The notes under the pieces were generated by a model. The model searched no databases. It saw nothing but the letters and a program-made list of their open reading frames with translations, and was not told the origin of the DNA. DNA of 17,981 nt from an uncultured bacterium (GTDB lineage Bacteria; Fidelibacterota; UBA2242; JAFGTP01). Numbering within the stretch: position 1 is the first letter of the stretch; each line of letters begins with the position of its first letter. The DNA lies in the NCBI GenBank assembly GCA_964640055.1, contig CAZXFH010000027.1, positions 1 through 17,981 of the forward strand, read 5' to 3'. The translations under genes and the position numbers were made by a program. This document shows, one piece after another, positions 1 to 17,981 of this stretch.

Positions 1-2234
1 TGTCTGATGTCACCCAGCTCACCTTTACGCCCGGTACCGATGAAAACGGATTTCCCTATGCAACCTTTCAGTTTCAGGTCAATGATGCTGTGGGTAACTG
101 GTCAGCGGATTATACCGTGACTTTCAATGTAAGAAGCGTAAACGATTCACCCGTCGTGGCTGATACCATTCCGGACCAGATCGCTTATGAAGATGCCGCT
201 TTTACCTTTACTTTTGGAGATACTGTTTTTAATGATGGGGATACCAGCGACAGTTTGCGGTACACGGCCACCTTATCCGATGCCAGTGCCCTACCCAACT
301 GGCTTTCTTTTGAGGGGGCTAATCCGCGCACGTTCAGCGGTACACCGGGAAATGATGATATTGATACTCTCACTGTGAAGGTCACGGCCACTGATGACTC
401 TGCCGCTAGTGCCTTTACAGCATTTGAGTTGGCCGTAATCAACACCAATGATCCCCCTATACTGACCGCAATTCCGGATACGATGTGTAATGAAGACAGT
501 CGTTTGACTATCTCAGTGACCGCCAGCGATGTGGATGCCATGAATAACCTATTATTAAGTGTATCCGCAGATACTTCCGCAGTTACAGCGGAATTTTCCG
601 CGAAAGGATCAGAATTGACTCAGGAGTTACTGATCACCCCGCAATCCAACTGGAATGGCACAGCCACAATTACCATCGTGGTTAATGACCAGGAATCCAA
701 AGCAACTGATACAACCGGTTTTACAATTACCATCTTAGCCAGAAATGATGCACCGGTAATCACCACGACAGAATTAACAGCGGCCATGGAAGATCAAACC
801 TACCATTTCAGTTTTACCGCAACCGATCCAGACCTGATCTATGGCGATACTTTGACCTATGCATTATCTGTCTCTCCCCAAGGCATGACAATTGATACCA
901 ACACAGGCGAAATCACCTGGTTACCAGACAATGGTGATGTCGGTGATACCAGCCTAACCGTCACAGTCAGCGATGATAGTAGCGCGACTGATGAAGAAAG
1001 CTTTACGCTAACAGTACATAACACCAATGATCCCCCACTGGTTGCTAATACCATTCCGAACCAAATCGCTACCGAAGACAGCTTGTTCTCTTTTACTTTT
1101 GGTGATACCGTTTTTACTGATATAGACGCTGACGACAGTTTAAGGTTCACAGCCAATCTGTCGGATGGCAGTGCCTTACCGGACTGGCTTGGGTTTGAGG
1201 AATCCACTCCACGTACCTTCAGCGGTACTCCTACAAATGAGGATATCGACACCATTAGCGTACAGGTTACAGCCATTGATGACTCTGCCGCTAACACCGC
1301 CACCGAGTTTGAGATCACCGTGATTAATATCAATGATCCACCGGTCATTACAAATCTGCCGGACACCGCTTTTGCCGAGGACAAACAATTATCTTTAGGA
1401 CTGAATTATTTCGCTTCCTTTGTGGAAGATCCTGATACGCCCGATAGCCTTTTGAGCTTTGCAATATCAGAGGCAAACTTAGTTCACTTCTCACTCGAAG
1501 AGGATTCTTTATTTTTATATGCAGCGCCAAATATATTTGGTGTTGATACTTTAATCGTTGCTGTTAATGACGGCGAATACCAGGACTCCACGCCAATGAT
1601 TGTGAATATCCTGCCGGTTAATGACGCACCCATTTTTACTGAAATAATGCCCGATACGATCCGCTTTGATTCCAATCAAGCGGATACCCTTGAATTAACC
1701 GGATTATTTACAGATATTGATACACCCGATTCATTACTGGTCTTATCCTATGTTTACAGCAGGTTTGTAAATTATGAGCGGATTGACTCGCTAAACATCA
1801 TCAAACTATCGACTGAAAATAATCAGGCCGGTACCGATACTCTGATACTATCCGTTTCAGATGGAGAATTAGAGACCATCGATTCCGTGTTAATTCAGGT
1901 GAAAAAAATAACTGGTATTGATTATGTGATGGGTCAAACACCCAAAGAGTTTAAATTATATCAAAATTATCCCAATCCCTTTAATCCTACTACCCATATA
2001 ATCTACAGCATACCCCAGGATTGTGAAGTAGAGCTGAGAATTTATGATATTCGTGGCAGAGAAATTGCTCTACTGGTTAAGGAAAAGCAGGGACCCAAAA
2101 ATTACAGAGTTATTTGGGACGGCTGCAATCAATCCGGTAGACAGGTTGCGAGTGGTATCTATTTTTACCAGATAATCGCTAAGTCAAAAAATAAAACCTT
2201 TATCAAAACTAAAAAGATGATGTTTTTGGAATAA
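1..2234 (+). CDS. 5'-truncated giant cell-surface adhesin with repeated cadherin-like (NDAP/NDPP-linked) and putative-Ig (PF05345-like) domains and a C-terminal T9SS (Por secretion) sorting domain
   Basis: The reading frame is open from base 3 with no stop, so the gene starts upstream of the window. The ORF track entry 90..2234 begins at an internal GTG. Segments ending in VNDSP/TNDPP/NDAP recur, and LSDxSALPxWLxF...RTFSGTP motifs are typical of bacterial cadherin-like and dystroglycan-type Ig domains. The last ~85 aa (KLYQNYPNPFNPTT...IYDIRGREIA...GIYFYQI) match the T9SS C-terminal domain signature. Confidence 0.8.
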   Translation, partial: SDVTQLTFTPGTDENGFPYATFQFQVNDAVGNWSADYTVTFNVRSVNDSPVVADTIPDQIAYEDAAFTFTFGDTVFNDGDTSDSLRYTATLSDASALPNWLSFEGANPRTFSGTPGNDDIDTLTVKVTATDDSAASAFTAFELAVINTNDPPILTAIPDTMCNEDSRLTISVTASDVDAMNNLLLSVSADTSAVTAEFSAKGSELTQELLITPQSNWNGTATITIVVNDQESKATDTTGFTITILARNDAPVITTTELTAAMEDQTYHFSFTATDPDLIYGDTLTYALSVSPQGMTIDTNTGEITWLPDNGDVGDTSLTVTVSDDSSATDEESFTLTVHNTNDPPLVANTIPNQIATEDSLFSFTFGDTVFTDIDADDSLRFTANLSDGSALPDWLGFEESTPRTFSGTPTNEDIDTISVQVTAIDDSAANTATEFEITVININDPPVITNLPDTAFAEDKQLSLGLNYFASFVEDPDTPDSLLSFAISEANLVHFSLEEDSLFLYAAPNIFGVDTLIVAVNDGEYQDSTPMIVNILPVNDAPIFTEIMPDTIRFDSNQADTLELTGLFTDIDTPDSLLVLSYVYSRFVNYERIDSLNIIKLSTENNQAGTDTLILSVSDGELETIDSVLIQVKKITGIDYVMGQTPKEFKLYQNYPNPFNPTTHIIYSIPQDCEVELRIYDIRGREIALLVKEKQGPKNYRVIWDGCNQSGRQVASGIYFYQIIAKSKNKTFIKTKKMMFLE
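166..468 (+). repeat. Intragenic direct repeat copy A (~300 bp domain duplication inside the adhesin gene)
   Basis: The nucleotide string ccattccggaccagatcgc...gatgactctgccgct...aatgatccccct is visibly similar to 1051-1345, at roughly 70-75% identity by eye. The protein segments IPDQIAYEDAAFTFTFGDTVFNDGDTSDSLRYTATLSD and IPNQIATEDSLFSFTFGDTVFTDIDADDSLRFTANLSD align. Confidence 0.7.
1051..1345 (+). repeat. Intragenic direct repeat copy B
   Basis: Partner of 166-468: ccattccgaaccaaatcgc...gatgactctgccgct...aatgatccaccg. Confidence 0.7.
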
Positions 2235-2456
2235 AAAAGGGCAGAAACAGGGCTATAATACACTGATCAGAGATCGTTTCCCAGCTGGATTGATGCTATC
2301 CGGTACGAAATTCAAGACAGATAAATTCTATTATCAGAGTTGATGTGTGATCCAGGAGAGTGGTGCTAACTAAATTCCGTCTGATATCTTACCTGTTTGG
2401 GCGGCCTAAATCAGCTTTCCTGCAGACCTAGGGAAAACTTTCACGATCACTTTTTA

Positions 2457-2486
2457 TTTGCATTCTCACTTTCTAGCATCTATATT
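2457..2486 (+). promoter_or_regulatory. Candidate sigma70-like promoter for the his leader/operon (-35 TTTGCA, 18-nt spacer, -10 TATATT)
   Basis: TTTGCA at 2457-2462 and TATATT at 2481-2486 lie about 28 nt upstream of the leader ATG. This is based on the sequence pattern only. Confidence 0.3.
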
Positions 2487-2513
2487 TAAAGGTTATTGAA
2501 AGTGAGCGAGTCA

Positions 2514-2582
2514 ATGTCAAGACACACCGACAATTTACATCATCATGGCCATATCAGCTTCGCAGGGAGAACCGGGATGTAA
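2514..2582 (+). CDS. hisL: Histidine-rich leader peptide (MSRHTDNLHHHGHISFAGRTGM), candidate his operon attenuation leader
   Basis: A 22-codon ORF has five His codons clustered at 2538-2552 (CAT CAT CAT GGC CAT). It sits about 80 nt upstream of hisG and is followed by an antiterminator/terminator arrangement. Confidence 0.55.
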   Translation: MSRHTDNLHHHGHISFAGRTGM

Positions 2583-2608
2583 TTGTTTGCTGTCCAAATT
2601 CCAAGATT

Positions 2609-2639
2609 AAACCCGGTTCGCTGAGAATCGGGTTTTTTT
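2609..2639 (+). terminator. Attenuator: intrinsic terminator hairpin (aaacccggttc-GCUGA-gaatcgggttt, 11 bp with one G-U) followed by a T7 tract
   Basis: The stem and loop were read directly from the sequence. Its 5' arm segment cccggttc (2612-2619) is also the exact reverse complement of gaaccggg (2569-2576) at the end of the leader ORF. That gives two mutually exclusive antiterminator and terminator structures. Confidence 0.6.
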
Positions 2640-2664
2640 ATCTTTAAAACCGATGGAGCCTATT

Positions 2665-3519
2665 ATGATCACCTTAGCCATCCAAAAAGCGGGTCGCCTC
2701 AGTGAAAAAAGTATGCGTTTGCTCCGGGAATGCGACATCCACTGTGAAAATGGCGGCCGGACCAAATTAAAAATCAAGGCCGGCAATTTTCCGCTGGAAG
2801 TACTGCATATGCGGGATGATGATATCCCGGAATGTATCCGCGACGGCATTGCGGATATCGGTATCGTCGGCGAAAATGTCTATCTGGAAAAGCAGCCTCA
2901 GCTGCGTTGTATCGAACGGTTGGGTTTTGCCAAATGCCGGTTGTCGATTGGCGTACCCAGGGACATGTCCTATAAGTCTATTACTGATCTGGAGAACAAA
3001 AGTATTGCGACCTCCTATCCCAACATTTTACGGAATTATTTAGATGATAATCAGGTAAACGCCGAGATTCATGAAATCAGTGGATCAGTGGAACTGGCAC
3101 CCAGTATTGGTCTGGCAGATACGGTCTTTGATGTCGTGAGTAGTGGCAGTACCCTGATCAGCAATGGATTAAAAGAGGTAGAGACGGTGGTCCGTTCCGA
3201 AGCTGTTTTAATCAGCCCGGATGATCTGTCTGCTGATAAAGACGAACTCTTAAACCAGCTGCTATTTCGTATCCGGGCAGTCAACCGTGCCCGCCAGAGA
3301 AAATACATTCTACTGAATGCGCCCAATAATGCCATTGACCGGATCTGCGCTATTTTGCCAGGCATAAAGAGCCCGACGGTCATGCCCTTATCTGAATCAG
3401 GCTGGAGTTCAGTCCATTCCGTAATCGCTGAAGATCAATTCTGGGAAAACATTCAAAGTCTCAAAGAGGCCGGTGCCCAGGGCATTCTGGTCTTCCCCAT
3501 TGAAAAAATGATTCTCTAA
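2665..3519 (+). CDS. hisG: ATP phosphoribosyltransferase, long form (HisG)
   Basis: The product aligns along its full length with the long-form HisG family (MITLAIQKAGRLSEKS..., C-terminal regulatory domain present). A GGAG motif lies 6 nt upstream of the ATG at 2665. The ORF track starts at an alternative ATG at 2653. Confidence 0.9.
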   Translation: MITLAIQKAGRLSEKSMRLLRECDIHCENGGRTKLKIKAGNFPLEVLHMRDDDIPECIRDGIADIGIVGENVYLEKQPQLRCIERLGFAKCRLSIGVPRDMSYKSITDLENKSIATSYPNILRNYLDDNQVNAEIHEISGSVELAPSIGLADTVFDVVSSGSTLISNGLKEVETVVRSEAVLISPDDLSADKDELLNQLLFRIRAVNRARQRKYILLNAPNNAIDRICAILPGIKSPTVMPLSESGWSSVHSVIAEDQFWENIQSLKEAGAQGILVFPIEKMIL

Positions 3520-3533
3520 ACCGAGGTGAGCTC

Positions 3534-4832
3534 ATGGAAATCATTAAAAATCCTTCCAAAACCAGCTGGCCGGATTTACTGGCAAGACCCGGTCAGGAAA
3601 GTACCGCAAAAACCCAAAAGAACGTAGCCGATATTATCAAGCAGGTTAAACAACAGGGTGATCAGGCGCTTTTTGAATTAACCTACCGTTTTGACAAGGT
3701 CTCACTTAATCAATTACCGGTTACATCTGCTGAAATTGCACAGTCCATTCAAAATATCGATCCGGAACTGAAAGCGGCCCTCGAATTGGCAGAAAGGAAT
3801 ATCTGTTCCTTCCACGAAGCCCAGCTGCCTGCCGAAACCAAAGTTGTCGAAACTGCTCCGGGAGTACGATGCTGGTTAAAATATCTCCCCCTGGAGAAAG
3901 TCGGTCTCTATATTCCCGGCGGAACCGCGCCTTTATTCTCTTCGGTATTGATGCTGGGCATTCCGGCTCGCATCGCCGGCTGCCGGGAGCTTGTTCTGAT
4001 AACTCCACCGGATAAACAGGGACAGGTCCATCCGGCTATTCTATATTGTGCGCAGCGGTTGGGAATTAACACCATCTATAAAATCGGCGGTGCCCAGGCC
4101 ATTGCTGCTCTGGCCTACGGCACAGAGACCATTCCGAAAACAGCTAAAATCTTTGGCCCTGGCAATCAGTATGTCACGCTGGCCAAACAAATCGTAGCCA
4201 GTGAAGGGGTTCCGATTGATATGCCGGCCGGCCCCTCGGAAGTGATGGTCATCAGTGATGCCAGTGCTGACCCCAATTTTGTGGCGGCTGATCTGCTTTC
4301 GCAGGCCGAACACGGCAGTGACAGCCAGGCTATCCTGGTCAGCACCTCCCGGAAAATAATTGCTCAGGTTCAGCAGAATGTTAACGATCAACTGGAAACC
4401 CTCCCCCGTAAAGCCGTTGCCCGCCAGTCCTTGAAACATGCCCGCCTGATTCAGGTACCGGATATAAAAACCGCTCTGGAAATAGCCAATTATTATGCGC
4501 CCGAACATTTAATTATCATGACTGCCAATCCAGAGGCATTAAGCCCAAAAATTACAAATGCGGGCTCGGTATTTCTGGGAAAATATGCTCCGGAATCGGC
4601 AGGGGATTACTGTTCCGGCACCAACCATGTGCTGCCCACCCATGGATTTGCCCGCAATTACAGTGGGGTTACTGTAAGGGACTTCATGAAATCGATCACC
4701 TTTCAATCCATTACGCCTCAGGGATTGCAAATTCTGGGCCCGGCCATTGCAAAAATGGCGGCTGCGGAAGATTTGGATGCTCATAAGAATGCTGTTACTC
4801 TCCGGCTGAAACAGCTGCAAAAGGACCATTGA
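3534..4832 (+). CDS. hisD: Histidinol dehydrogenase (HisD)
   Basis: The protein is 432 aa and carries the HisD motifs GGAQAIAALAYGTE, IDMPAGPSEV, QAEHG, and GDYxSGTNHVLPT. A GAGGTGA Shine-Dalgarno site lies upstream. Confidence 0.92.
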   Translation: MEIIKNPSKTSWPDLLARPGQESTAKTQKNVADIIKQVKQQGDQALFELTYRFDKVSLNQLPVTSAEIAQSIQNIDPELKAALELAERNICSFHEAQLPAETKVVETAPGVRCWLKYLPLEKVGLYIPGGTAPLFSSVLMLGIPARIAGCRELVLITPPDKQGQVHPAILYCAQRLGINTIYKIGGAQAIAALAYGTETIPKTAKIFGPGNQYVTLAKQIVASEGVPIDMPAGPSEVMVISDASADPNFVAADLLSQAEHGSDSQAILVSTSRKIIAQVQQNVNDQLETLPRKAVARQSLKHARLIQVPDIKTALEIANYYAPEHLIIMTANPEALSPKITNAGSVFLGKYAPESAGDYCSGTNHVLPTHGFARNYSGVTVRDFMKSITFQSITPQGLQILGPAIAKMAAAEDLDAHKNAVTLRLKQLQKDH

Positions 4833-4869
4833 TACATTCAAAAAACCAGGGGAAAAGCAGGTATAGATT

Positions 4870-5928
4870 ATGTTTAACTTAAATGAATTAATCCGAAAAA
4901 ACATTGCTGAGCTCCGGCCCTATTCTTCGGCCCGGAATGAATATGCCGGAAGTCAAGGTATTTTTATGGACGCCAACGAAAACGCACTGGGCTCCCCATC
5001 TGATCAGCCCCTTAACCGTTATCCGGATCCGCACCAACGGCAACTGAAAAAGCGGATCAGTGAGCTGCTGAAAATACCCGCACCTCAAATTTTTCTGGGC
5101 AATGGAAGTGATGAGGTCATCGATTTGCTTATCCGTGCTTTTTGCGAACCCAACCAGGATAAACTAATAATTTTACCTCCGACCTATGGGATGTACACTG
5201 TGGCAGCCAATATCAATGCCGCAAAAATTATCAGAGTACCTTTAACCCATGATTTTCAGATCGATACCCCTGCCGTCCTGGAAAAATTGGCTCTGAAGCC
5301 CAAGCTACTATTTCTCTGCTCGCCCAATAACCCGACCGGTAATTGCTTTCAAGAGAAAGATATTAAAAAATTACTGGCTAATTTTGAGGGGTTGGTGGTC
5401 ATTGATGAAGCCTATGTGGATTTTTGCGCGCGTCAAAATTATCTGTCCTGGCTGAAACAATATAAGAACCTGGTCATCATTCGGACTTTTTCCAAGGCCT
5501 GGGGCATGGCCAGTATCCGGCTGGGCATGGCCTTTGCATCGGCTGATATAATCGATATTCTGACCCAGCTGAAATATCCCTATAATGTCAATGCAATTAC
5601 TCAGGAGGCGGCCCTGCGAGCATTGGATAACATTGATCAACAGAAAAAGATGATTAAACAGCTCCTCAGCGAACGCGACAAACTCAGCCAAGCCCTTTCC
5701 CGCCTAGAAATCGTGGAAAAAGTCTTCCCTTCAGATGCAAATTTCTTACTGGTCAGGTTTCACGATGCCCGCAAGGTCTATCAAGCCATGCTGCAAAGGA
5801 AAATTATTCTACGGGATCGTTCCCAGTTAATACATTGTGATAATTGTTTGCGGATCACCGTGGGGACGCCCCGGGAAAACCAACTATTACTGGAGGCCTT
5901 GTTATCCTACACAAAACAAGGGAAATGA
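4870..5928 (+). CDS. hisC: Histidinol-phosphate aminotransferase (HisC)
   Basis: The protein is 352 aa with a class II aminotransferase fold and a PLP-lysine motif ([15 protein letters not shown]). Its position in the his operon supports the call. Confidence 0.9.
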
Positions 5929-5948
5929 AGCAACAGGAGCAAACCATT

Positions 5949-7043
5949 ATGCGAAAAATTCTTTTTATCGACCGGGATGGTACCATTATCAAAGAGCCGC
6001 CTGACAAACAGATCGACTCCTTAGAAAAACTGGAATTCTATCCGGGTGTGATCTGCGGCATGAAAGCCATTGCCGAAACTCTGGATTATCAATTGGTAAT
6101 GGTCACCAATCAGGATGGATTGGGCACGGAGTTATTCCCGGAAGACACATTTTGGCCGGTGCATAACAAAATGCTAACCATTCTCAAAAATGAGGGGGTT
6201 TCCTTTGAGGATATCCTGATTGATATAAGTCTGCCCCAAGACCAGGCCCCCACCCGCAAACCCCGGACCGGACTATTAAAAGAGTATCTAAAAGACCCGG
6301 AAATCGACTGGCAACAGAGTTATGTGATCGGAGACCGGGAGAGCGATGTGCAGCTGGCCCTAAACCTGGGCTGCCAGGCAATCTATTTACATGAAAAAAA
6401 ACACCCCGAAGCAGTCCTGACCACCACTGATTGGATGGCAATCCACCACTTTTTACGCTCAACCGCCCGCCAGGCGACAGTTCAGCGCCGGACAGCGGAA
6501 ACCGATATACGGGCCACTGTAAAACTGGACGGAAAGGATGCTTCCGAAATAGAGACCGGTATTGGTTTTTTAAACCATATGTTGAACTTGTTTACCACTC
6601 ATTCCGGGATCGATCTCTCCCTGCAGGCCAGCGGCGATCTGGAGGTCGATGAACATCATACGGTAGAGGATACTGCACTGGTTTTGGGCGAGGCGATCAA
6701 TAAAGCTTTGGACAACAAGGCCGGCATCGAACGCTACGGATTTCTACTCCCCATGGATGAGTCACTGACTCAGGTTGCTCTGGATTTCAGCGGTCGCCCG
6801 GAACTGGTCTGGCAGGTCGAATTCCAGCGGGAATATGTGGGAAAAATGCCAACCGAACTGTTTCAACATTTTTTCAAATCTCTAACGAATGCAGCTGGGC
6901 TGACACTTCATATTAAAGCCAGCGGTGAAAATGAGCACCACAAGATCGAGTCTATCTTTAAGGCCGTGGCCCGAGCGTTTAAAATGGCTATCCATCGTCA
7001 GCCGGACAACACCCAAATCCCCAGCACCAAAGGACGTTTATGA
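5949..7043 (+). CDS. hisB: Bifunctional histidinol-phosphatase / imidazoleglycerol-phosphate dehydratase (HisB)
   Basis: The N-terminal HAD-type phosphatase begins [15 protein letters not shown]. The C-terminal dehydratase carries the DEHH/EHH motifs ([20 protein letters not shown]). An AGGAG lies 9 nt upstream of the ATG at 5949. An alternative in-frame ATG at 5925 overlaps the hisC stop. Confidence 0.9.
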
Positions 7044-7621
7044 CAGTTGCCATCATTCGTTACAATGCCGGTAATATTCATTCTGTCCGTTTGGCCTTAC
7101 AGCGACTTGATATCGAACCGGTAGTCACTAATGACCTGCAGCAGCTCCGCAGGGCCGAAAAAATCATTTTCCCGGGTGTGGGGGAGGCCAGCTCGGCCAT
7201 GCATTATCTCAAAGCAAAGGGGTTGACACAAGAGATACCCCGCTTCAGACAGCCTTTTCTGGGGATCTGCCTGGGAATGCAGCTGATGTGTCGGCATTCC
7301 GCGGAAAATAACGCTCCCTGTCTGAACATTTTTCCATCGGTAGTGAAGCAATTTCCCCGACGATTAAAAGTACCTCATATGGGCTGGAACACAATTACAG
7401 ATTTGCAGGGTCCGCTTTTTGAATCCGTGGACCCCGGCTCCTATCTTTACTTTGTACACAGCTATTATGTAGAGTTGAATCCCTATACCGTGGCGCAGAG
7501 TGACTATATGTTTCCCTTTAGTGCGGCGGTGCAAAAAGACAATTTTTGGGCCACCCAATTTCATCCGGAAAAATCCGGTGAAATCGGAGAACAAATTCTG
7601 AAAAACTTTTTATCTTTATGA
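7040..7621 (+). CDS. hisH: Imidazole glycerol phosphate synthase, glutamine amidotransferase subunit (HisH)
   Basis: A class I glutamine amidotransferase with catalytic Cys in GICLGMQ and the His region HSYY. Its start overlaps the hisB stop as ATGA. Confidence 0.9.
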
Positions 7622-7634
7622 GCTTGAGAATTTT

Positions 7635-8357
7635 ATGATCACCATCATTCCGGCCGCTGATATTATCGCAGGTAAATGTGTACGTTTAACCCAAGGGGTC
7701 TTTGATTCTAAAAAGGTATATAAGGGGTCCCCTGTTGAAATTGTGCAACGGTACGAAGACTATGGCATCCAGCGGCTGCATGTTGTTGATCTGGATGGTG
7801 CCAAAGCCCGGCGGATTATCAATTGGCCGACGCTTAAAGAGATCGCCACTCACACAAATTTGACCATTGATTTTGGTGGTGGTATTCAATCCCATGAGGA
7901 TCTGCAGCTGGCATTGGACAGTGGGGCCGATATGGTCACAGCCGGAAGTATAGCGATAAAGGATCCGGAAAAAGTATTTAATTGGATTAAAACCTACGGA
8001 CCGGAAAAAATTATTCTGGGTGCAGATGTACAAAACCATAAGCTCGCAATTCACGGCTGGCAGGAAAAAACCGATCTGGAGCTGTTCACTTTCATTGAAA
8101 AATTCAGGGCTAAGGGCATTCAACAGCTTATCTGCACTGATATTTCCCGGGATGGTATGCTAGCGGGGCCGGCTTTTAGCCTGTATCAGGCACTCAAAAA
8201 TCAGTTTCCACAATTAAAGATTATTGCCAGCGGCGGCATCAGCTGTCTGGCAGACATTGAGCAATTAGACAGAATAGGTGTTACGGCTGTTATCATCGGG
8301 AAGGCCCTTTACGAAGGTCGGATCCGGTTAAAGGAGCTGGAGCAATTTATATGTTAA
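7635..8357 (+). CDS. hisA: ProFAR isomerase (HisA)
   Basis: The N-terminus [18 protein letters not shown] is typical of the HisA TIM barrel, and the protein is 240 aa. Confidence 0.9.
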
Positions 8358-9106
8358 GTAAACGCATTATTCCCTGTCTGGACATTAAAGACGGCCAGAC
8401 CGTTAAAGGCGTCAATTTTGTCAATTTGCGCCAGGCCGGTGATCCGGTGGAACTGGGATCGGCTTATGCCCGGCAGGGGGCGGATGAACTGGTCTTTCTG
8501 GATATTACTGCCACGGTGGAGAAACGGGCCACTCTGGTAAGCCTGGTTAAAAGCATCGCTGCTGAACTCAATATCCCTTTTACCGTGGGCGGCGGGATCC
8601 GGAATGAACAGGATGTGGCCGCACTGTTAAATGCGGGTGCTGATAAGATAACGGTGAACAGCGCCGCGGTAAAGGAACCCGGTCTGATCTCGCGCTTGGA
8701 AAAACAGTTCGGCAGCCAGTGTATCGTATTAGCTATTGATGCCAAAAAAACAGCGGAAGACTGGACTGTTTATATCCACGGTGGCCGTACACCCACCAAT
8801 AAAAAAGCAATTAGCTGGGCGCAACAAGCCACTGACCTGGGAGCCGGTGAGATCCTGCTCACTTCCATGGATCATGATGGTACCCAACAGGGTTTTGCCG
8901 TGGAGCTGACGCGGTGCTTTGCCGCACAGCTCTCTATCCCGGTAATCGCTTCCGGAGGGGCCGGGACCTGTGCCCATTTCAAAGAGATATTTACCCATGG
9001 AAAAGCCGACGCCGCCCTGGCGGCCAGTATTTTTCATTTCGGTCAGATTCTAATACCCGAACTAAAACAGTACTTAAAATCCCATAATATCGAGGTACGT
9101 TTATGA
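8351..9106 (+). CDS. hisF: Imidazole glycerol phosphate synthase, cyclase subunit (HisF)
   Basis: The N-terminus [20 protein letters not shown] matches HisF. Its start overlaps the hisA end by 7 nt. Confidence 0.92.
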
Positions 9107-9696
9107 AAATAGATTTTGATAAAGGCAATGGGCTCGTTCCTGCTATCGTACAGGACGCCAATACCCACAAAGTGCTTATGCTGGGATATATGAACCAAGA
9201 TGCCTATAAGAAGACCCGTCAGACCGGCCGGGTTACTTTTTACAGCCGCTCCCGGCAAGAATTATGGACCAAGGGTGAGACTTCCGGGAATTATCTGTAT
9301 CTCCAGGAGATCCGGGTCGATTGCGATAATGACACCCTCCTGATCAAAGCCCATCCCAGCGGCTCGGTCTGTCATACCGGAAAAGATACCTGCTTTGAAG
9401 AAACCAATATTAGTGTGCAGGATTTTATTCACAGATTGGAAAATATTATCGCTGACCGTCAGCAAAATCCGCAAGCCGGCTCCTATACCTGCCAACTCTT
9501 CGATGTTGGTATCAAAAAAATCAGCCAGAAAGTAGGCGAAGAAGCGGTGGAAGTGATCATTGATGCCTTGGATGATAACATCAACGCTTTAAAAGAGGAA
9601 ACTGCGGATTTGCTCTATCATTTGTTAGTCTTGCTAAGAGCTCGTGATATTGACTGGGATGAGATCATGGCCACCCTGGCTGAGCGGCATAAGTAG
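9103..9696 (+). CDS. hisI: Bifunctional phosphoribosyl-AMP cyclohydrolase / phosphoribosyl-ATP pyrophosphatase (HisIE)
   Basis: The N-terminal HisI part contains GLVPAIVQD...SGSVCHTG. The C-terminal HisE helical pyrophosphatase part contains [27 protein letters not shown]. Its start overlaps the hisF stop as ATGA. Confidence 0.9.
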
Positions 9697-9866
9697 AGCC
9701 GACCAGATATAGCGGTAGAAGTCTCTCGAATAAGCTTTAATCTGAGTGCTAATGTCAATTTTTCGTACGAATAATGTGGAATATTTCACAAGATTCAAGG
9801 GAAAAGGGCAATTATTCTTAAATCATAAAAACCCTGGTAGCTTTGTCCTCTGATAAACTTGAAGCA

Positions 9867-10856
9867 TTATACTTCTAGAGACGGACGGTCACATTCCAGG
9901 GTTGCTTGCAATCCCTGATGAAGAGAGCGGGGCTGAAAGCCCAATGCCTGTTTGGCTTTGGTATTATCGCCCAGATAGGTCACACCTGCAGCCACCCGCA
10001 GACTTTCCGATGAATAAACAGCAGGAAGCTTCAAAAGCGCTTCAATAGGTTTCACCATCCGGGATAAAAATTTCAGTAACCAGGGTCTGGGCCTCAGTTT
10101 GGGAGGCTTTACATCAGCCAATTCCGCTGCCAGATCAATGGCCTCCTCCAGGGTATGGGGCGGTCCTCCTAAAATATAACTGTCACCTGGCTGACCCTTT
10201 TCCATGGCCAGCAGATGGCCGTTGACAATATCATCAATATAAGACCAGTTATAAGCGGTTTTTTTAGGTACCAGGAGCAGCTGCCCGTTCAACAAACGGT
10301 GAAGATAGTCACCAATCAGACTGTGATCTCCGGGGCCATAGACCACACCGGGCATGACAATTACCAGGGGTAAGCCCGGTTGCATATAGGGTACCGCCAA
10401 CTGGTGGTGAGCGATCCACTTGGTATGGTCATAACGGCTCAGATGGGTTCCATCAAACCGGTAGGTCTCATCAACGATTTCCCCTTTGGTATCGGAATTA
10501 ATGGCCAAACTGCTGGTATACACGCCCTTGCTGATTTGGTATTCCTGCATTAATTCGAGAATGTTGCGGGTTCCCGTAACATTAATGGCATCCATCTGAT
10601 CTTTTTCTTGCTGAGTATGCAGTCCGATTTTATACATGGCCGCCAGATGAAATACCCGTTCCGCTTTTCGGATACCAGCTCGCAGGGATTCTTTGGCGGT
10701 AATATCCCCCTGAATGATATGAACCCCGAGTGTACTCAGCTGGACCGCCTTGCGGGGATCCCGCACTACCGCAATTACTTCCTCACCCCGGCCTCTAAGT
10801 TCCCTGGCAAGTTGAAAACCGATAAATCCAGTGGCACCGGTGATAAAATATTTCAT
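9867..10856 (-). CDS. NAD(P)-dependent epimerase/dehydratase family protein (extended SDR)
   Basis: An N-terminal Rossmann motif GATGFIG and a catalytic YxxxK (SRYDHTKW) are present, and the protein is 329 aa. Substrate is unknown. Confidence 0.75.
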   Translation of the reverse strand: MKYFITGATGFIGFQLARELRGRGEEVIAVVRDPRKAVQLSTLGVHIIQGDITAKESLRAGIRKAERVFHLAAMYKIGLHTQQEKDQMDAINVTGTRNILELMQEYQISKGVYTSSLAINSDTKGEIVDETYRFDGTHLSRYDHTKWIAHHQLAVPYMQPGLPLVIVMPGVVYGPGDHSLIGDYLHRLLNGQLLLVPKKTAYNWSYIDDIVNGHLLAMEKGQPGDSYILGGPPHTLEEAIDLAAELADVKPPKLRPRPWLLKFLSRMVKPIEALLKLPAVYSSESLRVAAGVTYLGDNTKAKQALGFQPRSLHQGLQATLECDRPSLEV

Positions 10857-10906
10857 CTCAAACCCTCAATTTTCAGCCGTAATCAAAGCCGGGAATGCAA
10901 ATAAAA

Positions 10907-11605
10907 TTAGTGGGGTCTTTTTTTATTTTTCTTTTGCAGACGGGCTTCCCAATCCAGACGAATAGCGGCTTTCACTGAGGCAATTACAAAAACACAAATA
11001 AATATAGTGGAAATGATTACCGCCCCAATATCCACTGCAGAAAAAATACTATTCTCAAAATGGATAATCACCGGATTCCAAAAAATCAGTAAAGTATTCA
11101 CAGCGATTAAGATAATACGAATCTCTGTCGGACCGATCTTGGCAAAAGAAATCCGGAAAACCCGCTCACTATAAGCATCCACATGAGCATAAACATTCAA
11201 CAATAAGTATCCCAAAGCCAGAAACAAAGCGGATTCGATCTGCATAAGGGGCGACAATCCAAAACCAATGCAAACCAGCACAGTGGAACAGGCATCGGAA
11301 ATGTGATCTACAAAATACCCGTACCGCTCCCGCTCAGCATGGCGTACACGGGCCAGGGTTCCATCCAGACTATCGGCAAACCAATGCAAAATGAATCCAA
11401 AATTACTGAGTAACAACCAAAACCTTGAATACCAGGTCAGAATATATCCAGTCGTAATAATCAAAGCAGCCACCAATCCCAAAACAGTCAGGTGATCCGG
11501 TACGACCCAGCGGGGTAGTGCCCGGGCCATAATGGGTAGTATTCTCTGCTCAATTGGTCCGGTATAGGTATTGATAATCCGGCGGGCGTTTTTTTGTTTT
11601 TGCAT
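10907..11605 (-). CDS. CDP-alcohol phosphatidyltransferase family membrane protein
   Basis: The signature D-G-x2-A-R...G-x3-D-x3-D is present as DSLDGTLARVRHAERERYGYFVDHISD. The protein has multiple hydrophobic helices. An AGAGGAG Shine-Dalgarno site lies 5 nt upstream of the ATG at 11605. Confidence 0.75.
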   Translation of the reverse strand: MQKQKNARRIINTYTGPIEQRILPIMARALPRWVVPDHLTVLGLVAALIITTGYILTWYSRFWLLLSNFGFILHWFADSLDGTLARVRHAERERYGYFVDHISDACSTVLVCIGFGLSPLMQIESALFLALGYLLLNVYAHVDAYSERVFRISFAKIGPTEIRIILIAVNTLLIFWNPVIIHFENSIFSAVDIGAVIISTIFICVFVIASVKAAIRLDWEARLQKKNKKRPH

Positions 11606-11617
11606 GTTACTCCTCTG

Positions 11618-12039
11618 CTATTTGTGTTGGGTCGTCCGGGCCTTATTAAAAATGAGTAATTCATTGGCTAACAACTTGAACACCGGACCGGCCAGCATAC
11701 CAATGATATCTGCCACTAATATAGTGCACCCCCAGGAAATGGTGCAATGGCCACAGAATCCCCCAATTCACGATAAAATCAATCGAGGCGGTCACCACAT
11801 TGTACTTGAACAAACACTTAAAAAAATCAGGCACATTCCCTTTTACCCGCTGCTTCCAAGTAATGCCAGGTAAAGTTGTGCACAATCGCCAGTTCGATGG
11901 CAATGGCCCCTGCCAGCGGGACCGACAGGTGTAGCTGGGCGTGTAAGAGCCACAGTGAGCCCAAATTCACCAGGGTTCCGATCCAGGCCACCATCTGAAA
12001 GCGAACTATTTTGATCAAAGGTATATCTTTTAACTTCAA
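11618..12039 (-). pseudogene. GtrA-like small membrane protein gene split over three reading frames (apparent frameshifts; pseudogene or homopolymer sequencing errors)
   Basis: Frame A (12039-11827) encodes IVRFQMVAWIGTLVNLGSLWLLHAQLHLSVPLAGAIAIELAIVHNFTWHY. Frame B (11903-11661) encodes FFKCLFKYNVVTASIDFIVNWGILW. Frame C (11767-11618) encodes TILVADIIGMLAGPVFKLLANELLIFNK. Together they reconstruct the two-repeat GtrA architecture (xRFxxVG...NFxxNRxWTF, twice). The frame changes map to 11827-11903, next to an A7 tract at 11820-11826, and to the region around the C5 tract at 11729-11733. Confidence 0.5.
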
Positions 12040-12246
12040 GTATTATCCGGTTTCCTAATAAGAAAAAACTCCCATAACCCAATTTACAGAGAGTTTACCT
12101 GATAAACCAAATTGAATTTTCAGGGTAATTGCAGAGTTTTATTTAGCTTGAACCGAATAGACGCATTGAAAAGACTATTTATAATTGGAAATTAAAATAT
12201 TATTCCATAATCTTTCAGTGTTAATGTTAATTAAACGGAAAATGAA

Positions 12247-14952
12247 ATGAAATTAATCAAAATTGTTAGTTTTTACTTACTTTTCGGTAGTGTACTCCTG
12301 ATCGCCTCCCAGGCCGGGAAAGTCTATCTGGTCTTGGGCTCGGATACCGCGATCTGGGATGGCATGAGCACCGGCCGTTTTCACTGTACCTATGATCTGA
12401 GTTTGTATACGGATCCCACCCGTAATGCCAATCAGATCATGGATTCCAGCTACCGGAATCAGTTCGTTGATTCCTACGGGACCCCGATGAAAATGACCTG
12501 GTGGATGATGTGTGGTAACATTTTCCGCTATGCCACCAACACCAATATTCCGATTCCGAATATCATGACCATGTACTTGATGAAAAAATACTACCTCCCG
12601 GAAATAAATGCGATCGGTGACGAGCTCTCGCTGCATTACCATACTTTTAAATGGAGTGATTATGATGGGGATGGCCTGTGGTACTGGAATCAAGCGCTGA
12701 CCTTTTCCGAATGTCGGGATGATTGGAATTTTACCCTGTGTCAACTTCTGCTGGAAGAGCAGGTTTTCCCGGTCTCCTTCCGCAGTGGCTGGCACTACAT
12801 GGACAATGAATGGCAGCAAAATTTGAATGACCTCCTTCCCTACAGCATGCACAATGCCTATCCGTCCAAAAAAACTGAAGATACCGAACCCCTGGACAAT
12901 GTAATTGACTGGTCGCAGGCACCATCAGAATTTGTGCCCTATCATCCCGCTCCGGAAAACTACCAACTGCCGGGCGACAGTCCGGGCTGGAATTTGCGTT
13001 CGGCCCATTTCTGGGGCGTTCGTGCGCGTGACCTGATGGATACGGTTTTTGCCGCAGCTGCCAATGGCACGGATCAAATAGCCTGCTTCTGGGGGCATCT
13101 CCCGGAAACAGATTTTAACACCAATGTTGAAATTATGGATAGCCTGGCCCACAAAATGGCCAATAAATATCCGGAAGTGAAATTTCGCTACTGTACTGCT
13201 ATCGAAGGCATGCAGCGCTGGCAGCAGACGAGCGACAGCCTGGCTCCTGAAGTCACTCTGGAACAAACCGGCAATGAAACGGAAATTGGCTTCCGGATTA
13301 CCTCCAATGAAGCCACCTTTCAGCCGGTTCCTTTTCTGGCAGTCAAGGATATCTATGAAAATTATTTTATCATGGATTGCTATGCGACGGGCACAAACAC
13401 CTGGGAAACAACCGAAACAATCAACCGGGAGCTGCTTGCCAAAGTAGGGGCGGCCCTCTGTGATAGTATGGGTAACCAAAGTATGGAATTTATCAAATAT
13501 CTGCCCGATGACCAGTTCATTGACAATACTGACGATGGTTATACCGAGCTGGCGGGTAACTGGACGACCACAACAGACCGGACCTGGGGACTGGACGCCA
13601 GAATAAGCACCCTCAGCGAAAACGATTCAAATGTGGTTCAGTGGACTCCGGCGATCCAGAAAAGCGGTTTATACAATCTCTTTATTCAGGTGCCTACGGT
13701 AAACAATGCTGCCGAACACACTGTTTTCAAAATCATCGCTGGTGGCATACCGGTGGATACCATCACTTTTGATGCGGCCCTGCCACCGGATGAATGGATC
13801 TATATCAGCACCACAGAGCTATCCGCAGGGGCCAGCAACCATTTACAGATGAAAATAAAAAACACCTCGCAAACAGAGGTTCAGATCGCGGCGGATGTGG
13901 CCAAATTTTCGGCTCTGGTGCGGGAATATGATTTGGTCTTTGACACCGATTTGATCTACTTCGGGGAAGTCAGTGTCGAAGACACCGTTACCCAAACCTT
14001 AAAGTTACAGAATCAGGGTTATCAAGCGCTCACTATTCAAGAGGTCACCTCTCTGAAAGGGCTATGTCAGGTTACGGCTGAATTTCCGTTGCAGGTCCCG
14101 CAAATGGGCTCGATCCAACTGCCAGTTTGGTTCTACAGTACGGAATTAGGGTCAGTGTCGGATACCCTGCTGATCACCAGTAACGATCCGCGTAATCCAC
14201 AAAGCAAAATCCCGGTGAGCGCGGATGTACGACCTTTCTTTACCATCATCGATAATGAGGACTCTGTTTATTATCAGGAATATGGTAATTGGCACACCAG
14301 TGTAGCCGAGGCCTATGGTCCTTCCAGCCGCTATGCCTGGCTCAACTCCAGTCCCTTAGCCAGTGCGGAATTCCAATCCCGGGTAAAGAAAAATGGCATC
14401 TATGAAATTTTTGAAATTGTTCCCCGGACAGTAAACGCCACTGATCATGCCCTCTATAAACTGATTGTTGGGGAAACAGTAAAGGATTCAATTATTATCA
14501 ATCAAAACACCGATAGCGGGGGTTGGATATCCCTGGGTCAATATTATCTGCCAGCAGATGAGGCTGTTAAGATAAAAGTGATTGATACTGGTCAGAGCAC
14601 CCTGGGGCATGTACTGCGGGCCGATGCGATCAAGATCAGCCTGATCGAAGAAGTAACTCAGATCGCAGACAGTCAGGACCAGATACCTTTGACATATTCT
14701 CTGGGTCAGAATTATCCCAATCCCTTCAACGCAACCACCACGATTCCCTATACCATTCCCAAACAGGGCCGCGTTCAGGTGACGATCTACAATACGCTGG
14801 GACAAACAGTGGTAAAACTGGTGGATGAGATCCAAACAGCGGGGCAATACCAAGTAAAATTGCAGGTGGGTCATTATGGTTCCGGCATCTATCTCTACCA
14901 GCTGAAAACCGATCAATACTGTGCCACCAAAAAATTGATCCTGGTGAAGTGA
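12247..14952 (+). CDS. Secreted multidomain T9SS cargo protein: signal peptide, unassigned N-terminal domain, golvesin-C-like domain, choice-of-anchor-D/HYDIN-type Ig-like domain, second golvesin-C-like domain, T9SS C-terminal sorting domain
   Basis: An N-terminal signal peptide is present (MKLIKIVSFYLLFGSVLLIASQAG). Two paralogous ~130-aa domains (about 13517-13910 and 14245-14640) have the pattern IDNxD...YxExGxW...NATxH..YK...INQNTDSGGWISLGQYYL...VLRADAIKI, which resembles the golvesin C-terminal domain. An Ig-like domain lies between them (EYDLVFDTDLIYFGEVSVEDTVTQ...ITSNDPRNP). The last ~84 aa (LGQNYPNPFNATTTIPYTIP...GIYLYQL) form a T9SS C-terminal domain. Confidence 0.8.
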   Translation: MKLIKIVSFYLLFGSVLLIASQAGKVYLVLGSDTAIWDGMSTGRFHCTYDLSLYTDPTRNANQIMDSSYRNQFVDSYGTPMKMTWWMMCGNIFRYATNTNIPIPNIMTMYLMKKYYLPEINAIGDELSLHYHTFKWSDYDGDGLWYWNQALTFSECRDDWNFTLCQLLLEEQVFPVSFRSGWHYMDNEWQQNLNDLLPYSMHNAYPSKKTEDTEPLDNVIDWSQAPSEFVPYHPAPENYQLPGDSPGWNLRSAHFWGVRARDLMDTVFAAAANGTDQIACFWGHLPETDFNTNVEIMDSLAHKMANKYPEVKFRYCTAIEGMQRWQQTSDSLAPEVTLEQTGNETEIGFRITSNEATFQPVPFLAVKDIYENYFIMDCYATGTNTWETTETINRELLAKVGAALCDSMGNQSMEFIKYLPDDQFIDNTDDGYTELAGNWTTTTDRTWGLDARISTLSENDSNVVQWTPAIQKSGLYNLFIQVPTVNNAAEHTVFKIIAGGIPVDTITFDAALPPDEWIYISTTELSAGASNHLQMKIKNTSQTEVQIAADVAKFSALVREYDLVFDTDLIYFGEVSVEDTVTQTLKLQNQGYQALTIQEVTSLKGLCQVTAEFPLQVPQMGSIQLPVWFYSTELGSVSDTLLITSNDPRNPQSKIPVSADVRPFFTIIDNEDSVYYQEYGNWHTSVAEAYGPSSRYAWLNSSPLASAEFQSRVKKNGIYEIFEIVPRTVNATDHALYKLIVGETVKDSIIINQNTDSGGWISLGQYYLPADEAVKIKVIDTGQSTLGHVLRADAIKISLIEEVTQIADSQDQIPLTYSLGQNYPNPFNATTTIPYTIPKQGRVQVTIYNTLGQTVVKLVDEIQTAGQYQVKLQVGHYGSGIYLYQLKTDQYCATKKLILVK

Positions 14953-15219
14953 ACAGACCAAACCAAATTGGCCAGCCCTTTCGAAGGCTGCCGGTGGTTG
15001 GCAATCGGGAAACTGTTAAAACCGTTTCTGTAATTTTGAGTTTTTGTTATTTTCGCGTTAACTCTCGCACCCACAGTTAAAACTGTGGGTTAATCCGAAT
15101 AATACCTGGACAGCGATGATTTTTGCTAAGGGTCACACCGCAGAGCAGTGTGGCCAGACTAGACTTCGTCCCGATAGCTGATCTTATACTCGAGCTGAGG
15201 ACTAGGACAACCCCCTTTA

Positions 15220-15249
15220 TCCCCCTTTGATAAGGGGGACGTTTTTTTT
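15220..15249 (+). terminator. Intrinsic terminator-like hairpin tcccccTT-TGAT-AAggggga followed by T8
   Basis: The stem is a perfect 8 bp (15220-15227 with 15232-15239) with a 4-nt loop, and a T8 tract follows at 15242-15249. It lies about 270 nt downstream of the T9SS cargo gene stop. Confidence 0.6.
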
Positions 15250-15454
15250 GACTGAGTGTCATAGAATCAACATCGCTCATAATCATTGTGAATTTTTACA
15301 CCTCTCCTGATTCCCACAGTGGGGTTTTCTCGAGGTCATTTTTCAAATAATTTTTCAGTTTACACCTCATTTGGTTTTATTCTAAATTGCTGATTTACAA
15401 GTCATGCTCAACTGCTCAACTCAAAAAACCAAACCGACCCTATCGCGTTCAGGT

Positions 15455-15472
15455 CCCCCCTATGAAGGGGGG
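15455..15472. repeat. GC-clamp hairpin ccccccTATGAAgggggg, one of several poly-C/poly-G hairpins in this intergenic region
   Basis: A 6-bp all-GC stem with a 6-nt loop. The related structures C5-A-G7 at 15627-15639 and cccacagTTAAAActgtggg at 15070-15089 lie in the same 860-bp spacer. Confidence 0.4.
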
Positions 15473-15535
15473 AAGTGAAGGGGGGTGTCAGACAATCAGT
15501 AGTTCTTATGACCCCAGTTCTTACAACCCCCTGTC

Positions 15536-15564
15536 TCCCCCTTTGATAAGGGGGACCTTTTTTT
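15536..15564 (+). terminator. Second copy of the same terminator-like element (tcccccTT-TGAT-AAggggga + T7)
   Basis: The hairpin is identical to the one at 15220-15249. The repeated context acaaccccct...tccccctttgataagggggac...ttttttt is shared with 15208-15249. Confidence 0.55.
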
Positions 15565-15815
15565 GAGCGGGTGTTGTTTTATCGGTATCTCTCATTATAT
15601 TCATCGGTTATGATACCTCCCTATATCCCCCAGGGGGGGACCTAATTTAGAAAATTGCTGAATAATTAACATTAGGGTTAGATATGGAATATCACAATAG
15701 GAAATACGAAATGATTGTAATTCATAATTCACAAATAAATGCTTGGTAGATCACTCATATTTCCATAATATTCAGTTGATTATGAATTGGTTAATACTTT
15801 TATAAAGAGTTGATC

Positions 15816-16508
15816 ATGCGTCAAATTTTCCCCCTGGGTTGTCTACCCTTTATGTTCTTCCTTTTAATTCTATTAATTCCCCTTTTTCTGGCAGACGTGA
15901 TGTTGACCGCTTTGAGCCGCTTGGGCTTAGCGCCGCTGAGCGCCCTGATTACCGGTATTGGAATTTTCCTAGGTGGCATCGTCAATATTCCTGTCAAGCA
16001 AGTGAGACGCGAGCAGCCGATTGATAACAGACCGTCGCGACTATACGGTCTGGACCGCTTTTTCCCCCGGCAAACCAGTTCGCGCAATTACACGGTGATT
16101 GCCGTTAATCTGGGAGGGTGCGTTATTCCGGCTTGTTTGGCTGTCTATGAATTATTACGGCTGCTCGCTCAAGGAGCTGCCCCTCTGATGGCAGCCCTGT
16201 TTGCGATTGCCATCAATGTGGGAATCTGCTACTGGTTAGCCCGGCCGATTCCGAATACCGGCATTGCTTTGCCAGCCTTGGTTCCGGGCATCACAGCAGC
16301 GCTATTGGCCTTGCTTTTTATGCCTGATTTTGCCCCACCGGTCGCTTTTGCCGCCGGTGTCCTAGGGCCTTTGATCGGCGCTGACCTGCTGCACCTGAAA
16401 GACATCCGCCGGATTGCCACCCGGGTCGCCAGTATTGGCGGGGCCGGAACCTTTGATGGCATTGTGATCTCCGGTTTACTGGCCACGCTGCTGGTCCCCT
16501 CTCTGTAA
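15816..16508 (+). CDS. Polytopic integral membrane protein, probably DUF1614 family
   Basis: The protein has about six hydrophobic helices. Its conserved-looking C-terminal motif ASIGGAGTFDGIVISG recalls DUF1614 proteins. The ATG at 15816 is the first ATG of the ORF, and the track's TTG at 15810 is less likely. No search was run to confirm the family. Confidence 0.55.
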   Translation: MRQIFPLGCLPFMFFLLILLIPLFLADVMLTALSRLGLAPLSALITGIGIFLGGIVNIPVKQVRREQPIDNRPSRLYGLDRFFPRQTSSRNYTVIAVNLGGCVIPACLAVYELLRLLAQGAAPLMAALFAIAINVGICYWLARPIPNTGIALPALVPGITAALLALLFMPDFAPPVAFAAGVLGPLIGADLLHLKDIRRIATRVASIGGAGTFDGIVISGLLATLLVPSL

Positions 16509-16738
16509 ACACCTGCTTTGGTCTAATTACTAAGTATCAGTGCTTGGTTTTTACGTATAACACTTTTATACATTTCTAAACAATATTCGGCTAAATTGAA
16601 TATTATCGGGTTATTTCTCCGGGGGCAATTTTTGGCCTGGAGTTGCTTTTCAGGCATTATATGGTTAATTTATAATATGATGTAACCATTAAAATTTTAT
16701 TTTATCTAAAATTTGTTAAACAAAAGAGGAGGTTTAAG

Positions 16739-17101
16739 ATGTCATACTATCATGAACCGGTTGAAGAGCTCAGTGCGCAGACCCGTAACTGTACCCGGGC
16801 ACTCAACAGCTTAAAAGAAGAGATCGAAGCAGCGGACTGGTACAACCAGCGGGTGGATGCCAGTCAGGATGAAAATCTGAAAAATATTCTCGCCCATAAC
16901 CGGGACGAAGAGATCGAACATGCCTGTATGTTGATCGAGTGGTTGCGTCGCAATATGGATGGTTGGGACGAGGAATTGAAAACCTATCTGTTTAAAGAAG
17001 GCGATATAACCCAACTGGAAGAAGCAGGCGCAGAAAATGAAGCGGATCCCGATACTACTTCCGGGGAATCAACAAGTTTAAATATCGGCAAAAACAAATA
17101 A
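16739..17101 (+). CDS. Encapsulated ferritin-like protein (EncFtn) cargo with C-terminal encapsulin targeting peptide
   Basis: The blocks EEIEAADWYNQRVDAS...ILAHNRDEEIEHACMLIEWLRRN match the EncFtn di-iron site (Glu, Glu, His). The acidic C-terminal tail ends in TSLNIGKNK, which matches the family-1 cargo-loading peptide consensus (SLxIGxLK-like). A strong Shine-Dalgarno site (AAGAGGAGG) lies 5 nt upstream. Confidence 0.8.
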   Translation: MSYYHEPVEELSAQTRNCTRALNSLKEEIEAADWYNQRVDASQDENLKNILAHNRDEEIEHACMLIEWLRRNMDGWDEELKTYLFKEGDITQLEEAGAENEADPDTTSGESTSLNIGKNK

Positions 17102-17117
17102 TTAGGAGAAAGATACC

Positions 17118-17918
17118 ATGGATTTATTGAAAAAGTCTCTGGCGCCGATCACCGCCGATGCCTGGGATGAAATAAATGAGGAAGCCACCCGGGTCCTGAA
17201 AAACAAACTGTCGGCCCGCAAATTTGTGGATGTGGCCGGACCCAAGGGATGGGATTATGCCGCAGTTCCGCTGGGTAAACTGCAAATTTCCGATCAACAA
17301 AAAAAGGATGCGGTCCGCCATGGCATTCACCAGGTGCAGCCCTTAGTTGAAACGCGCCGCAGTTTTCAATTAGACCTGTGGGAACTGGACAATATCAATC
17401 GCGGCAATCCCGCAATAGAGCTGGGTGACCTGACCCAAGCAGCCGCCGAGTCAGCGGCTTTTGAAGAAAAGGCGATCTATTACGGACTTTCAAAAGCCAA
17501 TATCAAGGGCTTAAAAGAAAGCAGTGCTCACAAATCCCTGGCTTCGCCGCAGAATAAAGAAGATTTTTTGAACAGTGTCGCAGATGGTGTCAACCAATTC
17601 AAGTTAGCCTCTATTGAAGGCCCCTATACCCTGATTCTGCATCCGGAAAAATGGAAAGAGATGATCAGCTGTTCACAAGGTTACCCGGTCACCCGCCACC
17701 TGGATGAAATATTGGGGGGTAACATCCTTGTTTCTGATAATGTGAACCAGAATGATATGTTTCTGGTCACCGAACGGGGTGGTGATTTTGTGTTAACGCT
17801 GGGCGCTGATTTTTCGCTGGGTTATGAACATCATGATCACCAGAAAGTACAGCTGTTTCTGGCCGAATCCTTTACCTTTCAGGTCCTGGATCCGGAAGCG
17901 GTGATCATTTTTACTTAA
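17118..17918 (+). CDS. Family 1 encapsulin nanocompartment shell protein (HK97-fold, linocin M18 / Thermotoga maritima type)
   Basis: The 266-aa product aligns along its full length with the T. maritima encapsulin as recalled from memory (MDLLKKSLAPITADAWDEIN...RKFVDVAGPKGWDYAAVPLG...FQLDLWELDN...IEGPYTLIL...ERGGDFVLTLGADFSLGYE). An AGGAGA Shine-Dalgarno site lies 8 nt upstream, and the gene sits 17 nt downstream of its cargo gene. Confidence 0.88.
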   Translation: MDLLKKSLAPITADAWDEINEEATRVLKNKLSARKFVDVAGPKGWDYAAVPLGKLQISDQQKKDAVRHGIHQVQPLVETRRSFQLDLWELDNINRGNPAIELGDLTQAAAESAAFEEKAIYYGLSKANIKGLKESSAHKSLASPQNKEDFLNSVADGVNQFKLASIEGPYTLILHPEKWKEMISCSQGYPVTRHLDEILGGNILVSDNVNQNDMFLVTERGGDFVLTLGADFSLGYEHHDHQKVQLFLAESFTFQVLDPEAVIIFT

Positions 17919-17981
17919 ATACCCCCCTCCGTTATGGTGGGAAAACCATACCCAATCAAAGATCGGCTGTCAGGTAAGGCA

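Follow-up and report, generated by a model that had tools for sequence, protein, structure and literature searches.

The enterobacterial his operon is preceded by hisL, a short ORF with seven tandem His codons lying directly before hisG, and its leader RNA is a multi-hairpin A:B/C:D/E:F arrangement in which mutually exclusive antiterminator and terminator structures are selected by the position of the ribosome. Attenuators in 'Bacteroidetes/Chlorobi' are reportedly mentioned in the abstract of a 2004 study by Vitreschak et al. Leader-peptide systems were described by Naville and Gautheret in 2010 as known only from Proteobacteria and Actinobacteria, to which Firmicutes were added (PMC2965389), and amino-acid attenuators were regarded by Sun et al. 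as essentially gamma-proteobacterial, since only such Rfam models exist (PMC3766115). Ribosome-sensing leaders outside Proteobacteria include the Bacteroidetes tryptophan leader, mentioned in the supplement of PMC9723704, and the His leader of Firmicutes hisS/hisZ (PMC2965389). A described counterpart of the element analysed here is THC0290_N_0824, a 'leader peptide attenuation element' of Flavobacterium psychrophilum hisG (Guerin et al. 2021; PMC9723704, Table S7), for which a mapped transcription start, condition-dependent read-through, conservation in Flavobacteriaceae and the lack of an Rfam match were reported. An explicit account of his attenuators in Bacteroidetes was sought in the literature, mostly without result, and his leaders are undiscussed in a recent survey of his genes in the FCB superphylum (PMC8305728).

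In this study, a 17,981-nt stretch of DNA from an uncultured bacterium (hereafter the window) was analysed, in which hisG is preceded by a candidate attenuator. The locus resembles enterobacterial hisL in its short ORF with a run of His codons directly before hisG, in its exclusive antiterminator and terminator, in the predicted switch by ribosome position and in the gene order hisGDCBHAF(IE) of the operon that follows. It differs in having four interrupted His codons (HHHGH) instead of seven in tandem, and three RNA segments with no detectable 1:2 or pause hairpin instead of a multi-hairpin leader; the two leaders share no sequence similarity, and the window belongs to an FCB-group lineage. 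The design is the same as that of THC0290_N_0824, which has a His-rich leader of ~19 aa (MSLNQLHHHHFHICSQAKC), an antiterminator 5' arm (segment 2) that begins a few nt past the final His codon and reaches almost to the stop, and a terminator ~30 nt downstream; it comes from the same superphylum and likewise has no Rfam match. However, the arms differ (CUCAGGCG/CGUUUGAG in THC0290_N_0824 versus GAACCGGG/CCCGGUUC in the window), its promoter is of the Bacteroidota type whereas that of the window clade is of the TTGACA/TATAAT type, and the HisG proteins of F. psychrophilum and the window are only ~60% identical. The Bacteroidetes trp and Firmicutes hisS/hisZ leaders serve another amino acid or other genes and show no sequence relationship to the window.

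The his operon and its host lineage

The window carries a complete hisG-hisD-hisC-hisB-hisH-hisA-hisF-hisIE operon at 2665-9696 on the + strand, as assigned by NCBIfam equivalog matches, with the hisG start at 2665 being that chosen by the gene caller. A Shine-Dalgarno sequence for hisG (GGAG, 2655-2658, +) was read from the sequence and is left unsequestered by the terminator described below. The gene upstream of this terminator ends 375 nt before it, and the interval holds a promoter-like site.

The nearest HisG proteins anywhere showed 65-71% identity, and the named ones among them were labelled Candidatus Marinimicrobia / Neomarinimicrobiota or Calditrichota. No HisG relative above 71% identity was found in genome, metagenome and protein databases, bar the same contig itself, which is present in two Logan assemblies with one mismatch. 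The products of the ORFs at 90-2234 and 12247-14952 are large and secreted, and both carry T9SS type A C-terminal sorting domains, which mark the host as a member of the FCB group; the former has tandem-95 repeats in addition. Given the distance of the nearest HisG, the Marinimicrobia and Calditrichota labels and the flanking T9SS domains, the host was placed in an isolated uncultured FCB lineage, in line with the non-proteobacterial origin that a preliminary description of the leader had suspected.

Several further features of the window were observed. Two genes at 9867-11605 on the - strand, convergent with the end of the his operon, encode an HpnA-like (hopanoid-associated) sugar epimerase homologue, scoring below the curated cut-off, and a CDP-alcohol phosphatidyltransferase resembling (archaetidyl)inositol-phosphate synthases. 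The intergenic region 14953-15809 contains a 42-nt direct repeat, 93% identical between its copies at 15207-15248 and 15523-15564, each of which forms a terminator-like hairpin (CCCCCTTTGATAAGGGGG) followed by a T-run; with a related inverted copy at 15451-15473, it could be a small repeated palindromic element. An encapsulin operon at 16739-17918 comprises a ferritin-like encapsulin-associated cargo (16739-17101) and a family 1 encapsulin shell protein (17118-17918).

A histidine-codon leader and an intrinsic terminator precede hisG

All elements of the leader lie on the + strand. A consensus scan located a putative sigma-70-like promoter at 2457-2486 (TTTGCA, 18-nt spacer, TATATT), which aligns with the TTGACA-17-TAnnnT of the nearest relatives. 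The leader ORF of 22 codons runs from an ATG at 2514 to a TAA stop at 2580-2582, encodes MSRHTDNLHHHGHISFAGRTGM and ends 82 nt before hisG. Its ribosome-binding site appears weak: a purine-rich, possibly Shine-Dalgarno-like stretch (GTGAGCGAG, 2502-2510) lies 4-12 nt before the ATG, where the nearest relatives have TTGAGA ~8 nt before theirs. The regulatory codons CAT CAT CAT GGC CAT (HHHGH) occupy 2538-2552. The preliminary description had recognised this His-rich leader ORF and its HHHGH run, but its count of five His codons within six needs correction, as the short, interrupted run has five codons, four of them for His, and the remaining His lies at codon 4.

Segment 2 spans 2565-2577, starting 12 nt after the last His codon and ending 3 nt before the stop. 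Its core, GAACCGGG at 2569-2576, was confirmed to be the exact reverse complement of CCCGGTTC at 2612-2619, as stated before. The latter lies within a shared segment 3 (2609-2619), which forms the 5' arm of the terminator and, with 2612-2619, also the 3' arm of the antiterminator. The terminator is completed by segment 4 (2625-2635) and a T7 tract (2633-2639), recovered both by scanning and by folding (-16.5 kcal/mol). Its stem (2609-2619 with 2625-2635) consists of 11 pairs, one of them G-U, closed by a GCTGA loop, and the T7 tract ends 25 nt before the hisG ATG at 2665. A consensus scanner recovered the same terminator independently, and the strong terminator of the preliminary description stands in all these particulars. 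When the 430-nt intergenic region was shuffled 2000 times by dinucleotides, a stem of at least 10 pairs followed by a T-run turned up in 5 of the shuffled sequences. Pairing of the region after the His codons with the terminator 5' arm reached -16.9 kcal/mol (relative to shuffles, z = -3.1 and p about 0.01); the core of this antiterminator has just 8 bp, enclosing a loop of ~35 nt.

The leader is conserved in the closest relatives

The closest relatives were loci of MAGs labelled Marinimicrobia or Calditrichota (L081, L082 and six, L163-L168, reached from Marinimicrobia-type proteins), whose leaders are nucleotide-level homologues of the window leader and are unannotated there. The promoter, the Shine-Dalgarno-like element and the His run are common to these loci and the window, as are GGAACYGGGATG overlapping the stop, which in the relatives reads GGAACYGGGATG(AGA)TAG, and a terminator of the form CCCGGTTC...GAACCGGG-T6-7. 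Segment 2 is conserved as GGAACYGGG in the alignment of the relatives, and GGGATG and CCCGGT are invariant among them. The C-terminus of the leader peptide was recorded as a shared GTGM(R), the relatives being spelled ...SRRGTGMR* and the window ...AGRTGM*. The window leader stops one codon earlier than those of its relatives (GTGM* versus GTGMR*), carries extra residues (ISFA) where they have SRR between the His run and the arm, and has no UCCCGG element, which could give a weak 1:2 helix in L163-L165.

RNAalifold on the clade yielded the antiterminator helix when the 3' arm of the terminator was cut off and the terminator when it was included. Furthermore, 85% of the antiterminator cells were paired in the correct register, versus 11-50% in other registers. 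Since the helices are conserved in sequence within this clade, only wobble and no true compensatory changes were seen there. The upstream neighbours of hisG vary (citrate synthase, thymidylate kinase and HTH genes), while the ORF, the terminator and the complement stay with hisG.

The leader family extends across FCB-group hisG loci

In 157 related hisG loci of FCB-group bacteria, a His-rich mini-ORF was sought, defined by an ATG start, a length of up to 60 aa, 3 or more His within 7 residues and a position within 350 nt upstream of hisG. Such ORFs were found at 128 of the 157 loci, compared with 3/157 in reverse complements, 2-3/157 in shuffles and 4/139 when the adjoining stretch farther upstream was searched. 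At the level of sequence, ~80% of the sampled loci in Bacteroidota and allied phyla follow this design, making it the rule. A search for comparable micro-ORFs before hisG in related genomes had been proposed at the outset, with a lack of conservation named beforehand as refuting; relatives proved to keep the leader ORF together with its terminator and the complementary stretch, with clade-specific co-variation.

Pairing statistics were computed for the 94 loci at which leader and terminator were both present and the His runs comprised 3-8 codons. Segment 2 paired with segment 3 at a median of -13.9 kcal/mol (median z -2.6), and 73% of the loci reached p<=0.05 against shuffles. Arms paired better with their own partners (mean -13.7 kcal/mol) than with the arms of unrelated clades (-9.1). 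The successive arms read GAACCGGG / CCCGGTTC / GAAYCGGG in the window clade, GGTAAGCC / GGCTTACC / GGTAAGCC in Chitinophagaceae and CAGACGG / CCGTCTG / CAGACGG in Weeksellaceae and Flavobacterium. All three segments co-vary between clades, and the co-variation evidence is inter-clade. Spacing is tightly kept: the distance from the last His codon to segment 2 has a median of 11 nt (IQR 8-12), segment 2 lay under the footprint of a stop-codon ribosome at all 69 significant loci (69/69, 100%), and a median of 31 nt separates the stop from the terminator. Leaders of FCB hisG loci, an uncurated group with THC0290_N_0824 as its type example, range over 12-34 aa, with an arm that overlaps the leader stop and the terminator 21-43 nt past the stop and within ~120 nt of hisG. 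The window falls inside these ranges, with a leader of 22 aa, an arm at -15 to -3 from the stop, 26 nt between stop and terminator and 25-29 nt to hisG.

Some loci depart from this pattern. About 20% of the hisG loci have no ATG-started His-rich mini-ORF within 350-450 nt, among them L013, L031, L034, L039, L046, L049, L062, L067 and L075; Emticicia, Spirosoma, Larkinella and Dyadobacter stand out in this group. Leaders at such loci may begin with other start codons or lie farther away, or another regulator may be in use. In a Calditrichia locus (L003, about 2170-2500), a His-rich ORF and a CCCGGTTC-type terminator lie more than 300 nt upstream of hisG, and three tandem copies of AAATTCGTG together with other hairpins are inserted between the terminator and hisG. 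Three MAGs labelled Roseobacteraceae, Rickettsiales and Deltaproteobacteria (L030, L038 and L076) carry an FCB-type hisG, and the latter two also FCB-type His leaders (MNYVVKHHHHHHHHCA and ...IHHHHHHLLSGEGTGDDCP), which suggests mis-binning or mislabelling.

Ribosome position selects between alternative folds in modelled transcripts

Constrained folding, a check proposed in the preliminary description, gave the antiterminator for a ribosome stalled on the His run and the terminator for one positioned at the stop. In the window, as long as the 3' arm of the terminator was untranscribed, the minimum-energy fold held an antiterminator hairpin at 2566-2622 (-16.1 kcal/mol), with or without a His-stalled ribosome, and masking of 2565-2595 by a ribosome on the stop codon led to the terminator (-16.5 kcal/mol). 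The same was seen in the family: when the mask reached 12 nt beyond the final His codon, the antiterminator was the minimum-energy fold at 77 of 78 loci, and with the stop-codon footprint masked, the terminator was part of the minimum-energy fold at 78 of 78. On the complete ribosome-free transcript of the window, the terminator is thermodynamically favoured over the antiterminator (family folding, 7/78), so the switch must be kinetic, as in classical attenuators. The stop codon and adjacent bases (AUG UAA UUG in the window, AUGAGAUAG in the relatives) pair just 5' of CCCGG and extend the stem of the antiterminator, which accounts for the invariance of GGGATG outside the core helix.

The window thus combines a leader ORF with end-product codons, an intrinsic terminator, a mutually exclusive antiterminator and a spacing at which a stalled ribosome would free the antiterminator arm and a stop-codon ribosome would cover it. 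On its features and modelled folds, the element is very probably a ribosome-mediated transcription attenuator that sets the whole his operon by the supply of charged tRNA-His. The analysis shows the sequence features, the alternative folds and their conservation, geometry and co-variation; we infer the translation of the leader, the coupling to polymerase and the response to histidine. Leader translation and a response to charged tRNA-His find indirect support in the conserved Shine-Dalgarno-like element and in the condition-dependent read-through published for F. psychrophilum. Transcription would begin just 3' of the promoter at 2457-2486, and a ribosome would read the 22-codon leader. When His-tRNA is scarce, the ribosome would stall at HHHGH (2538-2552); as its footprint ends before 2565, segment 2 (2565-2577) would be free to pair with segment 3 (2612-2619) once the latter is transcribed, blocking the terminator and allowing RNA polymerase to enter hisG. 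When His-tRNA is ample, the ribosome would reach the stop at 2580-2582 and mask segment 2 together with the extended base of the antiterminator, whereupon segment 3 would pair with segment 4 (2625-2635) and transcription would stop at the T7 tract. The histidine attenuation logic put forward in the preliminary description, with a His leader, an antiterminator sharing the 5' arm of the terminator and a switch by ribosome position, is therefore supported by folding and conservation.

The window clade appears to use three RNA segments

A 1:2 (anti-antiterminator or pause) hairpin that could synchronise ribosome and polymerase was not found in the window, where the best duplex reached -3.1 to -6.2 kcal/mol, no better than shuffles; such a hairpin belongs to the classical trp and his leaders but is not a strict requirement of leader-peptide attenuators. 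Across the family, 1:2 pairing was not above shuffles either (median z about 0; 11-12% of loci at p<=0.05). Without a ribosome, the nascent transcript of the window took the antiterminator fold, as did those of 11 of the 12 members of its CCCGG-type clade, so that read-through would be predicted for the ribosome-free state of this clade. Since a 1:2 hairpin is lacking in the window and its closest clade, the ribosome itself would act as the anti-antiterminator.

These observations bear on an alternative in which the same attenuator follows classical four-segment logic, with a weak or non-canonical 1:2 structure and termination as the default of the ribosome-free transcript. For the window this is unlikely, as it conflicts with the poor 1:2 duplex, the median z about 0 of such pairing in the family and the ribosome-free antiterminator of the CCCGG-type clade. 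In its favour, when the transcript without the 3' arm was folded free of ribosomes across the wider family, the antiterminator formed at only 24 of 78 loci, versus 77 of 78 with the His region masked, and upstream sequence therefore competes in many lineages. In Chitinophagaceae, UUACCU faces GGUAGG, and in some near relatives of the window UCCCGG faces CUGGGA. A reading of the duplex tests by which the whole family has no 1:2 helix was accordingly tempered, and the three-segment claim was confined to the clade of the window, because upstream competition affects 54 of the 78 loci family-wide.

The Chitinophagaceae leaders (for example L017, L020, L025, L055 and L071) conserve ...HHHH(I/F)LPxR/G*, and their Leu-Pro codons, UUACCU, can pair with a GGUAGG that spans the stop codon. 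Short 1:2 hairpins probably exist in these leaders, though they do not beat shuffles.

Returning to the three-segment reading, there is perhaps an even chance that the full picture holds, namely a superphylum-wide uncurated family (Bacteroidota, Calditrichota, Marinimicrobia and Fidelibacterota) in which the clade of the window represents a minimal three-segment, default-ON attenuator with the stop-codon ribosome as its only anti-antiterminator. If so, abolishing translation of the leader would derepress the operon, opposite to the super-attenuation of enterobacterial leaders.

Other regulators and chance association

Regulation that depends on a trans factor or on a tRNA-binding RNA (T-box-like, a HisR-like repressor or an RNA-binding protein), with the mini-ORF irrelevant, has precedents in other phyla, where T-boxes or HisR control his genes (PMC9413887, PMC3766115), and an extra protein layer is possible. 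As the explanation of this leader it is very improbable: neither the T-box nor the His_leader model (RF00514) matched the window at the gathering score or positions 2235-2700 at E<=10, and no other Rfam model supplied a match there that was retained; the leader RNA of ~145 nt, mostly coding, is too short for a T-box; and the spacing of His codons, segment 2 and stop is conserved as ribosome sensing predicts. Matches to sRNA families of Rfam, which are chance matches driven by the terminator, and a sub-threshold match to Trp_leader were rejected. It is hardly credible that the terminator merely ends an upstream transcript or a small RNA beside a coincidental His-rich ORF and 8-nt complement. 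In favour of this reading, the minimal-criteria terminator scan is unspecific (1 found versus 0.8 expected per kb), and the leader as a whole folds with no unusual stability (z -0.7). Against it, 375 nt with a promoter-like site separate the upstream gene from the terminator, ORF, terminator and complement accompany hisG across many genera whatever the upstream gene, and the 128/157 loci with His-rich ORFs compare with 2-4 in controls, a conservation of sequence that effectively refutes coincidence.

Discussion

An attenuator of this kind was already known in the FCB superphylum, given the annotation of the F. psychrophilum leader in 2021 and the reported mention of Bacteroidetes/Chlorobi, and the element is neither rare nor new for the FCB group. 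The novelty lies in the Marinimicrobia/Calditrichota-like member, the documented breadth and the apparently hairpin-less three-segment variant. The understanding of attenuation itself is unchanged by the element in the window. The three-segment variant would nevertheless be a simple system for asking how dispensable the classical 1:2 pause hairpin is. Furthermore, the his leaders of the FCB group are covered by no Rfam model, and the loci collected here are ready for use in training a model of a new RNA family; annotation could be improved as well, as mini-ORFs and leaders were unannotated in the MAGs examined. For the organism, the sequence and its modelled folds suggest that histidine biosynthesis in a little-studied, uncultured FCB lineage would be under textbook ribosome-sensing control.

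Follow-up and report, generated by a model that had tools for sequence, protein, structure and literature searches.

Closest described systems

The closest known systems to the protein described here include the deacetylases of the CE4/NodB fold, among them the larger barrels of the PuuE/HP0310 type (PDB 3qbu, 1z7a, 3cl6, 3rxz), which have in common with its N-terminal barrel a distorted (beta/alpha)7-8 fold. In CE4 enzymes the metal triad is Asp-His-His, provided by the second Asp of motif 1 and the HxxxH of motif 2. Also among the closest systems are the GH57 alpha-glucan-active enzymes (AmyC, 2b5d; TLGT, 1k1w) and the GH38 alpha-mannosidases, neither of which gives a profile match here; our protein lacks both the helical domain of GH57 and the downstream domains of GH38, and at strand 4 it appears, from strand order, to carry an Arg where those families have their Glu or Asp nucleophile. 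A structure from Parabacteroides distasonis, 3LM3 (BDI_3119, "putative glycoside hydrolase/deacetylase"), shares 10% identity with our barrel, but is an uncharacterised structural-genomics entry and hence offers no function to transfer; a literature search on 3LM3/BDI_3119 returned no relevant paper.

Agd3 (CE18) and Legionella PdaA, two secreted deacetylases whose substrates are exopolysaccharide or LPS, belong to families different from that of our barrel and take different routes out of the cell: the fungal secretory pathway for Agd3 and the T2SS for PdaA, as opposed to the type IX secretion system (T9SS) here. Both carry canonical D-H-H/NodB motifs, whereas no such motifs can be recognised by sequence in our barrel. 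The D-H-H signature of CE4 has been described, and PdaA provides a precedent for a secreted, surface-associated polysaccharide deacetylase (PMC12239567). As for binding modules, golvesin sits in InterPro under CBM6-CBM35-CBM36_like_2 (PMC9166713), a type of module that the Golvesin_C pair of our protein has in common with xanthan lyase (6f2p) and the Bacteroides lectins Cbeg4 and Cbeg5; unlike in those proteins, the copies are here paired around an Ig spacer and fused to a different, putatively catalytic, module.

Gene and export signals

The window, by which we mean the whole analysed stretch of 17,981 nucleotides, contains a complete coding sequence at 12247-14952 on the forward strand (as are all features given below), which ORF calling delimits exactly as originally predicted, with an ATG start and 901 amino acids plus stop. 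Its GC content (0.43-0.49) is like that of the rest of the window, and the opposite strand contains stops throughout. Public assemblies, queried with the exact sequence of the protein, gave no record. The first terminator-like GC hairpin with T-run downstream of the gene, at 15207-15248, is a consensus match only and one of two copies of a 42-nt repeat; it may serve as the terminator. A sigma-70-like promoter match upstream, at 12158-12185, does not stand out from chance (9 such sites, with 7.5 expected) and was rejected, and neither Rfam nor tRNA scans gave a match in the window.

Residues 1-23 (12247-12315) constitute a Sec-type signal peptide, judged by inspection and hydropathy, with a K-rich n-region (MKLIK), a hydrophobic core (mean Kyte-Doolittle 2.4 over residues 6-20) and ASQA followed by G; it contains no lipobox Cys, and appears in the AF2 model as a lone helix of lower pLDDT. 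At the opposite end, residues 823-899 of 901 (14713-14943) form a T9SS type-A C-terminal sorting domain, with 48.4 bits for TIGR04183 (cut-off 23) and 43.8 bits for PF18962 (cut-off 27), preceded by a linker with pLDDT below 50 at residues 805-811. To judge by its sequence, with a sorting domain at the extreme C-terminus and a Sec signal peptide at the N-terminus, the protein is thus a T9SS type-A cargo, and since the type-A tail is intact, the surface display put forward in the original prediction, or else secretion, is supported. A second ORF with a T9SS tail lies at 90-2234 of the same window. Because of this ORF, and because the relatives come nearly all from FCB-group genomes, the host plausibly encodes the T9SS machinery (PorK/L/M/N, SprA, PorU/V).

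Accessory modules

The modules of the C-terminal part all exceed their Pfam or NCBIfam thresholds, and the profile searches reproduce the domain order that had been assigned by eye, including the sorting tail and the twin golvesin-C-like domains. Relative to the PF25275 cut-off of 31.6 bits, the first Golvesin_C copy (residues 425-554; 13519-13908) scores 55.9 and the second (residues 667-797; 14245-14637) 74.4 bits; the two are 27% identical to each other, and by fold comparison they adopt the beta-jelly-roll of CBM6/35-type modules, matching xanthan-lyase and CBM35-type modules. Between them lies a PapD-like Ig domain (residues 563-659; 13933-14223), which is probably a spacer. The original prediction had described it as choice-of-anchor-D/HYDIN-type. 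The HYDIN part of that description stands, with 35.3 bits for PF22544 (HYDIN_VesB_CFA65-like_Ig; cut-off 25.5), whereas its 35.9 bits for choice-of-anchor D (NF012200, NCBIfam) fall below the cut-off of 45, so that HYDIN/VesB-type is the better name. The overall design, consisting of signal peptide, catalytic module, CBMs, Ig spacer and T9SS tail, is entirely conventional.

Fold of the N-terminal region

The region preceding the first Golvesin_C module was predicted as a single module of about 300 residues, but turned out to span about 400 (residues 24-420). A high-confidence AF2 model divides it into a barrel of about 300 residues (24-330; 12316-13236) and a small beta-sandwich of about 85 residues (331-420; 13237-13506), which always follows the barrel and belongs to the conserved unit of the family. 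The structure matches of the barrel model fall in the superfamily of glycoside hydrolase/deacetylase 7-stranded beta/alpha-barrels, and the best annotated ones are deacetylases of the CE4/PuuE type. It is therefore a catalytic-type barrel that the fold search finds, and not the non-catalytic fold that would have spoken against the original prediction of an enzyme. On the strength of the model, we regard the barrel as an enzyme-like domain whose shape points to a distant relationship with sugar deacetylases and some glycosidases.

At the level of sequence, the region matches no known enzyme family, and the original prediction, too, could not place it in one: no Pfam, NCBIfam or PDB sequence match was obtained with the single sequence, with a profile of 47 family sequences or with a profile of 35 superfamily sequences, and Pfam searches of 20 distant family members returned accessory domains only. 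Neither the window protein nor any of its 47 close or 20 distant relatives has a match to PF01522 (CE4/NodB) at E ≤ 10, and alignment of the superfamily profile with E. coli ArnD and with the CE4 domain of PgaB by hhalign gave probabilities <1%. ArnD itself stands so far apart in sequence from the other CE4 structures that it could not serve as the seed of a useful CE4 profile. The barrel likewise shows neither the profile and five conserved regions of GH57 nor the Glyco_hydro_38N profile, His/Asp/Asp/His Zn site and Asp nucleophile of GH38, and a tblastn search against annotated plasmids found no match.

Conserved residues

Conservation was counted over 212 superfamily members with full coverage, nearly all of which keep the near-invariant signature D33, R70, D75, D125, H130, H132, R179, Y239 and H284. 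All nine residues are present in the window protein, and this core is intact in about 98% of its clade. D33, H130 and H132 are at least 98% conserved, and R179 and H284 are invariant or at least 98% conserved; these five, like most of the signature, are located at the C-terminal ends of barrel strands (D33 on strand 1, H130 and H132 on strand 3, H284 on strand 7). The three motifs highlighted in the original prediction, HYHTFKW (residues 130-136), SFRSGWHYMD (177-186) and DWSQAP (221-226), are indeed found here, and no blocks of the family are more strongly conserved. Its description of the region as rich in Trp, Tyr and His is borne out for Trp (3.8%) and Tyr (5.8%) but not for His (2.3%); the histidines are conserved, not abundant.

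Along the chain, the order D...HxH...R...DW...H parallels NodB motifs 1-5, a correspondence that we presume from established knowledge of CE4; by strand order, R179 and H284 occupy the positions expected of the motif 3 Arg and the motif 5 His. Several observations count against a CE4-like reading: the lack of any link, by sequence or by profile, to CE4 or another characterised family, a His pair spaced HxH and not HxxxH, and the absence of the canonical catalytic base, the Asp that precedes the metal Asp in TFDD, since position 32 is Ser in the clade of the window protein (S32) and Val or Ile in distant clades. Clade-specific carboxylate swaps, described below, and the lack of substrate-indicating neighbours around the secreted clade count against it as well.

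Alternatively, the barrel could be a glycoside hydrolase with a mechanism like that of GH57 or the metal-assisted GH38, in which D33, D75 and D125 would supply the nucleophile and the acid/base, the histidines would hold a substrate-orienting metal, and the Golvesin_C modules would target a polysaccharide for depolymerisation. We consider this unlikely: besides the missing GH57 and GH38 profile matches, the nucleophile position of these families on strand 4 is here the invariant R179, as in NodB motif 3, a mapping that we take from strand order and from what is known of the families. The three invariant histidines, moreover, better suit a catalytic metal site; the sole member lacking a histidine, P0231, has lost all three together.

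In the clade of the window protein, the carboxylates E35, E185 and D200, conserved in all other clades, are replaced by A35, M185 and S200, and clade-specific H183, D186 and H202 have been gained; for this reason, chemistry read from the cytoplasmic clade described below may not carry over to it. The loss of E35, E185 and D200 would fit a non-catalytic glycan- or ligand-binding pseudoenzyme, making the whole protein a T9SS-displayed adhesin or lectin. Pseudoenzymes of the same fold are known, for instance BA3943 (7bkf) among the listed structure matches, and CBM6/35/36_like_2 proteins without an enzyme domain act as lectins (PMC9166713). The intact nine-residue core argues otherwise, as does the gain, and not decay, seen in the clade with its own conserved H183, D186 and H202, and the identity of 45-66% retained across several phyla suggests a strong constraint on the pocket. 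Overall, we find a pseudoenzyme quite improbable.

Family and genomic context

The barrel and sandwich define an unnamed family of at least 486 clusters at 50% identity, from 281 species genomes that are mostly FCB-group MAGs, with hosts in Calditrichota, Marinimicrobia, KSB1, Ignavibacteriota, Bacteroidota and Verrucomicrobiota. In ten representative members the source names are all "hypothetical" or "T9SS type A sorting domain-containing protein". Golvesin_C is present in 41 of the 47 close members, and dockerin, F5/8 type C and beta-helix domains occur in distant ones; these are accessory modules of types typical for carbohydrate-active enzymes. They bear on another reading, according to which the barrel hydrolyses a non-polysaccharide amide or ester, as a PuuE-type cyclic amidohydrolase, an ArnD-like deformylase of peptidoglycan stems or lipid-linked sugars, or some other small-molecule esterase, and the CBM-like modules merely tether it to the envelope. 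PuuE-type enzymes are cytoplasmic and metal-independent. The protein studied here, in contrast, is secreted with two CBM-type modules and conserves the D/H/H set, and the dockerin and F5/8 type C fusions of its relatives point to polymeric glycans, which makes a substrate of this kind very unlikely.

The neighbourhood of the secreted clade was surveyed in 83 related loci. None of them is syntenic with the window, and no conserved neighbour hints at a substrate: apart from other T9SS-tailed proteins, no gene recurs in more than 11 of the 83, and a PUL-like or operon-coupled function of this clade was consequently rejected. The neighbours are mostly other T9SS cargo proteins, which, being possibly adhesive, could also be cited in favour of the pseudoenzyme.

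A cytoplasmic sister clade has a different setting, lying in most of its 62 loci within clusters for the biosynthesis of legionaminic-acid-type acetamido-sugars, where it co-occurs with a LegG-type epimerase and adjoins methyl- or sulfotransferases. This setting fits a sugar-tailoring de-acylase. A glycosidase, on the other hand, would have no obvious role in a nucleotide-sugar operon that already encodes a hydrolysing epimerase. The idea that the cytoplasmic proteins replace the NDP-sugar hydrolase/2-epimerase step of nonulosonic-acid synthesis was rejected as a general explanation, because Epimerase_2 genes (NeuC/LegG-type) co-occur in several loci.

Proposed function and significance

Taken together, the fold, the near-invariant polar residues, the carbohydrate-type accessory modules and the sister-clade context support a catalytic role for the barrel, and "novel hydrolase or esterase", as the original prediction had it, is a fair description on the grounds of fold, conservation and context. 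The explanation that we favour, and to which we would give roughly an even chance, is a T9SS-exported, metal-dependent, CE4/NodB-like carbohydrate de-acylase-like hydrolase, with two CBM-like modules for targeting. We see in it a reasonable candidate for founding a new family of carbohydrate-active enzymes, and not a new kind of system.

Such an enzyme would reach the periplasm by its Sec signal peptide and would then be handed, through its type-A C-terminal domain, to the type IX secretion system, to be released or anchored on the cell surface. There, the two CBM35-type Golvesin_C modules, with the Ig-like spacer between them, would hold the enzyme on a glycan, to the extent that binding can be read from their fold, and the barrel and small beta-sandwich would form the catalytic unit. 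D33 together with H130 and H132 would bind a divalent metal and so activate a water, H284 would be the general acid, and the general base would be D75 or D125, one of the conserved Asp residues, with R70 or R179 tuning it; the many conserved Trp and Tyr residues would provide a platform for the sugar. Candidate substrates are an environmental acetylated or acetamido-sugar polysaccharide, or a surface glycan of the cell itself.

More tentatively, and with some doubt on our part, barrel and sandwich could found a new CAZyme family, most likely of carbohydrate esterases/de-N-acetylases, with an active-site solution of its own: an HxH metal pair, a base from the insertion between strands 1 and 2, and clade-specific His-Asp-His or Glu-Glu-Asp accessory sets. 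In such a family the cytoplasmic sister clade would represent a tailoring enzyme, so far undescribed, in the biosynthesis of nonulosonic acids of the legionaminic-acid type, and the T9SS-secreted Golvesin_C clade would act on glycans containing acetamido-sugars or nonulosonic acid, possibly on the cell's own surface.

Provided that the N-terminal module has catalytic activity, the labels "hypothetical" and "T9SS sorting domain-containing protein", which are all that current annotation pipelines offer, conceal a family of secreted carbohydrate-active enzymes of considerable size, in host lineages important to the turnover of polysaccharides in sediments and the oceans. A single characterised member would then allow CAZy-type annotation of hundreds of genes, and the sister clade of the legionaminic-acid clusters would supply a missing tailoring step of nonulosonic-acid biosynthesis.

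Gene and domain architecture

The open reading frame at 12247-14952 (+) lies exactly where the original prediction had placed it, with an ATG start and 901 codons plus stop, and the opposite strand of this span is full of stops. Profile searches recovered the domain order that had been judged by eye. Judged from its residues, the N-terminus looks like a typical Sec signal peptide (MKLIK, then a hydrophobic core, then ASQA|G). PF25275 (Golvesin_C) matches two stretches with a combined E of 7.7e-34; taken one at a time, both clear the cut-off of 31.6, with 55.9 bits for copy 1 (aa 425-554) and 74.4 bits for copy 2 (aa 667-797), and they share 27% identity. The Ig-like domain at aa 563-659 is of the HYDIN/VesB/CFA65 type (35.3 bits, cut-off 25.5), as proposed, but the accompanying label "choice-of-anchor D" is not earned, because the NCBIfam model of that name scores 35.9, below its cut-off of 45. 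The sorting tail is a type-A T9SS domain at aa 823-899 (TIGR04183, 48.4 bits against 23).

A structural model of aa 421-901 (pLDDT 92.1) is all-beta; its four modules are accompanied by a disordered linker (aa 805-811). In the InterPro group CBM6-CBM35-CBM36_like_2, two proteins have been characterised, golvesin and the Bacillus xanthan lyase, and this domain makes Bacteroides Cbeg4 and Cbeg5 secreted lectins (PMC9166713). By sequence, the family profile grazes CBM35 (2w3j, E 0.07). The putative carbohydrate-binding role of the twin Golvesin_C modules is well founded at the level of fold.

The N-terminal region is a conserved family with a predicted enzyme-type fold

Residues 1-420 have no Pfam-A, NCBIfam or PDB sequence match, whether searched as a single sequence, a family profile or a superfamily profile. 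Even so, it forms a genuine conserved family. Searching by word index brought up 149 relatives, 43-66% identical; all are annotated "hypothetical", and in most a Golvesin_C follows. When 1.84 billion cluster representatives were scanned in full with an HMM, 486 passed E <= 1e-3 and 161 the stricter E <= 1e-30; lengths of 885-925 aa are frequent. Relatives are encoded at 281 loci of species-representative genomes, essentially all MAGs, from Calditrichota, Marinimicrobia, KSB1, Ignavibacteriota, Zixibacteria and Bacteroidota. The protein is typically 895-960 aa long in these loci, and the 901-aa architecture is therefore the norm for the secreted, Golvesin_C-linked clade to which it belongs. Verrucomicrobial relatives (about 640-650 aa) have a single Golvesin_C and, in the records, lack a sorting tail, which fits the restriction of the T9SS to the FCB group.

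AlphaFold2, given an alignment of 47 sequences, modelled the region confidently (mean pLDDT 93.6, pTM 0.90): strands and helices alternate in a barrel at aa 24-330, and an all-beta sandwich comes after it at aa 336-417. Fold matches, all at 6-14% identity, were 3lm3 (uncharacterised BDI_3119; score 15.4), the peptidoglycan deacetylase HP0310 (14.4), PuuE-type barrels (13.5-13.6), GH57 AmyC (13.1), insect chitin deacetylases (12.4-12.7), Agd3 (12.3), other GH57s (11.7-12.2), YdjC and ArnD (about 11) and GH38 (9.2-10.5), in weak agreement with Foldseek (PuuE/1z7a at E 3e-4, TM 0.4-0.55).

Signature residues and comparison with CE4

Across 212 superfamily members covering the barrel (157 from the same clade and 55 distant, at 21-34% identity), nine polar residues are essentially invariant, namely D33, R70, D75, D125, H130, H132, R179, Y239 and H284. 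The 901-aa protein retains 9/9, and the aromatics W85, W147, W182 and W222 are likewise conserved. The motifs first picked out by eye lie at aa 130-136, 177-186 and 221-226. By predicted secondary structure, D33 stands one residue before the end of strand 1, strand 3 closes with H130 and H132, strand 4 closes with R179, and H284 comes after strand 7; such positions belong to the C-terminal, catalytic face of a beta/alpha barrel. Only one superfamily member, P0231, is without a histidine, and it is without all three together, a hint that the histidines make up one functional unit.

In the polysaccharide deacetylase family CE4 (NodB), Zn/Co is bound by a D-H-H triad, the base is an Asp tuned by an Arg, and a late His serves as the acid. 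The order D ... HxH ... R ... DW ... H found here parallels NodB motifs 1-5, and a D-H-H signature is described for CE4-type enzymes (PMC12239567). Unlike CE4, the family has Ser/Val/Ile where the base Asp precedes the metal Asp, an HxH spacing of the histidines, and R70 and D75 contributed by an insertion between strands 1 and 2; the geometry of the metal site is what we infer. The 55 distant members keep three extra carboxylates (E35 in 49/55, E185 in 43/55, D200 in 51/55), at which positions the secreted clade has A/S/G35, M185 and S/C200; it keeps instead H183 (145/157), D186 (148/157) and H202 (124/157). The wiring of the active site has evidently changed between clades, so that transfer of function from one to another is uncertain.

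Genomic context of the superfamily

A sister clade is cytoplasmic (about 400 aa, without signal peptide, "DTEG" after strand 1), with no name in any source and no Pfam model match. Its loci are L089 (gene at 7001-8206), L091 (4818-6026) and L092-L161. Two members, less than 50% identical to each other, have the same gene order: dehydratase, DegT aminotransferase, methyltransferase, family gene, GFO/IDH/MocA. A metagenome scan gave 70 loci, with the following neighbours: NeuB synthase (23 loci), CMP-sugar cytidylyltransferase (22+10), DegT aminotransferase (20), GFO/IDH/MocA oxidoreductase (20), SAM methyltransferases (18+7), 4,6-dehydratase (16), PglD-type N-acetyltransferase (11), CBS-UDP-sugar dehydrogenase (9), radical SAM (9), Epimerase_2 of NeuC/LegG type (5), PtmE-like CBS-NTP-transferase (5) and sulfotransferase (5). 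The pathway is legionaminic-acid-type nonulosonic acid biosynthesis. Since the gene co-occurs with the hydrolysing epimerase, usually with a methyl- or sulfotransferase alongside, the best reading of the clade is a tailoring enzyme whose substrate is an acetamido sugar. By this context the superfamily acts on sugars, in keeping with a de-acylase; for the secreted clade neither point is thereby proven.

Among 83 loci of the secreted clade no neighbouring gene is conserved; roughly half have further T9SS cargo genes nearby (e.g. DUF4082+fn3, beta-propeller, Amidase_3). A large T9SS cargo lies directly upstream of the family member in several Ignavibacteria and Bacteroidota genomes (locus L078, 4730-7807; L065, 4981-7599; similarly L060 and L071), with DUF4082, fn3/Rha78A-like Ig and purple-acid-phosphatase-N-like domains; it is possibly a lineage-specific partner and is not conserved across the family. 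In distant secreted members the accessory modules are those usual for carbohydrate-active enzymes: dockerins, F5/8 type C, beta-helix, fn3 and Ig.

Within the window, where GC content is even throughout, the focal gene stands alone. Upstream lie a divergent CDP-alcohol phosphatidyltransferase and an epimerase and, further out, a complete, tightly packed his operon (2653-9696, +; hisG, hisD, hisC, hisB, hisH, hisA, hisF, hisIE) with fused hisB (HAD phosphatase + IGPD) and hisIE. An ORF at 90-2234 (+) encodes a second T9SS-tailed, adhesin-like product with three He_PIG Ig and Big_9/cadherin-like domains and a weak Por_Secre_tail/CHU_C match, which may be longer than read, because its frame is open to the window start. 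The 857 nt downstream of the focal gene (14953-15809) contain no ORF of at least 80 aa, no Rfam match and no tRNA. A 42-nt element occurs there twice, at 15207-15248 and, 316 nt on, at 15523-15564; the copies are 93% identical, and each ends in a terminator-like GC-rich hairpin and T-run. A partial third copy is at 15635-15651 and an inverted partner at 15451-15473. The element resembles a short terminator in repeated copies, or a REP-like element. Beyond, a DUF1614 membrane protein gene (15810-16508) precedes an EncFtn-like ferritin gene directly followed by a Linocin_M18 encapsulin shell gene (16739-17918, +), the classic iron-storage nanocompartment pair.

Proposed function

Fold, conservation, export signals and the sugar-pathway context of the sister clade together support the original prediction of a novel hydrolase or esterase on the cell surface. 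The protein would be exported by Sec and then secreted or surface-attached through the T9SS; its two CBM-like Golvesin_C modules would target a glycan, with the Ig domain as spacer, and the barrel, as a metal-dependent hydrolase, would strip a sugar of an acyl group, in the simplest case acetyl. Three readings compete with this one: that the barrel is a GH57/GH38-like glycosidase, that it is a binding module with no catalytic role, or that it hydrolyses non-polysaccharide amides. In Legionella, a secreted, surface-bound deacetylase edits the cell's own LPS (PMC12239567), and by that analogy the substrate may belong to the cell itself and not be food. In overall design the protein is unremarkable among FCB-group secretomes. 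The novelty lies in the catalytic-type N-terminal module and its large family, with no name in Pfam (2025 copy) or NCBIfam (2026) and no solved relative detectable by sequence; the module belongs to a known fold superfamily but carries a motif set of its own, and the cytoplasmic sister clade may be an undescribed tailoring enzyme of the legionaminic-acid-type pathway.

Follow-up and report, generated by a model that had tools for sequence, protein, structure and literature searches.

The intergenic spacer and its repeat copies

The window, i.e., the whole stretch of 17,981 nt that was analysed, includes an intergenic spacer of 863 nt (14953-15815) that separates the stop codon of a 901-aa gene, at 14952, from the start codon (ATG, 15816) of a DUF1614 gene. 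There is no credible ORF in this spacer: the longest one spans 69 aa, lacks any Pfam match and runs through a repeat copy, which bears out the preliminary description of a non-coding gap of ~860 bp. No tRNA or tmRNA was found. A look-up of the exact 901-aa protein retrieved no record, and the HisD encoded in the window shares only 59% identity with its best named hits, which are from Bacteroidaceae. The repeat unit and the GC-rich hairpins listed in that description are all present in the sequence, with coordinates shifted by 1-3 nt. The unit, reported as 40 nt long and occurring twice about 315 bp apart, corresponds to a 42-nt unit at 15207-15248 and 15523-15564 (93% identity, 316 nt from start to start). 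Both of these copies are real, but the total is four, because two degenerate copies had been overlooked: the hairpins at 15455-15472 and C5-A-G7, previously taken as separate features, do exist, and each is a degenerate copy of the same unit (Table 1).

Table 1. Coordinates (window numbering) and layout of the features found in the spacer
Feature	Position	Strand	Layout	Remarks
Weak hairpin	15006-15060	+	GAAAC..GTTTC plus T-rich tract	-5.1 kcal/mol, z +0.5
Perfect hairpin, 10-bp stem	15069-15090		ACCCACAGTT-AA-AACTGTGGGT	-14.3 kcal/mol, z -4.7; no T tract
Module copy 1	15205-15248	+	GGACAACCCCC-TTTAT-CCCCC-TTTGATAA-GGGGGAC, then T8	Solo, without inverted partner
Small hairpin	15312-15324	+	TCCCACAGTGGGG, then TTTTCT	Within the strain-specific segment
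Gene-less "empty cassette"	15450-15559		Copy 4 (-), 32 nt, copy 2 (+)	Arms of ~39 nt
Module copy 4, inverted	15450-15488	-	ACACCCCCC-TTCACTT-CCCCCC-TTCATA-GGGGGGACCTG	C6/C6/G6 variant; left arm of the empty cassette
Module copy 2	15521-15564	+	TTACAACCCCC-TGTCT-CCCCC-TTTGATAA-GGGGGAC, then CT7	Right arm of the empty cassette
Module copy 3, degenerate	15611-15644	+	TGATACCTCCC-TATAT-CCCCC-A-GGGGGGGACCTA	Loop gone; no T tract

Copies 1 and 2 are intact and copies 3 and 4 decayed; three lie on the plus strand and one is inverted. The common 21-mer, TCCCCCTTTGATAAGGGGGAC, yielded two exact matches and one minus-strand match with three mismatches (copy 4), compared with 0.00 occurrences in 200 shuffles. 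A covariance model (R1), built from 76 modules that all come from other genomes and with seeds chosen by regex, matched only four sites across the 18-kb window, namely, copy 1 (15205-15243; 45 bits, E 2e-10), copy 2 (15521-15559; 40.8 bits, E 2.5e-9), copy 4 on the minus strand (26.3 bits, E 1.5e-5) and copy 3 (21.6 bits, E 2.5e-4), with the next independent match at E 0.2. The window contains five C5..G5 hairpin matches, every one of them inside the spacer, where 0.38 would be expected. The hairpin of copy 2 consists of an 8-bp stem and a 4-nt loop (-14.1 kcal/mol) followed by U7, that of copy 4, which includes CCCCCCTATGAAGGGGGG at 15455-15472, reaches -19.5 kcal/mol (z -3.1), and the C5-A-G7 of copy 3 occupies 15627-15639. 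The Logan contig L001, from the same organism, begins inside copy 2, at window position 15527, which represents an assembly break.

Copies 4 and 2 face each other with their hairpins outward, in the same layout as that of ~105-nt Balneolaceae elements and of the cassette ends at loci L040, L166 and L169 (see below). This empty cassette consists of terminal inverted repeats around a short non-coding element, as MITEs do, and contains an internal 15-nt tandem duplication (15501-15530); the stretch 15445-15568 folds into a single long hairpin (-56.2 kcal/mol, z -3.7). The perfect hairpin at 15069-15090 lies outside the module family and is conserved in the relative L168, and the weak hairpin upstream, a partial duplicate of its core, is missing from L168.

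L168, which is ~85% identical to the window, lacks the segment 15224-15618, flanked by copies 1 and 3: blastn aligned L168 10-911 with window 14270-15223 and L168 901-3256 with window 15619-17972. L168 keeps a single hybrid, decayed module, ACAACCCCCTGTATCCCTCAAGAAGGACCTAAT; of copy 3, it retains the right half and the downstream flank. The segment has been gained or lost at the strain level, with breakpoints inside modules (copies 1 and 3), a difference that could simply reflect a deletion between direct repeats.

A module family across bacteria

The module takes the form ACAA-Cn-spacer-Cn-loop-Gn-AC and spans 35-40 nt. Its exact 21-nt hairpin occurs at at least 81 loci in GTDB representative genomes from about nine phyla, and the upstream part, ACA[AT]YCCCCCTnnA, is also conserved in Bacteroidota, Balneolota, Planctomycetota, Nitrospinota, Nitrospirota, Gammaproteobacteria, Cyanobacteria and Desulfobacterota-type MAGs, although many of the source records are MAGs, and some phylum assignments may reflect contamination. 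Among the matches listed, 13 loci belong to the Balneolaceae MAG LejiaF_44_133 and six copies to Alistipes RGIG9435; the genome from which the window derives is not represented among them. A Nitrospirota MAG (L053) carries a module that shares 34 identical nt with copy 1. In Alistipes and Acinetobacter, solo plus-oriented modules and tandem arrays were observed.

The hairpin is conserved as a structure: 92% of cells pair, and two-sided changes affect 161 cells vs 66 in shuffles (none of 500 reaching 161), figures that are somewhat inflated given that the seeds were picked by regex and that alignment A5 was fitted to the model structure. The stem extension alternates between TT/AA (76) and TC/GA (47). 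Open frames of 120 codons or more make up 82% of the bases but contain only 20 of 93 copies, indicative of an intergenic bias.

Two other sources of the repeat were considered and rejected. A phage origin is at odds with the presence of the 21-mer in a single viral contig of 2.9 million. Integron attC sites are defined by R''/R' boxes (RYYYAAC/GTTRRRY) and an accompanying integrase, whereas the inner ends of the module vary (ACAAC, ACATC, CCCAC, AAATC); the neighbours of the array at L040, a glycoside hydrolase, an MFS transporter and a cytochrome c protein, also count against an integron.

Cassettes encoding a DUF559 nuclease

Among the 21-mer loci, a DUF559 gene within 8 kb was found only in L040 and was absent at the other 80, so that most modules are far from any nuclease gene; given this scarcity, the test of the association started from the protein. 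L040 contains an intact DUF559 gene (PF04480, E 1e-25) with an inverted module on one side and a direct module on the other, and around it lie internally deleted derivatives, in which the deleted genes are still joined to both ends. The same type of layout was found in Rhodohalobacter mucosus (L166) as well as in L164, L167 and L169. The exact 21-mer of the window is contained within the 3' end of the DUF559 gene in L169 and L040, and module sequence is translated as the C-terminal tail of 36 of the 120 best homologues, e.g., ...TTP* and PPKSPFDKGDFQE. These cassettes are 0.41-0.53 kb long, and their sole gene encodes a DUF559/Vsr-like PD-(D/E)XK nuclease of ~120 aa; the hairpins point outward, the extra C/G runs point toward the gene, and the stop codon is often located within the right-hand module.

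A covariance-model census of 80 metagenomic DUF559 loci recovered an inverted module upstream of 40, a direct module downstream of 35 and modules on both sides of 27, against a background of 19 matches in 215 kb of distal flank. An independent regex census of DUF559 loci gave 31, 29 and 19, respectively. Recognisable modules are found at only about half of the DUF559 loci. Within a locus, one end is the reverse complement of the other, and the ends co-vary between loci. As part of the overall explanation developed below, we consider that the module probably represents the terminal inverted repeat of small DUF559-only cassettes present in many bacteria. Comparison at the sequence level demonstrates both the membership of the four copies in this family and the association of the family with DUF559.

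The alignments also demonstrate that the cassette is a discrete unit in unrelated contexts: only one of 118 between-locus alignments overlapping a cassette runs more than 50 nt beyond an end, and ten randomly picked neighbour genes were all unrelated housekeeping genes. None of these ten encodes a transposase, integrase or methylase, and hence no other candidate mobilising gene emerged. No consistent target-site duplication was detected beside 18 cassettes, where the inverted repeat reaches A/T-rich flanks and could mask short duplications, and no filled/empty site pair was recovered for a gene-bearing cassette; we infer the mobility of the cassette from its distribution only.

The DUF559 profile matches PDB 3hrl (5e-26) and the EDxHD homing endonuclease I-Bth0305I (3r3p; 3e-4). 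The cassette nuclease accordingly resembles the EDxHD/Vsr-like homing endonucleases in its homologous nuclease domain and in an apparently selfish behaviour. However, I-Bth0305I is intron-encoded and carries N-terminal NUMOD/HTH DNA-binding domains (Taylor et al. 2011, PMC3239194), whereas the cassette genes are free-standing, encode the nuclease domain only and have hairpin inverted repeats on both sides. Among predicted targets of programmed inversion, "DUF559 domain-containing protein" is 14-fold enriched (PMC9881135), as would be expected for a gene located between inverted repeats. We found no description of a hairpin-ended DUF559 cassette in the literature that could be searched.

Origin of the repeats in the spacer

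A search of all six reading frames, in the spacer and across the entire 18-kb window, with the DUF559 profile revealed neither a gene nor a detectable remnant; one candidate remnant, the reading ...LILELRTRTTP* upstream of copy 1, gained no support from this search. Because no nuclease gene is present, and because the copies comprise one empty cassette (copies 4 and 2) and two solo ends (copies 1 and 3), the spacer is likely to contain MITE/REP-like debris of the DUF559 cassette family, i.e., four gene-less copies in a tolerant intergenic site. Such copies resemble bacterial MITEs (Correia/CREE, RUP, ERIC, Nezha) in that they are short, gene-less, bounded by terminal inverted repeats and apparently the product of internal deletions in a gene-bearing element, and in that they break assemblies. 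Unlike MITEs, the module family has neither a DDE transposase partner nor a consistent target-site duplication, and its putative autonomous element, encoding a 120-aa nuclease, is only ~0.45 kb long.

Under this scenario, the nuclease would recognise the hairpin ends and drive the spread of the cassette, either through homing-like cutting of empty sites followed by repair from a filled copy, or through an excision/insertion reaction without target duplication. Internal deletion would then yield gene-less copies, and recombination between copies would expand and contract the arrays. In the window, copies 1 and 2 may now serve as tandem terminators between the upstream T9SS-cargo gene and the DUF1614-EncFtn-encapsulin operon.

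The direction of events could also be the reverse, with DUF559 genes homing into pre-existing palindromic repeats. In that case, the nuclease gene would be a secondary invader of an older repeat, and the copies in the window would never have been linked to it. The many 21-mer modules that lack a DUF559 gene within 8 kb, the solo modules and tandem arrays of Alistipes and Acinetobacter and the relationship of DUF559 to a known homing endonuclease family are all compatible with such a history. We nevertheless deem it unlikely, given that the internally deleted genes of L040 remain attached at both ends, that the last codons and the stop codon of the gene lie within the module in many lineages, that the gene-bearing R. 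mucosus cassette and the gene-less Balneolaceae element have matching inner arms, and that the cassette neighbours offered no alternative mobilising gene.

Terminators, small RNAs and REP elements

An intrinsic terminator pattern (a GC-rich stem of 5 bp or more, a 3-8-nt loop and five or more T in the next 8 nt) was recognised in copies 1 and 2, with stems of -14 to -16 kcal/mol, and not in copies 3 and 4; copies 1 (T8) and 2 (T7) are thus probably functional as intrinsic terminators, as judged from their sequence. Like such terminators, they combine a GC-rich stem of 7-8 bp and a 4-nt loop with T7-8 and are located downstream of a gene on the plus strand. It is improbable, however, that the repeats are nothing but Rho-independent terminators of the flanking genes that have converged on a strong GC stem. 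Although a T tract (at least five T in the next 8 nt) follows 32 of the 93 exact copies elsewhere, it is absent from the other two thirds, as it is from copies 3 and 4. Neither the conserved ACAA-Cn-spacer segment nor an inverted copy lacking a T tract is needed for termination, and L168 does without copies 2 and 4. Convergence would also have to account for the full 34-nt unit that is identical in the Nitrospirota MAG and for the link of the family to DUF559 genes. The preliminary description associated the reading as terminators of the flanking genes with a lack of additional genomic copies, and such copies were found in other genomes.

The same description suggested that each terminator-like copy marks the 3' end of a small RNA. 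The stem with its T7-8 is indeed present in both copies, but one or two sRNA genes ending at 15249 and 15564 are a very unlikely source of these features. Two weak sigma-70-like matches (15256-15283 and 15359-15388) do precede the copy 2 terminator; however, the five promoter-like sites do not differ significantly from the 2.5 +/- 1.8 expected, and the Bacteroidetes-type -7 motif was found at a single position of the spacer (15031), which lies upstream of both candidate RNAs. The proposed Rfam check yielded no family for the window at gathering thresholds, and for the spacer only chance hits of miRNA/snoRNA type at E up to 10. Furthermore, the entire candidate region, 15224-15618, is missing from L168.

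The other suggestion made there, a family of REP-like structured repeats, proved accurate insofar as the module belongs to a large interspersed palindromic repeat family present in many genomes; the family is, however, associated with DUF559 and is not REP proper. Like the REP/BIME elements of Enterobacteria and Pseudomonas, which are linked to RAYTs (REP-associated tyrosine transposases), the modules are imperfect palindromes of 35-40 nt that are intergenic, occur in alternating clusters of both orientations, number in the tens per genome, can terminate transcription or stabilise mRNA and enclose a cognate gene between inverted copies. REP sequences are normally species-specific, whereas the module retains a single consensus across phyla and has an extra C-run as long as the stem. 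Mobilisation by a RAYT is the least plausible origin of all, since no conserved GTAG/CTAC head was found among 140 modules (inner ends CCCA in 31, ACAA in 26, AAAT in 23 and CACA in 15), the gene between the arms encodes a PD-(D/E)XK DUF559 nuclease instead of a Y1 HUH transposase, and the window contains no RAYT gene. Hairpins at the element ends, the lack of target duplication and very small size are also shared with IS200/IS605 elements, but the end hairpins of the latter are not inverted copies of each other, and these elements use a Y1 HUH transposase, with or without TnpB, instead of DUF559.

Implications of the cassette family

If the spacer indeed contains debris of DUF559 cassettes, widespread short GC-clamp hairpin repeats would acquire an origin and a candidate enzyme, and a large subfamily of the uncharacterised DUF559 proteins would gain a role as selfish-element nucleases; a nuclease specific for a defined hairpin or cruciform would have practical appeal as well. 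More tentatively, and with the odds somewhat against it, the DUF559 cassettes might constitute unrecognised minimal selfish elements of ~0.45 kb, distributed over at least nine phyla and mobilised or homed by their nuclease, with gene-less derivatives being a major source of REP-like repeats and intrinsic terminators. The locus itself would offer a concrete example of mobile-element ends recruited as putative terminators between operons. GC-clamp hairpin repeats of this kind disrupt the assembly of metagenomes and give rise to spurious "PPLxKGG" ORFs and tails of annotated proteins.

A hairpin module present four times in one spacer

The stretch is chromosomal and comes from an uncultured bacterium of the FCB group. 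As the preliminary description held, it contains a large non-coding spacer (put there at ~860 bp): 863 nt separate the stop codon of a 901-aa gene from the ATG of a DUF1614 gene, and the longest ORF between them, of 69 aa, matches nothing in Pfam and runs through a repeat copy. All features listed in that description were found, with coordinates shifted by 1-3 nt. The repeated unit measures 42 nt and occurs at 15207-15248 and 15523-15564 (93% identical, 316 nt apart); the 21-mer common to both units, the core of their hairpin, was absent from all shuffles. C5..G5 hairpins occur five times in the 18-kb window, all within the spacer, against 0.38 expected.

The two copies recognized initially are both genuine, but the true count is four, as the C6/G6 and C5-A-G7 hairpins are also modules. 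The former reads GACACCCCCC-TTCACTT-CCCCCC-TTCATA-GGGGGGACCT on the minus strand (copy 4) and the latter TGATACCTCCC-TATAT-CCCCC-A-GGGGGGGACCT (copy 3), both matching the plan of the two good copies: ACAA, a C-run, a short spacer, a Cn-loop-Gn hairpin and AC. A covariance model, R1, built from 76 modules exclusively from other genomes (alignment A4) and run over the window with filters off, recovered all four, the best non-overlapping match beyond them reaching just E 0.2. Copy 4 lies opposite copy 2 with 32 nt between, and the pair can be folded into a single long hairpin (-56 kcal/mol, z -3.7). A 15-nt tandem duplication of the inner edge of copy 2 at 15501-15530 (AGTTCTTATGACCCC / AGTTCTTACAACCCC) suggests slippage at the module boundary. 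Outside the module family are the hairpin at 15069-15090 and, 60 nt upstream (15006-15060), a weaker hairpin that repeats part of its core and carries a T-rich tail. Taken alone, the window copies are ordinary debris, spacer repeats of which two are terminator-like; the family to which they belong is not ordinary.

Features of the window, with E-values for matches to covariance model R1
Feature	Positions	Strand	Remarks
Large secreted T9SS sorting-domain protein	90-2234		tandem-95 repeats
901-aa Golvesin_C/Por_Secre_tail protein, T9SS sorting domain	12247-14952	+	HYDIN/VesB-like Ig domains; stop is left spacer edge
10-bp hairpin, perfect stem	15069-15090		z -4.7, no T tract; listed initially, present
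Module copy 1	15205-15243	+	E 2e-10
TCCCACAGTGGGG	15312-15324		listed initially, present
Module copy 4	15450-15488	-	E 1.5e-5
C6-TATGAA-G6 hairpin	15455-15472		listed initially, present
Module copy 2	15521-15559	+	E 2.5e-9
Module copy 3	15611-15644	+	E 2.5e-4
C5-A-G7 hairpin	15627-15639		listed initially, present
DUF1614 gene	15816-16508	+	ATG is right spacer edge; first gene of DUF1614-EncFtn-encapsulin cluster

Distribution of the repeat family

An exact search for the 21-mer TCCCCCTTTGATAAGGGGGAC in one genome per GTDB species (596 Gb) returned at least 81 loci, where simple arithmetic gives a chance expectation of ~0.3. The hosts include Alistipes, Rikenellaceae, Cyclobacteriaceae, Chitinophagaceae, Balneolaceae (at least 13 loci in one MAG), as well as Brocadiaceae, Nitrospinota, Nitrospirota, Acinetobacter, Prochloron, Syntrophaceae and others; among viral contigs, just one carried the 21-mer. 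The segment 5' of the hairpin, ACA[AT]YCCCCCT-nAA, is also conserved in 76 of 93 copies, and a Nitrospirota copy shares 34 identical nt with window copy 1. The copies are strongly intergenic, with only 20 of 93 inside open frames of at least 120 codons, though such frames make up 82% of bases. The Balneolaceae element is a pair of ~105 nt (inverted module, ~25 nt, direct module; alignment A1), an architecture identical to that of window 15450-15559.

In Alistipes and Rikenellaceae (L024, L027, L029, L031, L051, L052, L055), modules lie in tandem repeats whose period is 115-212 nt, and their number varies between syntenic loci of related species (vs L057, L048), with two units in L027 and one in L057. 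In Acinetobacter (L011, L059, L076), a solo direct module sits within what seems to be the loop of an earlier hairpin (AATCCTTAAT...ATTGAGGATT); TTTTAT occurs on either side of it and may be a target duplication.

Modules form the ends of DUF559 cassettes

The modules also frame genes for DUF559 (PF04480), a Vsr-like nuclease. Among 80 DUF559 metagenomic loci retrieved via protein (A2), a regular-expression census counted 31 with an inverted module no more than 120 nt upstream, 29 with a direct module no more than 90 nt downstream, and 19 with both, the background being 19 modules in 229 kb of distal flank; with the covariance model, these values rose to 40, 35 and 27, against 19 matches in 215 kb. 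Chance would account for ~0.6 loci per side. The two ends of one locus are mutual reverse complements, including the 3-6 nt inside the G-run, and differ from locus to locus (L101, L125, L126, L130; those of L145 match exactly). Cassettes span 408-530 bp, and DNA similarity between loci is limited to the end-to-end stretch: only one of the 118 alignments that share 200 nt or more with a cassette runs more than 50 nt past an end. Ten neighbour genes picked at random were all unrelated housekeeping genes (e.g. CysRS, CarA, RF, T2SS ATPase, YceI), hence no partner transposase, integrase or methylase beside the cassettes. Matching ends, confined similarity and varied neighbours mark the cassette as a discrete unit that has been placed in many contexts.

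More than 2,400 relatives of the subfamily can be detected, many on contigs shorter than 2 kb, with named members in Balneolaceae, Marinimicrobia, Planctomycetota, Gemmatimonadota, Cyclobacteriaceae and Ekhidna. In 36 of the best 120, the C-terminal tail is translated module (...TTP*, QPPNPLF, PPKSPFDKGDFQE, QPPLSPFIKGE), and a few relatives carry an N-terminal extension derived from the inverted module. The exact window 21-mer is present in the 3' end of the gene in L169 and L040. In the latter, a Cyclobacteriaceae chromosome, an intact 122-aa DUF559 ORF (E 1e-25) lies between an inverted and a direct module, its final codons and stop (ACA ACC CCC TAA) being the start of the direct module. 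Around this gene, a tandem array at 1700-3150 comprises 5-6 units of 170-350 nt in which the 5' start of the gene (MKI[P/Y]YNPK) is joined to its 3' end (WIEFRTTP*) and the middle is gone; these units are internal-deletion derivatives retaining both hairpin modules. An integron attC reading was rejected, the inner ends not being conserved R-boxes and an integrase being absent beside the L040 array. In Rhodohalobacter mucosus (L166), the gene lies between AGTCTCCCCTAACAAGGGGAGATTTAGAGGGGTGTT and ACATCCCCCCGCCCCCCTTTTTTAAGGGGGAG, and the whole unit is inserted in an efflux operon, between the MFP and RND genes.

The most serious rival reading is that the palindromic repeat is independent and was later invaded by DUF559 genes, as no nuclease gene lies within 8 kb of most modules. 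Later invasion sits poorly with the internally deleted genes of L040, with stop codons that overlap the module in many lineages, and with the match in inner arm sequences between gene-less and gene-bearing Balneolaceae elements. Repeats of the REP type had also been proposed, and a widespread family of interspersed palindromes is indeed what we found; however, REP elements with a RAYT are contradicted by the absence of both the GTAG head and a RAYT, the enclosed gene being DUF559. We rate the family as REP/MITE-like, made up of interspersed palindromes that enclose a gene for an enzyme; that it forms a separate class of minimal mobile element, not described before, is a possibility toward which we do not lean. 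No description of the repeat family, or of DUF559 genes framed by hairpin inverted repeats, was found in the literature searched, which left most subscription journals outside its scope, so that a prior description is possible.

By eye, a few ORFs beside the DUF559 loci among L083-L162 resemble type I restriction-modification HsdS/HsdR, and may be linked to the DUF559 inversion enrichment of PMC9881135. Adjacent cassette-like segments of L138 (1427-2334) and L149 (2270-3188) align in both orientations, suggesting two inverted DUF559 units or an inversion.

Constraints on the hairpin

Changes in the hairpin are compensatory. Just past the C-run, two positions are paired (in 135 of 140 and in 125 of 135 modules) and switch between TT/AA (76) and TC/GA (47). 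In a model-fitted alignment of 146 matches, which leans to the model's structure, 92% of cells are paired, seven of eight pairs covary, and 161 cells have both partners changed, a number that shuffling puts at 66 +/- 5 and that none of 500 shuffles reached. Among 197 unique modules, the lengths of the inner C-run, stem C-run and G-run are 4/4/4 in 69, 5/5/5 in 57 and 6/6/6 in 12, window copy 4 being of the last kind; they correlate at r of about 0.66-0.78, part of which sequence kinship may explain. This correlation suggests one of three arrangements: the G-run may pair alternatively with the inner run (the pairing chosen in the ViennaRNA fold of copy 1), the inner run may pair with the inner G-run at the opposite end, or it may be a repeated half-site for protein binding. 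L164 and L167 have a variant module in which a further small hairpin separates the two C-runs. In this class (L164 1020-1070; L167 1330-1360, 1990-2040; L005, L006, L010, L017, L026), it replaces the short spacer, its sequence varying with pairing maintained.

Instability of the locus and roles of the copies

A relative (JGI contig L168) is 84-88% identical with unchanged gene order, and its spacer is only 406 nt long. It lacks window 15224-15618 and has a single decayed module, ACAACCCCCTGTATCCCTCAAGAAGGACCTAAT. As the left flank of this module aligns with that of copy 1 and its right flank with that of copy 3, either L168 lost the segment between direct copies or the window lineage duplicated or inserted it. 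Under either direction, the breakpoints fall inside modules, and copies 4 and 2 sit in a segment that can be dispensed with. The weak hairpin and T-rich tract at 15006-15060 are also missing from L168, and the strong hairpin at 15069-15090 is kept. A Logan contig of the same organism (L001) starts within copy 2, at 15527, as expected since repeats break de Bruijn assemblies.

In copies 1 and 2, GC-rich stems of 7-8 bp (-14 to -16 kcal/mol) precede tracts of T8 and T7, and from this predicted folding the two probably act as intrinsic terminators in tandem downstream of the 901-aa gene. Were the hairpins pure terminators, the conserved inner segment, the inverted copy and the DUF559 association would be left unexplained; with a comparable T tract in just one third of family members elsewhere, terminator use may be local co-option or mere insertion context. 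The small RNA genes suggested initially find no Rfam match in module or spacer and no enrichment of promoter motifs, and the region is missing from L168.

Possible mode of movement

DUF559 falls within the Vsr clade of PD-(D/E)XK nucleases; its profile matches PDB 3hrl (5e-26) and the catalytic domain (3r3p, 3e-4) of the homing endonuclease I-Bth0305I (PMC3239194), and Vsr, DUF559 and DUF2726 have been grouped together (PMC3424549). The comparisons above show that the four copies are family members, that modules serve as inverted ends of discrete DUF559 cassettes, that gene-less derivatives exist and that the locus is unstable; going further, the nuclease would act on its own cassette ends. 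By homing, it would cut the empty inverted-direct palindrome, with a filled copy serving as repair template; alternatively, excision and insertion would proceed by a reaction on extruded hairpins. No consistent target duplication was found at cassettes, so DDE-type transposition is not favoured, a result compatible with homing and excision/insertion alike. In a published screen, "DUF559 domain-containing protein" was 14-fold enriched among predicted programmed-inversion targets (PMC9881135), as a gene between inverted repeats would yield.

Genomic setting

The window includes a complete his operon (hisGDCBHAFIE), whose HisD has its closest named relatives, in Bacteroidaceae, at just 59% identity. 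Two large secreted T9SS-sorted proteins (90-2234 and 12247-14952) flank the operon region. Downstream of the spacer (15816-17918), the genes for a DUF1614 membrane protein, EncFtn (PF22277) and a Linocin_M18 encapsulin shell constitute a family-1 encapsulin/ferritin-cargo operon with DUF1614 in front; L001 and L168 have the identical order, plus a radical SAM gene.

Follow-up and report, generated by a model that had tools for sequence, protein, structure and literature searches.

An ordinary Family 1 EncFtn encapsulin operon in an uncultured bacterium

Two adjoining genes at positions 16739–17918 of a 17,981-nucleotide stretch of DNA from an uncultured bacterium (here called the window) raise the question of whether they encode a ferritin-like cargo and the encapsulin shell that would enclose it, or whether the larger gene is a leftover phage capsid with a small, unrelated gene in front of it. 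The initial annotation had read the locus as a two-gene family-1 encapsulin operon, and the open reading frames, their lengths, the family matches, and the gene order all agree with that reading. The locus is almost certainly a co-transcribed two-gene Family 1 (classical) EncFtn encapsulin operon, and no observation speaks against this assignment. The EncFtn cargo gene (16739..17101, + strand) runs from an ATG start to a TAA stop and encodes 120 aa, and it is followed, after a spacer of 16 nt, by the gene for the family 1 encapsulin shell (17118..17918, + strand), a protein of 266 aa with the HK97 fold and probably of the T=1 type, which likewise starts with ATG and ends with TAA. A Shine-Dalgarno (SD) sequence read from the DNA, AGGAGG (16727–16732, + strand), stands 6 nt 5' of the EncFtn ATG and surpasses in strength the SDs of the other genes in a list of 15 from the window, while the shell gene has an SD of its own, AGGAG (17104–17108, + strand), located in the 16-nt spacer and 9 nt 5' of its ATG. 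No terminator-like site was found on the + strand between the cargo and shell genes and, together with the separate SD in so short a spacer, this fits a single transcript. A terminator 3' of the shell gene was found neither in the window nor in a 1.4-kb extension of it, and the DNA in that position folds no better than shuffled sequence.

The cargo protein matches the Pfam family EncFtn-like (PF22277) over aa 4–87 with 142.8 bits (cut-off 27; E 2.8e-42) and the NCBIfam model TIGR04535, ‘encapsulin-associated ferritin-like protein’, with 157.9 bits (cut-off 125), so that both curated cut-offs are exceeded. Against the model of the EncB family it scores 68 bits, under the cut-off of 90 and, therefore, it is not of the EncB subtype. 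The protein is composed of a two-helix ferritin-like ferroxidase domain (aa 4–87), an acidic, Gly/Ser-rich linker (aa 88–112), and a targeting peptide (aa 113–120). Its best solved relative is the EncFtn of R. rubrum (33bf, 5da5), with which it aligns ungapped over query residues 4–97; across the structured domain, 55 of 88 residues are identical to those of 5da5 (62%), free of gaps. The nearest relative of any kind, apart from (near-)identical copies apparently from the same organism, is 73% identical. Ten metal-site residues of R. rubrum EncFtn were checked, and all have their counterparts in the query: E27, E28, E30, W34, Y35, H53, E57, E58, E60, and H61 correspond, in a numbering shifted by +4, to Glu31, Glu32, Glu34, Trp38, Tyr39, His57, Glu61, Glu62, Glu64, and His65 of the R. 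rubrum protein. Moreover, all ten are invariant across an alignment of 45 sequences, consisting of the query and 44 homologs at 65–75% identity. The ligands of the ferroxidase center in the query are Glu28, Glu58, and His61, the last two belonging to the ExxH motif E58-I-E-H61. In R. rubrum, the di-iron ferroxidase center is coordinated by Glu32 as a bidentate ligand, by Glu62 as a bridging ligand, and by His65, and mutants in these residues have lowered or lost activity (PMC11202242). The Glu/Glu/His ferroxidase blocks that had been attributed to the 120-aa protein are, thus, retained both with respect to R. rubrum and throughout the 45-sequence alignment.

The C-terminus of the cargo (...EAGAENEADPDTTSGESTSLNIGKNK / ...TTSGESTSLNIGKNK) is the one quoted when the operon was first described, and its docking peptide can be written as GESTSLNIGKNK. 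The peptide SLNIGKNK (aa 113–120; 17075..17098, + strand) occupies the place of a conserved tail motif of the homologs, which upholds the earlier identification of SLNIG as a docking sequence. This emerges from a comparison of the last 32 residues in the best 120 of 2,821 significant cargo homologs, whose tails show a conserved EGDIT.LEE segment, then a variable acidic linker rich in Gly and Ser, and then a terminal motif that in these 120 proteins reads [SD]-L-[GN]-I-G-K-[ILM]-K. At least 90% of the cargo homologs in the alignment share L114 and I116. In the T=1 system of T. maritima, docking involves two hydrophobic residues that flank a hinge (LGI), along with C-terminal lysines that lie on a negative patch (PMC7925596), and the targeting consensus has been given as L(F)-x-V(I)-x-x-L(I) in its general form and LxI(L)x in its minimal form (PMC11202242). 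The minimal motif is present in the query as L114-N-I116-G. The longer consensus is present in part, the third hydrophobic anchor being replaced by Asn119; a polar residue at this anchor occurs in a minority of the best 120 homologs, as in DLGIGKSK. The hinge is Asn115 instead of the usual Gly, and LNIGK is common among the homologs. The departure at Asn119 is, on this comparison of tails, a small oddity and no failure of the targeting motif.

The shell protein is covered from end to end by the Pfam family Linocin_M18 (PF04454; 272.6 bits, cut-off 24.3; E 3.5e-81; model positions 1–253 of 253), which is its only Pfam match, and it scores 267.3 bits (cut-off 100) against NF041155 (encap_f1), the NCBIfam equivalog for the ‘family 1 encapsulin nanocompartment shell protein’. 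Among proteins in the PDB, its best sequence match is the T. maritima shell (3dkt; E 5.8e-65). In this search, T=1 shells returned E values of 1e-65 to 1e-43, whereas the T=3 and T=4 shells compared (M. xanthus, P. furiosus, and Q. thermotolerans) returned about 1e-5 or worse. An AlphaFold2 model of the shell, calculated from a 47-sequence alignment, has a mean pLDDT of 92.1 and a pTM of 0.88. When it was compared with the PDB by Foldseek, all top matches were encapsulins, and the TM scores to 27 entries for solved encapsulin shells were 0.91–0.94. Of the T=1 shells, those of T. maritima (7kq5) and H. ochraceum (7oe2) superimpose at TM 0.92 and an rmsd of 1.6 Å, in contrast to TM 0.78–0.81 and 7–8 Å for T=3 and T=4 protomers. 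The view of the 266-aa protein as an encapsulin shell is thereby confirmed, both family models being above their cut-offs and the predicted fold being that of a T=1 protomer.

At the level of sequence, the closest relative of the shell among 5.8 billion clustered proteins is 56% identical, leaving aside (near-)identical copies apparently from the same organism, and the best match in a scan of genome contigs reaches 52%. The shell carries a two-residue insertion, N210-Q211, that is present in none of the 46 aligned homologs and is also missing in T. maritima. The loop at its five-fold pore, SCSQGYP, carries no charge and includes a Cys; in comparison with T. maritima it was considered as a further oddity and then dropped, since close homologs have a loop of equal length that varies among them. 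Encapsulin pore residues are not conserved (PMC11202242). Trp88 is invariant in 47 shell homologs and aligns with Trp87 of T. maritima, which stacks on FMN (PMC11202242, Figure 10 legend), and a capacity to bind flavin may, thus, be shared with the T. maritima shell.

The system can be placed among those that have already been characterized. It shares with R. rubrum EncFtn (Rru_A0973; 5da5, 33bf) the residues of the ferroxidase center, the entry site, and the secondary site, as well as a C-terminal linker with a targeting peptide and the position of the cargo gene before the shell gene. However, the linker of the query is shorter (120 aa in total compared with 140 aa), the tail ends in NIGKNK and differs from that of R. 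rubrum EncFtn, and the R. rubrum shell is more distant from the query shell (E 1.5e-46) than is that of T. maritima (E 5.8e-65). The encapsulin of T. maritima (maritimacin; 3dkt, 7kq5; Flp cargo), a T=1 shell, is the closest solved shell at about 40% identity, and the tail of its cargo, DLGIRK, shares the Leu-x-Ile anchors of the query (PMC7925596). Nevertheless, the two shells differ in the five-fold pore loop (SCSQG-YP in the query and EEAGHYP in T. maritima) and in the N210-Q211 insertion, which only the query shell has. The encapsulin:EncFtn pair of H. ochraceum (7odw, 7oe2, 5n5f) is similar in both components, with E 1.7e-60 and TM 0.92 for the shell and E 3.7e-28 for the cargo over residues 4–117, tail included; its shell is of the T=1 type and contains EncFtn decamers. 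This organism is a myxobacterium, and its shell is only about 40% identical to that of the query. The T=3 iron storage compartment of M. xanthus, EncA with EncB and EncC, follows the same logic of ferritin-like cargo, C-terminal peptide, and HK97-fold shell, but represents a different subtype, given that the query cargo stays under the EncB cut-off, that EncA matches the query shell at E of only about 1e-5, and that T=3 protomers deviate by 7–8 Å.

The extent of the system can be judged from its relatives. Six related GTDB loci, from Bacteroidales, Flavobacteriales, Cloacimonadota, and Tissierellaceae, were searched by tblastn, and in all six the EncFtn gene lies directly upstream of the shell gene, whereas the flanking genes are not common to them; thus, the conserved unit consists of exactly these two genes. 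In the present case, a gene for a DUF1614 membrane protein, detected by Pfam scan, adjoins the operon on its upstream side. Two Logan contigs of 3.8 kb (SRR7048219 and SRR7048220) contain the same shell and reach 1.4 kb past the end of the window, where the next gene is radical-SAM-like. Both neighbors were considered as parts of the system and rejected, since none of the six related loci has either of them. Elsewhere, the window contains a complete his operon (hisG-D-C-B-H-A-F-IE), genes for two large proteins, secreted or located on the surface, that carry Por_Secre_tail sorting domains of type IX secretion (T9SS), and, on the opposite strand, genes for an epimerase and for a CDP-alcohol phosphatidyltransferase. 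The best homologs of HisD are 58–61% identical, and the few that bear a name are from Bacteroidaceae or Bacteroides. The description of the host as a T9SS-bearing lineage that uses SD sequences fits these observations, as SD-like GAGG motifs precede many window genes, with the reservation that the T9SS part depends on one sorting domain above threshold (43.8 bits) and a second slightly below it (25.7 bits, gathering score 27).

Upstream of the cargo gene, a 230-nt intergenic region (16509..16738, + strand) presumably holds the promoter and leader, and its G+C content is 30%, in comparison with 46.5% for the whole window. A candidate for a sigma-70-like promoter is TTTTCA-18 nt-TATAAT (16647..16676, + strand), which agrees with the consensus at 10 of 12 positions; with three promoter-like sites in the region against 2.5 +/- 1.5 in shuffles, such matches are not above chance. 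An imperfect palindrome, ATGGTTAATTTATA / TATGATGTAACCAT (16661..16689, no strand assigned; 14-nt arms, 79% complementary), overlaps the candidate -10 hexamer and is a possible, putative operator. No Fur-box-like site was detected in the upstream region, by a consensus that comes from other phyla and may not suit this host, and the Bacteroidetes-type -7 element TAnnTTTG was not found there either. Rfam families gave no match anywhere in the window. Thus, of the proposal that an AT-rich promoter region and SD sites drive the operon, the SD sites and the low G+C content stand, but the promoter match does not rise above chance. High expression of the operon, as derived from the strong SDs and one promoter-like match, is a suggestive reading only.

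By homology to R. rubrum, H. ochraceum, and T. maritima, the 266-aa HK97-fold protein would self-assemble into a T=1 icosahedron of 60 subunits and about 24 nm, and such a shell is considered probable because the nearest solved relatives, in both sequence and structure, are T=1. The 120-aa EncFtn would form ring-shaped decamers, as pentamers of dimers, in view of its 62% identity to R. rubrum EncFtn, for which the decamer has been solved, and the di-iron ferroxidase center would be located at the dimer interface, where Glu28, Glu58, and His61 are contributed by two subunits. The acidic flexible linker would then let SLNIGKNK reach the hydrophobic cleft of the shell's inner face and, since the peptide would dock there, decamers would be packaged while the shell closes. 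Fe2+ would pass through the shell pores and be oxidized by EncFtn with O2 or H2O2, and the ferric mineral would be kept in the shell lumen because EncFtn alone cannot form a cage. The compartment could, in this way, play a dual role by storing iron and by withholding Fe2+ and peroxide from Fenton chemistry.

Several other readings of the locus deserve consideration. The 266-aa gene could be the remnant of an HK97-type phage capsid in a degraded prophage, with the small upstream gene unrelated to it; the fold is common to encapsulins and HK97 capsids, encapsulins are often mistaken for phage capsids (PMC8346489), and one homolog of the shell is also annotated as Phage_capsid (PF05065). Nevertheless, the match to the encapsulin-specific equivalog NF041155 spans the protein end to end at 267 bits, Linocin_M18 is the sole Pfam match, and the top structural matches are all encapsulins. 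In addition, a Pfam scan of all window ORFs of at least 100 aa revealed no genes for a terminase, portal, protease, or tail, and the downstream genes on the Logan contig are not phage-like, so that phage structural and packaging genes are missing from both the 16.7 kb upstream and the 1.4 kb downstream; the neighbors are, instead, the his operon and genes for lipid and sugar enzymes, for T9SS substrates, and for DUF1614. The adjoining cargo gene carries a targeting peptide and its pairing with the shell is conserved, which also speaks against a phage origin. A prophage remnant is, thus, effectively refuted by the encapsulin-specific model matches and the lack of phage genes in the DNA covered, and is extremely improbable. 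As regards the size of the compartment, a larger shell, of T=3 or T=4, or a polymorphic one could be imagined in place of the T=1 60-mer, as the T number is set by how the E-loop is arranged and the monomer is not a sure guide to it, the particles of M. xanthus EncA are T=1 or T=3 according to the cargo (PMC11202242), and the query has its private two-residue insertion. However, the close matches in sequence and structure are all T=1, with T=3 and T=4 protomers at an rmsd of 7–8 Å, and the length of 266 aa falls within the range of T=1 shells (264–266 aa) and not in that of T=3 and T=4 shells (278–287 aa), so that a larger or polymorphic shell is very unlikely.

The main role of a genuine EncFtn encapsulin could also be to rid an oxygen-sensitive host of O2 and H2O2, and not to store iron in bulk. 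This has some plausibility and is held here as a tentative alternative, somewhat on the doubtful side. Anaerobic or facultatively anaerobic organisms account for most of the named closest homologs of the cargo (Desulfuromonadaceae, Deltaproteobacteria MAGs, Marinilabiliales, Acetoanaerobium, Tissierella, and KSB1), and iron-responsive control is not evident, as no Fur-box-like site occurs upstream. Nonetheless, the Fur consensus, being drawn from other phyla, may not apply to this host, and the chemistry is identical in both roles, so that the sequence cannot separate them. It is unlikely, in turn, that the shell and cargo form a divergent, co-evolved docking variant, in which the cleft would match the Asn hinge and the Asn at the third anchor. 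If the peptide cleft had changed together with the tail, cargo loading could be orthogonal to that of standard T=1 systems and, if the variant were real, it would come from a T9SS-bearing lineage without an experimentally characterized encapsulin.

The EncFtn operon represents an ordinary Family 1 encapsulin, of a kind that is well characterized and already catalogued. The search with the cargo gave 2,821 significant matches, and proteins under the NCBI name ‘encapsulin-associated ferritin-like protein’ occur in Marinilabilia, Anaerophaga, and Thermophagus (Bacteroidota), in Zixibacteria, and in several Firmicutes; Marinilabiliales, KSB1, and Zixibacteria already have NCBI-named members. A census published in 2021 reported such systems in 23 bacterial phyla, Bacteroidetes included, and its supplementary table contains Family 1 FLP systems of Geofilum rubicundum and Sunxiuqinia dokdonensis (Bacteroidetes) and of Kiritimatiella glycovorans, the shell of which is 53% identical to the query shell. 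The remark that such systems are little studied in lineages of this type holds, accordingly, for experiments only, since both the census and NCBI already list them. For close relatives, the structures, ferroxidase mechanism, cargo stoichiometry, and iron capacity have been published; the R. rubrum compartment, for example, holds about 4,100 Fe (PMC11202242). The operon leaves the knowledge of encapsulins unchanged, as the mechanism, structures, targeting rules, and taxonomic spread of this operon type are in print, and curated NCBI models exist for both proteins and are exceeded by both. As judged from sequence, it is unusual only in details, namely a shell with at most 56% identity to its relatives, the private insertion, and the Asn at the third anchor. 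It adds one more EncFtn encapsulin, in an uncultured host that seemingly uses type IX secretion, and helps to annotate the contig, and it suggests that the organism may meet iron or peroxide stress with a nanocompartment. Moreover, the combination of a divergent shell with an odd peptide tail could be of interest to engineers of orthogonal cargo loading.

The Family 1 encapsulin shell carries, at Trp88 (window 17379-17381), a residue that does not vary among 47 homologs and that is the aligned counterpart of Trp87 of the Thermotoga maritima shell, the closest solved T=1 shell. Trp87 is described, in the legend of Figure 10 of PMC11202242, as the FMN-stacking residue of the T. maritima shell, and the query shell may, from this alignment, also be a flavoprotein. 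Moreover, the query shell contains a two-residue insertion, N210-Q211 (window 17745-17750), in the loop ILVSDNVNQNDMFL, which is missing in all 46 aligned homologs and in T. maritima.

Upstream of the operon, an imperfect palindrome, ATGGTTAATTTATA / TATGATGTAACCAT (window 16661-16689), has 14-nt arms that are 79% complementary and shares bases with the candidate -10 element TATAAT; it may serve as an operator for a repressor. The upstream regions of the related loci are too divergent to be compared for conservation of the palindrome. The gene directly upstream of the operon, located on the same strand (window 15810-16508), encodes a DUF1614 membrane protein (180 bits). DUF1614 was not found beside the encapsulin pair in any of the six related loci, in which EncFtn lies directly upstream of the shell, and thus this gene is probably unrelated to the encapsulin system.

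One of these loci, from a Bacteroidales MAG (L006), also contains, at positions 2527-2652 and approximately 3 kb upstream of its EncFtn and shell genes, a second, weak EncFtn-like match (E 1.4e-4; 42 aa aligned at 36% identity), which may represent a further ferritin-like gene.

Two Logan contigs, from SRR7048219 and SRR7048220, carry the same shell and continue past the 3' end of the window; approximately 700 nt beyond that end, the gene that follows the shell (L001 2683-3501, equivalent to L002 2682-3500) is a SplB/radical-SAM-like ORF. An in-frame TAG interrupts its CxxxCxxC motif (YRGC*HNCVYC) and is identical in the assemblies of both SRA runs. Since hisIE, in the window, ends at TAG as an ordinary stop, a nonsense allele or a pseudogene seems more likely than recoding of this codon.

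The hisIE gene closes a complete and compact histidine biosynthesis operon, hisG-D-C-B-H-A-F-IE (window 2653-9696), in which hisB is a HAD-phosphatase/IGPD fusion. As listed, the ORFs of hisC (4870..5928) and hisB (5844..7043, with a TTG start) overlap, and therefore the true start of hisB is probably located further downstream than the listed TTG.

The window also encodes two large multi-Ig-domain proteins with C-terminal Por_Secre_tail (T9SS) sorting domains, which score 25.7, just under the gathering cut-off of 27, in the protein at 90-2234, and 43.8, over that cut-off, in the protein at 12247-14952. In one, He_PIG, Big_9, and cadherin-like domains occur together, and in the other, Golvesin_C and HYDIN/VesB-like Ig domains; the 901-aa Por_Secre_tail protein is the sole member of its 90% cluster.
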